The notes: generated by a model from the letters alone, not told the origin. A stretch of 64,000 nucleotides of DNA from Clostridium sp. CAG:568 (GCA_000434395.1 FR878803.1:13172-77171), one strand, 5' to 3'. Shown: positions 1 through 64,000, counted from the stretch's first letter. A program made the numbers and translations.

Positions 1-995
1 CAACCATGATAAGAGCATAACCCACGTAGAACCAAACGTAGCCGATATTGTTGACTATCATGTAGGCCCAATAACCAATAGGAGTAATATGATCAGTCAA
101 GAAATGTCTGACAGGAGGGATGGCAATAGCTATCAAGGCAATCAACATAAAACCTTCAACAATCCATAAGAAGATTGCTAAGCCTTTGAAAACACCTCTC
201 TTGATTCTCTCATCTTTGTGAAGAATGTCATTCTTGACAACTTTTTCTATAGGCTGTTTTTGCTCAACTTTTTGTTCTACATTAACCTGTTCAACAGTAG
301 CAGGAGCACCTTCGAGCAAAGTTGCTTGCTCTTGAGCCAAAAGCTCATCTTCATCTTCCTTAGGCTTCTTGAAAGCCAAGACTCCTAAAAGTACTGACAA
401 GGCGATCAAGACGACGAGAATGATGACTACGAACAATGCAAAGTACCCAAGCACAGGGATGCCAGATAATCCTGACAAAGCCTCAACAGCTAGCTTTCTC
501 CAATACAAAACAGTTCGGGAATCATACAGCGAAAGTCTAATAGAAGGAACAAAGACAGCAATCATTCCGCAAATCACTATCAATGTCAAAAGCCATACGA
601 CAATTGCGAAAAATGCCAAGACAAAATGACCGAAGCCGTGTTTTTTTTCGTTCTTTTCAACTGAAGCCGCCTTAGTGGTAACCTCGCCATCATTATCAAT
701 CACAGCTTTAGGTTTCTTATATGCCACAATAGCGGGCCAAATAGAAATTCCTAAAAGGATCACAACAATCAAAGCCATGAAGATGTCTATCCATCCCTGT
801 GAAGAAAGACCAGGAAGTTTCCATCCATCGACAAGCTCTACTATCTTGCTAGAGAATTGTCCAATCGAGTTGACACCACCACAAGTGATAGCATCATTAA
901 GATATGGGACGCCGAAAAAGATCAATGCCACCACAACTATCAAGGACAAAGCCCAAAGAACAGCAAGACAGATTTTAGAAACTGTTCTTTTCATG
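1..995 (-). CDS. integral membrane protein, 5' portion only (gene continues beyond window start). N-terminus is MKRTVSKICLAVLWALSLIVVVALIFF...
   Basis: ATG at complement 993-995, followed by an unbroken minus-strand frame down to position 1. It is absent from the ORF track because the window edge truncates it. Hydrophobic helices alternate with a charged E/K/Q-rich loop. The + strand ORFs 369-629 and 675-1037 are antisense shadows of this gene. Confidence 0.55.
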
Positions 996-1249
996 AATGC
1001 CTCTTTTCTGTATTACCTATTTACTAATACAAAATAAATATACCACTTGCAACCCCTGTTTTAAAAGTTGTTTTTTAAGGAAATTGTATAAATATAGCAC
1101 TCATTTTTTGATAAATTTTCAAAATAAGTTGATATTTGTCTAAAAACTAATCCAATTATATTGCATAAATATTGAGTTTTTTTGAATTACCAACTTATAA
1201 ATTCATATAATGCCATGTTGTATATAGGCATTTGTAAAAAAAACATTTA

Positions 1250-2446
1250 TTATTCTTCCTTTTTAACGATGCTTAAGTCTTTTGACACAACAAAAACATC
1301 TTTAGGTTCAAATGTTTTATCCATCATAACATCGTCATATATGACAAAAAAAAAGTTCATTTTTTTCTTTAGTTCTATCAATCTAGTAGTTATTTCTTTT
1401 AGCAATTGACGGCTATTTGTAAGACTAGAGCAATCCATCACAACAATCTTAGGATTAAAGGCTAATAAATAGGAGAGTTGTATTTTCAATTGAAAATCTT
1501 CGTTGATAAATTGATAAGATTTATATTTAACAACCTCTTTTGCTTTAAATATTCCTAAAGCTTCCATCAACTCAATCGAATAATCATAAGCCTCTTGCCT
1601 TCTCATTCCTTGGACTGCCATCAAGATTGATATAAGGTTTTCGCCTATGGAATGCTTTCTTTCATCGACTAATAAGAATTTTTCTTGTCCGACAACACCG
1701 ATCACATAGTTTTCTAAGCCTAAAAGAATATCTCTTTCATTCTTACAATTAATGGTCAAAGGTTTCTTGACCTTTTGTAGCTGTTCTTCTCTTTTCCTAG
1801 CTTTTTTAAATTTTCTTTTATGAGCTAGGAAATATCTGTCCCAACCATTTAGCATCTCAAAAGAGAAATCCATCCAAAACTTCTTCTTTTTAAGTTGTCT
1901 TTTCTTAGCGTAATAAATTCTCTTTAAATTCTTAGTTTGAAATGATCTATATTTTTCTTTCTCCAAGTCATCAAACAAACCTAAATACTTTTTATTTGCT
2001 TCTTCTATATAAGCTATTTCGTTAGACCACTCAGCTTTAATTTCTTTAGCCTTTATATTTTTGTCTTCTTCAGGTATAGATGAATCAGCTTTAACCCTAT
2101 CTACTTGTTCATTCATCAAAGACCTAGCATCACTTCTTTCATAAGAAGTCAATAAACGATCTACTCTTTCAAAATTCGATAATCTAAACTTCATATACTC
2201 ATTATCGTGAAGAGTAAATCCATTCAATGTTATCCTATTGAATTTTATTCCTTTAAAATCTTTGATCAACATCTTTAAAGAAGGATGAATTCCTTTTATC
2301 AAAAATCTTTTCTCGCTAAAAATAATATATGTAGTAGATGAATCAAAGCTGTATGTTTTACCATCCGTCGTTTCTACTTTTAATTCGATTTTATCGTTTG
2401 ATATATCTAGATAGCTTATCTTTGTACAAGGTTTTTTGTTTTCCAT
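1250..2446 (-). CDS. hypothetical protein with a degenerate ABC/SMC-like ATPase fold. Walker A, signature and H-loop motifs are lost, and there is a K/E-rich coiled-coil insertion.
   Basis: The C-terminal stretch LSYLLAFNPKIVVMDCSSL...FFFVIYDDVMMD aligns position-by-position with the ABC Walker B / D-loop / H-loop region (LARALAxxPKhhhhDEPxxxLD...VTHD), but with E->C and H->Y. The N-terminal lobe has beta strands but GIHPSLKML where the P-loop should be. A central KKRQLKKKK-rich helical insert resembles RecF/SMC-type ATPases. Confidence 0.4.
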   Translation of the reverse strand: MENKKPCTKISYLDISNDKIELKVETTDGKTYSFDSSTTYIIFSEKRFLIKGIHPSLKMLIKDFKGIKFNRITLNGFTLHDNEYMKFRLSNFERVDRLLTSYERSDARSLMNEQVDRVKADSSIPEEDKNIKAKEIKAEWSNEIAYIEEANKKYLGLFDDLEKEKYRSFQTKNLKRIYYAKKRQLKKKKFWMDFSFEMLNGWDRYFLAHKRKFKKARKREEQLQKVKKPLTINCKNERDILLGLENYVIGVVGQEKFLLVDERKHSIGENLISILMAVQGMRRQEAYDYSIELMEALGIFKAKEVVKYKSYQFINEDFQLKIQLSYLLAFNPKIVVMDCSSLTNSRQLLKEITTRLIELKKKMNFFFVIYDDVMMDKTFEPKDVFVVSKDLSIVKKEE

Positions 2447-2524
2447 AGTTCATTTAAATCTTAATAATTATAGCAAGACTTCTCTTATGCCGTTATAATA
2501 ATTCGAATTGTTAAGGAGAATACT

Positions 2525-3256
2525 ATGGCTAAACTTAAAACCGTTCTTTTTGATTGCTGGGATACAGTTATTCATTATAATGAAACTGATAAAAACAAAG
2601 GAATAACTCTTCTTTTAGATGTTTGTGATAATCCCGATAACATCAAATCTGATCAATTGGAATCAGATTATCACGCCTTGATGCATGAATACTATAAGAA
2701 TTGCAATGACTTCGATTTAAGATTCATTGCATTATTTAGATATATTTGTATATCGCATAATCTCAAGCCGAGGATTTCATATGAAGAAATCGAGAAACTA
2801 TATAATCAGCATATAGTTCCAACACCAGTAGAAAACCTTAGACCATTATTGGATTTTCTAAAGCAAAACAACATAAAGATTGGTGTATGTTCCAATACCA
2901 TTCACTCCGAAGAGCACACTGTCGATTTCATAAAACAATGCTGGCCTGATATGCCATTTGATTTTGTTATGGCCTCATCGACATATGGTGTCAAAAAGCC
3001 GAATCCTAGATTCTTTGAAATCGGAGCTAAACTAGCTGGTTCAAAGAACGAAGAAACGATTTATATAGGTGATAACTTCTATGCCGATGTATATGGATCT
3101 TGGTTATCTGGTTTTATGAAATCGATTTGGTTAAATCAAAAGCACCGGAGCAAGATAGATTATTATCAATATCATCCTGAAATGAGCGATAAGATTGAAT
3201 ATACTGAAATCGATGACTATCTCAAACTTATTCCAATATTGGAGAAAATGATTTAA
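2525..3256 (+). CDS. HAD-superfamily hydrolase (subfamily IA)
   Basis: Motif I VLFDCWDTV (DxDT), motif II GVCSNT, motif III GVKKPNP, motif IV YIGDNFYADVYG. RBS AAGGAGAA upstream of the ATG. Confidence 0.75.
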   Translation: MAKLKTVLFDCWDTVIHYNETDKNKGITLLLDVCDNPDNIKSDQLESDYHALMHEYYKNCNDFDLRFIALFRYICISHNLKPRISYEEIEKLYNQHIVPTPVENLRPLLDFLKQNNIKIGVCSNTIHSEEHTVDFIKQCWPDMPFDFVMASSTYGVKKPNPRFFEIGAKLAGSKNEETIYIGDNFYADVYGSWLSGFMKSIWLNQKHRSKIDYYQYHPEMSDKIEYTEIDDYLKLIPILEKMI

Positions 3257-3257
3257 T

Positions 3258-4031
3258 ATGGAAAGAACAGGTATATACAAAGAAGAAAGAAAGTTTGTTT
3301 ATTCCGACTACGATATAAACGATGATGTCTTAATGTCTCATATAGCCGAGATATTTCAAGATATCGCTGGAAATCACTCTGAGTTTTTAGGATGTGGTTA
3401 CGAAGCAGTGAAATCTAAGGATATGATCTGGGTCTTAGCCAAAAGCAAAATTGATGTAATAAAAAATCCAATCGTAGCTAAAAATGCAATTGTCGAAACA
3501 ATTGCCTATAAACCAAATGGTCTTATATTTGCCAGAGAATTAATCATCAAAGACAAAGAAACTGGTGAGACACTTATCACCGGTAATTCCAATTGGTGCC
3601 TAGTTTCTTTATCGACCAGAAGATTAGTTCGTCCCAACATCGATGTCGTTCCTTTTGAGCAAGATGATACTAATAGAATCTACAAGGATAGGATGAAATC
3701 ATTGGACAATATTCAATTTGAAGATAAAGATTTCATGTTCGATCAAACTATTAGATTCACTGATTTGGATCACAACAGACATATGAATAACTGCCATTAT
3801 TTAGATATAATTACAAATGCTGTTTCGCCTACTTCAAATCAAAGAATCACTTCATTGGAAATAAACTATGAAAAAGAATGTACCAAAGATGATGAAATTC
3901 TAGTTTATAAAAAAATAATTTCAGATACGGAAGGATTTGTAACAGCCTATAAAAAAGAATCCAGACAACTCGTGTTTAAATCGAAATATAAACTTAGCTA
4001 TAATGCTGACGCATCAAAGCAAACCCTCTAA
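3258..4031 (+). CDS. acyl-[acyl-carrier-protein] thioesterase (FatA/B-like, tandem hotdog)
   Basis: 257 aa. N-terminal hotdog with NHSEFLGCGYEA, C-terminal hotdog with DLDHNRHMNNCHYLD, characteristic of the bacterial acyl-ACP thioesterase family. 2-nt gap after the HAD gene. Confidence 0.7.
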   Translation: MERTGIYKEERKFVYSDYDINDDVLMSHIAEIFQDIAGNHSEFLGCGYEAVKSKDMIWVLAKSKIDVIKNPIVAKNAIVETIAYKPNGLIFARELIIKDKETGETLITGNSNWCLVSLSTRRLVRPNIDVVPFEQDDTNRIYKDRMKSLDNIQFEDKDFMFDQTIRFTDLDHNRHMNNCHYLDIITNAVSPTSNQRITSLEINYEKECTKDDEILVYKKIISDTEGFVTAYKKESRQLVFKSKYKLSYNADASKQTL

Positions 4032-4605
4032 TAGATCTCGGCTTTAATTCCTGGAGTTTTTCAAAACAACCGACCATTGTCGATCCTGTGGTTAAGACAT
4101 CATCAAAAAGAATGATGTCTTTTTTTGACAAATCAATTCTTTTTTTGATAATAATCCTATCTTTTACTTTTTTTCTATCTTCCAAGGTTAAATCTTTTTG
4201 AACTGGGCCAGCAGTCTTTCCCAAAATATCCAAATAACGAATATCAGCTGATTCTAATATTCCTATCAAATGATTAAATCCTCTCTTTTGAATCGATTCG
4301 TCAGTTGAAGGAAGCGGAATAACAATTTTATTTAAAGTTAAGAATTTAAATAATAATTCGAAAGGCGTTAAAAAGACGCTTCTCAGTTCATAATCACAGA
4401 TAGTCTTATATTGATATAGCCATTGCATCAAAACATCATCATGATAATAAATAGAAAATATGTTTAACTCACCTATTTTTTCTTTATTAAAATGAAATTT
4501 CCTTTTAGCTAAACAAGAATCACAAATTACAGGTGAAAGAAAAACAGTCAAAGGCGAACTTGGCTCAATTGGATTAAAACACACCTTACAATACTTGTTC
4601 TCCAT
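3994..4605 (-). CDS. comFC: ComF family protein ComFC (phosphoribosyltransferase fold with N-terminal zinc finger)
   Basis: N-terminal CKVC...CDSC zinc finger. C-terminal PRTase motif ILFDDVLTTGSTM. Overlaps the comFA stop by 20 nt. Confidence 0.8.
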   Translation of the reverse strand: MENKYCKVCFNPIEPSSPLTVFLSPVICDSCLAKRKFHFNKEKIGELNIFSIYYHDDVLMQWLYQYKTICDYELRSVFLTPFELLFKFLTLNKIVIPLPSTDESIQKRGFNHLIGILESADIRYLDILGKTAGPVQKDLTLEDRKKVKDRIIIKKRIDLSKKDIILFDDVLTTGSTMVGCFEKLQELKPRSIRGFALMRQHYS

Positions 4606-5749
4606 TTGACTTTTTAATCCTTTCTATCGATTCGATTATATATTTGTTCTTGATTGCTCCGTAGAAAACAACCTCACCATCCTCATATTTTTTCTTCCTT
4701 CCAGCTCTTCCAGCAATCTGAATTAGAGTATCTGCATTATAAATATAATTTGTATCAGCTTTATAAACTAGAACTTGTAAATTCTTAACTGTCACTCCTC
4801 TTTCTAAGATAGAAGTTGTAACTAAATAACGGAGTTTCCCTTCCTTGAATTCCCTTATTTTCTTCTCTCTATCTCCATCCTGAGACGATACTGATTCACC
4901 ATTAGATAAAAACAATGACAGCTTTTCATAAAGAGTTTCTACTTCTCTGATTGTCGGAGCGAAAACAAACACTTGCTTTCCTTGACCCAACATACGCTTC
5001 AAATCTAATAAAACATACAAAAACTGAAAAAATAAACATCGTTTGAAAACTGGAACTGGAAGAGGTCTTCCATGATATCTCTCATCCAATTTCAGTACGA
5101 TTCCTTTTTCTTTTTCAATGAAATTCAAATCATCTTTTGATGGGGTTGCAGACAATAACACATACGTTCCTCTAATGCTGTCTTTGAAAAACTTATGAAG
5201 CAATTCATCACCTCTATATGGAAAAGCATCTATTTCATCAAACACCAGTAAGTCGAAATAATGAGGGTATCTATATAATTGGTGAGAAGTCAAAACTATT
5301 ATATGTCCATATAAATCCTCTGTATGACCTTCACAAACACACACGACTTTTGCTGAAGGAAAAGCCTCTTCGATTCTTGGACCTAATTCTAAGACGACAT
5401 CTTTTCTTGGGGTAGTAAATCCCACTCTTTTTCCTTCTTTCAATGCTTCTTCCATCGCCATATAGACTAATTCCGTCTTTCCAGCACCTGTAACGGCATT
5501 TATCAAAACCGGAATATTCTTCTTATATGATTCTCTGACTTTTACCGCTATCTCTTCTTGTTTTTCAGTCAATGGATAAGCTAATCTAAGTTTTGGTGAA
5601 GACATCGGCGAAATAGTAAAGGCAGACGGATCCACTTTAGTGCCTGAAAAAGGCAGACATCTTCTGCAATAAACTTTCCCATCAGCTCCAATTCCAAGAT
5701 ATTTTTCATCGCTGTTGGAGCATCTATCACATATAAATTTGGTTTCCAT
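4586..5749 (-). CDS. comFA: competence helicase ComFA (DEAD-box-like DNA helicase/translocase with N-terminal zinc finger)
   Basis: CDRC...CRRC zinc finger, Walker A AVTGAGKTE, DEAD-like LVFDEID, motif VI QIAGRAGR. Followed by comFC. The ORF track extends to a TTG at 5800, but that extension lies inside the upstream terminator hairpin, so I place the start at the ATG of METKFICDRC (5747-5749). Confidence 0.75.
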   Translation of the reverse strand: METKFICDRCSNSDEKYLGIGADGKVYCRRCLPFSGTKVDPSAFTISPMSSPKLRLAYPLTEKQEEIAVKVRESYKKNIPVLINAVTGAGKTELVYMAMEEALKEGKRVGFTTPRKDVVLELGPRIEEAFPSAKVVCVCEGHTEDLYGHIIVLTSHQLYRYPHYFDLLVFDEIDAFPYRGDELLHKFFKDSIRGTYVLLSATPSKDDLNFIEKEKGIVLKLDERYHGRPLPVPVFKRCLFFQFLYVLLDLKRMLGQGKQVFVFAPTIREVETLYEKLSLFLSNGESVSSQDGDREKKIREFKEGKLRYLVTTSILERGVTVKNLQVLVYKADTNYIYNADTLIQIAGRAGRKKKYEDGEVVFYGAIKNKYIIESIERIKKSNGEQVL

Positions 5750-5780
5750 CACTAATATATGTGGATAGATAGTCAAAAGA

Positions 5781-5810
5781 AAATCAAAAAAATCCACCAA
5801 AGGTGGATTT
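5781..5810 (-). terminator. rho-independent terminator after the SMC-like gene
   Basis: Perfect 9-bp stem AAATCCACC/GGTGGATTT with a 3-nt loop, followed on the minus strand by UUUUUUGAUUUUCUUUU. Located in the 21 nt between the SMC-like stop and comFA. Confidence 0.7.
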
Positions 5811-5821
5811 AGTTAAGTCGC

Positions 5822-8800
5822 CTAAGAATTTGAATTAGATGTATTATCGTCAGTTGCTACCACTTTAGTTTCTTCCTGAGTCATGTCTGCTTTGATTTCA
5901 CCGATTTTCTTTCTTTTATCTTCATATAAATCGAGATAAGACATACGATGTTTCTCATCATGGATTGCAACCAAAGCCTCATCGACTAGTTTAGCCAAGT
6001 CTCTGAGCTTTTCAGCAGGTGTGGAGATAAGTCCTTGAAGTCCAAAGGATCTGAGCAAGGATACAGCTTCTTTGATACGAACACCATCCATCTTTGAGAA
6101 AGCTTCATCGAATATAACCAATCTCAAAGTATCGCTATCTTGAGTTACTCTATAAAGCTGAGCGAAGGAAGCTAATATTGAAATATAGAAAGGTGTTTGA
6201 GTTTCACCTCCAGATTGTCTCTTAAATGTTCTAGCCAAAGAAGATTCGACAGCATTATCATCAGTTCCACGTTTGACCAAAAGATCGAAGTTCAAATATG
6301 TACGATAATCTGTGAATTTCTCAATGTTGGCCAAGATTGCTTCCTTATTGGTAGAAGTTGAATCCTGAGCGTCTGAAATCAAAGAGAACAATTGATTCAT
6401 CAAATCCTTGTACTTTTCCATAAAGACATCTTCAGCATCTCCAGCTGATAAGAGCAAAGGATCCATCATCATGTTGTAATAATCGATGTAGTCTTTGTTG
6501 GGTTCGACAGTGAAACGATATCTATCACGTCCAAATCTCACATCAGACAAGGCATCGTTCAATTCTTTGATTTGAGATTGAACTGTAGTAATTAAACTTC
6601 TCAACTTATAAATGAAGTCATCTTTGAATTCCTTAATAGCATTTGCGTGAGCTTGCGCTATCTTCTCAGTATATTGAGGCAACAAGACATTGCTCAAACT
6701 ATCCAATTCTTTATCGAATGTCTCGTTAGAGGATTCATCTGTTGTATCATAAGAGAGATTGTATTTAGTGACATAAGCACTTCTAGTCTTCATCAAATTA
6801 TCACGAAGACTCTTTTGTTTCGATTGAGCTCTGGCAAATAATCTATTTGCTTCTTCTGCAATCTGAGAAACATCCATGGTGGAAGCTAATTTATCATACC
6901 TGGGCAAGTATGTTTCCTCAACAGCTTTAGGATCAAAAGCAGATATAGTTTGTTCTCCAGCCTTGACTGCCATTTGCTTTTCAGGAATAACCTCGTTTTG
7001 AATACGACGAATCTCAGAAGTATGTTCTCCTTTTTCAGCAGTGAATTGCTCTTTTTGTTGATTCAAACTAGCTATATCCTCATCGATAGCATGAATCTTA
7101 TCATCGATTTCTTTGACTGAAGATAATGCTCCTTCCTTCATTTGTTCTGTCAAACGACGAACATTCTCTTCTAATGCTGGAACGTTTTCAACTTCATTCA
7201 AATCATCGCGGTAAGTTCTAGCTTCGTTAGAAGACATGATTGCCATCATAGTCAAAGGTGTTATCTTTTCGACCAAAGAACTGAGCAAAGAAATCTTTTC
7301 ATCGATAGATACATACTCATCGTGTATTCCTTCTACCGAACCTTGGGAAACTCTAGTTCCAAGGAACAATGAAGTGACGCGTTTAGGATACCAGGTAGCA
7401 AAGCCTCTATATCCAGTACAATCGGCACAAAGACCATTTCCACTTTCTCTGGCTTCTTCAAAGTTTGCACATTTCTTTGTCTTTCCCAACAAATAATCTG
7501 AATAAGCTTGAGCACCTTCATCCTTCGAATCCACCAAGAATGCACAGCTATCTTCTCTAGCAGGATGTTCATTCATAAATTCGATAACTTTGGTAGAATC
7601 GACGATGTTAACTCCATTGAAGTCATAAACGTTGATCAAATCTTTCAAGATTCTTTGAGCTTCATTGTAATAGGAAGGATTTACAAAAACATAGAATCTA
7701 TTTCCACCAATACATGATTCAATTGCTGTAGCCCAATTAGGATCGTTGACATCGACCAAATCACAGAACTTCTTTACATAGGCATCAGGATGACGAGCAC
7801 ACAATCTGCTTTGCAAATCATCAACAACTTGTTTATATCTAGGTCCGAAAGGCTTAGCTCCACTATGAACGGATTTCAATTGAACAGCCAATTCAGTTTT
7901 TTTGTTGGAAAAATTATAGAGATACTGTTCTAGCTTCGTGTAAATAGAATAACCTTTTGATTTATATGAATCCATCTCTTGTTGAAGATGTTCCAAAGAT
8001 AAGACATCGACGCTTTGTTCATCGCAAGCTTTGCTCAAAGAATTAAATTCATCATAGATTTCATTTGAAAATTCACTGAATTCTGACAGTTCATCCTTAT
8101 CTCTATCATCAATTCCAAGTCTATCGAGGTTGATGTTCTTAAATGCCGATAAAAAATCGACTGCCTGTCTAGAAAGAGAATCGGCATAATTTTTCAACTC
8201 TCTCAAAATATTTTGTTGAGAGACTTTCAATGCTGCGATTTGACGTTCAAAGTTAGCCTTTTTTTGAGATAACTCATTAGAAAGACTAAAACCCGATGAT
8301 GAAGTCTTCTTGGCAAAATAGTCTTGCTTTTCAGCATTCAGTTCTCTGATTTGATCATCTATCAAAGCAACTTGACGAGCTAGATAATCCAATCTCTGGC
8401 GATGCTCTTCAACTTTGGATTCATAATCTCCCAACTGTCTCTTAGCATATTCCAAGTTAGCTCGAGCATGAATGTAGTTGAAACTAGCCATATCAGTTGA
8501 GATATTGTGATAATTCTCATAAGCTTCATGGATATCTTTCAGCAAAGAAATTTTATCTTGGATTCTAAGGGACTCAGTTTCCAATAATCTATATTGTTCG
8601 ATATTCTTCTGCATAGGAACAATATCGACTTTATACTGAACATCGCAGACAAATTCTGTAATAAATTTAGAAATATCAGAGATAGGTACAAAAGAAACGG
8701 ATTTCTTAAACAAAGAGAAATACTTATCTGGCAAATTGCCGAAAATAGTCTTTAAGAATTGGCGATACTGCTCATTAGAATCAAAGAACCTGGCTTCATC

Positions 8801-9307
8801 AGATTTGTAATTCTCACTGACAAATCTACTGAATTCCTTATAAGTCAAAGGACGAGGGGAAGACTTAGCATCTAACAAATCTTTGTTAGTGAAATTATTT
8901 GACGGGAATCCTGTATTCAAATAGAAGAAATGTCTATCGTCATGACCATCTGAAAAACAGTCGAAGACAATTCCTAAAGTGAATTGAGTCTTTTTCTTAG
9001 TATCCGCAAACTCCAAGGCGATATAAGTAGTGAAACGACCAGGACGAAGAGAAACGACATTACCATCTTTAGTTTCACTGATTTCTCCACGGAGATAACC
9101 GTTTAATGTTCTTCCAGTTTTTTCATTAGCAGCTTTATTGAAGTTTCTTCCTGTCGTATCACCTAAAAGAACAGTTTGAAGAGCATCAATAATAGTTGAT
9201 TTTCCAGTTCCGTTAGCTCCTGTCAAGAAAGTTATATTTTCAATATCGACTGTAGTATTTGTAAAATAATGCCAATTGATAAGTCTAAGTTTAGTGAGCT
9301 TTATCAT
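5822..9307 (-). CDS. SMC-like ATPase of the MukB/MksB/JetC family (long coiled-coil ABC ATPase)
   Basis: 1161 aa. N-terminus LTKLRLINWHYF...FLTGANGTGKSTIIDALQ (Walker A in a MukB-like head). Long helical, coiled-coil-like middle. C-terminus RQSGGETQTPF (signature-like) and LVIFDEAFSKMD (Walker B). Sits last after kleisin-like and KITE-like genes. Confidence 0.6.
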   Translation of the reverse strand: MIKLTKLRLINWHYFTNTTVDIENITFLTGANGTGKSTIIDALQTVLLGDTTGRNFNKAANEKTGRTLNGYLRGEISETKDGNVVSLRPGRFTTYIALEFADTKKKTQFTLGIVFDCFSDGHDDRHFFYLNTGFPSNNFTNKDLLDAKSSPRPLTYKEFSRFVSENYKSDEARFFDSNEQYRQFLKTIFGNLPDKYFSLFKKSVSFVPISDISKFITEFVCDVQYKVDIVPMQKNIEQYRLLETESLRIQDKISLLKDIHEAYENYHNISTDMASFNYIHARANLEYAKRQLGDYESKVEEHRQRLDYLARQVALIDDQIRELNAEKQDYFAKKTSSSGFSLSNELSQKKANFERQIAALKVSQQNILRELKNYADSLSRQAVDFLSAFKNINLDRLGIDDRDKDELSEFSEFSNEIYDEFNSLSKACDEQSVDVLSLEHLQQEMDSYKSKGYSIYTKLEQYLYNFSNKKTELAVQLKSVHSGAKPFGPRYKQVVDDLQSRLCARHPDAYVKKFCDLVDVNDPNWATAIESCIGGNRFYVFVNPSYYNEAQRILKDLINVYDFNGVNIVDSTKVIEFMNEHPAREDSCAFLVDSKDEGAQAYSDYLLGKTKKCANFEEARESGNGLCADCTGYRGFATWYPKRVTSLFLGTRVSQGSVEGIHDEYVSIDEKISLLSSLVEKITPLTMMAIMSSNEARTYRDDLNEVENVPALEENVRRLTEQMKEGALSSVKEIDDKIHAIDEDIASLNQQKEQFTAEKGEHTSEIRRIQNEVIPEKQMAVKAGEQTISAFDPKAVEETYLPRYDKLASTMDVSQIAEEANRLFARAQSKQKSLRDNLMKTRSAYVTKYNLSYDTTDESSNETFDKELDSLSNVLLPQYTEKIAQAHANAIKEFKDDFIYKLRSLITTVQSQIKELNDALSDVRFGRDRYRFTVEPNKDYIDYYNMMMDPLLLSAGDAEDVFMEKYKDLMNQLFSLISDAQDSTSTNKEAILANIEKFTDYRTYLNFDLLVKRGTDDNAVESSLARTFKRQSGGETQTPFYISILASFAQLYRVTQDSDTLRLVIFDEAFSKMDGVRIKEAVSLLRSFGLQGLISTPAEKLRDLAKLVDEALVAIHDEKHRMSYLDLYEDKRKKIGEIKADMTQEETKVVATDDNTSNSNS

Positions 9308-9319
9308 ATTTCAATCCTC

Positions 9320-10039
9320 CTAGAAACCGACAGGTTCATTTTTGTCTGCAGTAACGACACCTTCTTTAGACTCTTCTTTGTCTTGAGTGCTTTCATATGT
9401 CTCGCCATTTGAAGAAGAACTATCTTCATTTTGTTCTTCACTACCGGTTAAGAATTTATACAATGCGTTCATCTTGGAAGTAGAAATAATATATTTTATG
9501 GAAGGAAGAATGAAGAATGAATAATTGTTATCATTGAAGGATCCTCTTCCTCTAGCGATAATATTGAAAGAAGCCAAAGTCTTCATAGCTCCGGAAATAG
9601 TTTGTAAAGACAAACGCTTAGAGGCAGTAGATAATCCCAAGTCAGAAAGCTTTTGTCTCAGCTGAGTGGAATCCATAGCCACCTGCAATACATTTGGTTG
9701 TTTTTCTAATGAATCTTCATAGAAATCTCTTAGAGTATATATGACAAATGTAGTGGCAGTATCAACTCTTTCTCTATTCTTATCCAATGCATTTCTTAAG
9801 AAAATGACGCCGCAGTCATCATCTTTTGAAATGACCATATCGATGAAATCCAAATATTCTTCGAATAAAGAATAATGTTTTTCTATAAAAGTGTAATCGT
9901 ACTGAATTTTTTCAAGACCTGTAGTGACATCATAACGTTTTCTAACTATGAAACAATGATATAAAAGATTGTTCATCGTTTCAGAAAATTGGCTCTTTTC
10001 ACCAGTTGAAAGCTTATCGTAATCCTCTTGAAATGACAT
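9320..10039 (-). CDS. MukE/MksE/JetB-like (KITE) subunit
   Basis: 239 aa, a size typical for the MukE/JetB family. Sits between the kleisin-like and SMC-like genes, with 12-nt and 17-nt intergenic gaps. Acidic C-terminal tail. Confidence 0.5.
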   Translation of the reverse strand: MSFQEDYDKLSTGEKSQFSETMNNLLYHCFIVRKRYDVTTGLEKIQYDYTFIEKHYSLFEEYLDFIDMVISKDDDCGVIFLRNALDKNRERVDTATTFVIYTLRDFYEDSLEKQPNVLQVAMDSTQLRQKLSDLGLSTASKRLSLQTISGAMKTLASFNIIARGRGSFNDNNYSFFILPSIKYIISTSKMNALYKFLTGSEEQNEDSSSSNGETYESTQDKEESKEGVVTADKNEPVGF

Positions 10040-10056
10040 AAATAAATGGCTCCTTC

Positions 10057-11529
10057 CTATTTTATCCTCAAGACATATTCCGGAATTTGATAATGTCCGT
10101 TCATCGTCTTATCATCTATTTTCTCCATAGTGAAGAATGTCGTATTGAATTCAGCTCTTACCAAAGCGAGAATCAATAGAATTAAATCATTATCTTCAAC
10201 TAATGAAATCTCACTAGTTTTTATTTCTTTTCTCGAACCGAATGCCCTTCTCATAAACGACTCTACAGCTGCTTCAGAGAATTGACTTACTTCATTGTTC
10301 AAGAAATCATTCATCAAATCGTCGCTTTCATCAGAAATATCAGGAGAAAGTTCCATGGGATCCGGCTCTTCTCTTTGTGTTCTCTTGAAAGGCATGAACA
10401 AAGATCTATCATCAAATATGGAAGCTCTATGATAATCTACAGTATCGACCATCTTAAATAACAATGGGGAATTTTCCTCATTGATGTTAGGATTCTTCTG
10501 CAATTCGCTAGCCATAGAAGAAATTATCTTTTCTAACTTTCCTTTGATAGACTTATCGCTACCCGATAGGTAATTAACCTTCTTTTGAACAGCCTCAGTG
10601 TAATCGGCATTGGCCTTGTCGATTTCATCAAAAGATTTATTCAATCTATTGAATACATCGATTACTTTATTCAAATAAGAAATGACTAAATCTGTAGCTT
10701 TAGAAACTGAAAGAGAAGAAAAAGTAGAATCCATTCTAGCTTGAGAAGCTAGTTTTGCAACGATTCTCCCATCCCTAAGCCACTTATTCAATATTTCGAC
10801 AGTAGGTCTAGAATAAAGACCTAAAGAATCATAAGTCTTCATAGGATGGTAAATAGAATCTCCTACTTCAAATTTATAATCATCAAAATGCTGTTTCAAT
10901 ACTTCGTTAGGATTGAATACATTAGTCAACTTATGATTAAAAACGATGATCGAGTGATGCAAAAGTGTAACTGATAATTCCAATTCATCAGTATTCTTTA
11001 CTGCATTAGCCAAGGATCTAAACATATAGTCATCTTCTTTTTCATCTTCAAGTTTCAATTCAGAATACGTTTGATGAACCAAAGGCATATAAGATGAAAC
11101 ATCGCTAGTCAATTCATCCAACAATTCGAGCATCTTGATAGAGTAGGACGGAAGATAGATATAATCGACACCAGTCTTATAATCCTTGTCTATTTGAAAC
11201 CAACCACAACGAGATAATTTTCTAACTACGTAAGAGAATTTATCGGCAGATAAAGTGTCTTTAACATCGACTTCTTCTTCGACTTCTCTATCATCGTCCT
11301 TATCAGTATCGATAGAAAACAAAGACATGATATCTTGTCCATTTTCTCTCAACGCATCCATATAAGAACTACGAGTGATGGAAGAACGATAAATCTTTAA
11401 GCAATGATACAAGGTGACTAAAGCATAAGCATAAACTGCTTTATACTTTCGGGATAAAGGTGCAAAAAATCCATCCGGAAGACGGTCGAAAAGACGTGCA
11501 TTGTTATTTTCGGTCATTAATTTATCCAA
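10057..11529 (-). CDS. MukF/MksF/JetA-like kleisin subunit
   Basis: 490 aa, first gene of the three-gene set. Acidic linker segments (DKDDDREVEEEVD, PDISDESDD) between predicted helical domains, as in MukF-like kleisins. The annotated start is a TTG 7-8 nt after a GGGGGA RBS; an internal ATG lies 4 codons downstream. Confidence 0.5.
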   Translation of the reverse strand: MDKLMTENNNARLFDRLPDGFFAPLSRKYKAVYAYALVTLYHCLKIYRSSITRSSYMDALRENGQDIMSLFSIDTDKDDDREVEEEVDVKDTLSADKFSYVVRKLSRCGWFQIDKDYKTGVDYIYLPSYSIKMLELLDELTSDVSSYMPLVHQTYSELKLEDEKEDDYMFRSLANAVKNTDELELSVTLLHHSIIVFNHKLTNVFNPNEVLKQHFDDYKFEVGDSIYHPMKTYDSLGLYSRPTVEILNKWLRDGRIVAKLASQARMDSTFSSLSVSKATDLVISYLNKVIDVFNRLNKSFDEIDKANADYTEAVQKKVNYLSGSDKSIKGKLEKIISSMASELQKNPNINEENSPLLFKMVDTVDYHRASIFDDRSLFMPFKRTQREEPDPMELSPDISDESDDLMNDFLNNEVSQFSEAAVESFMRRAFGSRKEIKTSEISLVEDNDLILLILALVRAEFNTTFFTMEKIDDKTMNGHYQIPEYVLRIK

Positions 11530-11717
11530 ACTAGTATCCCCCTTTGTAAATTAAATGAAATCTACGACAAAAAACAAGTCATAGTTTCGGGATATTCCAT
11601 ACTTTATTATTATACTTTCTTATAGACCAAAATAATAAAGAAAAACAAGAGGTTTCTATACAAAGAGAAATATAAATCTCTTTATAGTTTCAACTATTCA
11701 AAACAAAGCATTCTACT

Positions 11718-14684
11718 TTATTCTTTTTTGACTTTGTTTTTTCTTCTTCTAGCCAAATACTTGATCAATTCCCATATTCCTACGCAGATCAAAAATATTG
11801 CAATAGTAGTCATATATCCACCAAAATCAATTCCAACATCTCTCCATTGAGCTGATCTATTTGGCGTATAAAATTGAGTCAATTCACTAAAACCCGCAAC
11901 ACAGAATCCAAGAACAGAAGATATTCCTAAGCCGATGAGCATCGTCTTAATCTTATTAGTGGCAAGGAATATAAATACGACTGAGAGGAAGGCAAAAACT
12001 GCAAACAACAAATAATGACCGACCAGTTTTCTTAGCTTCTTAGCCAAGGAAGAGAACATCACACTTATATCTCTATCGATAGTCAAATCGATATAAACTG
12101 AATATTTCACCAAAGTATCGTCACTTCCCAAAGTGACTTTGAGTGTTGTTTTTCCAATATCCAACAAAGAAATGTTTCCAAATTTATCAACACTGACAAT
12201 ATTATTTGTCTTATTTCCACTTGAATCCATACATTCAAAGCTCAAGTTTTTACATGACACTTTTTCTTTGGTAGTTATCCCTATCTTATAGTTCTTTCCA
12301 TAGAACAATTTAGCTTCATATCTCTTTCCATCATCGATAGAATTGAATGTTTCAGCCTTAAATACTTTACTATTTATAGTAAAAGGTGAGACAGTATCGA
12401 CTACTTGAATTTGTTTAGTCTTTTTCAAAGAAGGATTCGATATAGGCGTTACTGTAATTGTAGATTTACCGATTTTCTTTGCTTTTCCAACCCCATTTTG
12501 ACTGATAGAAATAACTGAGGAATCAGATGAAGTAAAGCTCACATCTTTGATTGATGCATTATTATTCATACTGACATCGATATCAAATTCACTTCCCAAA
12601 GCAATCTTTGAAAAATCATCCAACCCCTTGTTATCGCCAGGATAATAACCAGCATTATATACGACATCAAAACTATCAATATCGATGAAATTTACATCGA
12701 TTGTAAAATCAAAGCTTAATAAATCGTTTTGACGAGAGGTTATTTTAAATGAAGTACTTCCTTTCTTATTTGCGAAAAATATTAATTTGTCATCGTTGCA
12801 TACAACATTGTCGTTATTTGATGAAATAGAATAGGTTCCGTCATCAAATAAAACCTCATCATTTTTAGTTCCATCTTTGAATTGCCGATTAAAAGCAAAT
12901 TCGACATTCAAAGCTTTATAATCGTGATAATCTACACTGATAGTCGAATGGTTAGATAGAAGATTGTGACCTTCATCATAAACTCTCATAGTATTAGGCT
13001 TGTCGACTATACTAAAAATCAAATCCTCAGATATAGAATTATCGAGTTTAGAAACAAATCTAAACTTAACGTTTCCAGTTTGATTATTGGTAGTGATGGA
13101 GTATTGATTGTTTGATTCGACCAATTTGACTAAATTTTCCCCTTCTCTAATTGAAACAATCCATCCAGAGTATTTAAAACTAACAGGTTCAATTGAAATA
13201 TTAGAAAAGACATTGTCATAAATTTGATTTACTAGCAATTCATTTTTATCTGATTCGTTGGAAGAAAAATAATTGCCCAAAGAAATTCCACTGACAGAAC
13301 CAGTTTGAAAGTCATTTTGATACTGATAAGTGAAAACTATAGCATTGGAAGTATCATCTTTATCGACATAAAACTTGATCTGACCACTGACATCAGAATC
13401 AGTATTAGCTTTAAAGGTAAAAGACTTATAAGAATGACTTAAACAAGTTAATCTTGTCGAATCATATTCAATTTTGTAATTATTCAGTAAATATGCTTTG
13501 GAATTTATGTTTTTATATGGGATGGAAATAGAAAAAGAGTCTATGGTAACTTTGCTGGAATAATGAGAATTGGTGTGAATCGATGGGGTATAAGATCTCT
13601 TCAATTTCGATGTGTCTATTTGATCAGAAGTCAATTTTGATTTTTCTTTGACATAGACATCAAAAGAATTAGTTTCAATCTTTGATTTATCTTTCTTCAA
13701 ATAAGACAGTTTCAAATCCTTAAACGAATTAGATTTATTCTCATCTTTAGATATGATTTTGATTTGATTACTTTTAATCGATTTAAAAAATATTCCATCC
13801 ACTGATGGAAAATGAATTTTGGTCGAATCAAAAGTAGCGTTCGCAGGTGAATATTCAATGCTGACCGATATAGAGTCACCCATACTATATAATTCATATT
13901 TTGAATTTACCGAAATAGATTCAACTTCAACCGTTTGAACAATTTTATCTTTAACATTAAAAGTTGTTGAATCTTCAAATTTGTTTATTTTAGCATAAAT
14001 TATAGCTGTTCCGGATTTCTTAAATTCGACTCTTCCATCAGAGTCAACACTACAAATAGTATCATCGCTAGAGCTAAAGGCAACTGTCGTGTAAGTGACA
14101 TTACTAGGCTCAATATGAGTTTTTAATGTATATGATTGTCCTACATAGAAAGTTTCTTTGCTAGATGGTTTATTAGTAATCACAATCGATGTTGCTAAAA
14201 CCGGATCAACAGCAATAGAGAATTTCTTTATTAGATTTGAATTTTTACTAGCTGTGAAAGTCAATTCTAAAGATGGGCTTTCCTTAATGAATGTAATTGA
14301 ATTATCAGCACCAATTGTAGCAAAGGAACTATCACAGTCAATATTGATTCCTTTAAAAGAAGTATCTTGAGGAATATAAGTAAAATTATAATAAATAGTA
14401 TCTCCGACATAAAAAGTTGAATTAGACAAATCTAAAATAATAGACTCATTTTTATCCTTATAAAAAGAAACACCGAAATCTTTTATCTCTTTTATTCTTT
14501 GACTATCATAATTGTCATTGATTTCATCCTCAAACAATCCGGTGAAATCATTACTTTGTTTAGCACTTTTACTCCCAGGCATCGCACTTTCTACAAATAT
14601 CAAAACAGCGCAAACAATGTATAAAAGTAAAAATAAATACTGAACAATGTTTTTGAAAACATTGTGTTTTTTCGCTGTTGTCAT
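11718..14684 (-). CDS. large surface protein: N-terminal signal anchor, multiple Big_2-type Ig-like domains, C-terminal VanZ-like polytopic membrane domain
   Basis: N-terminal TM segment YLFLLLYIVCAVLIFV. Big_2-like segments, e.g. VTYTTVAFSSSDDTICSVDSDGRVEFKKSGTAIIYAKIN and DVSFTSSDSSVISISQNGVGKAKKIGKSTITVTP. C-terminal 4-TM region containing GFSELTQFYTPNRSAQWRDVGIDFGG, which matches the VanZ-family DE.HQ.F.PGR....DV.ID..G motif. Confidence 0.55.
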   Translation of the reverse strand: MTTAKKHNVFKNIVQYLFLLLYIVCAVLIFVESAMPGSKSAKQSNDFTGLFEDEINDNYDSQRIKEIKDFGVSFYKDKNESIILDLSNSTFYVGDTIYYNFTYIPQDTSFKGINIDCDSSFATIGADNSITFIKESPSLELTFTASKNSNLIKKFSIAVDPVLATSIVITNKPSSKETFYVGQSYTLKTHIEPSNVTYTTVAFSSSDDTICSVDSDGRVEFKKSGTAIIYAKINKFEDSTTFNVKDKIVQTVEVESISVNSKYELYSMGDSISVSIEYSPANATFDSTKIHFPSVDGIFFKSIKSNQIKIISKDENKSNSFKDLKLSYLKKDKSKIETNSFDVYVKEKSKLTSDQIDTSKLKRSYTPSIHTNSHYSSKVTIDSFSISIPYKNINSKAYLLNNYKIEYDSTRLTCLSHSYKSFTFKANTDSDVSGQIKFYVDKDDTSNAIVFTYQYQNDFQTGSVSGISLGNYFSSNESDKNELLVNQIYDNVFSNISIEPVSFKYSGWIVSIREGENLVKLVESNNQYSITTNNQTGNVKFRFVSKLDNSISEDLIFSIVDKPNTMRVYDEGHNLLSNHSTISVDYHDYKALNVEFAFNRQFKDGTKNDEVLFDDGTYSISSNNDNVVCNDDKLIFFANKKGSTSFKITSRQNDLLSFDFTIDVNFIDIDSFDVVYNAGYYPGDNKGLDDFSKIALGSEFDIDVSMNNNASIKDVSFTSSDSSVISISQNGVGKAKKIGKSTITVTPISNPSLKKTKQIQVVDTVSPFTINSKVFKAETFNSIDDGKRYEAKLFYGKNYKIGITTKEKVSCKNLSFECMDSSGNKTNNIVSVDKFGNISLLDIGKTTLKVTLGSDDTLVKYSVYIDLTIDRDISVMFSSLAKKLRKLVGHYLLFAVFAFLSVVFIFLATNKIKTMLIGLGISSVLGFCVAGFSELTQFYTPNRSAQWRDVGIDFGGYMTTIAIFLICVGIWELIKYLARRRKNKVKKE

Positions 14685-14709
14685 TAAGATTTATCCAATC
14701 GTAATATAA

Positions 14710-15891
14710 CTAATCAGACCATCTAGCAAACAAAGAAATCGTATGATTGACTATTGTTAAATCAGTGAATTGCCCTGAATTGACATCATCTCTAGATGTG
14801 TACCATCCTTTGAAAGTATGTCCGTTTTTCTTAATCACAGGAAATTCATCCAAATCGACGTAACTTCCCCCATTGACTTTAATAGGATAAATATTTGTCC
14901 CTAGGGCTTTTTCAGTACCATCAGAATCCTTGAAATAAAGAGTTTCACTACTATCAGTCAAAGCGTTGAAATAAACAAAATACTTTTGACTTTCATTTGA
15001 AGAGGAACCTTTGATGGAGAATATCTCAGACCACGCTCCATTCTCTTTCGTATAAACCCCACCAGTGCTGATGTTCAAATAGAAATCACCATCATTACCA
15101 AAGCTTCCTGCAGGTATATCGCTTCCGTATCTCCAAGTAGAACCATCTTTTCCATCTTTAGTCTTTTGAATAAAGAAATAACTCCAAGCACCACTCTCAT
15201 AATTGACTTTAAAAATCCAATCATTCTTATGAGAATTGTTGATCATTTCCAATTCTTCATTATCAGCATTATCGACTGTTACCATATCGATACTAGAAAT
15301 TGAATCACCTTGTTCACCTTTTTTTATAGTAACAACTTTACTGGTATCATTTGTCAATTTAATTGTCACTACAGTGTCGCCAGAATCATCGATATTAGTT
15401 TCAATATCGGCGATTCCAACACCATCAATTCCGTCTTTTCCACCAGGAATTGTAAATTTGTCTGAACTATTATCAGTATAAGTAATAGTTACATTCAAAT
15501 CATTGCTGCCTTCAACTTGATTTATGACTACATCGGATATTCCTTTTCCGTCTTTTGGACCGGGAATTGTCACTATAGTATCATCAATGCTTGAATCAGT
15601 ATAATGAATTGTCAATGTGGTGGATTTATCCTCATTTTCAACTGCATCAACTGAGGCGATTCCAACACCTTCCTTTCCCGAGATTCCAGCTGGGATAGTA
15701 AACTTGGTCGGAGTAGCTTCTTCATCAGTATAAGTGATTGTAACGATGACATTTCCGTTCTCATCACTATCATGAGTGACAGACTTGATCTGCAAAGCTT
15801 GATCAGTATTGAAAAAAGAACACGAAGCTAACGGCATCAATCCAATAGACATAGAAGCACATAACACAGCGATTAATCTTTTCATTTTCAT
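14710..15891 (-). CDS. lipoprotein with three ~35-aa internal repeats and a C-terminal Listeria/Bacteroides (Flg_new) repeat domain
   Basis: Signal peptide plus lipobox MPLASC. Repeats TIPAGISGKEGVGIASVDAVE / TIPGPKDGKGISDVVINQVE / TIPGGKDGIDGVGIADIE. C-terminus NGHTFKGWYTSRDD...LFARW fits the Flg_new repeat. Confidence 0.55.
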   Translation of the reverse strand: MKMKRLIAVLCASMSIGLMPLASCSFFNTDQALQIKSVTHDSDENGNVIVTITYTDEEATPTKFTIPAGISGKEGVGIASVDAVENEDKSTTLTIHYTDSSIDDTIVTIPGPKDGKGISDVVINQVEGSNDLNVTITYTDNSSDKFTIPGGKDGIDGVGIADIETNIDDSGDTVVTIKLTNDTSKVVTIKKGEQGDSISSIDMVTVDNADNEELEMINNSHKNDWIFKVNYESGAWSYFFIQKTKDGKDGSTWRYGSDIPAGSFGNDGDFYLNISTGGVYTKENGAWSEIFSIKGSSSNESQKYFVYFNALTDSSETLYFKDSDGTEKALGTNIYPIKVNGGSYVDLDEFPVIKKNGHTFKGWYTSRDDVNSGQFTDLTIVNHTISLFARWSD

Positions 15892-18365
15892 ATACCTTTA
15901 CCTCCCCTGAGGTCGTCCGATGGACTTTGATCAAATAGATACGGCTTTTCTCCTTCATTCAAATTCAACTTACCATTCGAATAGAAGTAGAACGGATGTG
16001 AGCCTGTGACACAAAGAACAGCTCTAGCTAACGCTGCGGCTATAGAATTAGTATATCCGCCACTGAAATAAGACTTTAACATATCTAGTGTCTCCTTCTT
16101 AGAAAAGATCATATTCGAATCAGAAGATTCAATCTCAACATCCGAACTATTCAATCCTCCACCATAGAAGACGACAGCAGTATTCAAATAGTTCTTATCA
16201 TTTATTTTATACAAATATCCGTTGGATTCAGCTAATTTTTTTAATACATCCTTAACTTTGAAGAAATCATCTATGGACATTCCTTCATAGTCCTTTCCAA
16301 GACTTGCTAACAACAACGATAGTTGCTCATAAATCAATGCTGAAGTCATAATATCATCTATGTCCTTCCAATCATAGAACAAGCTATTTCCAGTAATATT
16401 TAATTTGATGGGATAGCTAGTTCCACCGATTTGATCATATTTACAAGTCATTCCCATGCTTCCTAATAGTCCAATGATAGAAGTAGGAGAGCCGTTATAC
16501 ATCATAGGTCCATTGAAGGATGTCTCGACACCTATTGAGAATACACCTGAATTTGCAAATGATGTATCCTTGACATTTATTACAGCATCGTATTTCTTAG
16601 AGCCGTTAGAATCGATTATATTCTCATCATTATCTAATCCATTTTGGATACTTTCAAATGTCTTTCCTGATGATTGAGAAGACTGACTCAATCCATCCAT
16701 CAAAATCGATTGAACCATATTATCCATATTGAATCCATCATTGGCATCACCTTGGCTGTCATAATAACTAGTGAATTGACTAGTCTTTATACTTCCATCT
16801 GACATCACAATAGAAGCTTCTTTGCTTTTATCTACTTTATTTTCTAAATTACTTCCCACCAATAGCAAGAATTCACCCGAGTCTTTCAAAATAGAATTAT
16901 CTATTGTCAATCCATCAGTGGAAAATGCACGTATTATATTCTTACCATTGGACAAAACACTATTTTGAACAGTGTCATTTTTTCCGCTCACCTCTAGTAC
17001 TGTACCAGTATAAAAGTAATTGTACATTTCATTTTGTGCATCTGAATTTTGGATTCTTATATTATCTAAAGTGATATTGTCTCCATCCAACAATAATCCG
17101 ACATTGTCTTGAGCATAAGCTTCAACAAAAGGATTTGTCGATATATCACCTATTCCTATATAAGGAAGAGGTCCATGGAAATAATCCTTATTAGCATCAG
17201 GAACAATAATTCCATTTCTATTCTTATCAGGAAGTCCATTTCTAGGGAAAGCTAGATTATTCAAATTGATGGTAAATCCATTCCCATAAAAATCTTTTTG
17301 CGCTCTTATTCCAGCAATTAATTTCTTTGAAATAGGTTCAATCAAAGCATCTTTATTAGTCTCATTAAATTCATCGATATAAGTTGTGTGATATGTGGAT
17401 TCAAATTCATAGTATTCATTCGAGAAAGAAAATGAATCAGTGTCAAAGCTATAATTTCCAAATAGTTTGTCAGTCTTAGCATCTGATTTAAGTTCGTTTT
17501 TATATAAAATCCTTTTTTCATTGCTAGGGTCCACTCCACTAGCAACATATACATCTGCTAAAGATCCTAGCGATGTCTGCATAACAGCTGGATGACCAGT
17601 CGAAGATTTGTTGGTGCACATCAACAAATCGTTATAGTTATAAACATTGACACCGTCTTTGACTATATTGAATCTATAAGTATTTGAAACATTATCATCT
17701 AAAGAACTGACAAATGTTATGAACGCATCTCCATGCCCATTAAAGGAAATCTCCTTAGAGCCATCATCGAAAGATATATTGTCCGATTTCGATAAAACCC
17801 TATAGGAACTATGTTCGTCAGTATCTATGACGCATTGAATATCGAGCTTAATCTTTGAAGCGACTGTATGTAATCCATCATATTCCAATGAAGAATAAGA
17901 GGGATCGTATTGACCAAAATCCAAGTATGATTTAGAACTTTGTCCACTTACATTTCCTTTATAATTGACGATGATCACACCTTTATCATAACAATATGCG
18001 TGGAAAGTTTTAGAAACAGTCTTCTTCTCATTAGAACAAGTCACATCTATCTCGCCCTCATTATTGACTTTAAGATTGAAATTATCATCATTTTGCACAA
18101 TCTCTGCCACATCATCCGAGGATGAATTAGATAAAGACCAAATTAAATCATTACCATCAGCTAAAATATTATTAGGATTGCTGACAGGAGTAGCTTCTAA
18201 CTTATATGTGTTATTGGTCTTAAACCCCTCATTTTGCCTATAATTCCAAGATATATCTGAAATATCTACTGCAACAGCACGAGTCAAAATTGTCACTGTC
18301 ACAAAAGAGAGAATACCCAAGAGGAATGGAATGATAAGAAGGATGACTAAAGTTTTTCTTTTCAT
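15888..18365 (-). CDS. secreted or surface protein with a probable right-handed parallel beta-helix region
   Basis: N-terminal signal anchor KTLVILLIIPFLLGILSFVTVTIL. The central region has PbH1-like repeats (NSVLSNGKNIIRAFSTDGLTIDNSILKDSGEFLLLVGSN). 4-nt overlaps with both neighbouring genes. Confidence 0.4.
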   Translation of the reverse strand: MKRKTLVILLIIPFLLGILSFVTVTILTRAVAVDISDISWNYRQNEGFKTNNTYKLEATPVSNPNNILADGNDLIWSLSNSSSDDVAEIVQNDDNFNLKVNNEGEIDVTCSNEKKTVSKTFHAYCYDKGVIIVNYKGNVSGQSSKSYLDFGQYDPSYSSLEYDGLHTVASKIKLDIQCVIDTDEHSSYRVLSKSDNISFDDGSKEISFNGHGDAFITFVSSLDDNVSNTYRFNIVKDGVNVYNYNDLLMCTNKSSTGHPAVMQTSLGSLADVYVASGVDPSNEKRILYKNELKSDAKTDKLFGNYSFDTDSFSFSNEYYEFESTYHTTYIDEFNETNKDALIEPISKKLIAGIRAQKDFYGNGFTINLNNLAFPRNGLPDKNRNGIIVPDANKDYFHGPLPYIGIGDISTNPFVEAYAQDNVGLLLDGDNITLDNIRIQNSDAQNEMYNYFYTGTVLEVSGKNDTVQNSVLSNGKNIIRAFSTDGLTIDNSILKDSGEFLLLVGSNLENKVDKSKEASIVMSDGSIKTSQFTSYYDSQGDANDGFNMDNMVQSILMDGLSQSSQSSGKTFESIQNGLDNDENIIDSNGSKKYDAVINVKDTSFANSGVFSIGVETSFNGPMMYNGSPTSIIGLLGSMGMTCKYDQIGGTSYPIKLNITGNSLFYDWKDIDDIMTSALIYEQLSLLLASLGKDYEGMSIDDFFKVKDVLKKLAESNGYLYKINDKNYLNTAVVFYGGGLNSSDVEIESSDSNMIFSKKETLDMLKSYFSGGYTNSIAAALARAVLCVTGSHPFYFYSNGKLNLNEGEKPYLFDQSPSDDLRGGKGI

Positions 18366-19966
18366 ATGTTTCTAACCTCCATCTTTTTAAAATAGGTAGA
18401 ACTTTTCTTTAAGAAGAAAACCATGACAAGAATAGATAAAATAAAAGTCAAACCTAAATCAAAATACAATATTCCAACTCCTTTCATAATCGTGAAATCA
18501 AATCCGATATCAACCAACACCAACAACATCGGATAAACTATTACACTATATGAAAACAAAGTAGAGAATTTCTTCTTCACCGCACCTAAATCATGCATAT
18601 CCATGATGACACCGCCAAAATTCATTATAACTAATAGCAACAATCCTATAAACAAGAAGAAAAAGAATGACGATAAGGTTATGTTATCGGTCAAATAACA
18701 AGCCAGGACAGTTATAAAATATGAAATAGAAGTCAAAGATAAAGGAATTAATACTTTAGTCAGTGTGATCAATTTATCATTGATTGGCAACAACTTCACA
18801 TTCATCAAATTCTGACCTTCCACAGAAAAAGAAGACGATCCACTTGAATGAATGACTAAAACAAACTCTAAGAGCAATAACATTTGTATCAAAGTCATCA
18901 TGTCTGGAACGAACATCAATAAGACTCTAAGATTCTTTTGGAGAATTGTATTTATAGAAGATAAGACAGCAAAGGATAAGAAAGGCAGCATTATCAACAA
19001 AGCAGTATAAGAAAATGTGTTTCCACTATTTCTAAAGATAAGCATCAATTCTTTCTTAATAAGACCTTTCTTCATATCGCCTATAGACTTGTATTTTCCA
19101 CCGGTTTTATTCTTATTGTGATCATCTCTTTGATTTATAATCGTATAAAAAGTAACAGACAAGAAATATCCGATTACCAAAAACAAGAGAAGAAGACCTA
19201 AAGAGATCAATACACAAGAAAGAATATTTTTAAATTTTATAACGGGAGAAAGAATAGAATAAACAGGAAGAAGGAAAGGGCACATACCATCTATGGCTTT
19301 AATGAACATAGAGGAGAATATATCCTTAAAAGAATAGTTATCTAACACTTTGAGAAAGAGGTTTAAACAAACTTGATATAAATAACAAAGACCTACGACT
19401 ATCAAACTAGCACAAATAAACTGGAGCCATTCTTTATTTTGAAGAAACTTATATATAACTTGTACCAGTACGACTAAAGTAAATATCACACCGATTGAAA
19501 ATAAGGAAATAATGAATGGATATAAAATACAAAAGACGTAATAATAAGGGATAAATTGCCTAAGAGCTCCATAAGTGACAAGGATAGGAAAAGACATTAT
19601 AAAAGACTCTATCACTTGATATAAATAGACATAAATCATCTTAGCTATGATTTTACTATCAGTACTTATGCATAAAGGAGCAAGAATCATAGAATCTTTC
19701 TTGTCGAACATTACTTTTCTAGCTCTGACTAATCCTTCTATTATTCCTAAAATAAACGTAATAAAAATAGAAAAGACTAAGAAATCAAAACTAGAGTCAG
19801 CGGAATAAGCGCTAATCTTTGTATCTAATGAGTAAGTTAAATAAGAAATTAGAGCAATCAAAAGACAAGCTGCTATAGTTTTTAACAATATAGCTATCAA
19901 AGTGGATTTATTGCCACTTCTAGCCTTAGCCAATTTAAATTCCTTATTGACTAACTCAATAATCAT
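18362..19966 (-). CDS. ABC-2 type transporter permease (polytopic membrane protein)
   Basis: 534 aa and almost entirely hydrophobic, with more than 10 predicted TM helices. Overlaps the upstream ABC ATPase stop by 4 nt. Confidence 0.55.
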   Translation of the reverse strand: MIIELVNKEFKLAKARSGNKSTLIAILLKTIAACLLIALISYLTYSLDTKISAYSADSSFDFLVFSIFITFILGIIEGLVRARKVMFDKKDSMILAPLCISTDSKIIAKMIYVYLYQVIESFIMSFPILVTYGALRQFIPYYYVFCILYPFIISLFSIGVIFTLVVLVQVIYKFLQNKEWLQFICASLIVVGLCYLYQVCLNLFLKVLDNYSFKDIFSSMFIKAIDGMCPFLLPVYSILSPVIKFKNILSCVLISLGLLLLFLVIGYFLSVTFYTIINQRDDHNKNKTGGKYKSIGDMKKGLIKKELMLIFRNSGNTFSYTALLIMLPFLSFAVLSSINTILQKNLRVLLMFVPDMMTLIQMLLLLEFVLVIHSSGSSSFSVEGQNLMNVKLLPINDKLITLTKVLIPLSLTSISYFITVLACYLTDNITLSSFFFFLFIGLLLLVIMNFGGVIMDMHDLGAVKKKFSTLFSYSVIVYPMLLVLVDIGFDFTIMKGVGILYFDLGLTFILSILVMVFFLKKSSTYFKKMEVRNI

Positions 19967-20733
19967 TTTTTATCTCCTTTATATATGGAGAAGAACAAAT
20001 TCCTCATATCCGTCTTCAAATAAGGATTACGAGATGTTAAATCAAAGGTAGTTTGAATAACACCGTTATTCAAAAGACACGCCTTTGTAGCCACATCAAA
20101 AATGAAATCTATACTATGTGAAACTATTAAAATTCCTTTCTTAGCTCTCTTAAAGTCGTTTATTACATCGACCAAAGTCTTATAGACCATAATATCCAAT
20201 CCGACTGTAGGCTCATCCAACACCCAAAGATCTGGGTTATGGATGATAGAAGCCATCAATGCCACTTTTTGTTTCATACCATGAGAATACTCACTGATAC
20301 GTCTCTTCATATCAAATTCAGGCATATCAAATTTGATCAGCAACGCCTGATAATTCCTATGGAATACCTCATCGATCATCTGATAAGATGAACCGATGAA
20401 TTTCAAATATTCCTCACCTGTCATCATCTCATAGAGGATAGGTTCAGATGGAACATATCCTAAATTCAATTTAAAATTAATTGGATCTTTATCCAAATCC
20501 AATCCATCCAATTTAACGATTCCGTCATTCTTTGTTTTCAAACCGACAATACAATCCAAGGTAGTTGATTTACCAATACCATTCTTACCAAAAAGACAAT
20601 AGCATTCACCTGGATTAACCATGAATGACAATTCATTTACAACAACACGTTTACCATAGGATTTAACCAATTTCTCGACTTGAAGAATCGGTTCTATTTC
20701 AACTGGATTTTTTTCATTCTTTTCCTCTTCCAT
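19963..20733 (-). CDS. ABC transporter ATP-binding protein
   Basis: Walker A GKNGIGKST, signature SHGMKQKVALMASI, Walker B LWVLDEPTVGLD, H-loop SHS. Confidence 0.8.
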   Translation of the reverse strand: MEEEKNEKNPVEIEPILQVEKLVKSYGKRVVVNELSFMVNPGECYCLFGKNGIGKSTTLDCIVGLKTKNDGIVKLDGLDLDKDPINFKLNLGYVPSEPILYEMMTGEEYLKFIGSSYQMIDEVFHRNYQALLIKFDMPEFDMKRRISEYSHGMKQKVALMASIIHNPDLWVLDEPTVGLDIMVYKTLVDVINDFKRAKKGILIVSHSIDFIFDVATKACLLNNGVIQTTFDLTSRNPYLKTDMRNLFFSIYKGDKK

Positions 20734-20736
20734 AGA

Positions 20737-22137
20737 TCAATCCTCCTTTCTTAAAATACTCTTTATCCAGAGATTAAATGAGTCATCTTCATTTTTAAAA
20801 TAAGACATACTGGAATCACAATTCAAGCAATGAGCCTTAGTTCCAAAGTTATAAACATTCCTACTTCCACATACAGGGCAGACTTCGAATATGTTCTTCA
20901 CTTTAAAGACAAGTCCTAAACTTTTTATTAGATTCATAAGACTAGTTTGATCGTTCTTATAATATGAAGATACAAGAATCTTATTGTAATAATTAGATTT
21001 GTTAGAAGCAGTTATAAAAATAGAATTATCAAATATCTTCTCATCATTCTTCTTTTTAGTTCTAATAGGCTTTAATGATTTTCTATCAACTTTTCTAATC
21101 ATGTGGATTATAGAACTACTCTTCTCACCTTTGTAATCTAAATCAATAATCAACGATAGATCAGCTCCTTCTTTCAATGAGTAAGTCATCTGATCTTTCA
21201 CAAATACGATAGGATTAAATTCTATAAAGCCATCCTTATTCATTTTGAATATTTGTCCATCTAGATCAACACCACATGTGTCCAACAAGTTCAACAGCCT
21301 CAAGACAATAAAGTTGAAATAACTTTTATCCATACAATCAGAAGGATAGTTTTGATTCAAATAATTATCTAAATAAAATTTATAACAGTAAGAATAAAGA
21401 GGGTTATGAATCAAGACATTTGTAGGAATTATGTCTTTCTTAATTTTATAAGGAGAAACAAATTTATAAAATTTGCTAGATTTAATAAACTTAATATATT
21501 TCTTGGCCTTGCCTAGTTTTTCAGTGAAGTCCGGTCTCTTGTCAGGAATATCATAGAATTCTCTATCGATAGGTCCTTTAAATAAAGGTAATTCATTTAA
21601 GAATGAATGAGATGAATAAGTTAAAGAAGGCATTTCATAAGATTCAGCCAGCGAAGAGAAATAATCTTCTTCCATTAAAGAGAAATCATCGATGTCTTCG
21701 CTCAGTAAATCTACTAGTAGACAAATAAACTTGTTTTCATACATAATGACAGAATCTATAGATTCACTAGTATGAACAAATTCAGGGATTTTTTCACCAT
21801 TTTTTTCTTTCCAAAGAGAAATATCTCTCATCGTATCGATAAAACCTTTTTGGTCTAAGCTTGATACTAAATCACTTCTCTTCACCAATCTTTCACTATC
21901 AGTTTTAAAGACAGGCTTTCTAACGATGGATAAGATTCTTTCCAAAACCTTTGTTAAAGAATCTATTTTATCTAAGGCATCTTTGAAATTTAATTCTTCA
22001 TCAGAAGGCAATACATACTGCTTATTCTTTATTAAATCCTTGAGATTCCTAAAATTTGTAGGCTTTGAAAACACGCTCCAAGTCCTGGAGTAGAACGATC
22101 TCAGTACACCAACATTTTTCTTAGTTTTCAAGTCCAT
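20737..22137 (-). CDS. hypothetical protein with a C-terminal C4 zinc ribbon; possible nuclease-like partner of the upstream McrB-like ATPase
   Basis: 466 aa. C-terminus CPVCGSRNVYNFGTKAHCLNCD. Acidic motif EGADLSLIIDLDYKGEK, which could be a PD-(D/E)xK or a Toprim-like DxDxxG motif. Starts 10 nt after the McrB-like gene stop. Confidence 0.35.
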   Translation of the reverse strand: MDLKTKKNVGVLRSFYSRTWSVFSKPTNFRNLKDLIKNKQYVLPSDEELNFKDALDKIDSLTKVLERILSIVRKPVFKTDSERLVKRSDLVSSLDQKGFIDTMRDISLWKEKNGEKIPEFVHTSESIDSVIMYENKFICLLVDLLSEDIDDFSLMEEDYFSSLAESYEMPSLTYSSHSFLNELPLFKGPIDREFYDIPDKRPDFTEKLGKAKKYIKFIKSSKFYKFVSPYKIKKDIIPTNVLIHNPLYSYCYKFYLDNYLNQNYPSDCMDKSYFNFIVLRLLNLLDTCGVDLDGQIFKMNKDGFIEFNPIVFVKDQMTYSLKEGADLSLIIDLDYKGEKSSSIIHMIRKVDRKSLKPIRTKKKNDEKIFDNSIFITASNKSNYYNKILVSSYYKNDQTSLMNLIKSLGLVFKVKNIFEVCPVCGSRNVYNFGTKAHCLNCDSSMSYFKNEDDSFNLWIKSILRKED

Positions 22138-22147
22138 ATAACAAAGA

Positions 22148-23977
22148 TTAAAGCTTTCTCATAAATTTCTTAACTTCACTTCTAGTTAGCATAAAGGAAT
22201 TGACGCCATAAGTATCGTCGATCAAAGACAACAATGAACTCAATCCTTCCTTGACATAATCTTCAAATCTTCCATCCAATTTAGAAATAACTTTTCTAGA
22301 GAACAAGAAATCCAAAGCTTCTTCCTTAGTTCCTCCGAGAGCGACAAATACAGGAACAAAGTTATCGATTTGATTTAAAATACGGTTACCAAATGTGATA
22401 TCGAATGTATCATTTACGAAGTCAGTGATAGTAGAGAATTTTTTATAATCATCTTCACTCATCCTATTCTCCACGGTAGATTTAGCAGTATCAAACTTTT
22501 TGTTTAAATCATCGTAGGAAATCATAATAGGATCAGAATCACCATCGACAACAAAAGGCTCATTTCTTCCATCGAAAGAAATAGTAATAGCACGGTCATA
22601 AACCTTATCAGTAATTGTGTAGGTTGAATCATCTTTATTTGCAGTTCCGATAAACCATGTATTTTCTGGAATATGTAATTCACCATTTATCAAATGCTCA
22701 GGTGCTTCAAACCCATAAGGCAATTGCATAATATGCAAAATCCACTTATCCTTTGGATATTCCAAAATAGAAAGAAAATCAGCAAAATAATATTCGACAC
22801 GAGCAATATTGATTTCATCCAAAACCATAATGTTAACATGATTCGATTGATAGGTCATTTTATATAGTCTTTGAATAAAAGGTGTTTCGTTATAACGCTT
22901 GGAGAAATCGTTATAGTAACCTAGCAATGAAGTTCTATCACGCCATGAAGCCTGAACCGGAGCAAAGAATGAATCTTCTCCGATAAATGTAGAGAAATAA
23001 CGAGCTATTGATGATTTTCCTGTTCCTGACAATCCTTCCAAAATAATCAATCTAGAGACAGAAAGACCAGCTAGGAACGAACGAATCGTTCTTATGTCAA
23101 AATATAATCCTTCTTGTTTAGCTAAATAATTTCTAAATCTATCTGCCATATCCTTCAAAGAAATGCCGTTTTCAGGAATATTTTGAGCAGAAATTGTATC
23201 CAGCGACTCCTTATCTATTGAGCATAATCCAGGAAAAACATATTCTTTGGTTCCAAGAGACACTTCATTTGTAGAACCATTAGCCCCAGCATTGTTAGAA
23301 GAAACACAATTTGTATTTATTTTAGGAAGATCAACACCAAGAATATCAGACAATTCTCCTTGTTCTTCTCTCTTCTTTTCGACTTCTTCGTCTCTTTGTT
23401 CTTCGAAATCATCATATTCTTCGGTTTTAAAGAATCTATAAGGCTTATCGATGTTTCTAAAGTTGATGAAAATAGCACATATTGAAAATATAAACGCTGC
23501 AACAAAGATTCCAATTATCAATGTGAACAATAACACTTCACCTAAAAACTTGAAACTAAGCGTTAGGTTGGTAGCAAAAGTGACTGAATCAGTTCCAATA
23601 GGAAGTTGACAAACAAGTGATATTCCAAGCCATAATGCAGCACAAAGCAAACCGGTTACTATATATGTAATCACCCATTTTCTTGTGTGAATTTTATTGT
23701 CATAGAATTTTGCCATTCTCATTTCAAATATAAATGCTGCAGCAAAAATAAATGCATATATAGCAAACAAATAAATCATAATCCATGCATTGAATGCTGC
23801 ATTTATCATGTTGTTCGATCCAAACAATGATTCAGCCATCATATGTATGGGATTCTTTGAACTGAATATTGAATTCTTAGCATCCAAGCATCCAGCAATA
23901 CAAACAAACAACAAACAATAAAGGAAAACTATTGATATTGCTATCCAATTTTTTCTTGTAATATGAACTTTTTTCAT
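22148..23977 (-). CDS. AAA+ ATPase of the McrB/AAA_5 family fused to an N-terminal 4-5 TM membrane domain
   Basis: N-terminal 190 aa hydrophobic. The cytoplasmic part has Walker A LEGLSGTGKSS, the McrB-type Walker B / sensor VNIMVLDEINIARVEYYFADFLSILE, and FIGTANKDDSTYTITDKVYDRAITISF (McrB-like TxN...D.A.hRRF region). Confidence 0.5.
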   Translation of the reverse strand: MKKVHITRKNWIAISIVFLYCLLFVCIAGCLDAKNSIFSSKNPIHMMAESLFGSNNMINAAFNAWIMIYLFAIYAFIFAAAFIFEMRMAKFYDNKIHTRKWVITYIVTGLLCAALWLGISLVCQLPIGTDSVTFATNLTLSFKFLGEVLLFTLIIGIFVAAFIFSICAIFINFRNIDKPYRFFKTEEYDDFEEQRDEEVEKKREEQGELSDILGVDLPKINTNCVSSNNAGANGSTNEVSLGTKEYVFPGLCSIDKESLDTISAQNIPENGISLKDMADRFRNYLAKQEGLYFDIRTIRSFLAGLSVSRLIILEGLSGTGKSSIARYFSTFIGEDSFFAPVQASWRDRTSLLGYYNDFSKRYNETPFIQRLYKMTYQSNHVNIMVLDEINIARVEYYFADFLSILEYPKDKWILHIMQLPYGFEAPEHLINGELHIPENTWFIGTANKDDSTYTITDKVYDRAITISFDGRNEPFVVDGDSDPIMISYDDLNKKFDTAKSTVENRMSEDDYKKFSTITDFVNDTFDITFGNRILNQIDNFVPVFVALGGTKEEALDFLFSRKVISKLDGRFEDYVKEGLSSLLSLIDDTYGVNSFMLTRSEVKKFMRKL

Positions 23978-24045
23978 GTTTTATATTCTCCTATCTTTAG
24001 ACAAACTTACAAACACTAGCGATTTATTTAGAATTATAATCAAAC

Positions 24046-25047
24046 CTAAGAACCATCACTAGAAACCTCAGATTTAGATTTATCTTCACCCATATCAGTC
24101 TCATCATCAACTTTCTTTTTTTCGATAAGCTTGTCATTTGCAAATAAATACGATTCACCTTTGAACACAAGTTTTTCATATGATGTCTGTTCGACATCTT
24201 CACTGCTGTCATACTCCGCTGAAAATGGTAATGTGTTTAATAAGAAATCAGTTTTTTTAGAAATGGATTTTTGATATTTATCGCTATAGTATTCATACAT
24301 ACCAAAGCAATATAAGACACAGAAAATAGTAATAATTCCAGAATTGCTTTGAAGGAACACTATGAACGCTCCAACTCCTTGAATTCTAAAGTTTGTGTAA
24401 TAACCTACAATGCGATCATAAGAAAGCGATTCTTTATATTGAGATCCGACATCAGAAGCATTATTAGAGTCACCTTGAGTTATGAATGTTTTGGTGCCAT
24501 CATTTTCTTTAATTTCGATAACACGGTGAACAATCACAATATTTTCATCGTTTCTATAAGCTACAACATCATAGAGCTTCACTTGATCAACATCTTTGTA
24601 CTTTTGAATTTGAATAATGTCATACGTGTTGAATTGATTATTCAAATTATTAGTTTTCAAATACGTATTTGCCTCATTTTGTTGACTCATAGATCCAGAA
24701 CCTATGACCACCATCGCCTTATCTCCAATCATAGTCACACCAGATGTAAATCTGTTAACCAAGGAATAAATGAAGAAAGCAGCAACAACTCCAAGAATCA
24801 AATAGGAAATAACCTTTCCGACAATTCTCATTGCTTTTCTTCTCTTGCTTTTTTCAAGTTTGGTTTCTTCAATTACATTGTCTAAGAGATACAAATCATC
24901 TTCGCCATTCTCTATGGTATGAATTTGAGATAAAAAATAATGTCTAAATAAAAATGTAAAAACCAATGAAAATGATAGAAGACAAACTATAGTTACAATC
25001 AAAGAAATAATTTCTAGTGTTTGCATTAATATATCCCTAAGCGGCAA
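24046..25047 (-). CDS. SipW-like (ER/archaeal-type, S26B) signal peptidase I with a C-terminal extension
   Basis: Nucleophile box VVIGSGSMSQ, His box IVHRVIEI (a Ser/His dyad rather than Ser/Lys), GDNN-type box ITQGDSNNASD. The catalytic domain is flanked by TM segments. Confidence 0.65.
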   Translation of the reverse strand: MPLRDILMQTLEIISLIVTIVCLLSFSLVFTFLFRHYFLSQIHTIENGEDDLYLLDNVIEETKLEKSKRRKAMRIVGKVISYLILGVVAAFFIYSLVNRFTSGVTMIGDKAMVVIGSGSMSQQNEANTYLKTNNLNNQFNTYDIIQIQKYKDVDQVKLYDVVAYRNDENIVIVHRVIEIKENDGTKTFITQGDSNNASDVGSQYKESLSYDRIVGYYTNFRIQGVGAFIVFLQSNSGIITIFCVLYCFGMYEYYSDKYQKSISKKTDFLLNTLPFSAEYDSSEDVEQTSYEKLVFKGESYLFANDKLIEKKKVDDETDMGEDKSKSEVSSDGS

Positions 25048-25192
25048 TTTATTTTAACATAATGGAAATATATATAAATAGGTTATTACTTATTCCTTAT
25101 TAATGTATGGGATTTAAAATACTCATTGATATAATTTTATTAAATAAGAATTAAAATTATGAGGGTGATAATAGATTCTTGAAAATAGTGAT

Positions 25193-26125
25193 ATGATTTC
25201 AAATATGAATAAATATCAGATAAGCAAAAGCCCTACTTTAGAGAGATTGAATTTAGGAAACTCAATAGAAGGGTTGAAGAATAAAGAAAGTGGACAAAGA
25301 ATTTGGGAAATTGATTTTTTACGTGGCTTTTTCTTCTTCGGAGTTATTCTCTATCATTTTGCTTGGGACTTTACTTTCTTTCCAACTCTTTTCTCCAACT
25401 GGTACGAGATGTCTTCAATTTATGTCGGCCTAAATAGCTTGTCTAGAATTTGTAACGAAATTCTAAGAAAAGACTATATGATATATTTTGTAAATTTCTT
25501 TTCTGGTGGGTTCTTATTTATAACTGGTGTATCGTGTTCTTTGTCACATTCCAATTTATTAAGGTCTATAAAAATTTCATTAGTTGCTTTATTAATTACT
25601 TTAGTAACATATCTAGGTTCAATTACAACAGGTGATGATATGACAATCATATTCGGCATCCTACATTGTATGGGTCTATCATTATTAATTTATTCCATAT
25701 TTGAACTGATATGCAAATACATAAAAATCAAGATATCACCTTGGGTTCTATTAATAATTGGACTGGGAATGACTGGATATGGAATGTATATAGAATATGC
25801 AACAGTTTATAGAGTCTATTCGACCGCTATGTTAACCCCATCAATTTTTATGAAAGTAGTATTGGGATTTGCCTATACATACAACGATGACTTCGGTCTT
25901 TTACCGAATATGGGGAAAATATTAGTCGGTATTGCAATTGGAAAATGGCTATATGATGGTAAGAGAGGCAAAAAATCCGTCTTACCAAAGTTAGATGGAA
26001 AATGGAATAAACCTGTTTGCTTAATTGGAAGACATACATTCTTAGTCTATATTATTCATCAACCTATAATTTGGATTGTTGTGATTTCGATTTTATTTGC
26101 TCTCGGTTATAGAATAAGTATTTGA
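25193..26125 (+). CDS. DUF1624 / HGSNAT-like acyltransferase-family polytopic membrane protein
   Basis: Motif WEIDFLRGFFFFGVILYHFAWDF plus about 9 more TM segments. Confidence 0.55.
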   Translation: MISNMNKYQISKSPTLERLNLGNSIEGLKNKESGQRIWEIDFLRGFFFFGVILYHFAWDFTFFPTLFSNWYEMSSIYVGLNSLSRICNEILRKDYMIYFVNFFSGGFLFITGVSCSLSHSNLLRSIKISLVALLITLVTYLGSITTGDDMTIIFGILHCMGLSLLIYSIFELICKYIKIKISPWVLLIIGLGMTGYGMYIEYATVYRVYSTAMLTPSIFMKVVLGFAYTYNDDFGLLPNMGKILVGIAIGKWLYDGKRGKKSVLPKLDGKWNKPVCLIGRHTFLVYIIHQPIIWIVVISILFALGYRISI

Positions 26126-26195
26126 TAAATAAGATACAATCTAGATACTATCTATATATAATAAATGAAATTTTTCGAACGAAGAGGAAAAAGGT

Positions 26196-27794
26196 ATGGC
26201 ATTTGAAAACACTGTATGGGGAAGAATCGCACTAATTAGTACGCGTCATCACGGAGTAGCTTTGAGATTTAGAGGAAAAGAGTTTTCCTATGATTATTTG
26301 AAAGATCAAGTTGATAAATATGCATCTCGTCTCTATAACCTAGGTATAAGAAAGGATGATGTAGTTTGCATTGCTGCTCCTAATATTCCAAGCTCAATCT
26401 TTGCAATGTATGCTGTGAATAGTATTGGTGCAATAAATTTTATAGTTCATCCTTTAATCCCTGCTAAAGCTTTGGAAGAAGATTTAAAAAAGACCAAAGC
26501 AAAATTATTACTTGTATTAGACCAACGATACTCAATTTACAAAGGTATTAAACAATGCCCTATTTATACAATAAGTCCAAAGAATGAATTAAGTCCAATC
26601 GAAGATTTCTTCTATCCAATAGCCTATGCATCAAAACTAAAAGGAAGCAAAGGCCATGATTTAACCTCAGTTCCTTTCACAAAAGAGCCAATCGAAAGGA
26701 ACACTGATGAATATAAACCCTCTTTCTATTTACAAAGTGGTGGAACAACAGGAAAAAATAAAATCGTCGTATTAAATGATAGAGCAGTAAACTATCAAGG
26801 AGAAAATGTAGCTTGGATCTTAGGTGATCAATATAGGTATTGCAAAGGATCTGGAATGCTTGGGTTCTTGCCTATGTTCCATGGCTTTGGTTTAGCAATG
26901 GGTGTTCACGCACCTTTGACCAACTATGCAACCTCAGACTTAATGGCTACATATAATGAGAAAGAAATAGGAAAGCTTATTAAGGCTAGAAAACTTCGAT
27001 ATTTAATAGTAGTTCCTTATTTAGCTAAAAGAATGCTAAAAGGAAAAACATTAAATGATCCTAGCGTCTCAAATCTAACCCATGCGTTCATCGGTGCAGA
27101 TAAGACTAACCCGACAGTATTTACTGAATTTGATTCCATCATGGAAAAGAACAATTCAAAATGTAGATTATTGGAAGGTTATGGTTTAACTGAAACAGTC
27201 ACAGTGGTTGTAGTAAATAGAACTTTTGATAGAAAACCCGGCTCCGTCGGTAAGCCATTCCCAGATGTCAAACTTAAAGTGATTGACGAAAATGGTAACA
27301 CATTAAGCACAAATCAAAGCGGTCAAATTTGTATTTCAGCCCCTTGCTTAGCATTAGGTTATTTAAACGACAAAGAAGCAACTGATAAAACCTTTGTAAC
27401 TGATGAAAATGGAATTAGATGGGTTTTAACAGGCGACGAAGGTTATATCGATGAGGATGGATTCTTATTCATCAAAGGAAGAATTAAAGATATGTTCAAA
27501 ATCGCTGGATTCAATATATTCCCAGCCGATATAGAAGACATGACCAATAAGATTGAAGGTGTTGAAAATTGTGCTGCTGTATATATAGATAACCCCAATC
27601 ATCCATATGTACACTTGTTCATAAAGTCAGATTCTAAAAATATTGACACCAGTGAATTAGTAAAAAGAGTAAGAAGAATTTTGTCTGATGAATTGATCAA
27701 ATACGCAGTTCCTGAAAAGATAACAGTCATCGACAATTTGCCTCTTACAAATGTAGGAAAAATCGATAAGAAGAAATTAATTGAACTAGACTAA
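26196..27794 (+). CDS. AMP-dependent synthetase/ligase (fatty-acyl-CoA synthetase-like)
   Basis: AMP-binding motif YLQSGGTTGKNK, GYGLTE, TGDEGYIDEDGFLFIKGRIKD, terminal GKIDKKKL. RBS AGAGGAAAAAGG upstream of the ATG. Confidence 0.8.
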   Translation: MAFENTVWGRIALISTRHHGVALRFRGKEFSYDYLKDQVDKYASRLYNLGIRKDDVVCIAAPNIPSSIFAMYAVNSIGAINFIVHPLIPAKALEEDLKKTKAKLLLVLDQRYSIYKGIKQCPIYTISPKNELSPIEDFFYPIAYASKLKGSKGHDLTSVPFTKEPIERNTDEYKPSFYLQSGGTTGKNKIVVLNDRAVNYQGENVAWILGDQYRYCKGSGMLGFLPMFHGFGLAMGVHAPLTNYATSDLMATYNEKEIGKLIKARKLRYLIVVPYLAKRMLKGKTLNDPSVSNLTHAFIGADKTNPTVFTEFDSIMEKNNSKCRLLEGYGLTETVTVVVVNRTFDRKPGSVGKPFPDVKLKVIDENGNTLSTNQSGQICISAPCLALGYLNDKEATDKTFVTDENGIRWVLTGDEGYIDEDGFLFIKGRIKDMFKIAGFNIFPADIEDMTNKIEGVENCAAVYIDNPNHPYVHLFIKSDSKNIDTSELVKRVRRILSDELIKYAVPEKITVIDNLPLTNVGKIDKKKLIELD

Positions 27795-27830
27795 AAAACA
27801 CCATCGGTTAAACCCTTTGGTGTTTTTTTC
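27793..27830. terminator. bidirectional intrinsic terminator between the convergent acyl-CoA synthetase gene and the 316-aa ORF
   Basis: Stem AAACACCA/TGGTGTTT flanked by an A-run on one side and a T-run on the other. Confidence 0.55.
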
Positions 27831-27846
27831 ATTCATCGATCAATTG

Positions 27847-28797
27847 TTATTTTATTTCTATGGTCACGTTGAGACACTCATCAAATACATCCATTATTCC
27901 ATGATTGTCTATAGACTTGTCCTTTATAAAATCATCCAAGAAATCAAATCTTTTATATTCTTTTCCGTCCATCATCAATACGATATCGTCTTGATCGACG
28001 TCAGAATATAAGAATTTAATACTGTACAAATGATTTTTATAATTGAATGTAATCTGATGGCCAAAAGAAATAAAGATTGGTAAGAATTCTTTAATTTCTT
28101 TCCCATCTTTATAGGCTAAAGTCTTAGCTAAAAAATTAGGATTGACTTCAAACTTATCATCATTTCTTGGTGAAAACCATTCAAAATGAGGATAGACACT
28201 CTTCCAATAAGATAGACCAAATCTGAGCATTATCGTCTGAGTCATGTGACTAGCACCGAACAACCATGAAGCTGCATAATTATATCCGTCATTATTTGCG
28301 GCTGAGCTCTTCTCAAATTCCTTAAAGAAATAAGTTCTATATCCATCCATGAAATGATAAAACCATGGATTCATTATCTCTTTTCCATGATCATCCAAAA
28401 TAGGTTTAAAAGTAGTTACAAGCTCATCAAGATATCTATCAGGTTTATATAACATTGAAAACATCTTAAAAGTCCAGTAAAGAAGATAATAAGCTGTAGA
28501 AGATTCTTTATCCAAACATCTGTTGATATAGTCAGACTTATCGATTATTAAATCATTAAGCTCCGGATAAGAGATCGATTCATCTTTTATAAATTTAACA
28601 ACAGTCGAATAGCCAAACTCCGATTCGACTATATCTTTCCCAGTCGACAAAAACAAATCATGAATTAGCTTATCATTAGCTGCTTTAGATCCATCAGGAG
28701 AAGCAACCTTCATATCTTTTAAAACATTGCTAAATTTGGAATCATTTTTTGATTCCAATATATCTAATATAACTTGATATATGTTTCTATAATCCAT
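27847..28797 (-). CDS. hypothetical cytoplasmic protein
   Basis: 316 aa with no recognisable motif. 5 nt downstream of plsC in the same operon. Confidence 0.4.
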   Translation of the reverse strand: MDYRNIYQVILDILESKNDSKFSNVLKDMKVASPDGSKAANDKLIHDLFLSTGKDIVESEFGYSTVVKFIKDESISYPELNDLIIDKSDYINRCLDKESSTAYYLLYWTFKMFSMLYKPDRYLDELVTTFKPILDDHGKEIMNPWFYHFMDGYRTYFFKEFEKSSAANNDGYNYAASWLFGASHMTQTIMLRFGLSYWKSVYPHFEWFSPRNDDKFEVNPNFLAKTLAYKDGKEIKEFLPIFISFGHQITFNYKNHLYSIKFLYSDVDQDDIVLMMDGKEYKRFDFLDDFIKDKSIDNHGIMDVFDECLNVTIEIK

Positions 28798-28802
28798 AGC
28801 TA

Positions 28803-29837
28803 TTATTTAGAAGAAGATTCTTGTTTTCTCTTCTCCTCTTCTAAGCGCCCTTGCTCTTTGAATTTTTCGACCAATTGATTTCTTTCCTCACGCATTTCTT
28901 GAATCTTAGCTTTTTGCTCTTTAGTTATTTTAGGTTTAGAATTTTTAGGTTGAAGAGGATGCGTCTTTCTCCACTCTTTAATACGAGGCTTTTCTTCCTT
29001 CTTTTGTGCTTTGCGCTCCTTCAAATAAGCCTTGTACCAAGCCTTGGATTCTTTCTTATAAATCTTGACATTCTCAGGTCTATTCCAATATTCCTCTAAT
29101 TTAGGTTGCTCTTCTCTTTGACGAGAAACTTCTTCATCGACTCTCGACTGAACTAATTGAGCTATTTGAAGAGGTTTCAAGTCTTTATACTCGTCATAAA
29201 AAATAGGCTTCAAATACGATATCTGAATAGGATATACTTTTTTATCCTTAGATTTGAAATCTAACAAGGTATAAGTTCCAAAAAGGGCGATTGGAACAAT
29301 CGGAGCTTTGGATGTTTGGGCGACTCTAAAAGCACCTGAGTGAAATTCACTCAATGTATGATGAACAACATCTGGAGTCCTAGTCCCTTCAGGCCAAATG
29401 AAATAAGACATGTCTGGATTAGCAACTAATTTTTTCCCAATACTATTTATCGTTCTCAATTCTGAAAGAGGAAAACCTCTATTGATGTAATCACCACTGA
29501 CAGATCTCAATACACCATCTATGACTGGCATTCTAGAAACATCGAGTTTAGCTAAAAGTCCTGCTGGTTTCTTATTTACCATCAACATAGAAACACAATC
29601 CCAATCTGATTGATGATTTGGGCAGAACAATACTCTTCCTTCATGTAAATTCTCTTCACCCTTGATAATGTATTTAATTCTAAATGGTTTATAAAGTGAA
29701 AGGGCAGCTTCCCTACATAAATTGTATCTGACGTCCAAAGGTGCCTTCTCCGGATGGTTTGCATAAGCATAAATCTTAGGGCTTTTTGTTGCTACTCTAA
29801 ATATAAACGGCCAAACAAGTCTCATTACACTAGGCAT
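28803..29837 (-). CDS. plsC: 1-acyl-sn-glycerol-3-phosphate acyltransferase (PlsC family) with a long Lys/Glu-rich C-terminal tail
   Basis: HxxxxD box CPNHQSDWD, FIWPEGTRTPD box. C-terminal ~95 aa low-complexity tail KEEKPRIKEWRK...EEKRKQESSSK. Confidence 0.75.
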   Translation of the reverse strand: MPSVMRLVWPFIFRVATKSPKIYAYANHPEKAPLDVRYNLCREAALSLYKPFRIKYIIKGEENLHEGRVLFCPNHQSDWDCVSMLMVNKKPAGLLAKLDVSRMPVIDGVLRSVSGDYINRGFPLSELRTINSIGKKLVANPDMSYFIWPEGTRTPDVVHHTLSEFHSGAFRVAQTSKAPIVPIALFGTYTLLDFKSKDKKVYPIQISYLKPIFYDEYKDLKPLQIAQLVQSRVDEEVSRQREEQPKLEEYWNRPENVKIYKKESKAWYKAYLKERKAQKKEEKPRIKEWRKTHPLQPKNSKPKITKEQKAKIQEMREERNQLVEKFKEQGRLEEEKRKQESSSK

Positions 29838-29856
29838 ATTTCAATCCTCCTCTTGT

Positions 29857-32010
29857 TCAATCTTTTTGCTGATAACAAATATTAAATGATATAGCAGGAA
29901 CTATAAGAAGCTGTGAATAAAAATCACATCCTGAAGGAATTTTACCTTTCCCATTGAAGATTATCTTTACATATTTACTGAAATTATATGAGAAAGTTTC
30001 CTTGGATGGGTTGATGATGATGTGATAAGCCTCACCATCATCAAAATTATAAGTAACCTTCAAAGCACCATGTCCGATATTTTCAAAGCATATATGCTTG
30101 ACGATATCTTCACGTTCTAAGAAGCTAATAGGAAGTTGCTTTTTCAATTCCAGGGCTTCTCTTAAGAACTTAATCATGTCACGATTTTGACTTGCTAAAT
30201 CATAGTTGAAGCCGTTCAATTCATCTCCTGCATTATATGTATTGCCATATCCTCTTTTAGTTCCACCAAATTCTTGTCCCATATGGAAGAATGGAATTCC
30301 TTGAGCGAATACAGTACATGCGTTTATCAAATTAATGCGTTTCTTTTTCTCATCTGGCAATTCATTTTTGCAGACATATTCAATCTTGTCGAACAAAGTT
30401 TCATTGTCGTGACATTCGACAAAGTTAATAGATTGAGAAGTCTTTACAAACATCGGTCTTCTACCCATATCCATAACACTTCCAGCAAACGCGTATTTAA
30501 AATCCTCAATCTTTCCTAAATCTCCATCCAAATATCCACAAGAGCCAATGGAATCACCCATTCCTCCTTTTGAAGCTTCTCTAAAGAATCCGTTGAAGAA
30601 TCCAATGTCAGGTAATAATAATCCGTTACCGTCACAAGTCTTTTCTTGATAAGGCAATGCTGTAGGCATATCCCATCCTTCTCCATAAAAAACTAAATCA
30701 GGATAGTCTTTCTTCAAACTCTCATAAGCTTCTTTCACCGTTGTCGAGTCGATGATTCCCATCAAATCGAATCTGAAGCCATCAGCCCCGAAAAATTCAA
30801 TTGCATGACGTAAAGAATCTTTGATAAGTCTTCTACACATATAATGTCTAGATTCCAAATCATTTCCACAGAAGCTTCCATTAGATAAAGAACCATCTTT
30901 ATTCTTTCTAAAATAATATCCAGGAGCAAGAATATCTAAAGAGTTTGTATTTTTGTTGAATACGTGGTTATAGACTACATCAAATACAGCTCTCAATCCA
31001 TTCTTATGGAATCCAGCAATCATATCTCTCAATTCGAACAGTCTCTTATAAGGATCATTAGGTTCTGTTGAATACGATCCTTCAGGAGTGAAGTAATTAA
31101 CTGGATCATAACCCCAGTTATAAGTCTTGAAAGGATCATCGTCGTCGATAGTTTGGAAATCCAAAACAGGTAACAATTGAATATGAGTTACACCCAATGA
31201 TTTCAAATAATCCAATCCAATTGGGAATCCGTCTTCAGTCTTTAAACCTTCTTTAGTCAAAGCTAGATAAGTTCCTTTATTTTGGATATCAGTCAATGAA
31301 GTCATATCTCTGACATCTACTTCATAAACTGACATCTTAGTCAAATCCAAAGGACTAAGATTTTCTTTATTCAAAGGACGGGATAATACTTTTTCTGGAT
31401 TGATGACAAAAGAATAACGGGAATTGGATGACAACCCAAAGGAATAAGGGTCAGTAGAAGTAAAGAACTTACCTCCATTGCAACCTGCATATAAATAACT
31501 AGCACCATCCAAGTCACCTTTGATGGTGACTTTATAAACACCACATTCCATTCTTTCCATCGGAACAGATAAGACTGAATCTTGACCTACGGGTTTATAA
31601 TGAACGAACATGGTAGTAGCAAAAGGAGCAAAAACATAGAAGGATGTCTCTTCTTTTGAATATACAGCACCTAAAGGACCATCATATCTGTATTTCTTAT
31701 CAAAGTCATCATAATCACCCAATACTGAAATATCTAATTTAATGACATTGTTCAATATATCAAGAATACTATAATCGCTATCGACATTGAAATCATAATG
31801 AACAGGAAGCATATACATATAGTGATCGCCTTGATCAGCTACAGAGATAGGCTTCAAAGTCAAAACAGGCTTATAGCGATCATAGAGTCTAAGATAAGGA
31901 TCCTTACCATTAGGCCATAATCCTTTTTTTACCCAAAGTTGAATAGCATCTTTTGATATAAGTTTTGCATAGAAATCCATAATAAATATCTCCCTTATAA
32001 AATCAATCAT
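29857..32010 (-). CDS. pulA: type I pullulanase (GH13 alpha-1,6-glucosidase)
   Basis: YNWGYDP pullulanase motif. GH13 regions GFRFDLMG, YGEGWD, VECHDN. Confidence 0.8.
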   Translation of the reverse strand: MIDFIREIFIMDFYAKLISKDAIQLWVKKGLWPNGKDPYLRLYDRYKPVLTLKPISVADQGDHYMYMLPVHYDFNVDSDYSILDILNNVIKLDISVLGDYDDFDKKYRYDGPLGAVYSKEETSFYVFAPFATTMFVHYKPVGQDSVLSVPMERMECGVYKVTIKGDLDGASYLYAGCNGGKFFTSTDPYSFGLSSNSRYSFVINPEKVLSRPLNKENLSPLDLTKMSVYEVDVRDMTSLTDIQNKGTYLALTKEGLKTEDGFPIGLDYLKSLGVTHIQLLPVLDFQTIDDDDPFKTYNWGYDPVNYFTPEGSYSTEPNDPYKRLFELRDMIAGFHKNGLRAVFDVVYNHVFNKNTNSLDILAPGYYFRKNKDGSLSNGSFCGNDLESRHYMCRRLIKDSLRHAIEFFGADGFRFDLMGIIDSTTVKEAYESLKKDYPDLVFYGEGWDMPTALPYQEKTCDGNGLLLPDIGFFNGFFREASKGGMGDSIGSCGYLDGDLGKIEDFKYAFAGSVMDMGRRPMFVKTSQSINFVECHDNETLFDKIEYVCKNELPDEKKKRINLINACTVFAQGIPFFHMGQEFGGTKRGYGNTYNAGDELNGFNYDLASQNRDMIKFLREALELKKQLPISFLEREDIVKHICFENIGHGALKVTYNFDDGEAYHIIINPSKETFSYNFSKYVKIIFNGKGKIPSGCDFYSQLLIVPAISFNICYQQKD

Positions 32011-32335
32011 CGAGTAGAACTATCGCACTAGCAATAAAATCATGAGTCAATGAAACTTGTCCTACTTCAACCCCATCGACATATAGATGTGGTCTTCCAG
32101 TCGTATCATCCAATATCTCAATTCTGCTATATTTTATATCTTTTTTCCCACTAGCTTTAACAAAAGCTTCTTTTGCAGCAAATCTCGAAGCTAAATAATC
32201 ATCTTTTCTATCTTGACTGACAAACTTCTGATAAACTTCGTACTCTTTTTTTGACAAATAAGTTTTTGGAAAGGCAGGATTCAAGTCCTTCATTCTTGAA
32301 ATGAGAACATTGTCAATTCCAACTTTCATCATCAC
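32003..32335 (-). CDS. acpS: holo-[acyl-carrier-protein] synthase
   Basis: 110 aa. VGIDNV, RFAAKEAFVKA, SLTHD, diagnostic of AcpS. Confidence 0.8.
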   Translation of the reverse strand: MMMKVGIDNVLISRMKDLNPAFPKTYLSKKEYEVYQKFVSQDRKDDYLASRFAAKEAFVKASGKKDIKYSRIEILDDTTGRPHLYVDGVEVGQVSLTHDFIASAIVLLDD

Positions 32336-33645
32336 TTCTTGCCTTTCAACAAGACATATGCTCTAGGAAAGCTGCATACTTCCTTTACAAAATTACAGGC
32401 ATCATTCTTTTTGAAGGCTAAAGCTCTGTTGACCAAAGCAGGCCATGCGAAATGATTCAAATATCCATCGATTAAATTAGTCAAATAGTCCTCGCTATCA
32501 CCGACATCTTCGATACTTGACCCTAAGTAAGAAAGCTGCATGGATCTAAATGGTGAAGTCATCGATTTATAAGCCTTAGGCAAATCCAAGAAATGTTTCT
32601 CCAAAGCATTCTTAAGCTTATCAGGTGAATTAGTTTCGAAGAATGCAGTCATATATGTATCTTCTCCAGCTTCTTCTAAATAATGACCATTGTTAAAAAT
32701 AATCAATCCATCATCTCTCATCTTTGCTATCGATTCATGGACTGAGGAGAAAACCATATCTCCAGCCATTTCATAGAAAGCGAATAGATCATCCCCAAAT
32801 TTTTCATATAGTTCTTGTCTACGAGGAAATTTGATTCCCACACCCAAATAAGTCTGACCATCTGGAGAATTGATTTCAGTATATGGCTCAGCAACCTTGT
32901 CATATTTCTCATCGTTTTGATATTTCTTAACAGGTAATTTATTAAATGATGGTAATCCAGCCTTATTCAACAATTTAACAACTTCTTGAGGATCGAAATC
33001 ACCGACAGCAAAGAAAGTTAAATTCTCGACAGAATAGTATTGTTCATAAAACTTCTTTACAGAAGACAAATGAATGGATTGAAGAGATTTCTCTGTTCCA
33101 ATGATTTCTTCTTTCAAAGGAGAAGAGAAATAAAGTGATTTGACCATTTGTCTATCGAAAACATAACTAGGGTCATCACGTCCGGATGCTAATTCACCTA
33201 AAATAATAGGCTTCTCTGCTTCAAGTTTTTCATTTGTTTGATAAAAATACTTGAACATAGAAAACAAAGTGTTCAATGGTTCTTCATAGCCTTGAGATGT
33301 AGCAAAATAGAAGAATGTACAAGATTGAGTCGTATAGGCGTTAGCGAAAGCACCTTGAGTCGAGAACTTCTTCAAAGTATCTCCCTGTGCGGTTTCAAAC
33401 AATCTATGTTCCAAAAGATGTGCGATGCCAGCAGGAATCTTTGTTCCTCCTATTTCTACCTCATCCATGAGACCGCCTTTAGGAATCAATATTCCAAAAT
33501 ATTTAATATTGCTAGCTTTTGAAGGAGCTAAAACATAAGACAATCCATCCTTTGTTTTTCCTTCATATAAAGAAAACTTAAGTCTTCTAAAATAATACTT
33601 ATCCATTTCAGTTCTCCTTAGAAGGATTGATAGTGAAGCTTCCAA
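32332..33645 (-). CDS. M16 (pitrilysin) family zinc peptidase, active subunit
   Basis: Inverted zinc motif GIAHLLEHRLFE (HxxEH). Confidence 0.75.
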   Translation of the reverse strand: MEASLSILLRRTEMDKYYFRRLKFSLYEGKTKDGLSYVLAPSKASNIKYFGILIPKGGLMDEVEIGGTKIPAGIAHLLEHRLFETAQGDTLKKFSTQGAFANAYTTQSCTFFYFATSQGYEEPLNTLFSMFKYFYQTNEKLEAEKPIILGELASGRDDPSYVFDRQMVKSLYFSSPLKEEIIGTEKSLQSIHLSSVKKFYEQYYSVENLTFFAVGDFDPQEVVKLLNKAGLPSFNKLPVKKYQNDEKYDKVAEPYTEINSPDGQTYLGVGIKFPRRQELYEKFGDDLFAFYEMAGDMVFSSVHESIAKMRDDGLIIFNNGHYLEEAGEDTYMTAFFETNSPDKLKNALEKHFLDLPKAYKSMTSPFRSMQLSYLGSSIEDVGDSEDYLTNLIDGYLNHFAWPALVNRALAFKKNDACNFVKEVCSFPRAYVLLKGKK

Positions 33646-34828
33646 CCTTCTTCAATGACTTTATAGCATCTTTGACATCATCCAATGTAATACTGTCATA
33701 TAATTTCATCAATTCATCTGCAGTCGAGGGAGACTGATTCAAAACTGATTTATTCAAAGCTAAAGCATAAGTAGTAGGTTCTCCAAACATATCATCGATA
33801 CTCGTCTTTATAGCTTTCTTTATATCATCAAGTCGCTCTTGAGTTATAGATTCAGCACAAGTGGATAAAAGCTGATCGGTAGTCTTAATAAATTCATTGA
33901 CATTCTTTGCATCGATCACAGAAGATACGATCATCGCCTTATCGCCTTTAGGGAACGATACGTCTACACCATATGTCAGGCCTTTTTCTTCTCTTAATCC
34001 TTGGAACAAAGGAGAATTATCATCAGAGAGAACTTTAGATAATATATTCTTTAGTGCATGTCCTTTGTTGCCTTGCTCAGCCTCTATTTGATAACCGATA
34101 GCGATGCAAGAAGAAGTGATTCCATCTTTAATCAATGACAAATCGCTCACCTTGTCTTCAACAGATATATCGAATTTCCATTCAGGAGCTTTTTCACCGA
34201 TATTAAATAATTTTCCAAACTCTCTTCCCTTTTTCTGAAATCCGACACTTCCTATATATGCGTCAGCTTTTCTAACAGCCTCCAAAGCCTTCTCCAAATC
34301 ATCAAAAGTCAAAGACATAATTCTCGTATTGTCACCACAAGGTGGATATCCGAAAGTAGCTTTTGGAAAGAAATTCTTCCTCAATCCTTCTAGAGCCATA
34401 AAGAAAGGATTAGCTGTCGTATCTCCATTATCTCTAATCATTCTTCCTTTGACCAACATCAGTTTTGCCTCATCATGAGCAAAACCTTTATAAATCAAAT
34501 CCTTGTATGTTTTAAATACTTTACTTTCCAAAGAAGAAAAAGAAGATTCTATAAACTTGTCCAAAGGACATTCCAACAAAATATTGAACAAATATTTATT
34601 TCCATATCTGACAGCACCAAAACTAACTGTCGAAGAATATAAGTTCATCAATCTAAGCTTATATCCTCTCTCATCTTTATATGCGTTAGATGAAACCTTT
34701 AGCATTACCGATAAAGCTAACAGAGCTTCATAAGATGTTTTATCTTTGTCGATGATCAATGAAATACATGCTGAATTTTTTCTAAATTCACCACTAGGTC
34801 TCAATATTAAACCTGAATACTTATTCAT
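33608..34828 (-). CDS. M16 family peptidase-like protein, non-catalytic partner
   Basis: M16 fold length and position (overlaps the active subunit gene by 38 nt) but no HxxEH motif. RBS AAAGGAG upstream. Confidence 0.55.
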   Translation of the reverse strand: MNKYSGLILRPSGEFRKNSACISLIIDKDKTSYEALLALSVMLKVSSNAYKDERGYKLRLMNLYSSTVSFGAVRYGNKYLFNILLECPLDKFIESSFSSLESKVFKTYKDLIYKGFAHDEAKLMLVKGRMIRDNGDTTANPFFMALEGLRKNFFPKATFGYPPCGDNTRIMSLTFDDLEKALEAVRKADAYIGSVGFQKKGREFGKLFNIGEKAPEWKFDISVEDKVSDLSLIKDGITSSCIAIGYQIEAEQGNKGHALKNILSKVLSDDNSPLFQGLREEKGLTYGVDVSFPKGDKAMIVSSVIDAKNVNEFIKTTDQLLSTCAESITQERLDDIKKAIKTSIDDMFGEPTTYALALNKSVLNQSPSTADELMKLYDSITLDDVKDAIKSLKKVGSFTINPSKEN

Positions 34829-34845
34829 AAGTATCTATTACTCCT

Positions 34846-34886
34846 TTCAAAAAAAGCCATACTTGATTATTTTAAATCAGTATGGC
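34846..34886 (-). terminator. intrinsic terminator or attenuator downstream of ftsK
   Basis: Hairpin GCCATACTTGAT...ATCAGTATGGC, followed on the minus strand by a U7 run. Only about 20 nt before the M16 gene RBS, so it probably attenuates rather than fully terminates. Confidence 0.5.
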
Positions 34887-34916
34887 CTTGTTTTTTTATG
34901 TTATACCTCGGTAGTG

Positions 34917-37900
34917 TCAATCATCTTCCAAATCACTAGTGAGAACATGCTTCCCATTACCTAATCTCTTCGTTATGCCTTCTATATCCATGGCATCCAA
35001 ATAATCACTAGCTTTACTATAAGGAATATTCATTTCTCTAGATAAATAAGATGCTGTAGCTCTATGAGTTGATGTTACTGTTTCCTTTGCTTTAGAGTAC
35101 ATGGGATCCGACTTCACTCTATCATAGATGGATTTTTTCCCATCTTCCCCAGAAAGATCTTCGTATACTGGTTCAGCATCTAAAGAAAGAAATTCAGAAT
35201 TGTAAACAGGCTGAGCTCTTTGTTTTAAATAATTGACAACTGCAGACATCTCCTCATCAGATATGAATCCAGATTGACATCTGAGCATTCCTTTGTTATT
35301 AGGAATCTTAGCCAATAAATCACCTTTTCCAACAAGTTGCTCAGCTCCATTTTCATCTAAGATAACACGGCTATCCTGTCCAGAAGATACCATCAAACAG
35401 ACTCTTGCAACAATGTTAGCTTTTATATCACCTGAAATAACTGAGACTGAAGGTCTTTGGGTAGCGATGATCAAGTGAATACCGCAGGCTCTTGCTTTAG
35501 CTCCCAATCTTCCCACATCCTTTGCAACAGCTCCATTACTGGTAGTCATAAGATCAGCAAACTCATCAATTACGACCACAATATAAGGTAATTTTTCAGC
35601 CTTTGGATTCTTTTTACAATAAGCTTGATAGCCCTCATATTTCTGTGCACCAGCTTTTAAGAATAAGCTGAATCTTCTATCCATCTCATCAGTCAATTTG
35701 CTCAATGCCACCACAGCTTTCTCCGGTTCTGTGATTACAGGGCAGTATAGATGCGGCATATCAGCATATCTAGAAAATTCGACCTTTTTAGGATCGATCA
35801 AGACAAATTTAACCTCATTAGGATACGTCCTCATCAAAATCGACATGATGATGCACTGAATAAACACAGACTTACCGCTACCCGTAGTTCCTGCTACCAA
35901 TAAGTGAGGCAATTCATTCAATTGAGTAGTAAGAATTCTACCGAAAGCATCCTTTCCTAATGGCATGAGCAACTTCTTCTCACATTTAGGATCGATAGAC
36001 ATCAAATAATCATATAGCTCCTTGAATGGAACAGTCATAGATACTGGATTTGCTACTTCTATTCCAGAGAAACTCTTTCCGCTTATCAACGGCAAGAATC
36101 TAACCGAGCTATTTCCTTCCAATGTAACCGACAAGTTAGTCATTACGTTCTCAATCGAACTCATTCTAACACCAGGCTCAAGATTGATATGAAAACAAGA
36201 GAAAGCAGCTCCGATATCAAAACCTGTACATGAAGCTTTGATTCCATATTGTTTAAAGAAGTTGCTAATTGTATATCCTCTTTCTACATCCTTTAATTTT
36301 ATTTCTTCTAATATTTTAGAATTATCAAAATCCATCAAGTATTGATCATCTGGCAAGACATACTTTTTATTAGTCGTTATTACTATAGGTTGCTCTACTT
36401 CGGGTTGTTCCTTAATAGGCTCAACTGGTTTTTGATCCTCGTTATTTTCATCAGGCTTTGTATCTTCAGTTTCTATCTTTGGAAGCTCGAAAGTTGTATT
36501 CTGACTGAAGTCAGTTCTTCTATTCTTTGCAGCCAAATCAGCCCTTTGCTGATCTTCAGCTATTTGTTCATCAGTTTGAGTTAAAGAAAAGCCTTCATTT
36601 CTATAAACAACATTTCTTGCTGATTCGACTTTTTGAGCATTATCATTTGTATTATTAAAACTATCATTCGAAGTTTCACCACTTAAGCTATCATCATTTT
36701 GAATGGGATTATTTATTTTAATATCGGTGTCATCATCGACAATAACATTTGAAGAATGATCAAATTGATTAAAATCTATTGGATCATCTTTAGGTAAATC
36801 CAACTCTTCTTTTTCATCTTCTTTAGTAATTTCTTCTGTCTTGTTTAAAACTACATCTTCAGTTTCATAATTCTTAGAATTTAGCGACGTCTCAGCATTA
36901 GTAGAATCATTGTTCTTTTGCGAATTATCTATGGAAGATATATTAGTCATCTTAATATTGTCTACTTTAGAGGAGAATGGATTGCTTGAAAAGAAATCAT
37001 CATCTTCAGAATCATTATCTTGAACAACATTTTGCAAATCGATTTTAGTATCTTTATTAAAATCAGTTCTTTGTTCCTGATTCTCATCATTATTCACTAA
37101 ATCTTTACCAAATCCATTGTCAAAAATAGAGACTTCCGATTCAAAAGAATCATCATCATAATCGTTGAAAAAAGAACTAGAATCCTTATTATTGATTTCA
37201 TCCTTATGTTCACTAATAGGTACTTGTTCGACTACATTATCCACTTTTTTATCAACAACATCATTCTTTTCTACTGCTATGGTTTTATTCAATACTTCAC
37301 CGGAGTTTTCTTTACTGATATTGTTTACAGGAATATCATCATTGCTTTTATAGAATTTATTATCTACAACAGCATCGTTTCTATTTGTACTATCTATTAT
37401 GGTCGTCTGCTGTGATTTTATTTCAATATCACTGTTCTTATTTTTATCTTCAATCAAATCCGAACTTCTTTCAACTACTGGAATTTGAATATTATTTCTA
37501 GCATGCTCTTTTCTAATTCTAGCGATTGTATGTGATAAAGTAATAGCTGGGTAACGGAGCAAAACTAAAATTGACAATCCTAATAAAACTCCAAATAAAA
37601 TTCTAGTACCTAATAACCCCATCCCAATAGAGTTTCCAAGAGAGACAAACAGCGTAGGAATAAAGCCACCACCAACCATTGAAATCCTAGAAGGTATTTC
37701 AACATAGAAACCCGAAGGAGAATTGTTAGCCATCAAGTTGGCATATGTCGAAGTAAAGTCACCAACTTTCATATTGCTGAGGTTATCCATACATGATAGT
37801 AAGACTGACAATGAGAAGAAAGCGACTATCACCATGCTTATGTCGAGCCAATGAATCTTGTGTTTATCCCCATTGATAGGAGCAATCAAAAAATAAATTC

Positions 37901-38111
37901 CAAGACCTACCAATCCCAGACCTAACACAAAGAACATAATTCCAAAGATATAAACTGATACCCACTTTAAGAATCTAGAAAAGACATCACCATTAGTAAA
38001 GCAGAGGATTCCTAATAAAATCATCAAAATGCCAAGGAAAATCCTTGGCAATCTGTTCAGAATATCCCTCCGCTGCTTGTTATCCAAGCTTTGTTTCTTT
38101 TTCATAAGCAT
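34917..38111 (-). CDS. ftsK: DNA translocase FtsK/SpoIIIE
   Basis: N-terminal 4-TM domain, a very long D/N/E-rich linker, a motor domain with Walker A LLVAGTTGSGKS and Walker B VVVIDEFADL, and a C-terminal gamma-like domain. Confidence 0.85.
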   Translation of the reverse strand: MLMKKKQSLDNKQRRDILNRLPRIFLGILMILLGILCFTNGDVFSRFLKWVSVYIFGIMFFVLGLGLVGLGIYFLIAPINGDKHKIHWLDISMVIVAFFSLSVLLSCMDNLSNMKVGDFTSTYANLMANNSPSGFYVEIPSRISMVGGGFIPTLFVSLGNSIGMGLLGTRILFGVLLGLSILVLLRYPAITLSHTIARIRKEHARNNIQIPVVERSSDLIEDKNKNSDIEIKSQQTTIIDSTNRNDAVVDNKFYKSNDDIPVNNISKENSGEVLNKTIAVEKNDVVDKKVDNVVEQVPISEHKDEINNKDSSSFFNDYDDDSFESEVSIFDNGFGKDLVNNDENQEQRTDFNKDTKIDLQNVVQDNDSEDDDFFSSNPFSSKVDNIKMTNISSIDNSQKNNDSTNAETSLNSKNYETEDVVLNKTEEITKEDEKEELDLPKDDPIDFNQFDHSSNVIVDDDTDIKINNPIQNDDSLSGETSNDSFNNTNDNAQKVESARNVVYRNEGFSLTQTDEQIAEDQQRADLAAKNRRTDFSQNTTFELPKIETEDTKPDENNEDQKPVEPIKEQPEVEQPIVITTNKKYVLPDDQYLMDFDNSKILEEIKLKDVERGYTISNFFKQYGIKASCTGFDIGAAFSCFHINLEPGVRMSSIENVMTNLSVTLEGNSSVRFLPLISGKSFSGIEVANPVSMTVPFKELYDYLMSIDPKCEKKLLMPLGKDAFGRILTTQLNELPHLLVAGTTGSGKSVFIQCIIMSILMRTYPNEVKFVLIDPKKVEFSRYADMPHLYCPVITEPEKAVVALSKLTDEMDRRFSLFLKAGAQKYEGYQAYCKKNPKAEKLPYIVVVIDEFADLMTTSNGAVAKDVGRLGAKARACGIHLIIATQRPSVSVISGDIKANIVARVCLMVSSGQDSRVILDENGAEQLVGKGDLLAKIPNNKGMLRCQSGFISDEEMSAVVNYLKQRAQPVYNSEFLSLDAEPVYEDLSGEDGKKSIYDRVKSDPMYSKAKETVTSTHRATASYLSREMNIPYSKASDYLDAMDIEGITKRLGNGKHVLTSDLEDD

Positions 38112-38310
38112 TACCCTCGCAACGGAATCCTATTAATTATAAATATATAGCCCTTCTTTTTAAAGATAATAAGCCGTTTTAGTAGCATTAAAACCTATAT
38201 AGTATCAAATAAAAAACAGGCTTTTTCTAATTATATATGAAGAACAATTATGCATTTAGTAAAAGAAAATAAATTTATTAATAACAATTTATTTCTTTTT
38301 GACTTAAAGA

Positions 38311-38338
38311 ATCAAAAAACCTCAGCCGAAGCTGAGGT
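38311..38338 (-). terminator. rho-independent terminator of rplM-rpsI
   Basis: Stem ACCTCAGC/GCTGAGGT with a CGAA loop, followed on the minus strand by UUUUUUGAUUC. Confidence 0.75.
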
Positions 38339-38375
38339 AATTTGATTCTGTTTGTTTCCAAACAATCCGAATGGA

Positions 38376-38798
38376 TTAACGCTTGGAGAATTGGGGAGCC
38401 TTACGAGCCTTGTGAAGACCGTATTTCTTACGCTCGACAACTCTGGAGTCGACTGTGATAAGTCCGTTAGCCTTCAAGACCTTACGGAAATCAGCATTGA
38501 CAAGAGTCAAAGCACGAGAGATTCCCAAACGAGCTGCATTCTCTTGAGCGGAATATCCACCACCATTGACAGTGATGTTGATATCGAATCTTCCAGTCAT
38601 ACCGGTAAGATCCAAAGGTCTCTTAAGATCGATGAGAAGATACTTGTTAGGGAAGTATTTCTCAGGATCCTCACCATTGATGGTGATCTTTCCAGAACCA
38701 GTCTTAACGAAAGTACGAGCGACTGCAGATTTTCTGCGGCCAGTTGCGTAGTAGACAGGAGCTTGATCCTTATTGGTGATTACTTTCATGGTAGCCAT
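38376..38798 (-). CDS. rpsI: 30S ribosomal protein S9
   Basis: GGGYSAQENAARLGISRAL ... RKKYGLHKARKAPQFSKR. Confidence 0.9.
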   Translation of the reverse strand: MATMKVITNKDQAPVYYATGRRKSAVARTFVKTGSGKITINGEDPEKYFPNKYLLIDLKRPLDLTGMTGRFDINITVNGGGYSAQENAARLGISRALTLVNADFRKVLKANGLITVDSRVVERKKYGLHKARKAPQFSKR

Positions 38799-38800
38799 AA

Positions 38801-39274
38801 TTACTTGTCCTCCTCACGATAGATGTCGCAAAGTTCAACCTTGACAGGTTGTTGAGCCTGTTGTTCATAGTTCTCATCCTTGTAGACGTAGAGCTTCTTG
38901 AACTGAGCTTTGCCCAAAGAAGTGTGAGGAATCATACCTCTAACGGCACGCATAAGCATCTCTTCAGGATATTGTTCGATCATGACCTTAGCTGAACGAG
39001 TACGGAGTCCGCCGTAGCTGGATCTCTTGTTATCGTAATAGTTCTTTGTCTTGAGCTTGTTACCAGAGAGATAAACCTTAGAAGCGTTGATGACGATGAC
39101 ATAGTCACCACAATCAACAGAAGGAGTGTAATCAACCTTCTCCTTACCCATCAAAACGACAGCGATTTCGCTGGCGAGACGTCCGAGGGGCTTCCCTGCG
39201 GCGTCTACCAAGAACCACTTTTTGGAGCCGTTTGCAACCTGCTCCTTTGTAAGTTGTGTAGTCTGCCTTTGCAT
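38801..39274 (-). CDS. rplM: 50S ribosomal protein L13
   Basis: KKWFLVDAAGKPLGRLAS. Canonical rplM-rpsI order. Confidence 0.9.
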   Translation of the reverse strand: MQRQTTQLTKEQVANGSKKWFLVDAAGKPLGRLASEIAVVLMGKEKVDYTPSVDCGDYVIVINASKVYLSGNKLKTKNYYDNKRSSYGGLRTRSAKVMIEQYPEEMLMRAVRGMIPHTSLGKAQFKKLYVYKDENYEQQAQQPVKVELCDIYREEDK

Positions 39275-39448
39275 TTTGCTTTCAATCCTTTTTGTAAATA
39301 TATTTGTTTGGGCCTTGTCTTTGCTTCAATTTACCGGGTTGAAAAGCCGGACAATAGCCAAAAAATAATTATAATCCAATTAAAAGAATAGTCAATGTTT
39401 TTATTTAGTTTTAGTAAAGTTTATTGCTGTTCAGCAATTGAAATCTCA

Positions 39449-40342
39449 TCAATCAATATCATTTCCTTTTCTAATATTGCAGTCGTGACATAAAGTTTGA
39501 AGATTGCCGGGTTCAGTCTTACCTCCTTTTGAGATAGGCTTGATATGATCTATTTCTAATGACTCTTTTTCTGTAGATCCACAATTTACGCAAGTATAAC
39601 CATCTCTTTCAAATATTTCTTGTCTTAATTCATTAGAAACTTTCGCTCTCTCTACTCTTTCAATAGATTTCCACACTTCACTACTATAAAATCGTCTCCC
39701 ATCCTTTACTTTAGAAGAGTCAATACTTTTTAAAACATCTATGATTTCATTTAAATCAAATAATTCTTTTTTCTCATCAACAACTCGATGTATTCGCCCT
39801 CTCGTCAAATAAAGATGAACTTCAGCATAAAAATCAGTATTTACCTTCTCGATCAAATCATTAAAAACTATAGATTCAATATTTCTCAATTTTTCTTCAT
39901 TCAAGTCTTCGATAGAAACGTCAAAATTTCCTAATTTATCCTTTGTTAAATCAACTTTGCTTTTATAATCAATTTCCTTGCTAATGTTATTATTCCTGCT
40001 TTTTATAATCCTTCTAACACTCAAAGTATCCAAATGAAATTGATATATCAAATAATCCTTACAGCTAACATTTTCAAAGTTCACAGTCGAATCATAGCAA
40101 TATTTATATATTAAAGGATAAATAATACTAAATTTATATTTACTATTCAATTCTTTTATCGCTCTTATAGCTAAGCTGTGCTCATTGACAAAATCGACAT
40201 ACTTCCTATTTCGTCTTTTACCAATAATCTTACGTTTTTTATCCTTGTCAGTAGCTTTAATTTTTCTAACAAATAAAATACATGTTAAGGATAATAAAGC
40301 AACAACAAACAAAGAAATAAACACAATTGAGATAACCGGCAT
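39449..40342 (-). CDS. membrane-anchored HNH endonuclease domain protein
   Basis: N-terminal single TM VISIVFISLFVVALLSLTCILFV. C-terminal HNH motif DGYTCVNCGS...LEIDHIKPISKGG...LQTLCHDCNIRKGN. Confidence 0.6.
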   Translation of the reverse strand: MPVISIVFISLFVVALLSLTCILFVRKIKATDKDKKRKIIGKRRNRKYVDFVNEHSLAIRAIKELNSKYKFSIIYPLIYKYCYDSTVNFENVSCKDYLIYQFHLDTLSVRRIIKSRNNNISKEIDYKSKVDLTKDKLGNFDVSIEDLNEEKLRNIESIVFNDLIEKVNTDFYAEVHLYLTRGRIHRVVDEKKELFDLNEIIDVLKSIDSSKVKDGRRFYSSEVWKSIERVERAKVSNELRQEIFERDGYTCVNCGSTEKESLEIDHIKPISKGGKTEPGNLQTLCHDCNIRKGNDID

Positions 40343-40523
40343 TTAAAGCTTAATGATCCTTTCTTTAAAAATATATTACACTTCTTTATTTATTAAAGAG
40401 AATAAAATAATTCATTCGATCAAAAATAATCTGAGTATTGCAAATTTATGAACAATCATATCTCCAATACAAACCTAGTCAACTTCCTTCATTGTTTTAA
40501 GCTTTATTTTATCAATCCTATTG

Positions 40524-40552
40524 TTGAAAACCCTTTCTAAAAGTGATAAAGT
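40524..40552 (+). promoter_or_regulatory. candidate sigma-A promoter of the BMP nucleoside ABC operon
   Basis: TTGAAA, 17 nt, TGaTAAAGT extended -10. About 120 nt upstream of the lipoprotein start. Confidence 0.35.
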
Positions 40553-40670
40553 AAAAAATGTTTATTATTGAAATTGGGTAAAGAATTCGTAAAGAAACTG
40601 TAAATCCCAAATGAAGAGATTAGACTAGATGATCAGATTTTTCACACAATTTAAGGGGGAATATAATAGT

Positions 40671-41870
40671 ATGAAAAAGTCAGTCTTAATTCTTATGGCC
40701 GGTTTGTCTTTGCTTTCATTAGCTTCATGTTCTAAGAAAGATGATGGTGATGCAAATGCTCTTAAGATTGCTTTGGTTACCGATTCTGGAACTCTCAACG
40801 ATCACAACTTCAATGAGACTTCATGGAATGCTGTAAATGATTGGGCTATCGAAAATGGTGGTGGAAAGAAAACCAGCGACAACGTTGTTACTGGTGGAAC
40901 AATAGAGACTAAGTATTACCAACCTTCTGCTGTCAATGGCGACTTCACTACTGCTCAAAGAGTCTCTGCTATCGATTCCGCAGTCGAATGGGGTGCTAAA
41001 TTTGTCGTACTTCCTGGATATTTGTTCCAACCTGTTGTAAAGAAGGTTCAAGCCAAATATCCTAATGTCTCTTTCTTGGCTTTGGATTGTGTTGCTCAAG
41101 ATAGTGATGATAACTACACCGAGTACACCTTAAACGACAATGTCGCTATGACTCAATATCATGAGGAACAAGCTGGTTGGTTTGCTGGTTATGGTGCCGT
41201 CAAGGATGGATTGAAAAAGCTCGGATTTATCGGTGGTATGGCCGTCCCTGCTGTCAAACGTTACGGATTTGGATATATTCAAGGTGCTGAAGCTGCCGCT
41301 AAGGAATTGGGTCTTAATGACGAGGCAGTCAGCATGGAATACTACTATGCTGGACAATTCGCTGCAACTCAGGAAGCAACTGATTTTGCCAGCAAATGGT
41401 ATGCAAGCGGAACTGAAACAATCTTTGCTTGCGGTGGTGCTGTTTATAACTCAGTTACAACAGCCTTGAGCACCTCCGGAAAGGATGCTTCATGGATTGG
41501 TGTTGATACTAACCAGCACGCTGATACTTCCATCCATCCTAATAAGATGAATGAGAAGGTCTTGACTTCTGCTACCAAAGGTCTCGCCGCTTCAATCAAG
41601 AGTGCTCTCACCGAGTGGAATACTCACGACCACAAGTTTGATGCAAAATATGCTGGAAAGACTTTGAACCTCGGAATTAAAGACGATGCCGTCGGTCTTG
41701 CAACTCCTGAGAACTCTGGAGACAGCGGATGCTGGAACTTCAAAAAATGGACTGTTGCAGACTATAACGCCGCAGTCACCAAGATGAAGAACGGAGAAAT
41801 CACTGTTTCTTCTGACGTTGAAAATCTTCCCACAACCACAAAGGTCAAAGTGACAACTCACAACAAGTAA
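40671..41870 (+). CDS. BMP-family (basic membrane protein / PnrA-like) nucleoside-binding lipoprotein, substrate-binding component of the ABC importer
   Basis: Lipoprotein signal MKKSVLILMAGLSLLSLASC. BMP-type motifs (LGFIGGM, FACGGAV). I prefer the ATG at 40671 (GGGGG RBS 11 nt upstream) over the 40629 ATG of the ORF track. Confidence 0.75.
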   Translation: MKKSVLILMAGLSLLSLASCSKKDDGDANALKIALVTDSGTLNDHNFNETSWNAVNDWAIENGGGKKTSDNVVTGGTIETKYYQPSAVNGDFTTAQRVSAIDSAVEWGAKFVVLPGYLFQPVVKKVQAKYPNVSFLALDCVAQDSDDNYTEYTLNDNVAMTQYHEEQAGWFAGYGAVKDGLKKLGFIGGMAVPAVKRYGFGYIQGAEAAAKELGLNDEAVSMEYYYAGQFAATQEATDFASKWYASGTETIFACGGAVYNSVTTALSTSGKDASWIGVDTNQHADTSIHPNKMNEKVLTSATKGLAASIKSALTEWNTHDHKFDAKYAGKTLNLGIKDDAVGLATPENSGDSGCWNFKKWTVADYNAAVTKMKNGEITVSSDVENLPTTTKVKVTTHNK

Positions 41871-41885
41871 GCTTCGACTTAAAGG

Positions 41886-41917
41886 AGAGGTAAGGGGCTT
41901 CCTTACCTCTTTTTTTA
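41886..41917 (+). terminator. intrinsic terminator/attenuator between the binding-lipoprotein gene and the ABC ATPase gene
   Basis: 10-bp stem AGAGGTAAGG/CCTTACCTCT with loop GGCTT, followed by TTTTTT. Confidence 0.65.
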
Positions 41918-41938
41918 AAATAAGGAGAATAAAAATAG

Positions 41939-43570
41939 ATGGAAGAAGAGAATATAGAAAATGTACTAGAATTACGACATATAACTAAGATTTTTCCAGG
42001 AATCAAGGCTAACGATGATATTTCTCTCACCCTCAGAAAAGGTGAAGTTCATGCTTTGCTAGGTGAAAACGGAGCTGGAAAATCTACTTTAATGTCTATG
42101 GTTTCCGGTCTTTATCAACCAGACGAAGGTGAGATACTTTTGAATGGTAAAAAAGTCAATATCAAAGATCCTCACCAAGCTTCCGACTTAGGAATAGGAA
42201 TGGTTCACCAACATTTTATGTTGGTCGGAGTGTTCACTGCTTTGGAAAATATAATCTTAGGTGTTGAACCTACAAATAAACTAGGATTTATTCAGCCTAA
42301 AGAAGCTAGACAAAAACTTGTAGATTTGTGCAACAAATTCAACTTTAATATCAACCTCGATGAAAAAGTTGACGATATGAGTGTTGGCGAACAACAAAAA
42401 GTTGAAATCTTAAAAATGTTGTTCAAAGATTCAAACATTCTGATTTTCGATGAGCCTACTGCTGTTTTGACTCCTCAAGAAATCGATGACTTAATGGTTT
42501 CCATTAGAAACTTAGCAAAGGAAGGAAAGTCAATACTATTCATCTCCCATAAGCTCGATGAAATCATGAAGGTCACTGACAGAGTTACCATCTTAAGAAA
42601 AGGAAAATGCATTGGAACACTCAACACTAAAGAGACAAACGCTAAGGAACTCTCTAGAATGATGGTCGGACGTGATGTCGAATTAGTGACCTCAAAAGAT
42701 GAATGCCATCCAGGTGCAGATGTCCTAACCATAAACAATTTGACTGTATTCAACCAAGAAAAAGAGAAAGAAACAGTAAAGCATGTCTCTTTCAATGTCA
42801 GAAGAGGTGAAATTGTATGTCTCGCAGGTATCGAAGGTAACGGTCAAACCGATTTAATTTACGCAATAACAGGTTTGTGCAGAGCTAAAGAAGGTGAAAT
42901 CGTCCTTCATAATGTCAAGAATCAAAAATACAGCGAAAAGAAAAAACTAGAAATAGAAAAGAAACATAAAGAATACACCGTCCCTGAATATGTCGATGTA
43001 CATTTGGAAAAACTTACTATTAGAAAACGTTCATTAGCCGGTCTTTCACATATCCCTGAGGATCGTCAGAAATATGGATTGGCTTTGGACTTCTCTTTGG
43101 CTGATAACATCGTTCTAAGAAAATACTTTGAAAGACCATATGAAATATTTGGCTTAAGAAATAAGAAAAAAATAAACGAATACGCTAATGAAATGATTAA
43201 AAAATATGATATTCGTTCAAGCTTAGGTCCACAATCTACAGTTAGGTCGATGTCTGGTGGAAACCAACAAAAAGCAATCATTGCAAGAGAGATGGATACA
43301 AATTGCCCCCTATTGATAGCTGTCTCTCCTACAAGAGGTTTGGATGTTGGAGCAATTGAAAATATTCATAAACAGTTAATTCAAAACAGAGACGAAGGAA
43401 AAGCCGTTCTTCTAGTATCGCTAGAACTCGATGAAGTAATGAATTTGTCAGATAGAATTCTAGTCATGCACGATGGTGAAATAGTTGCTGAATTGAATCC
43501 TAAGGAGACCACTGTACAAGAGATTGGTCTCTATATGTTAGGAACAAAGAAGCAAGAAAGGAGTGAATAA
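41939..43570 (+). CDS. ABC transporter ATP-binding protein with tandem ATPase domains (simple-sugar/nucleoside type)
   Basis: Two ABC domains: GENGAGKST ... SVGEQQKVEI ... ILIFDEPT, and GIEGNGQT ... SGGNQQKAIIAR ... LLIAVSPTRGLD. RBS AAGGAGAA. Confidence 0.8.
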   Translation: MEEENIENVLELRHITKIFPGIKANDDISLTLRKGEVHALLGENGAGKSTLMSMVSGLYQPDEGEILLNGKKVNIKDPHQASDLGIGMVHQHFMLVGVFTALENIILGVEPTNKLGFIQPKEARQKLVDLCNKFNFNINLDEKVDDMSVGEQQKVEILKMLFKDSNILIFDEPTAVLTPQEIDDLMVSIRNLAKEGKSILFISHKLDEIMKVTDRVTILRKGKCIGTLNTKETNAKELSRMMVGRDVELVTSKDECHPGADVLTINNLTVFNQEKEKETVKHVSFNVRRGEIVCLAGIEGNGQTDLIYAITGLCRAKEGEIVLHNVKNQKYSEKKKLEIEKKHKEYTVPEYVDVHLEKLTIRKRSLAGLSHIPEDRQKYGLALDFSLADNIVLRKYFERPYEIFGLRNKKKINEYANEMIKKYDIRSSLGPQSTVRSMSGGNQQKAIIAREMDTNCPLLIAVSPTRGLDVGAIENIHKQLIQNRDEGKAVLLVSLELDEVMNLSDRILVMHDGEIVAELNPKETTVQEIGLYMLGTKKQERSE

Positions 43571-44981
43571 CATGAAAGAAATATGGAATAAGATAACATC
43601 TGCTTTATCTAAGTTCTTCAAAGATGTTTATTCTAAAGTATTGACTCCTATCGGGCATTTCTTCCAGTTTATTTGGAACTGGTGCTACACAGTTGTATTC
43701 ACTCCTATCGGGCATTTCTTCCAATTTATTTGGAACTGGTGTTACACAGTTGTATTCACCCCCATCGGGCATTTCTTCAATAAAGGTTGGAACTGGTTTA
43801 CCAACACAAAAACTGGTGCAGCAGTAAGAAAATTCTTCTCTTGGTCATACTCGCATGAAGCTGTTAGAGCTACAACCTCAAGTATCATTTGTATTCTAAT
43901 AGGTCTTTTCATCGGTTTCATAGTAATGATGATTCGTGATCCTTCAAGTTGCTTTGAAGGCTTAGGAGTAATATTTGTATCCGGTGCAAAAAATCCAAGC
44001 AATTTTGCAAATGTCTTAGTAGAAATGACACCGATGATTTTGGCTGGTATCTCGATATCGTTTGCTTTTAAATTAGGCTTGTTCAATATTGGAGTAACAG
44101 GTCAATTGACAATGGGTGCTTTCCTTTCAATTTTGACTGGATTAGCTGGTGCAGATTGGTACTGGTGTTTATTGGTTGGAATGTTGGGAGGAGCTGCAGT
44201 TGGATCTATAAGTGGATTCTTAAAAGCAAAGTTCAACGTCAACGAAGTCTTATCTGGAATCATGCTCAACTGGATCGTCTACTATTTAACCGGTCTAATT
44301 GGATCAAATCTTCCTGAGACATGGATCGATAAGAACAATAACACAAAACTTACAATCATGCCTAAGACTGGAAGACTACCTTCATTGGCAGGCCCAGGAA
44401 TATTCGAAGATGTCACTTGGGGATTAATCATTGCAGCTGTCATCGCTATTATCATTTGGTTCATTCTTAGATATACAAGATTTGGATTCGAGCTCAAGCT
44501 TTGCGGCTCCAACAAATATGTAGCAAAATATGCTGGTATAAACCAAAATGGTAAGATTGTTCTTTCATTACTCATCAGCGGTGCAATAGCAGGAATTTGT
44601 GGATACATGGTATATGGTGCTGCCACACCTACACAATTCACTTACGGTGCCTTGGATGGAGTCATGATTAGCGATGGATTCAATGGAATTTCAATTGCGT
44701 TGATAGGTCAGACCAATCCTATTGGATGTATCTTCAGTTCGTTCTTCTTGTCCTATATCAACCAAGCTCAAACAAGAATCGTCAACGTCTCAGCTTCATA
44801 TAGTAAATACTATATGGAATTGGTCAAAGCAGTCATCGTCTACGGTGCAAGCTTAAGCTCATTCATCGGTTACTTGTTGAAGAGAAGAAATGAGCGTAAG
44901 AAAGATGATGTAGATCTAAAGTTTAGAAGTCTTTTCAAGAAAAAAGACGGTGAAGTCAATGCTGAAGGAAGGAGTAAATAG
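43563..44981 (+). CDS. ABC transporter permease (nucleoside/simple-sugar family) with a repeat-containing N-terminal extension
   Basis: Polytopic membrane protein. Its N-terminus contains an in-frame 57-nt tandem duplication (TPIGHFFQFIWNWCYTVVF, about 2.8 copies). Confidence 0.7.
   Translation: MNNMKEIWNKITSALSKFFKDVYSKVLTPIGHFFQFIWNWCYTVVFTPIGHFFQFIWNWCYTVVFTPIGHFFNKGWNWFTNTKTGAAVRKFFSWSYSHEAVRATTSSIICILIGLFIGFIVMMIRDPSSCFEGLGVIFVSGAKNPSNFANVLVEMTPMILAGISISFAFKLGLFNIGVTGQLTMGAFLSILTGLAGADWYWCLLVGMLGGAAVGSISGFLKAKFNVNEVLSGIMLNWIVYYLTGLIGSNLPETWIDKNNNTKLTIMPKTGRLPSLAGPGIFEDVTWGLIIAAVIAIIIWFILRYTRFGFELKLCGSNKYVAKYAGINQNGKIVLSLLISGAIAGICGYMVYGAATPTQFTYGALDGVMISDGFNGISIALIGQTNPIGCIFSSFFLSYINQAQTRIVNVSASYSKYYMELVKAVIVYGASLSSFIGYLLKRRNERKKDDVDLKFRSLFKKKDGEVNAEGRSK
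43644..43800 (+). repeat. in-frame 57-nt tandem repeat (2 full copies plus a diverged partial third) inside the permease gene
   Basis: The unit ACTCCTATCGGGCATTTCTTCCAGTTTATTTGGAACTGGTGCTACACAGTTGTATTC is repeated at 43644-43700 and 43701-43757 with 2 mismatches. A third, diverged copy follows. Confidence 0.8.
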
Positions 44982-44983
44982 AT

Positions 44984-46000
44984 ATGAATTTCTTAGTTGA
45001 TATAGCTCCACTTACTTATGGTTCAATTGTCTTCTTACTGATAGTATTTGGTGTTGGATTTACCTTAGGTTCATTCGGTGGATTATTCTCAGAATGCTCC
45101 GGTATCATCAATATCGCCTTGGATGGTGCAATGTTGATCGGTGCTTTCTCAGGAATTTCGTTCTGTAGAGGTATAGCTGGGGCGATGAATGGAAATCCTT
45201 TGATATCAAATTACTGGTTTGCTAATTTGATTTACATACTAGGTTTAATTGTATGTATACTCGTCTCTCTAGCATTTTCATTCTTGCTATCATTCGTGTC
45301 AATCAAATTCAAAGCAGATCAAACAATTGTCGGAACTGCCTTGAATAGCGTTGTAACAGCTATCGTTTTGATTGCTAATACAATTATCTTAAACAAGGAT
45401 AAGCCTGAAGTTGACGTCTCAATGTTTATGAGCGCAACAAACATTAAATCCGGAAATGAATTTATCGACGGCTGTTTCTCTAATATGAATTTAACTCTCG
45501 TGATTGGAATCATAATGATTGCTATTTTGGTTCTCACTATGAACAAAACTAAATTCGGCCTTAGATTGAGAGCATGCGGTGAAAACCCACAAGCTGCTGA
45601 TTCTGTCGGAATCAATGTCAATAGAATGCGTTACATCGGAACCGCTATAGGAACCGCTGCCGCCGGGGCTGGTGGATACATAATATTCTCTTGTTTGAAG
45701 TTAGGTGAATGGAGTTTAAATTCAGGTGTCTTCGGTTACGGATTCTTGGTCTTAGCAATAGAAATTCTAGGAAACTGGAAGGCTATAAATGTAACCATCT
45801 CTGCTTGGATTTTTGCAGCATTCTTCGCTTTTGCAAACTTCATGACAGTCGCCTTCAGTTCAGGAAATGCTTTCTATAACAGCAAAGCTTTCTACATGTT
45901 GCTTCCATATTTACTCACATTGTTATCATTGATCATCTTCTCAAAGAAAAGCCATGCTCCAAAGAGTGAAGGTATTCCATACGACAAATCGAGTAGATAA
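44984..46000 (+). CDS. ABC transporter permease (second permease of the BMP importer)
   Basis: 338-aa polytopic membrane protein. 3-nt gap after the first permease. Confidence 0.7.
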   Translation: MNFLVDIAPLTYGSIVFLLIVFGVGFTLGSFGGLFSECSGIINIALDGAMLIGAFSGISFCRGIAGAMNGNPLISNYWFANLIYILGLIVCILVSLAFSFLLSFVSIKFKADQTIVGTALNSVVTAIVLIANTIILNKDKPEVDVSMFMSATNIKSGNEFIDGCFSNMNLTLVIGIIMIAILVLTMNKTKFGLRLRACGENPQAADSVGINVNRMRYIGTAIGTAAAGAGGYIIFSCLKLGEWSLNSGVFGYGFLVLAIEILGNWKAINVTISAWIFAAFFAFANFMTVAFSSGNAFYNSKAFYMLLPYLLTLLSLIIFSKKSHAPKSEGIPYDKSSR

Positions 46001-46015
46001 TGATATAAAACTTAA

Positions 46016-46047
46016 AAGACTCCATCAAATGATGGAGTTTTTTTATT
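46016..46047 (+). terminator. rho-independent terminator ending the BMP ABC operon
   Basis: Stem GACTCCATC/GATGGAGT(C) with loop AAAT, followed by TTTTTTTATT. Confidence 0.75.
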
Positions 46048-46117
46048 CACTTCAAAGAAGTAATTGTGAATTCATTAATAGACAAAAGGTTAAATTTCGA
46101 AGTTAACCCCATTCATT

Positions 46118-46321
46118 TCAATCTTTGGATGTCTTTTCCTCCACTGACGATTCTTCATCAACAAGTTTTATAAGACCTTTTTCAAGAGCGACACTGGGAT
46201 GCTTAAATTTCTTTCCATTATAATCAACTACAATGTTTCCTTTGACATCGATGTCTATAATAGTACCTTCTCCTCTAGCCCCTTTAACTTTTTTCCCAAT
46301 CAATTCTTTTGTATCTGACAT
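46118..46321 (-). CDS. small hypothetical protein (67 aa)
   Basis: MSDTKELIGKKVKGARGEGTIIDIDVKGNIVVDYNGKKF.... Small beta-rich protein. RBS AGGAAAGGAG 6 nt upstream. Confidence 0.4.
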   Translation of the reverse strand: MSDTKELIGKKVKGARGEGTIIDIDVKGNIVVDYNGKKFKHPSVALEKGLIKLVDEESSVEEKTSKD

Positions 46322-46689
46322 TTTGACTTGCTCCTTTCCTAAATTTTATCGTACAAATCCTTAATTTTCAATTTATTTGATCATCAAGTTCAAGCTAGAT
46401 TCATTCAAATAGAAGTGCTAAAGAATCCTAACTTTTATAAAATATAGAAATTCAATTCAAGCTGTTATTGATCACTTACATAACAAATTGATTTAATATA
46501 TTATTCAAAAGAATACATGCAGTAAAACAAAGAAAGACATTTTTTATAAAGAATTTTAAATTGAACCATGCATATTTACTTTTTAATATTGTTAAATAAG
46601 ATCGACAAATAAAATAGCATTACTAATCCACTTAAATTTCCTTTTTAATACATATAATGATGATATTGATGGTAATGAATATCAATAAA

Positions 46690-46720
46690 TCAAAAAATCT
46701 CTTGGATTTTAACCAAGAGA
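46690..46720 (-). terminator. intrinsic terminator downstream of the XRE-family gene
   Basis: Stem TCTCTTGG/CCAAGAGA with a 7-nt loop, followed on the minus strand by UUUUUUGAUUUAUUG. Confidence 0.55.
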
Positions 46721-46825
46721 TGTGATTATCTATGGCAAGAATTACCTAAAATGATACAATTCCCGCACCCTTACTTATCTGCTGTGTTTTCTCTTATACC
46801 TTAATAATTGTAATCGTGTAAGGAG

Positions 46826-47437
46826 TTAATCATATTTATCAATAATATAACATTTATTCCAACCTTTTTTATGACAATATGGACACCTCAAATATCTCTT
46901 CTTCATAGTATGTGCGCCCATTAAATATTCCCTCATTGTTGGTACAAATTTCTCACCACAATGACAACATTCATATACCTCAGTGTTAACTGCAACCAAT
47001 AAAATCAAAGCAATATTTGATACCACTAACAAAACTGACATTACGCAAACTAGTATTTTTATCCATACTTCTTCAATTACAAATCCTGCTAATAATATTA
47101 ATCCTAATGTTATAAGAATTGTTACAATAGCTGAAATCGTGGAAATAGTATATTTAAGTTTCGGGCTTGTTTTATCCATTAATTTTAAAAGATTATTTTC
47201 GGCATTAATTCGATATTGTTTATCTTGTAATCTTTCTCCAGTCATTAATTCATTTGCATCAATTTCTAAACATTTACATAATGGTAAAATTAAACTAATA
47301 TTAGGGAAGCCAACACCTCGTTCCCATTTACTAATTGTCTTTTCAGATAGATTTAATTTTTCTGCTAACTCTCGTTGAGTTAATCCTTTTTCTTTACGAA
47401 TTAAAGCAATAAATTTTCCAGTTTTATTTAAATCCAT
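46826..47437 (-). CDS. XRE-family HTH regulator with TM segments and a C-terminal zinc ribbon
   Basis: HTH region LTQRELAEKLNLSEKTISKWERG, two hydrophobic helices, C-terminal CCHCGEK...CPYCHKKGW. Confidence 0.65.
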   Translation of the reverse strand: MDLNKTGKFIALIRKEKGLTQRELAEKLNLSEKTISKWERGVGFPNISLILPLCKCLEIDANELMTGERLQDKQYRINAENNLLKLMDKTSPKLKYTISTISAIVTILITLGLILLAGFVIEEVWIKILVCVMSVLLVVSNIALILLVAVNTEVYECCHCGEKFVPTMREYLMGAHTMKKRYLRCPYCHKKGWNKCYIIDKYD

Positions 47438-47984
47438 TTTTGCCTATCTACTTACAAGAATTGTTTACTATATAAAAACGATAAATCACACTCACGCTCC
47501 GTAGAGTTTTATAAATTCCACTTTTAATTTACTTACAATTATTTAGTCATGCTACTTCTTGATGCAATATATTGGCACGATTGATTTTTCTATTGTTTGT
47601 TTTAAATCGTTGCAAATTTTCAACGATTCTAAAAGGATTATTTATTTATATATGCTGTTACTTTAGCATTGCCCTTTTTTTCAACTATTTTTTCAATTTA
47701 AGCATTTAATATTCTAATCAATGTATCTTTAGTAAAACCACTTATTTTTTCTAATTCATTTCTACTATATGAATATTTTTGTTTCATAACATCCTAAACC
47801 TTTTTTTCATTATTTGATAAGTTACTTTGTTCAATAATTGGCAATGTAACTGATATTCCCTTAATTACTTAACGCCTAAACAATTTAAGGAGCTAGTTTT
47901 CCCCTTAAATTAAGAAAAATGTCTACTTTCTACTGATTAGTCCAAAAATACCACCAGCAAAGGCAGTCCTAAATAAATATTATT

Positions 47985-49034
47985 CTATTTTTTATAAATA
48001 TACCTAGTATTGCGAGAAGTCCCTATTTTTTCAACAACTCCGCTTTTTACAAGCTTTCCTAAGACACTCTCAATAGTAGTAACACTTACATCTGGTAATA
48101 CTTTATATATATCCGCTTTAGATAATGGTGTGATGCTGTTTTTCAATGTTTCTTCAATACGATTTGTCTTAGATAGTTTTTTACCATTGACAACACTAAA
48201 TCTCATATCTAGTTCTCTATAGCAACGAAGAAGCATAAATATAAAGTTCTCTACAAAAGCAAAATAATCATTTTCGTTAAGGTCCCATCCCTTTGATGAA
48301 ATTCTTAGTGCCTCATAGTAAAGATCTTTATATTTATTGATTTGTTCCTCGTATGAAATATATTTAACAACGTCATATCCTTCTTTATATAAAAGCAACA
48401 AAGATAAAAGTCTACTCATTCTACCATTTCCATCTGAGAAAGGATGTATACATAAGAAATCTAAAATGACGCATGGAATAAGCAATAACGGATTTATACC
48501 ATAATCTTGTTTCGCTGATAAATAGGCAAAATAAAGCTGTTCCATTGCTTTTGGTGTTTCTGATGCTGGTGTTGGACAAAAACGAACACTTCTATTACCA
48601 TTCGCATCAATCTCTAATATAACATTGTCAGTATCTTTGTATTTTCCACCATACTGATAGTTTGTATATGAAAGCAACATTGAGTGAAGTGACAATATAG
48701 TATTCTCTGAAAAATCTAATGTTTTATAATTCATGTGTATTAGATTGAGCGCATCTCTATAACCTGCAATCTCAGCTTCATCATGATTTAAAGGCGCACT
48801 GTTTTTATTTACGATTTCTTGTATTCTACTATCGCTAGTTATGATGCCTTCAATAGCATTTGAGCTTTTAACTGATTGTACCTTAGCAATCTTCTCTAAT
48901 TCATTAAATGCATCAGTATAGATTCTTTGCCTATCCAATGCTTTATTTTTCAATTCACCAATAGACAATGATAACGTGATAAATTTAGATGGTATGTTAG
49001 TATTTTTTAAAAAAGAATAATCAAACTTATGCAT
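47985..49034 (-). CDS. Fic/Doc family protein (class II Fic with N-terminal inhibitory motif and C-terminal winged HTH)
   Basis: Fic motif HPFSDGNGRMSRLL. Inhibitory (S/T)xxxE(G/N) motif SNAIEG upstream. AGGAGG RBS 7 nt before the ATG. Confidence 0.8.
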   Translation of the reverse strand: MHKFDYSFLKNTNIPSKFITLSLSIGELKNKALDRQRIYTDAFNELEKIAKVQSVKSSNAIEGIITSDSRIQEIVNKNSAPLNHDEAEIAGYRDALNLIHMNYKTLDFSENTILSLHSMLLSYTNYQYGGKYKDTDNVILEIDANGNRSVRFCPTPASETPKAMEQLYFAYLSAKQDYGINPLLLIPCVILDFLCIHPFSDGNGRMSRLLSLLLLYKEGYDVVKYISYEEQINKYKDLYYEALRISSKGWDLNENDYFAFVENFIFMLLRCYRELDMRFSVVNGKKLSKTNRIEETLKNSITPLSKADIYKVLPDVSVTTIESVLGKLVKSGVVEKIGTSRNTRYIYKK

Positions 49035-49065
49035 ATATTCCTCCTAATGTGCATATATTTTGGCA

Positions 49066-49114
49066 AATAATATGCAGATATTCAAGCACTTTGTGGGTTA
49101 ATCTGCATATTATT
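49066..49114. promoter_or_regulatory. operator-like perfect 14-bp inverted repeat in the fic promoter region
   Basis: AATAATATGCAGAT (49066-49079) and ATCTGCATATTATT (49101-49114), separated by 21 bp. Further ATATGCA(T) half-site copies at about 49028, 49050, 49124 and 49144. Confidence 0.45.
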
Positions 49115-49447
49115 TATATTTTTATATGCATTAAAACTATTCAATATGCAAAAAGAGTCAACTCAACGATTCTATTGAACAATTAATCAGGGCTTCTCAA
49201 AAAAATAATCAATCATATAAATTTAAATTTCATAAAACAAAAAAGTCATCAGGTTTTAGTCTCTAAAAAGACTTGATCTGATGAATATAGTGGCAAAATC
49301 GCAAAAAAGAGGTTAAACCACTTATTTTGATGTGAACCCCATTTCCTGTTCGATGACTCGAGTCCAAGATTTGGGGTTAACGTCATTTAAACTTATTTTA
49401 ACAAGAAAAAAGGCTAATACCGAAGTATTAACCGCATTTACTGAATA

Positions 49448-49524
49448 TGGTGCCGACAAGTGGATTCGAACCACCAACCCTTCGCTTACGAAGCGACTGC
49501 TCTACCCTTAAGAGCTATGCCGGC
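49448..49524 (-). tRNA. tRNA-Thr (anticodon CGU)
   Basis: 77 nt cloverleaf: acceptor GCCGGCA/TGTCGGC, D-stem GCTC/GAGC, anticodon loop TTCGTAA, T-loop TTCGAAT, encoded CCA. Confidence 0.8.
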
Positions 49525-49642
49525 ACAACTTTGATATTTTAAAACAATTATCGCTTAAAAACAACATCTCTATATTTACTAAAAGAAAGAGATGATCCAT
49601 ATTAATTAATGTTAAAGATTTTTATTGAGGTTTAATTATCTA

Positions 49643-49846
49643 TTATTTTCTTACAAACCATTTGTTGGTCCAAACACTACGCTCTAGCTCAATAGAATTG
49701 TTACAGCTAGGACAAACTACATAACCACTATCACTAACATAAGTCTCTCCAAAGAACGGTTTTATATCTGTTTGAGTAATAGCCAATTTAGCACCACAAG
49801 TAACACATGTGATCTTAATTTCTTTTCCTTCCTTTAACACTTTCAT
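49643..49846 (-). CDS. small zinc-ribbon protein (67 aa)
   Basis: Two CxxC pairs (CVTCG ... CPSCN). Confidence 0.4.
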   Translation of the reverse strand: MKVLKEGKEIKITCVTCGAKLAITQTDIKPFFGETYVSDSGYVVCPSCNNSIELERSVWTNKWFVRK

Positions 49847-50029
49847 AAATAATGTACTCCTATCTAAAAGAAATTTTATTAATTCAAGCGCTTAAAAAGT
49901 GCTAAATCATTTATTTAATAAATACTTCCTAAATATCCGCTTAGTTAAGTATAATAATTTTAAATAACTTTTAAAATTTAATATTTAAAATTAAAATTGT
50001 CAATTTTTAATTAATACGAATTAATATAA

Positions 50030-50064
50030 AGAAATTAAAAATCACTCCATTGAAGGAGTGATTT
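50030..50064 (-). terminator. intrinsic terminator after the large lipoprotein gene
   Basis: Stem TCACTCC/GGAGTGA with loop ATTGAA, followed on the minus strand by UUUUUAAUUUCUUU. Confidence 0.6.
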
Positions 50065-50080
50065 AAATTTACATAAGCTG

Positions 50081-52438
50081 TTACTTAATCCAAATATTTT
50101 GAATCGAAGTTATCAATGAATCATAGATTGAAGCGATATTCTCAGGAAGCTCATTATCGCCACCGAACAAGCTTGTTGAAGAATGCCAATTTTGATATGT
50201 CTCTTCTACATTAGACTTTGCATTATTTATCTTGGTAATAACTACTAAAGCTTCTTCTTTGCTAGTCACTTTTTGGGCTTCAGGTTTCAAAGCAGCGACA
50301 TCTTCTTTAGCCTTAGCTTCCATCAATCCATCGTACTTATCTACATTATCCGAGATGAGCTTAGCCTTAAAAGCATCATAATCAGAATCTTTTACATTAC
50401 CGCTTTCATCGATAGCAAAGACATTCTTGCTCAATTGCATAGCTTTGCTCATAGTTGAACTAACAACTGCTAGGTCATCATAAGAAGTTATAGATCCAGC
50501 CAATTCAGTAATCTTATTTCTAAGCTTGGTGTTGACTTCCAAAGCTTTGGCTATAGAAGTATCGATTGAAGTTTTATTGTCACCATAGAACATAGAATAT
50601 TGAGGATAGGTATGGCAACCATTGAATATCTTGCAATCTTTATCAATAATCTTTCCAATCTTATCAAAGGAATCATATAAGGATTCTTCCTTGGTGTCTT
50701 CTACTATGACATTTATATACTCATCATACAATGAGGCATACTTAGTCATCAAAGCATCTAACTTTGCCTTCTCAGCTTCAGTATAGCTAGATTCATAATT
50801 CTTGAAATAAGACAGTGTAACAGCATTGAATCCGTCTTCCCCAAATACCTCAGTACCGTCAGCTAACTTACCAGCGATTGTCAATCCATCCACATTTGTT
50901 TGATCAAATGAATCTGCATATGTCTTTGATTTATTAAACAATTTAATTCCTTCATCATATGCCAATCCGACATATACTTTACTGCTACTAGTTTCAGCAG
51001 CAGGCTTTACAAAGTCATAAGTTTCAGGATTGAACAATCCTTTAGTATATGTATCCAAAGCTTCGACTTCAGCTCCGACCTTGGCAATCTTTTCTCCATA
51101 AGCAGAAGTTAATTCGATGTTTTCACCCTTAGATTTAATGATGTCTTCTGCATCGACACCATAACTTGAATCGACGCTGAAATCATAATATTCATCAACT
51201 TTATTCTTCAAAGCTTTGTATTTTTGATATGAAGCCTGAGCATTCAAAGCTCCTTCATCCATCTCGTCTAAAGCATCAGCTTTTAAGTCCTTAGTAGTAG
51301 GATCTAATTTCAAGGCTAAGTCGATACCGACAGGAAGCAATCCTAAAGCAGTGACCCCAACAGTGACATCAAAACCGGTAAATGTAGAAATATCGGCATT
51401 AGCAACTTTTGTGAATTCCAAAGAGAGGGAGACATTGCTGAGTGTTGCCATTCCGCCAGTCAAATCGTTCATATAAACATTGGCATCAGTGATTCCAGTA
51501 TCATTCAATCCCAAGGTGATGATCGTCTTATGATTTCCAGTAATTTCATCATCTTCGCCTTCGATAGAACCTTCAAGTCCAGTAGCTAAAACACTCAATG
51601 CTTTTGCTATAGCGTTGTCCTCAAGATTGAATGAAGGAAGCAAAGCTTCCAAGATGGACATATCAAATCCCTTATTGAGCATTCCATCTTCTCCAAAAGC
51701 AATATCGACAAATGCTTTGAGTGTATCAGCCAAATTTGAAGTATCAGGAATTTCAGGTAATGTCAACTCTGTTTCGGCATATTCTCTCAAAGTTTTCTCA
51801 TCATTTTTCAATGCTCCAGTTTCATCTTTAGGAGTGACTTCGGCATAATAATAGACATTTTGTCCATCCTTATAGTCGATATTCATCTGACCATATGAAT
51901 TGGATTCATCGAATCTATCGTTATAGAAGTTAGCAGCATTCATCTGCAAATCAGAGATATAAGGAATAGAAGATAAATCGATTCCCACAATTCCCATAGA
52001 TGAAACGAGCTGTAAAAGGCTGAACACTGAATTCAAAGCGTGGAGAGGAGAGGCTGAAGCATCTGTTCCATCCTTTTCTTTGTGGATAGCAGTAGCATTT
52101 TTAACTACTATTTGTGCATCAGCATTCTCGCCACTTCCAAACTTCCCATTGACAGTACGATAAGACAAATCGAAAGGAGCTGCCAAATCTATCATCTTGC
52201 TGCCCATTAAATCAACACTGGCATACAAAGCACCTTCTTGTCCTTTTACACCAATGACATCCTCTTCCTTAGATGAAGAAGTATTACCAGTCTTTCCTGT
52301 ATCTGTGGAAGGAGTTGGGGTTGAAGGTGTGCTAGGACTAGTAGAAATACTAGAAGTACTAGAAGAAGCTTCGCCTCCACAGCTTATTAGCATTGTAGAC
52401 ATGACTAACAACAATCCAATTGAATATCTTTTTTTCAT
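50081..52438 (-). CDS. large lipoprotein (about 785 aa) with a Ser/Thr/Pro-rich linker
   Basis: I prefer the start at MKKRYSIGLLLVMSTMLISCGG (lipobox LISC) with a GAGGT RBS 8 nt upstream. The ORF-track N-terminal extension has no RBS. Confidence 0.6.
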   Translation of the reverse strand: MKKRYSIGLLLVMSTMLISCGGEASSSTSSISTSPSTPSTPTPSTDTGKTGNTSSSKEEDVIGVKGQEGALYASVDLMGSKMIDLAAPFDLSYRTVNGKFGSGENADAQIVVKNATAIHKEKDGTDASASPLHALNSVFSLLQLVSSMGIVGIDLSSIPYISDLQMNAANFYNDRFDESNSYGQMNIDYKDGQNVYYYAEVTPKDETGALKNDEKTLREYAETELTLPEIPDTSNLADTLKAFVDIAFGEDGMLNKGFDMSILEALLPSFNLEDNAIAKALSVLATGLEGSIEGEDDEITGNHKTIITLGLNDTGITDANVYMNDLTGGMATLSNVSLSLEFTKVANADISTFTGFDVTVGVTALGLLPVGIDLALKLDPTTKDLKADALDEMDEGALNAQASYQKYKALKNKVDEYYDFSVDSSYGVDAEDIIKSKGENIELTSAYGEKIAKVGAEVEALDTYTKGLFNPETYDFVKPAAETSSSKVYVGLAYDEGIKLFNKSKTYADSFDQTNVDGLTIAGKLADGTEVFGEDGFNAVTLSYFKNYESSYTEAEKAKLDALMTKYASLYDEYINVIVEDTKEESLYDSFDKIGKIIDKDCKIFNGCHTYPQYSMFYGDNKTSIDTSIAKALEVNTKLRNKITELAGSITSYDDLAVVSSTMSKAMQLSKNVFAIDESGNVKDSDYDAFKAKLISDNVDKYDGLMEAKAKEDVAALKPEAQKVTSKEEALVVITKINNAKSNVEETYQNWHSSTSLFGGDNELPENIASIYDSLITSIQNIWIK

Positions 52439-52547
52439 TATATTTACCTCATTAAATGAACTTGTCTCTTTTGAAGACAAGTCCATTCTAAACTCATTTG
52501 AAAGATTAAAAAAATAAAAAATCAATTAATAATTAAACTACTTAATA

Positions 52548-52582
52548 GTAAAAAAATCCTACTATCTTTTGATAATAGGATT
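52548..52582 (-). terminator. intrinsic terminator after the MacB-like ABC gene
   Basis: Stem AATCCTACTA/TAATAGGATT (9 of 10 bp) with an 8-nt loop, followed on the minus strand by a U7 run. Confidence 0.55.
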
Positions 52583-52619
52583 AGTATAAATATAATTATT
52601 TAAGACCTCGTAGATTCAA

Positions 52620-55124
52620 TTATTCATTTCTTTTCATAGCATCTACCGGTTTCATATTAGCTATAGAATAGGAAGGAATCAAGGCTGATAAAATTGCCGT
52701 ACCAAAAGATAAGACGAATAGAACCATTCCTTGAATCCAATTGAATGACAGCATAGATAATGGCGACATACCCATCAAAGAAACTAACAAAGCATTGAGT
52801 GTCGGAGTCAAAGACCAAGTTATTGCAAAGCTTAATATGAAATTGACAGCAGCTATCAATAAACTTTCTATAACGAATATTGCAAAAACATCTCTACTAG
52901 TCGAGCCTAATCCTTTAAGAATTCCTATATCTTGTTTCTTAAAAGCAACAGATGTAAATATAAAGTTCATAGTAGTCAGAACGGCTATGATTCCAATTCC
53001 AATCGCTATGTACATAGCATAAGTAGATATTCCAGTAATCGTTCCTAAGAACGATGAATCTAGTTTAGAAGCTATGTATGAATTTATCGTATAGCTCTTT
53101 TGAATATAGGATCTTTGAATATAGTAAGTATCAGCTTTGAGAGTCAAATTGTGTTTAGACTTGCTGAAACTATATACTTGTTTTATTTCATCCTTAGAGT
53201 TTGTCGGAACATAAACTCTAGAAATTAAATTAATTCCGTCCTTTTCTCCTTGTATGTCGTATTTCTTAATATTATTAGCAGAAAAAGCCGATGGGCTGAA
53301 GAAGACTGTCGTTTCCATTCCCGTACTTCTTCCATCGGTAGAGCTTGAAAAATCGACATATGATTGAATAATCTTGTCCTTACTATTATCTTCAGCCTCG
53401 AGATTATTCATAGCAGTCTCAATATCTTCTTTGTTTAAATCGGTCTTAACTACTCCCACGACCTTATAGATGGTCTCAGATTCATCCAAAGAATCTGTGT
53501 CAAAACTCTGATATATCTTAATCTTTTTTCCTAAGATGTTTTTATATAGATTCTCACTATTAAAGCATCCTTTTTCGACTAAAGTTCCACTAGCTGAATC
53601 AGTAAAATCGTAATACCCAGTCTCATTGAACATAGTTAAGAAATAATCAGTCAAAACTATTTCATCAGTGGCAGAAGGAGCTTTACTTCCGTCTACTAAG
53701 CTGAAGTCTTTATAAGCTTCGATTTGAGATAAGTCATCTAATGGCGAAATGAAATAAGTTGATAGTTTTAAATAAGAAGGTAAAGAATCAATTTTATCTT
53801 GTGGAATGCTCTTCTTAATATTTATATTCAATGTTCTATAAGCTGGAATAGCTCCTTTATAGGAGTCCTTTATGTTGTTGTAATCTTCATCAGACATATA
53901 TACTGTCGACTCAGTATTATCTTCTTTGAAGACTTGTTTGTATAAAGTTATAGCATCAGTTCTATAGATGTCAGCAGAAGATGCGTAGGTATCACTCGCA
54001 TCATAAGTAGATACTTCCAAAGCAAGTCCAAAGAACGTAAACGAAATAATCGAGAGGATGAAAGTAAAGACCAATCTAACCCATCCCGATTTCAAAGAAC
54101 TCATAGCCATTTTCAATATTGTTGTAAATGGAATTCTTCCATTCTTTGAATTGTATTTGACATCAGAATTTATATTCTTTTCTATATCGTCTTTATTAGT
54201 CTTTGAAAATCCAACTGGTAAATCCATCGAATCATCATTGGCCATCAAATCGACTGGAAATCTAACCTTGTCTTTATATGTTATGTAGGATGGTCCATCA
54301 TAAGAACTAGAAGCTTCGTTTAAGACTGATAAGTCCTTATCAGTCATATTTTTTATACCGTCTATTTTAATAAGACCTTCCCCAACTTTATGAAGGACTG
54401 TCGATCCGTCTAACACTTCGCCTTCGCTTGAATGTCTTGTGATATCATCGACTATCAAGCCATTTTTAAGTCTTATTATTCTATCCGCATAAGTCTCAAC
54501 ACAGGATGCGTCATGAGTTACACAGACGACAAGACAAGTCTTAGATAATTCTTTCAGCAAATCAAATATATCTCTAGAAGTAGTCCCATCCAAGGCTCCC
54601 GTAGGTTCATCTGCCAATATGACTCTAGGATGTTTTACCAAAGCTCTAGCAATTGCTACTCTTTGTTTTTGACCGCCTGATATTTCGCTAGGCTTTCTAT
54701 TTGAAAGTTCAACAATTCCTACTTTCTTCAATATTTCCTGAACTTTATCTTCATTATTTTTTCCGTATTTCAATTCATAAGCCAAGGATACATTATCATG
54801 AACAGTGAAACTATTTATGATGTTATATTCCTGAAAAATAAATCCAATATATTTGTTTCTATAGGCATTGAAATCTGTGGAATTAAATGATTTTGAAGAC
54901 TTTCCAAACAAAATCAAATCACCCGAATCAAATGTATCGAGACCGCCTACAACATTTAAGAATGTCGACTTACCAGATCCAGACTTTCCTAATATGAAAA
55001 CCAATCCTCTATCTGGAAGAGTGACTGTTATCCCCTTCAACGCCTCTACCTTTTGACCATCTTTAGTCTTATATACTTTATGTAAATCTTTAAGTTCTAT
55101 CATATTTAGTCCTTTAAAAATCAA
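52620..55124 (-). CDS. MacB-like ABC transporter: fused ATP-binding domain and FtsX-like permease
   Basis: N-terminal ABC domain (GKSGSGKST, LSGGQKQRVAIARAL, ILADEPTGALD), large extracytoplasmic domain, C-terminal 4-TM FtsX-like permease. Confidence 0.75.
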   Translation of the reverse strand: MIFKGLNMIELKDLHKVYKTKDGQKVEALKGITVTLPDRGLVFILGKSGSGKSTFLNVVGGLDTFDSGDLILFGKSSKSFNSTDFNAYRNKYIGFIFQEYNIINSFTVHDNVSLAYELKYGKNNEDKVQEILKKVGIVELSNRKPSEISGGQKQRVAIARALVKHPRVILADEPTGALDGTTSRDIFDLLKELSKTCLVVCVTHDASCVETYADRIIRLKNGLIVDDITRHSSEGEVLDGSTVLHKVGEGLIKIDGIKNMTDKDLSVLNEASSSYDGPSYITYKDKVRFPVDLMANDDSMDLPVGFSKTNKDDIEKNINSDVKYNSKNGRIPFTTILKMAMSSLKSGWVRLVFTFILSIISFTFFGLALEVSTYDASDTYASSADIYRTDAITLYKQVFKEDNTESTVYMSDEDYNNIKDSYKGAIPAYRTLNINIKKSIPQDKIDSLPSYLKLSTYFISPLDDLSQIEAYKDFSLVDGSKAPSATDEIVLTDYFLTMFNETGYYDFTDSASGTLVEKGCFNSENLYKNILGKKIKIYQSFDTDSLDESETIYKVVGVVKTDLNKEDIETAMNNLEAEDNSKDKIIQSYVDFSSSTDGRSTGMETTVFFSPSAFSANNIKKYDIQGEKDGINLISRVYVPTNSKDEIKQVYSFSKSKHNLTLKADTYYIQRSYIQKSYTINSYIASKLDSSFLGTITGISTYAMYIAIGIGIIAVLTTMNFIFTSVAFKKQDIGILKGLGSTSRDVFAIFVIESLLIAAVNFILSFAITWSLTPTLNALLVSLMGMSPLSMLSFNWIQGMVLFVLSFGTAILSALIPSYSIANMKPVDAMKRNE

Positions 55125-55258
55125 AACAAATAAACAAGTATAGTTTTAAATTAAATATTTGTTTATTGCTATAGTTAAATTAGTTAATCATTTATTGTTT
55201 TTAATGAATACTTTATTAAAACTAATGTGTATATTCAAAAAGAGGAGAATTTTTATAT

Positions 55259-56359
55259 ATGAAAAATAAAAAAATTATATATTGCTTATCTTTATTGACT
55301 TTATCTATGACCTTATCTTCATGTGGAAAAGAAGATATCTCAGTTCCATCTGTCCCACCTATAGATACAGGTAATTCAAGTGTAGTCGAAGAAGAAGGAA
55401 AAGCCTCAGATAGACCTGAAGCACCTATAGAAAATAACTATGTTCCTGGCAGTGCTCCTAAAGATTATGATGGAAAATCAATATCTGATATAGGGACTAA
55501 AAAGAAATCTTCAGCTTATAAAGCATTCTTCTATGCCGAACATAAATTAGCTAATTCAAATTATTTCACCTACATTCAATCTGCTAATTTAAATGCTTAT
55601 ATTGGATCTGCTGTCGCATTTAAACAAGATGTCAGCGGATTTAGAGTCTTCATGAATAACGCTGGATTTGGTCAATCGATAACCAAATCACAAAAATCCA
55701 GTGGATTTCTGGCTTTGATGTCAGTTCCATCAGCAGTTCAAAAATACGAGGATATATCAGCTAATAAAGTAGGATATAGGCAGAATAAATCCGAAGAAAA
55801 GGATTCTATTGAAATTAAAACAGGTGAGAATGAAACAGATGGAAAGTATATTTATGGGTCATTCGATTCTGATAAGTACGATCAAAAAAAGATGATGACA
55901 AAAGAGGATTATGAGAATTACTGGGGTCATAACCTCTGGGGACTTACTAGTTATACAGTCCCATCATCAAACGCTATATATAAAGCTGATATTCAAAACA
56001 TCGATGCTGGAAACTCAATAACTCTTTCATACGAATTCACTACCAAAGATACTGCTATAGATGGAGTGGATGCATCCAAAGGATATCAAAAAGAGCAGCA
56101 ACAAATGTTAGGACAAGCCACTGCTAGTGTTTCAGTCACTATTGATAGCTTAAAAATCGAATTGACACTAGACAAGGATTTATTTCCAACAAAAGTTCAC
56201 TGCATCGAAGAGTACACAGCTAGTGCAATGGGACAAAGTATCATCAAAATCAAAAACGACATCGTAAACGTATATAAAAAGATAGAAAGTGTGGACGATA
56301 TCTCCATACCAGAATATAAACAAGACTATCAATTTGGAATTAATGCGTTCACTAAGTAA
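55259..56359 (+). CDS. lipoprotein of unknown function
   Basis: Signal peptide plus lipobox LSMTLSSC. GAGGAG RBS. Confidence 0.6.
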   Translation: MKNKKIIYCLSLLTLSMTLSSCGKEDISVPSVPPIDTGNSSVVEEEGKASDRPEAPIENNYVPGSAPKDYDGKSISDIGTKKKSSAYKAFFYAEHKLANSNYFTYIQSANLNAYIGSAVAFKQDVSGFRVFMNNAGFGQSITKSQKSSGFLALMSVPSAVQKYEDISANKVGYRQNKSEEKDSIEIKTGENETDGKYIYGSFDSDKYDQKKMMTKEDYENYWGHNLWGLTSYTVPSSNAIYKADIQNIDAGNSITLSYEFTTKDTAIDGVDASKGYQKEQQQMLGQATASVSVTIDSLKIELTLDKDLFPTKVHCIEEYTASAMGQSIIKIKNDIVNVYKKIESVDDISIPEYKQDYQFGINAFTK

Positions 56360-56367
56360 CCCGATTC

Positions 56368-56403
56368 AAAGCTTATATACTTGTGCATATAGGCTTTTTT
56401 TAT
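56368..56403 (+). terminator. intrinsic terminator after the 366-aa lipoprotein gene
   Basis: Stem AAGCTTATAT/ATATAGGCTT with an 8-nt loop, followed by TTTTTTTATG. Confidence 0.6.
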
Positions 56404-56530
56404 GCTTAAAAGCATAATTTTTCCTATTTTTAAACTGTGATCAAGAAAATATAAAAGCTGGTATTCAATATGAAATTTCCTTTTTTTATCGAAAGACCTA
56501 GTATTTTTTTGAAACTTCTTAAAAAAGTTG

Positions 56531-56559
56531 TTGAAACTTTCAAGACTCAATGATAGAAT
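56531..56559 (+). promoter_or_regulatory. sigma-A type promoter of the tRNA operon
   Basis: -35 TTGAAA (56531-56536), 17-nt spacer, extended -10 TGaTAGAAT (56554-56559). About 22 nt upstream of tRNA-Val. Confidence 0.6.
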
Positions 56560-56581
56560 AGCAAAGCACTCAAAAAGAGCT

Positions 56582-56657
56582 GGAAATTTAGCTCAGCTGG
56601 TAGAGCATCTCCTTTACACGGAGGGGGTCAGGGGTTCGAGTCCCTTAATTTCCACCA
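56582..56657 (+). tRNA. tRNA-Val (anticodon UAC)
   Basis: 76 nt. Acceptor GGAAATT/AATTTCC, anticodon loop TTTACAC, CCA encoded. Confidence 0.8.
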
Positions 56658-56688
56658 TCGAGTGCAAAATAAGTACCGGCATATACAT

Positions 56689-56772
56689 GGGCGGTTAGCG
56701 AAACGGTTAAACGCGGCAGACTGTAAATCTGTTCCTTCGGGTTCAGTGGTTCGAATCCACTACTGCCCACCA
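56689..56772 (+). tRNA. tRNA-Tyr (anticodon GUA), type II with long variable arm
   Basis: 84 nt. Acceptor GGGCGGT/ACTGCCC, anticodon loop CTGTAAA, T-loop TTCGAAT, CCA. Confidence 0.75.
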
Positions 56773-56776
56773 TGAT

Positions 56777-56851
56777 TGGGGTATAGCCAAGCGGTAAGGC
56801 AAGGGACTTTGACTCCCTCATGCTTTGGTTCGAATCCAAATACCCCAGCCA
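56777..56851 (+). tRNA. tRNA-Gln (anticodon UUG)
   Basis: 75 nt. Acceptor TGGGGTA/TACCCCA, anticodon loop CTTTGAC, T-loop TTCGAAT, CCA. Confidence 0.8.
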
Positions 56852-56865
56852 TTTGTTTTTGTTAT

Positions 56866-56941
56866 GACTCGTTAGCTCAGCCGGTAGAGCACATGACTTT
56901 TAATCATGGGGCCATGAGTTCAAATCTCATACGAGTCACCA
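56866..56941 (+). tRNA. tRNA-Lys (anticodon UUU)
   Basis: 76 nt. Acceptor GACTCGT/ACGAGTC, anticodon loop CTTTTAA, T-loop TTCAAAT, CCA. Confidence 0.8.
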
Positions 56942-56953
56942 TTTGTTTATATT

Positions 56954-57043
56954 GCCCTGGTGGCGAAACTGGTAGACGCAAGGGACTTAAAATCCCTCGA
57001 GGCCAAACCCCTCATGCCGGTTCGACTCCGGCCCAGGGCACCA
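56954..57043 (+). tRNA. tRNA-Leu (anticodon UAA), type II
   Basis: About 90 nt. Acceptor GCCCTGG/CCAGGGC, anticodon loop CTTAAAA, long variable arm, T-loop TTCGACT, CCA. Confidence 0.75.
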
Positions 57044-57058
57044 CATAGAGCGTCATAG

Positions 57059-57090
57059 CCTGGCACGAAAGTGTCAGGTTTTTCGTTTGT
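57059..57090 (+). terminator. rho-independent terminator of the tRNA operon
   Basis: 8-bp stem CCTGGCAC/GTGTCAGG with a GAAA tetraloop, followed by TTTTTCGTTTGTTT. Confidence 0.7.
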
Positions 57091-57137
57091 TTAAGAAATC
57101 ATTTCAAATAAAATGGACTACAAACCCGTAGCCCTTT

Positions 57138-57905
57138 TTATTTATTCTTTTTGAATTTCGACTTTATATATCCTTTAAACATATTCCAAATATAATGTTT
57201 ATCCATACAAGCAAATCTAAATTCTTTATACTTCAATTTATTTGCGTCGATATAAACATCTAACATAAGCTCAGCAATATAGCCGAAGACTCTTTTATCC
57301 TGGCCTATATATTCATCTAGATCAATTCTTTTTTCTACTTTTCCTAACAATTCAAACAACCAATCCAAATATGCATTAGCAGTTTCTTTCTTGGCTACGA
57401 ACATATTGAAATAATGACCATAGACTCTTCTCATCACTTTCTTATAAGACTTATAGTATTTAGGATAATCAGTCTTGATTATATCTTCTGTGACTTTAAG
57501 TCCTTCCTTTTTATGTGCCAATATGTAATGAAGATAATTGGTGTGAATAACCATGACAACTTTGGCCGGTAAAATAAAGTCATATTTCTCCAATGTTTTC
57601 TCTATTTCTTTTTCACCGATTATATTATCTAAAGATTTCTTGCAGAAAAAACTCTTCATAAGAAATCTTCTATAATGCGCGATCCCAAAATACTCGTATT
57701 CATTATTTCTATAAGCCCAGTAAGCTCCGGTCAATTCACAATAGCTAGCATTCTTGCTAGAAATATTGTCACCCGTATTATCTAAGCAATTATAAAAATG
57801 CTCATTCCTAAAATCAGCTCCAACTTCAATTGGAACATAAATCGGATTAGATGGCATCAAAGCCTTCTTATGAGCCATGACACCAATAAATATCTTTTGA
57901 TTCAT
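57138..57905 (-). CDS. DUF4422-family putative glycosyltransferase (capsule/EPS-locus type)
   Basis: N-terminus MNQKIFIGVMAHKKALMPSNPIYVPIEVGA...NTGDNISSKNASYCELTGAYWAYRN matches the DUF4422 signature. I prefer the internal Met because a TATAAT box lies inside the longer ORF-track extension (57906-57956). Confidence 0.5.
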   Translation of the reverse strand: MNQKIFIGVMAHKKALMPSNPIYVPIEVGADFRNEHFYNCLDNTGDNISSKNASYCELTGAYWAYRNNEYEYFGIAHYRRFLMKSFFCKKSLDNIIGEKEIEKTLEKYDFILPAKVVMVIHTNYLHYILAHKKEGLKVTEDIIKTDYPKYYKSYKKVMRRVYGHYFNMFVAKKETANAYLDWLFELLGKVEKRIDLDEYIGQDKRVFGYIAELMLDVYIDANKLKYKEFRFACMDKHYIWNMFKGYIKSKFKKNK

Positions 57906-58315
57906 GCCTAAAATTATAGCATAAATAGTATGTTTTAAATTACATAAGAAAATCATAAGAAATCACTCTAAACAACTTGGATTTATAAATACATAATTCA
58001 CATCTAAAATGATATACAAGATTCTATAGATTAAACACTACTAGTAATCGGTAAAAATATAGAATTCTACAAAAAAGTGAGAATTTCAATTTATTATTTA
58101 CTATATCCTTAATGATTTTCACAATCATTGAATACTTCAATTCATGATTTTGATAATAATCTCCTACCATATTAACTTCATATGCAAAAAGAAGTGCTTA
58201 ATCATTTCATTTAATTCATAGAATCGTTAACTTTGATACAAAAATTGAATTGATAATTATTCCAAAGACAAATGAATACTAATGATTTATAATTAACTTT
58301 AAGTGAGGAAATAAA

Positions 58316-59284
58316 ATGAAAATTTTAAAAAGTTTCAATACTTTAAGAAAGAGAAAATTTTTTAAGAGTTCCAATACTTTAAGAAAGATTGTAGGGATTA
58401 AAAGCTTATTATCTTTCTTTGGCAGAGCAAGTAAAAAAGCCATTTATTTAAACCAGGGTAGACAAGGATTAGACCCCAGTCAAATAAAAGCAGCTGATAT
58501 CCTATTCAAAGATATAGCTATTAAATACAAAGATGCTCCTAAAAGTACAGAGCCGATAAATAAAACTCTATTCTTGTTTTGGTGGGATGGATTTGATTCA
58601 GCACCTGAAATAGTAAAGCTCTGTGTTAAATCAGTTATAAAGAATTACCCAGATTACAATATCATTCTATTGGATAAAACAAACTTAAAAGAGTATCTTC
58701 CCGAAGACGATATCGTCTTCCAGGCATACATGAAAGGCAAAACAATAATTCAAAACTTTACTGACTACCTTAGATTTTATTTGATGTATAACTACGGAGG
58801 ATATTGGATAGACTCAACTCTTTTCTTCCTAAAAAGATTTCCTTTAGATGAAGTTATAGGTGATGAAGACTTTGGGTCTATCGGATTCAGTACATTATCC
58901 AGATGTTTCTATGTCGATGGAATAGGTACTAAATGGTGTGATTTCTTCTATGGTGCTAGAAAACATGCACCTATTTGTAAGGCATTCTTAGAATGCTTTC
59001 AACGCTACTATTCTAAGTACAATTTTCCTTTTGATTATTTTATGATGGATTGTATCTTATTCGTCTTTATGAAATATTTTATAGAGAATGGTGTATTAGA
59101 CAGGATCAAAACCTATCCTGGCAGTGCCATATATGTATTCCAAGGAGTTGGAATCAATGCAGAAGTAGATGAAAGAAAAATCTATGAATGCGAAATAATG
59201 CCTCAAAAACTAGATAGAAAAATCAAACTATCAAAAGTTAAGAAAGGTAGATTATTAGATTACTTGTTGAACACTGTCAGATAA
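58316..59284 (+). CDS. glycosyltransferase of the capsular polysaccharide synthesis (Caps_synth / Gly_transf_sug-like) family with an unusual ~85-aa N-terminal extension
   Basis: Core FLFWWDGFDSAP ... YLRFYLMYNYGGYWIDSTLFF. GAGGA RBS. The N-terminal extension contains a 22-bp direct repeat. Confidence 0.5.
   Translation: MKILKSFNTLRKRKFFKSSNTLRKIVGIKSLLSFFGRASKKAIYLNQGRQGLDPSQIKAADILFKDIAIKYKDAPKSTEPINKTLFLFWWDGFDSAPEIVKLCVKSVIKNYPDYNIILLDKTNLKEYLPEDDIVFQAYMKGKTIIQNFTDYLRFYLMYNYGGYWIDSTLFFLKRFPLDEVIGDEDFGSIGFSTLSRCFYVDGIGTKWCDFFYGARKHAPICKAFLECFQRYYSKYNFPFDYFMMDCILFVFMKYFIENGVLDRIKTYPGSAIYVFQGVGINAEVDERKIYECEIMPQKLDRKIKLSKVKKGRLLDYLLNTVR
58331..58388 (+). repeat. 22-bp direct repeat (two copies 36 bp apart) at the 5' end of the glycosyltransferase gene
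   Basis: AGTTTCAATACTTTAAGAAAGA and AGTTCCAATACTTTAAGAAAGA, encoding SFNTLRK twice. Confidence 0.7.
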
Positions 59285-59312
59285 GCATTTAACATTAGTA
59301 TTTAATCTAATA

Positions 59313-59627
59313 TCAATTCAATGACAATACATTAAAAACAGGAATCGACATCCTGTTTTTTAATACTATTCTTTTATTTATAGCATCGATATAGTCTAAA
59401 TAATCATCAACTGTTTTAATAAAGCCATAGTCATAGTACTCTATTGAAATGGGATCTCCTCTATTATAAGTAGATAATTTAGTATCCAATTCTATTAATT
59501 CATCATCCGATAAAAGTGGCTTATCCACTTTATTTTTCTTTTCTTCCATCTTTTCTAAATAATCCTCTTGTTCAGGAAGAGATTTATAAGGAGCCCATTT
59601 AACCATCCCTCTATCTCTAAGTCTCAT
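59313..59627 (-). CDS. YolD-like protein (accessory partner of Y-family polymerases)
   Basis: N-terminus MRLRDRGMVKWAPYKSLPEQ matches the YolD family start. 4-nt overlap with the upstream polymerase gene. Confidence 0.65.
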   Translation of the reverse strand: MRLRDRGMVKWAPYKSLPEQEDYLEKMEEKKNKVDKPLLSDDELIELDTKLSTYNRGDPISIEYYDYGFIKTVDDYLDYIDAINKRIVLKNRMSIPVFNVLSLN

Positions 59628-60907
59628 GCTTTATGGCCTCCTATTTGAGTGAGTCTGTTCTTTTCAGTTGAATGTTCTTGTAAGGACGAACACCTCATAA
59701 CTGACGTGTTTCCAAACCTTTCTCTTATTTTGTCAATGGTCTCATCCATTCTCTTGTCTTTATCATGTTTAGACCAATCGGTCATGAAATCTAGTTGCAT
59801 CGAATCTATATCCACCAATTCACCACCGACCAAACATAAGCTCCTTATCAAAAGATTTAAAGGACACGAACTAGTCAACAATTCTATAGCTTGTTCTATC
59901 TCGTTAGAGGTTTCTAATGGTCTTTCAAATCTCAAGCTTCTTCCATAGCTTTGTGATTTATCCTTAGATCCTCCGAAAAACAAATCCAATCTATTCATAG
60001 CCATATGATTGTCTCTAAGTCTTCTAGATAAGACTCTTCCCATTTCTTTAGCAACACCTATAGCTTCATTTATATCAGCATCGAAGAACAAAACTTGGCC
60101 TACCGATAAAGACTTTGGTTTTGTTTTAATTTGTGAAGAGATAACAGCCTTATCAATTCCGTTAGCGTGAAGATAAAGTTCCTCACCTTTTATTCCAAAT
60201 TTTCGAGATAGATATAAAGGATCAGAGCATGCAATATCTCCCATGGTTTCAAAGCCCAAAACGTTCAATCTCTTCTCCATTCTCTCCCCTATTCCCCACA
60301 CTTTGGATAAAGGATGAATAGGCCAAAGCTTTTGCTGAATGTCAGCTCTAGTCCATTTATCGAACAAATCCTTCTTGTGCTTAGCTCCTAAATCCATAGC
60401 AACTTTAGCCAAGAATATATTCTCACCAATTCCAGCACAAACAGTGAGACCTGTTTGTGTCTTTACTTTAGCTATGATTTCTTTAGCATACTCGATATCC
60501 GTTTGTCCTTTAGCCTTTAAATAGTTAGTAACATCTAAAAAAGATTCATCTATAGAATAAACGTGAATATCACTAGCTTCGACGTATTCTCTATATATAG
60601 ATGTTACTTCAGCTGATTTCTCTAAGTATCTTTTCATTCGAGGAACAGCATAAATAATATCCGGAATATTTTTAGGAAGCTCGTATCTCCTACATCTACT
60701 AGGAATACCCTTGGCTTTCAAAAAAGGAGAAACAGCCAAAACTATCGTACCATCGCCTCTATCAGGATCACATACAACTAATGGAGTAGTGAAAGGATCA
60801 AGACCACGATCTATACATTCGACAGAAGCATAAAAACTTTTTAAATCTATAGACAATATATTTCTTGGCTTATAACCAGATAACAAATCTTTATCGCTTA
60901 TATCCAT
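59624..60907 (-). CDS. Y-family DNA polymerase (UmuC/DinB/UvrX-like)
   Basis: N-terminus ILSIDLKSFYASVECIDRGLDP. Finger and little-finger regions present. Confidence 0.8.
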   Translation of the reverse strand: MDISDKDLLSGYKPRNILSIDLKSFYASVECIDRGLDPFTTPLVVCDPDRGDGTIVLAVSPFLKAKGIPSRCRRYELPKNIPDIIYAVPRMKRYLEKSAEVTSIYREYVEASDIHVYSIDESFLDVTNYLKAKGQTDIEYAKEIIAKVKTQTGLTVCAGIGENIFLAKVAMDLGAKHKKDLFDKWTRADIQQKLWPIHPLSKVWGIGERMEKRLNVLGFETMGDIACSDPLYLSRKFGIKGEELYLHANGIDKAVISSQIKTKPKSLSVGQVLFFDADINEAIGVAKEMGRVLSRRLRDNHMAMNRLDLFFGGSKDKSQSYGRSLRFERPLETSNEIEQAIELLTSSCPLNLLIRSLCLVGGELVDIDSMQLDFMTDWSKHDKDKRMDETIDKIRERFGNTSVMRCSSLQEHSTEKNRLTQIGGHKA

Positions 60908-61057
60908 GGCTGCCTCCTTTCTTTTCCAATATCATATCAAATTTAAAAGAGGCCATTTTCCCAATGGGTAGATTTTAGAACTATTAAAAATCAGCCTACA
61001 TTACTAAGCAAAAAATATAAAGAAAATATGAAATAATAAAGAAAAGAGGAAACAACA

Positions 61058-61303
61058 GTGACTAAAGAACAATTATTCAAATGGGTCGATACAGGTCGTG
61101 AACTTGAATTCAACTACAAAGGGAAAGATTATTCAATAACCTATTACAATGACGATAGGAAGGATTTTATTTCTTTTTGCGAAGCATATGATGAAACCGT
61201 AGATGTAGCGACAGTCGACGAGCTTTGGAATTCGACCTACAAAGGAATAAAATTGTCCGATATGTTATCTTCAATCCCTGAAGATAAAGTTGACGTGTTT
61301 TAA
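61058..61303 (+). CDS. small hypothetical protein (81 aa)
   Basis: GAGGAAACAACAGTG context with a GTG/ATG start. No recognisable motif. Confidence 0.35.
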   Translation: MTKEQLFKWVDTGRELEFNYKGKDYSITYYNDDRKDFISFCEAYDETVDVATVDELWNSTYKGIKLSDMLSSIPEDKVDVF

Positions 61304-61334
61304 AAATTCGAACAACTAAAAGCACAAGACAATA

Positions 61335-61368
61335 AAAAACAGCAACTTAATCAGTTGCTGCTTTTTAT
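61335..61368. terminator. bidirectional intrinsic terminator between convergent genes
   Basis: Stem CAGCAAC/GTTGCTG with loop TTAATCA, flanked by A6 upstream and T5ATT downstream. Confidence 0.65.
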
Positions 61369-61374
61369 TGCAAT

Positions 61375-62643
61375 CTATTCATCCTTATCAATTATATGAC
61401 CTGAAGAAGAAATATTTTTCTCATCTCCATCAAATGGAAAATTATCTTTATTCGCTGGAACATTCTTCACATCATCATTTACTTTGGACCTTATTTTATC
61501 GGAGTTATCCGTGACCAACTCATCAGGAAGCTCTGGAGTTGGAACAAAATCTTTGTCCTTTTTATTTAATCTTTTAGTTAGTTTGGATTTTCTTGAAAAA
61601 TATTTCTTAAAGGCTTGAGGTGTAAAGAACAAATCAAGAATTATGAATATAGCGATAAAAGCTAAGACGACCAAAGCCATTACAGATACAGGAACCTTAT
61701 GTCCAAAGAAATCTAGCTCTAAACTAAAGTCACCTTCAACACCTTTTATGAAAGCTGTAATTTCTTGCTCACTCTTAGTTATTAGACCACTACCACTATT
61801 AGATGCATCGATCAAAGTTTGATAAAGTTCAGTCAATGGTTTACGCATAAAGTAATTTCTAAACAACCCTGATGAATAGGAACCAGGGAAGAACATGGTT
61901 AGATATTGAACATATCTAGGCATCATCGAAGCTGGTAGATATGCGCCACACAAGAATCCAATAGCGGCTGAGAAAATGGCTGTTACCGAAGACAATACTG
62001 AAACACTATTCACAAAGGAGCAAATAAAATGTACTAAAAGCGTGGCACTAATTGTAGAAAGGAGCATAACTCCTACGATTGCACATCCATCTATGAAATC
62101 AGGAAGAATTGCCCCATAAGCAGCTAAGTAAATCAGACAAATTAAATAAACTATAAAATTGACTAAGAAAGTAACAACAGCATTGAACACAGCATATGAA
62201 ACAGTGACTGTCGATCCACTAATAGGAGAAGAAGCAAAGTCTTTTGTAATTCCCATCTCCTTATCAGTTACCATAACATTTTCAGTATTTAAAGCAACCG
62301 TAATACAAGAGACAGACAAGACACCTGCTATCATCCATTCATCTGCAATACCCCTAATTTTATGTACCAGTTCTAATGCCTCTTTAGTCGCATTCTCAGG
62401 ATCGAACTCAAATCCCAAGCCTTCCTTGATAGCTGCATCCAATTGAGATACTTCCATAGGCCTTAAGAAAATTACATAAACCACTAATACCACGAGTGGG
62501 ACCATTAAGGAAAACAAGACAAGGGTATGATTTTTCCAAAATACTTTGAAATGTCTTTTGACTAAATAATAAAGGACGCTCAATTGATTAGGCTTTTTAT
62601 ACAATTCAGCTTTGGATTCGTTATTAACACTATTATTCATCAC
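61375..62643 (-). CDS. ABC-2 type exporter permease with a C-terminal cytoplasmic tail
   Basis: 6 TM helices. 4-nt overlap with the upstream ABC ATPase gene. Confidence 0.6.
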   Translation of the reverse strand: MMNNSVNNESKAELYKKPNQLSVLYYLVKRHFKVFWKNHTLVLFSLMVPLVVLVVYVIFLRPMEVSQLDAAIKEGLGFEFDPENATKEALELVHKIRGIADEWMIAGVLSVSCITVALNTENVMVTDKEMGITKDFASSPISGSTVTVSYAVFNAVVTFLVNFIVYLICLIYLAAYGAILPDFIDGCAIVGVMLLSTISATLLVHFICSFVNSVSVLSSVTAIFSAAIGFLCGAYLPASMMPRYVQYLTMFFPGSYSSGLFRNYFMRKPLTELYQTLIDASNSGSGLITKSEQEITAFIKGVEGDFSLELDFFGHKVPVSVMALVVLAFIAIFIILDLFFTPQAFKKYFSRKSKLTKRLNKKDKDFVPTPELPDELVTDNSDKIRSKVNDDVKNVPANKDNFPFDGDEKNISSSGHIIDKDE

Positions 62644-63629
62644 TTGCCTTCCTCCATATTTCTAACACCAGTCAAGTTCAAGAAAACATCATCCATACTT
62701 CCTTTGACCACTTCAAAATCAGTCAATAGATTTTTGTTCTTATCTATGAAATCTATAGCATCGATTGAGTTTTTGACTAGAATTCTATAATAATTGCTAT
62801 CGTGATTATACGTAAACTTTCTTCCTTGTAATAAAAATTGGTTCTCCCAATCTTCATTGTTCTTACCATAAACTAACACATAATCACCAGAATATTGGTT
62901 CTTCAACTGAGTAGGAGTTCCTTGAGCGATTATATTACCCTTATCCATTACGACGGCATAAGTAGCTTTCTCTGCTTCTTCCATATAATGAGTTGTAAGG
63001 AAGACTGTCATTCCTGTTTTTTCTCTCAAATCATTCACCAAATTCCATACGGAGATTCTTGTTTGAGGATCCAAACCTGTAGTAGGTTCATCCAATATCA
63101 AAAGCTTTGGATCATGCACCATAGCTCTAGCTATATCGACACGTCTCTTTTGACCACCAGATAACTTGCCGACAGGTCTTTTTAAGAAAGATTGAAGGCC
63201 GAGCATATCTATAAGTTTTTGAATTCTTTCTTTCTTAAAAGCTCCTCTCAATCCATAGAAACCAGCTCTTATTTCCAAATTATCAATTGGAGAAAGCAAA
63301 GGATCCAAAACTGAATTTTGAAAGACTATTCCTATCTCGCTTTTGATGAGATCTGAATAATGATCTTGATCATAGCCATCCAAATAAATCTTTCCGCTAT
63401 CTTTTGAAAGAATAGAAGTAATGATATTAATTGTCGTTGATTTGCCAGCTCCGTTTTGTCCTAAGAAAGCAAATAAAGATTTCTTTTTCACTGAAAAAGA
63501 AATATCGTTTACAGCAGTTAAATCACCATATTTCTTGACTAAATGCTGAACAGATAATATTTCATCTTTTACTACAACTGAGTCATTCCTCGAAGGAGAC
63601 CCAAATAAATGAAAAGGTTTAGAGCTCAT
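62640..63629 (-). CDS. ABC transporter ATP-binding protein (ABC-2/DrrA-like)
   Basis: Walker A GQNGAGKST, signature LSGGQKRRVDIARAM, Walker B LLILDEPTTGLD. Confidence 0.8.
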   Translation of the reverse strand: MSSKPFHLFGSPSRNDSVVVKDEILSVQHLVKKYGDLTAVNDISFSVKKKSLFAFLGQNGAGKSTTINIITSILSKDSGKIYLDGYDQDHYSDLIKSEIGIVFQNSVLDPLLSPIDNLEIRAGFYGLRGAFKKERIQKLIDMLGLQSFLKRPVGKLSGGQKRRVDIARAMVHDPKLLILDEPTTGLDPQTRISVWNLVNDLREKTGMTVFLTTHYMEEAEKATYAVVMDKGNIIAQGTPTQLKNQYSGDYVLVYGKNNEDWENQFLLQGRKFTYNHDSNYYRILVKNSIDAIDFIDKNKNLLTDFEVVKGSMDDVFLNLTGVRNMEEGK

Positions 63630-63855
63630 ATAACCTCCTTACATTAATGCGTATTTTATCATACCAACAATTTATAAGAAAAAGCTAGACAAGGTATGTA
63701 TCATTCTTTTTTTAAAACAATTTATTGTCCTTTTCAAAGTAAAAGTTCAACAAATCCACTTTTACTAAGGTATATGTTTTATTGAGATTCTAACCACCTA
63801 CTAAATCATTCTCATCATGTTAAAATAAATCGAATAGAAAGGATTAAATTTTAAC

Positions 63856-64000
63856 TATGGAAAAAGAAGAAATTGACAACACTCCTACCCCACACAACAG
63901 TGGAAGAAAAGGAGATTTCGCCAAAGTTTGTTTGATGCCTGGAGACCCTTTAAGAGCCAAGTTTATCGCTGAAAACTTTCTTGAAAACCCTGTACAAGTA
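63856..64000 (+). CDS. deoD: purine nucleoside phosphorylase, DeoD type (5' end only; continues beyond window)
   Basis: N-terminus [45 protein letters not shown] matches the DeoD N-terminus ([24 protein letters not shown]). AAAGGA RBS. Confidence 0.75.

Follow-up and report, generated by a model that had tools for sequence, protein, structure and literature searches.

A strain-variable 2.7-kb islet at the 3' end of tRNA-Thr(CGU) in Clostridium sp. CAG:568 encodes a predicted SoFic-type Fic protein

Clostridium sp. CAG:568 is a human-gut species that is very common but uncultured. Five proteins in a row match CDA37853-57 of this species. The window analysed here is a stretch of 64,000 nucleotides from this species, in which a preliminary description had pointed to a small AT-rich islet of about 3.7 kb (46118-49846) beside a tRNA-Thr gene. 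All the features that it named were found again at their positions, every one on the minus strand, with one correction to their arrangement: the second 67-aa ORF, placed between an ABC operon and the tRNA, is in fact found beyond the tRNA, on its 5' side. The region is AT-rich as described, its GC content being 29.2% compared to 33.6% for the whole window (29.0% for 46736-49446). The non-coding gaps at the locus measure 504, 547 and 413 bp; the first two correspond to the long gaps of about 500 and 550 bp already noted, whereas the third, together with its operator array, had been missed. An Rfam search of 45500-50500 returned the tRNA as its sole match. The features of the locus are the following.

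46118-46321, minus strand: 67-aa ORF, GC 34.8%, core flank
46697-46721, minus strand: intrinsic terminator just beyond the insert, after the HTH gene in the occupied allele and directly after the tRNA in the empty allele
46736-49446, minus strand: strain-variable accessory block of 2,711 bp, missing from the empty allele and present in most strains
46826-47437, minus strand: HTH-TM-zinc-ribbon gene, 203 aa, with HTH_3, two hydrophobic segments and C4
47681-49445, minus strand: tRNA-proximal sub-block (Fic cassette and 29-codon ORF), swapped for unrelated DNA in a third allele
47698-47787, minus strand: 29-codon ORF, 197 nt downstream of Fic, status uncertain
47950-47967, minus strand: terminator-like hairpin past the Fic stop codon (terminator call)
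47985-49034, minus strand: Fic gene, 349 aa (PF02661, E 5e-14)
49050-49150, minus strand: Fic promoter and operator array (sequence reading)
49234-49284, minus strand: second terminator-like hairpin with a T-run, between the tRNA terminator and the Fic promoter
49412-49433, minus strand: intrinsic terminator after the tRNA in the occupied allele, within the insert (terminator call)
49448-49524, minus strand: tRNA-Thr(CGU), CCA encoded (ARAGORN; Rfam 55.6 bits)
49643-49846, minus strand: 67-aa C4 zinc-ribbon ORF on the 5' side of the tRNA, core flank

A comparison of strains for presence or absence of the region, as the preliminary description had suggested, took in about 40 conspecific contigs and revealed four with an empty site and two (L035 and L036) with other cargo. 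The empty contigs (L028, L034, L039 and L041) lack exactly 46736-49446, their alignment to the window stopping at 46735 and restarting at 49447 with a 4-nt overlap. The junctions read tRNA...GGCACCAT/ATTCAG and ...CTTGCCAT/AGATAA, and the sequence common to both is limited to 4 bp, CCAT, which are themselves polymorphic (CTAT in several strains). The junction is identical in all four empty alleles, and in all alleles the proximal break of the block is the CCA end of tRNA-Thr. The occupied allele is in the majority, at 13 of 18 metagenome loci, and empty alleles occur at more than one place on the tree of the flanks.

Regarding the alternative cargo, L035 (the type C allele) matches the window to 49446 and then again from 47680 downward, with replacement DNA of 2,592 nt that holds a 233-aa gene, a 180-aa gene and a frameshifted GIY-YIG gene. 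The latter, which gives a partial match to PADLOC PD-T4-3 (E 4e-9) and is split into three frames (L035 6699-7474), is judged from its sequence to be a remnant and not an intact defence nuclease. The type C allele lacks Fic but retains an HTH gene that is 99.7% identical. L036, another mosaic, has different cargo at the same tRNA end, and the 3' 37 nt of the hairpin at 49234-49284 are found again in it. For the tRNA trailer and terminator, types A and C show homology (z 3.8), and the empty allele has unrelated sequence. Since other strains swap the Fic half (47681-49445) for unrelated cargo, the tRNA-Thr 3' site is a small, variable hot spot with multiple alleles, and its states number at least four: empty, Fic with HTH, other cargo with HTH, and the further mosaic.

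Both 67-aa ORFs are kept in the empty-site strains, the one at 49643-49846 being present in all alleles. The synonymous diversity (piS) is 0.037 for the ORF at 46118-46321 and 0.058 for that at 49643-49846, with piN/piS ratios of 0.36 and 0.14, respectively. Both are core genes under purifying selection with core-like GC, and the islet therefore spans 2.7 kb, not 3.7 kb. Its accessory status and its position against the tRNA 3' end were thus correctly perceived, the four empty strains bearing them out, and its extent had to be revised.

The Fic protein has the two motifs ascribed to it by the preliminary description. Its active-site motif, HxFx(D/E)GNGRxxR, reads HPFSDGNGRMSR at residues 197-208, of which H197, F199, D201, G202, N203, G204, R205 and R208 are invariant among 20 homologues. 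The in-cis inhibitory motif, (S/T)xxxE(G/N), reads SNAIEG at residues 58-63, 134 residues ahead of the catalytic His, and its six residues are all invariant in the same number of homologues. Class II, to which Fic had already been assigned, is reportedly a class of the Engel et al. 2012 classification; its SoFic anti-phage type and the multi-allele hot spot, by contrast, had gone unrecognised. The PADLOC SoFic model PDLC03963 matches residues 17-348 over its positions 28-352 of 361 (90%) with an E-value of 8.2e-36, the next-best PADLOC family reaching 1e-14. It should be noted that Fic is not an equivalog of SoFic, as it scores 41 bits against NCBIfam NF046030 with a curated cut-off of 550 bits, and that the SoFic structure in the PDB aligns at an E-value of about 1e-4 over 100 residues. 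The closest solved relative is PDB 8uqu_A, a 'Fido domain-containing protein' (E 5e-70, or 2e-77 with a profile), whose alignment spans residues 25-347 and therefore takes in the C-terminal domain; 8UQU chain A comes from a different organism, and nothing was found on its function or publication. The AlphaFold model of Fic is poor (pLDDT 56), so that the case for a C-terminal winged helix is built on the 8uqu_A alignment along the full length and on the last 60 residues, which were modelled better (290-349, pLDDT 71-90, in the order H-H-H-strand-strand); this domain is putatively winged-helix-like. Judged by motifs and family matches, Fic is a class II AMP-transferase of SoFic type with the putative architecture of SoFic, CccR and CbFic2. 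It is under purifying selection (piN/piS 0.13) and intact in 24 of 24 full-length copies.

The DNA ahead of the Fic gene is rich in palindromes. The promoter is read as a -35 box TTGAAT (49085-49080) and a -10 box CAAAAT (49062-49057), with the RBS AGGAGG (49047-49042) just downstream of 49050-49150. It contains a perfect 15-bp inverted repeat (49067-49081 / 49102-49116), and five TGCATAT/ATATGCA half-sites lie at -116, -96, -76, -42 and -22, all within 116 nt of the Fic start codon. In 25 regions upstream of Fic relatives this motif was counted 33 times, compared to 0.84 expected, and of 60 distinct upstream regions 68% have an inverted repeat around the -10 box, compared to 1.8% of shuffles. 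The operator design is thus conserved among relatives, the half-site sequence shifting with the protein subfamily. By analogy with characterised relatives, we infer that the palindromes form an operator through which Fic would repress its own promoter. The comparison supplies testable predicted binding sites; for this family, DNA recognition had until now been mapped only coarsely.

Several known proteins share these traits. SoFic AMPylates EF-Tu and, in its own promoter, binds the first 100 bp (bioRxiv 10.64898/2026.07.09.737422), and Sofic is toxic and phage-protective (PMC12249575; bioRxiv 10.1101/2022.05.11.491447). Like SoFic (EcSofic, PMC12249575; S. oneidensis, PDB 3EQX/3ZCN), the islet Fic combines the N-terminal (S/T)xxxE(G/N) helix and HxFx(D/E)GNGRxxR with a putative C-terminal winged-helix-type domain in a stand-alone gene, matches PADLOC SoFic (E 8e-36) and has palindrome-rich DNA within 100 bp of its start codon, where SoFic binds. 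It differs from S. oneidensis SoFic in its distant sequence (41 against 550 bits) and in its low-GC Gram-positive gut host. Unlike the Sofic-AS1 pair (PMC12249575), the islet has no recognisable AS1-like antitoxin, and only the unconserved 29-codon ORF lies 197 nt downstream, behind a terminator. CccR, a T6SS effector of Yersinia pseudotuberculosis, represses its own promoter via palindromes (PMC9755527, as summarised in PMC10628234) and has FtsZ as a reported target, and CbFic2 of Coxiella burnetii targets histone H3 (PMC10628234). With both proteins the islet Fic shares a FIC domain followed by a C-terminal DNA-binding winged helix (putative here), and with CccR an inverted repeat around the -10 box plus further half-sites, binding to which is predicted here. 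By contrast with CccR as a T6SS effector and with CbFic2, there is no secretion context at the locus. The sequence similarity to both is marginal, the sole PDB candidates being 7xux_A (E 1e-4) and 8cil_A (E 4e-6), which we take to be CccR and CbFic2.

On the strength of these analogies, Fic would be restrained by its own N-terminal inhibitory helix with Glu62, as in SoFic, CccR and CbFic2, while its C-terminal winged helix would bind the TGCATAT palindromes bracketing the -10 box and so repress its own promoter. Release of Fic, for example at phage infection, might then lead to AMPylation of an essential host protein, growth stop and abortive infection. An anti-phage role and a host target of this kind are predicted from the relatives; SoFic is said to have been described as a single-gene anti-phage system by Millman et al. 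in 2022.

Alternatively, Fic could be a housekeeping translational or transcriptional regulator, acting by reversible EF-Tu (de)AMPylation and as a transcription factor, and not against phages. SoFic, which binds its own promoter, is an efficient deAMPylase (bioRxiv 10.64898/2026.07.09.737422), other genes are regulated by CccR (PMC9755527), and Fic is found in most strains under purifying selection. We nevertheless consider this unlikely: strains with the empty or the type C allele do without Fic, which is thus dispensable; the gene occupies a variable hot spot, and the alternative cargo there includes a relic of a different defence gene; in PADLOC the family scores as SoFic; and viral or prophage contigs often carry relatives (144 confirmed matches). 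With the islet Fic, the SoFic/CccR class of self-regulated Fic toxins would gain a Gram-positive gut member.

The second gene of the block encodes a 203-aa protein with an XRE-type (Cro-C1-type) domain (HTH_3, PF01381, E 1.7e-12, residues 10-64), two transmembrane segments and four cysteines (C157, C160, C185 and C188) that are invariant among 16 homologues; it belongs to a real family of HTH-TM-zinc-ribbon proteins of about 200 aa. Three independent frameshifts affect it in 4 of 21 distinct contigs and its piN/piS is 0.36: the gene is decaying in part of the population and being lost. That it forms one two-gene module with Fic, as a membrane sensor or regulator controlling the toxin, is very improbable. 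The two genes are adjacent and co-oriented, with the same piS, and are gained or lost jointly in the empty/occupied polymorphism. Against this, they are parted by a terminator and 547 bp, Fic has its own operator array and stays intact where HTH is frameshifted, and the type C allele has one without the other. Moreover, the Fic orthologues (66-80% identity) are solitary genes with unrelated neighbours in six contexts, and HTH homologues elsewhere stand beside unrelated genes, linked neither to Fic nor to tRNA genes. A single Fic and HTH system was thus rejected on context and decay evidence, and the HTH-2TM-zinc-ribbon gene would instead be an unrelated membrane-tethered XRE regulator that came on the same DNA.

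For the 29-codon ORF, previously called HTH-like, Pfam lends this label no support, giving no match even at E <= 1; the tblastn search against phages reached E 5. No conserved small ORF was seen downstream of Fic orthologues in other species. The ORF follows a terminator-like hairpin and has a weak selection signal, and homology between the type A and type C alleles begins at its stop codon.

The diversity and composition of the block set it apart from its surroundings. Measured over one set of 20 occupied strains, piS comes to 0.0094 (Fic) and 0.0088 (HTH) compared to 0.037-0.058 for five flanking genes, that is 4-6 times below the flanks, and the divergence among occupied strains falls from 3.4% to 0.4% at block entry, about 46750. 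Similarly, GC3 is 22.6% for Fic (z -2.2) and 16.2% for HTH (z -4.1) compared to 29.6 +/- 3.2% in the core, so that both genes of the block deviate from the flanks, whose small ORFs do not; the contrast in composition expected by the preliminary description was thus recovered. The low synonymous diversity and low GC3 point to later acquisition, and we infer that the event was an insertion and not a deletion.

The opposite history, in which the block is ancestral core DNA, nothing was ever inserted at the tRNA and the empty allele arose by microhomology-mediated deletion (CCAT/CCAT), appears improbable to us. A 4-bp microhomology at the junction is equally expected from spontaneous deletion, neither att repeats nor an integrase are present, the occupied allele is the commoner one, and the scattered empty alleles on the flank tree fit repeated loss as well as recombination. 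Yet deletion leaves unaccounted for the 4-6 times lower piS than in the flanks of the same strains and a deviant GC3 in both genes that is normal in the flanking small ORFs. It also demands an end exactly at the last base after the tRNA and the same junction in all four empty alleles, and a second, unrelated cargo begins at the identical position. The nearest relatives of the neighbouring permease (68-71% identity) have no downstream synteny in common with this locus and therefore cannot polarise the indel, and a genome-contig collection scanned with permease peptides and with the tRNA 3' half gave no match either way. The sequence of this tRNA-Thr(CGU) is species-specific.

Taken together, the reading that we prefer, with a probability of about 0.7, is an accessory insertion of 2.7 kb that starts with the first base behind the CCA of tRNA-Thr and carries a self-regulated SoFic-type Fic and a decaying regulator. 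A DNA search of this insert against phages and plasmids yielded only two short matches to Fic or HTH coding sequence and no near-identical donor element.

Regarding the mode of entry, the preliminary description saw a decayed integrated element whose integrase was gone. No tyrosine or serine recombinase ORF is present at the locus and the stop-to-stop fragments of the three gaps have no Pfam match. The attL/attR repeats of the tRNA 3' end that it envisaged were not recovered: the junctions have in common only the polymorphic CCAT, the last 35 nt of the tRNA align to the islet no better than to shuffles (0.54), and the repeat search of the window listed no direct repeat of the tRNA 3' end. The adjacency to the tRNA 3' end and the presence/absence polymorphism agree with such an element, but in view of the missing att repeats and recombinase remnants it is one possible history and not a demonstrated one. 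The islet resembles tRNA-linked islands and defence hot spots in its position at a tRNA 3' end, strain presence/absence, alternative cargo, deviant composition and defence-type genes, and differs from them by the lack of an integrase, an excisionase and a tRNA 3' direct repeat (4 polymorphic bp) and by its very small size (2.7 kb). It is an ordinary kind of accessory islet that fits known patterns and leaves current understanding unchanged, and it offers a base-pair-resolved case of how the accessory and defence content of a gut bacterium varies beside a tRNA.

Fic immediately follows a tRNA gene in three of six independent contexts: Thr(CGU) at this locus, Ala(CGC) in L011 and Leu(UAA) in L012/13. 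When the tRNA 3' end was aligned to the DNA that follows Fic in L011 and L012, nothing rose above chance. A speculative and quite doubtful reading is that this Fic clade is a minimal recombinase-less cassette, repeatedly placed right after the CCA of different tRNA genes. If so, it would imply an undescribed tRNA-end targeting or a tRNA-anchored DNA exchange, for example homology-facilitated illegitimate recombination with the tRNA as anchor, or a recombinase acting in trans.

As a general property of the Fic family, tRNA adjacency was rejected, as no tRNA stands immediately upstream in the 80 more distant relatives from viral contigs (0 of 80), nor for P0010 and P0004. Every allele at the tRNA-Thr site brings its own tRNA trailer and terminator, which was counted in favour of the recombinase-less cassette. 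By a rough, uncomputed estimate, Fic would fall directly 3' of a tRNA by chance in about 1-2% of cases, compared to the three of six contexts seen.

All the features named in the preliminary description of this locus are present in the sequence, every one of them on the minus strand:

46118-46321, - strand: first 67-aa ORF, core flank
46826-47437, - strand: HTH_3 protein of 203 aa (Pfam E 1.7e-12), with two hydrophobic segments and a CxxC...CxxC tail
47698-47787, - strand: 29-codon ORF
47985-49034, - strand: Fic protein of 349 aa (PF02661, E 5e-14), with SNAIEG at residues 58-63 and HPFSDGNGRMSR at 197-208
49448-49524, - strand: tRNA-Thr(CGU)
49643-49846, - strand: second 67-aa ORF (C4), on the 5' side of the tRNA

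The interval 46118-49846 contains non-coding gaps of 504, 547 and 413 bp and has a GC content of 29.2%, compared to 33.6% for the window. From the permease through the second 67-aa ORF, the five proteins have identical counterparts in Clostridium sp. CAG:568 (CDA37853-CDA37857). A metagenome collection lists the Fic protein in 875 of its blocks, and all contigs with a named source there are from human gut samples.

Presence of the block was compared among about 40 conspecific contigs, recovered by exact-protein look-ups and by one scan of metagenomes for the tRNA's 3' half, which is species-specific. The majority carry the arrangement of the window (type A), and window positions 46736-49446 are exactly missing from four contigs (type B: L028, L034, L039 and L041), whose alignment to the window runs up to 46735 and then from 49447 on, with a 4-nt overlap. 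In the orientation of the tRNA, the empty site reads ...GGCACCAT/CGATAATCAC..., with the terminator 46721-46697 next, and the occupied site reads ...GGCACCAT/ATTCAG...(2.7 kb)...CTTGCCAT/AGATAATCAC. The first base of the insert is therefore the one next to the CCA end, and the insert brings its own tRNA terminator (49433-49412). It should be noted that the CCAT common to both junctions varies among occupied strains. Both 67-aa ORFs, previously counted as members of the islet, are kept in the empty strains and are therefore flanks, not cargo. Repeat search and local alignment detected no second copy of the tRNA 3' end (attL/attR) anywhere in the islet, and no recombinase gene or remnant was found in the block, either among its ORFs or when fragments of the gaps were compared with Pfam. 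DNA related to the insert was not found in phage or plasmid collections beyond two short matches to Fic and HTH coding sequence.

A different cargo is present in contig L035 (type C), which matches the window up to 49446 and resumes from 47680 downward, retaining the HTH gene at 99.7% identity without Fic. Between these matches lie 2,592 nt of other DNA, carrying two genes that face the tRNA, for proteins of 233 aa and 180 aa (the latter a membrane protein), and a GIY-YIG gene split into three frames that matches PADLOC PD-T4-3 (E 4e-9). The contig L036 tracks L035 for 1,892 nt, continues with 37 nt identical to window 49256-49220 and then with other DNA. Types A and C share homology over the first ~55 nt 3' of the tRNA (z 3.8), where type B has unrelated sequence. 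In contig L003, an IS1595-family transposase (L003 11267-12268, corresponding to window ~47802-47812) lies between Fic and the 29-codon ORF, and L030 carries an IS3-type insertion (HTH_28 and rve genes) adjoining the first 67-aa ORF. These alleles make the tRNA flank a small hot spot in which at least four states exist. What stands of the decayed integrated element proposed earlier for 46118-49846 is an accessory islet at the tRNA, smaller than claimed, devoid of att sites and of any integrase trace, and situated within this multi-allele hot spot.

Among 20 type A strains, pairwise synonymous diversity was 0.0094 for Fic and 0.0088 for the HTH gene, compared to 0.037-0.058 for the ABC ATPase, the permease, both 67-aa ORFs and the FtsX-ABC gene, and divergence from the window drops from 3.4% to 0.4% across position 46750 on entering the block. 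Comparison of composition with the flanks gave deviant GC3 values for Fic (22.6%, z -2.2) and the HTH gene (16.2%, z -4.1) relative to a reference of 29.6 +/- 3.2% (38-39 long ORFs); the 67-aa ORFs have a core-like GC, with a GC3 (z -1.4) inside the core range. A neighbour-joining tree of 3 kb of flank is star-like with the empty alleles interspersed, and since the population recombines this tree gives no polarity for the event. Permease relatives at 68-71% identity have different neighbours and so provide no outgroup for the indel, and scans of the genome collection with permease peptides and with the tRNA 3' half found none. Four observations lead us to favour, on these sequence comparisons, a later insertion of the block that would have spread by recombination: diversity inside it is low, its composition deviates, its boundary coincides exactly with the tRNA end, and a second cargo starts from the same base. 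Each of these four observations speaks against the alternative that the block is ancestral and was deleted in a few strains, which we consider unlikely.

The Fic protein belongs to class II by both defining motifs, which are invariant in 20 homologues. It matches the PADLOC SoFic model with an E value of 8.2e-36 over 90% of its length (next-best family, 1e-14), and its 41 bits with the NCBIfam equivalog for S. oneidensis SoFic fall far below the cut-off of 550. Among solved structures, 8uqu_A is the closest (E 5e-70, residues 25-347); SoFic, FICD and other structures match the Fic core only. The AlphaFold model is poor (pLDDT 56), the last ~60 residues being better modelled, in helix-helix-helix-strand-strand order. 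With a piN/piS of 0.13 and none of 24 copies broken, the gene is under purifying selection. Orthologues at 66-80% identity are solitary genes with unrelated neighbours, DNA similarity to them being limited to the ORF and ~50-100 nt upstream. In another species, one and the same Fic protein, P0010, is found at loci L133 (1071-2120) and L134 (967-2016) in two downstream contexts that part 127 nt past the stop codon. The contigs with P0010 mostly measure only 2-5 kb, a hint that its neighbourhood is variable or repeated too.

The region of 413 nt upstream of Fic folds unusually well (z -5.7) and contains the following elements:

49085-49080, - strand: -35 box TTGAAT of the predicted Fic promoter
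49062-49057, - strand: -10 box CAAAAT of the predicted Fic promoter
49047-49042, - strand: RBS of Fic
-116, -96, -76, -42 and -22: five TGCATAT/ATATGCA half-sites in the Fic leader
49067-49081 / 49102-49116: perfect 15-bp inverted repeat in the Fic leader

The TGCATAT motif occurs 33 times in 25 regions upstream of close Fic orthologues, compared to 0.84 expected. When Fic relatives down to 38% identity were included, 68% of 60 distinct upstream regions had a strong inverted repeat, typically with its arms on either side of the -10 box, compared to 1.8% of shuffles, and the half-site sequence varies with protein subfamily. This pattern is what autorepression by Fic's own putative DNA-binding domain would predict. 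It agrees with CccR, described as repressing its own promoter via palindromes (PMC9755527; PMC10628234), and with the binding of SoFic to the 100 bp that directly precede its own start codon (bioRxiv 10.64898/2026.07.09.737422). SoFic has been reported as a single-gene anti-phage system (bioRxiv 10.1101/2022.05.11.491447), and the S. oneidensis protein AMPylates EF-Tu, blocking translation (bioRxiv 10.64898/2026.07.09.737422). E. coli Sofic is toxic, requires dimerisation and its C-terminal domain, and is counteracted by a 47-aa protein encoded downstream (PMC12249575). By analogy, we infer that the window's Fic could be a self-repressed, self-inhibited AMP-transferase that a trigger would release to arrest cell growth.

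Between the tRNA terminator and the Fic promoter, a stretch of ~125 nt (49285-49411, - strand) with two hairpins ends in a second terminator-like hairpin and T-run (49234-49284, - strand), of which 37 nt (49256-49220) recur in L036 amid unrelated DNA. This stretch may correspond to a small transcript, or be left over from the end of an earlier cassette.

The HTH protein belongs to a family of ~200-aa proteins that have two membrane segments and in which the HTH region and C157, C160, C185 and C188 are invariant. The chromosomal surroundings of its homologues are unrelated and include no Fic gene, and in this species frameshifts of three independent origins interrupt the gene in 4 of 21 distinct contigs (piN/piS 0.36). 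As it also persists without Fic in the type C allele, it is regarded as a decaying passenger regulator. A role as Fic partner was rejected, since context, decay and the type C allele speak against it. The 29-codon ORF exists, but its previous label as HTH-like has no profile support. It occupies the position that AS1 holds downstream of E. coli Sofic; however, a terminator-like hairpin precedes it, conservation with other Fic orthologues is lacking, and it gives no clear signal of selection.

Fic orthologues with at least 74% identity are located directly 3' of a co-oriented tRNA in three contexts, two of them in other species (74-78% identity):

Thr(CGU): the window
Ala(CGC): L011 (7798-8001), gap 127 nt
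Leu(UAA): L012 (6877-7137) and L013 (3625-3885), gap 172 nt

The Leu tRNA is the last of a Val-Tyr-Gln-Lys-Leu cluster, and in L011 and L012/13 the tRNA is followed by a terminator and then by the same operator design. No such tRNA was found upstream of Fic in loci L133/134, L137 and L014 or in any of 80 viral-contig relatives. Accessory genes generally tend to gather beside tRNAs, which may account for this adjacency; alternatively, the targeting may be more specific. The parts of the locus are of known kinds, namely a SoFic/CccR-type Fic, an XRE membrane regulator and a tRNA-flank hot spot.

Several minor observations concern the other cargo and the flanks. The module of 233-aa and 180-aa genes (L035 5149-6426, - strand there), transcribed toward the tRNA and also present in L036, adjoins the frameshifted PD-T4-3-like GIY-YIG gene; its two proteins have no Pfam, NCBIfam or PADLOC match and may form a defence or toxin pair not described so far. 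A second small indel hot spot is the spacer (46054-46112) that separates the first 67-aa ORF from the ABC operon terminator, with 57 bp missing in several strains, a ~270-bp insertion in L004, L008 and L026 and the IS3-type insertion in L030. The 90% protein cluster of the 49643-49846 zinc-ribbon also holds 234-aa L-ribulose-5-phosphate 4-epimerases, which looks like a clustering artefact rather than homology. The lipoprotein beside the tRNA locus (50081-52525), where flank divergence is 3-4%, varies strongly between strains, with called products of 662-811 aa, many indels and some split genes. Finally, a 19-aa unit (TPIGHFFQFIWNWCYTVVF) is repeated in tandem at the N terminus of the first ABC permease (43563-44981), whose lengths of 351, 450, 469 and 472 aa across strains suggest copy-number variation or start shifts.
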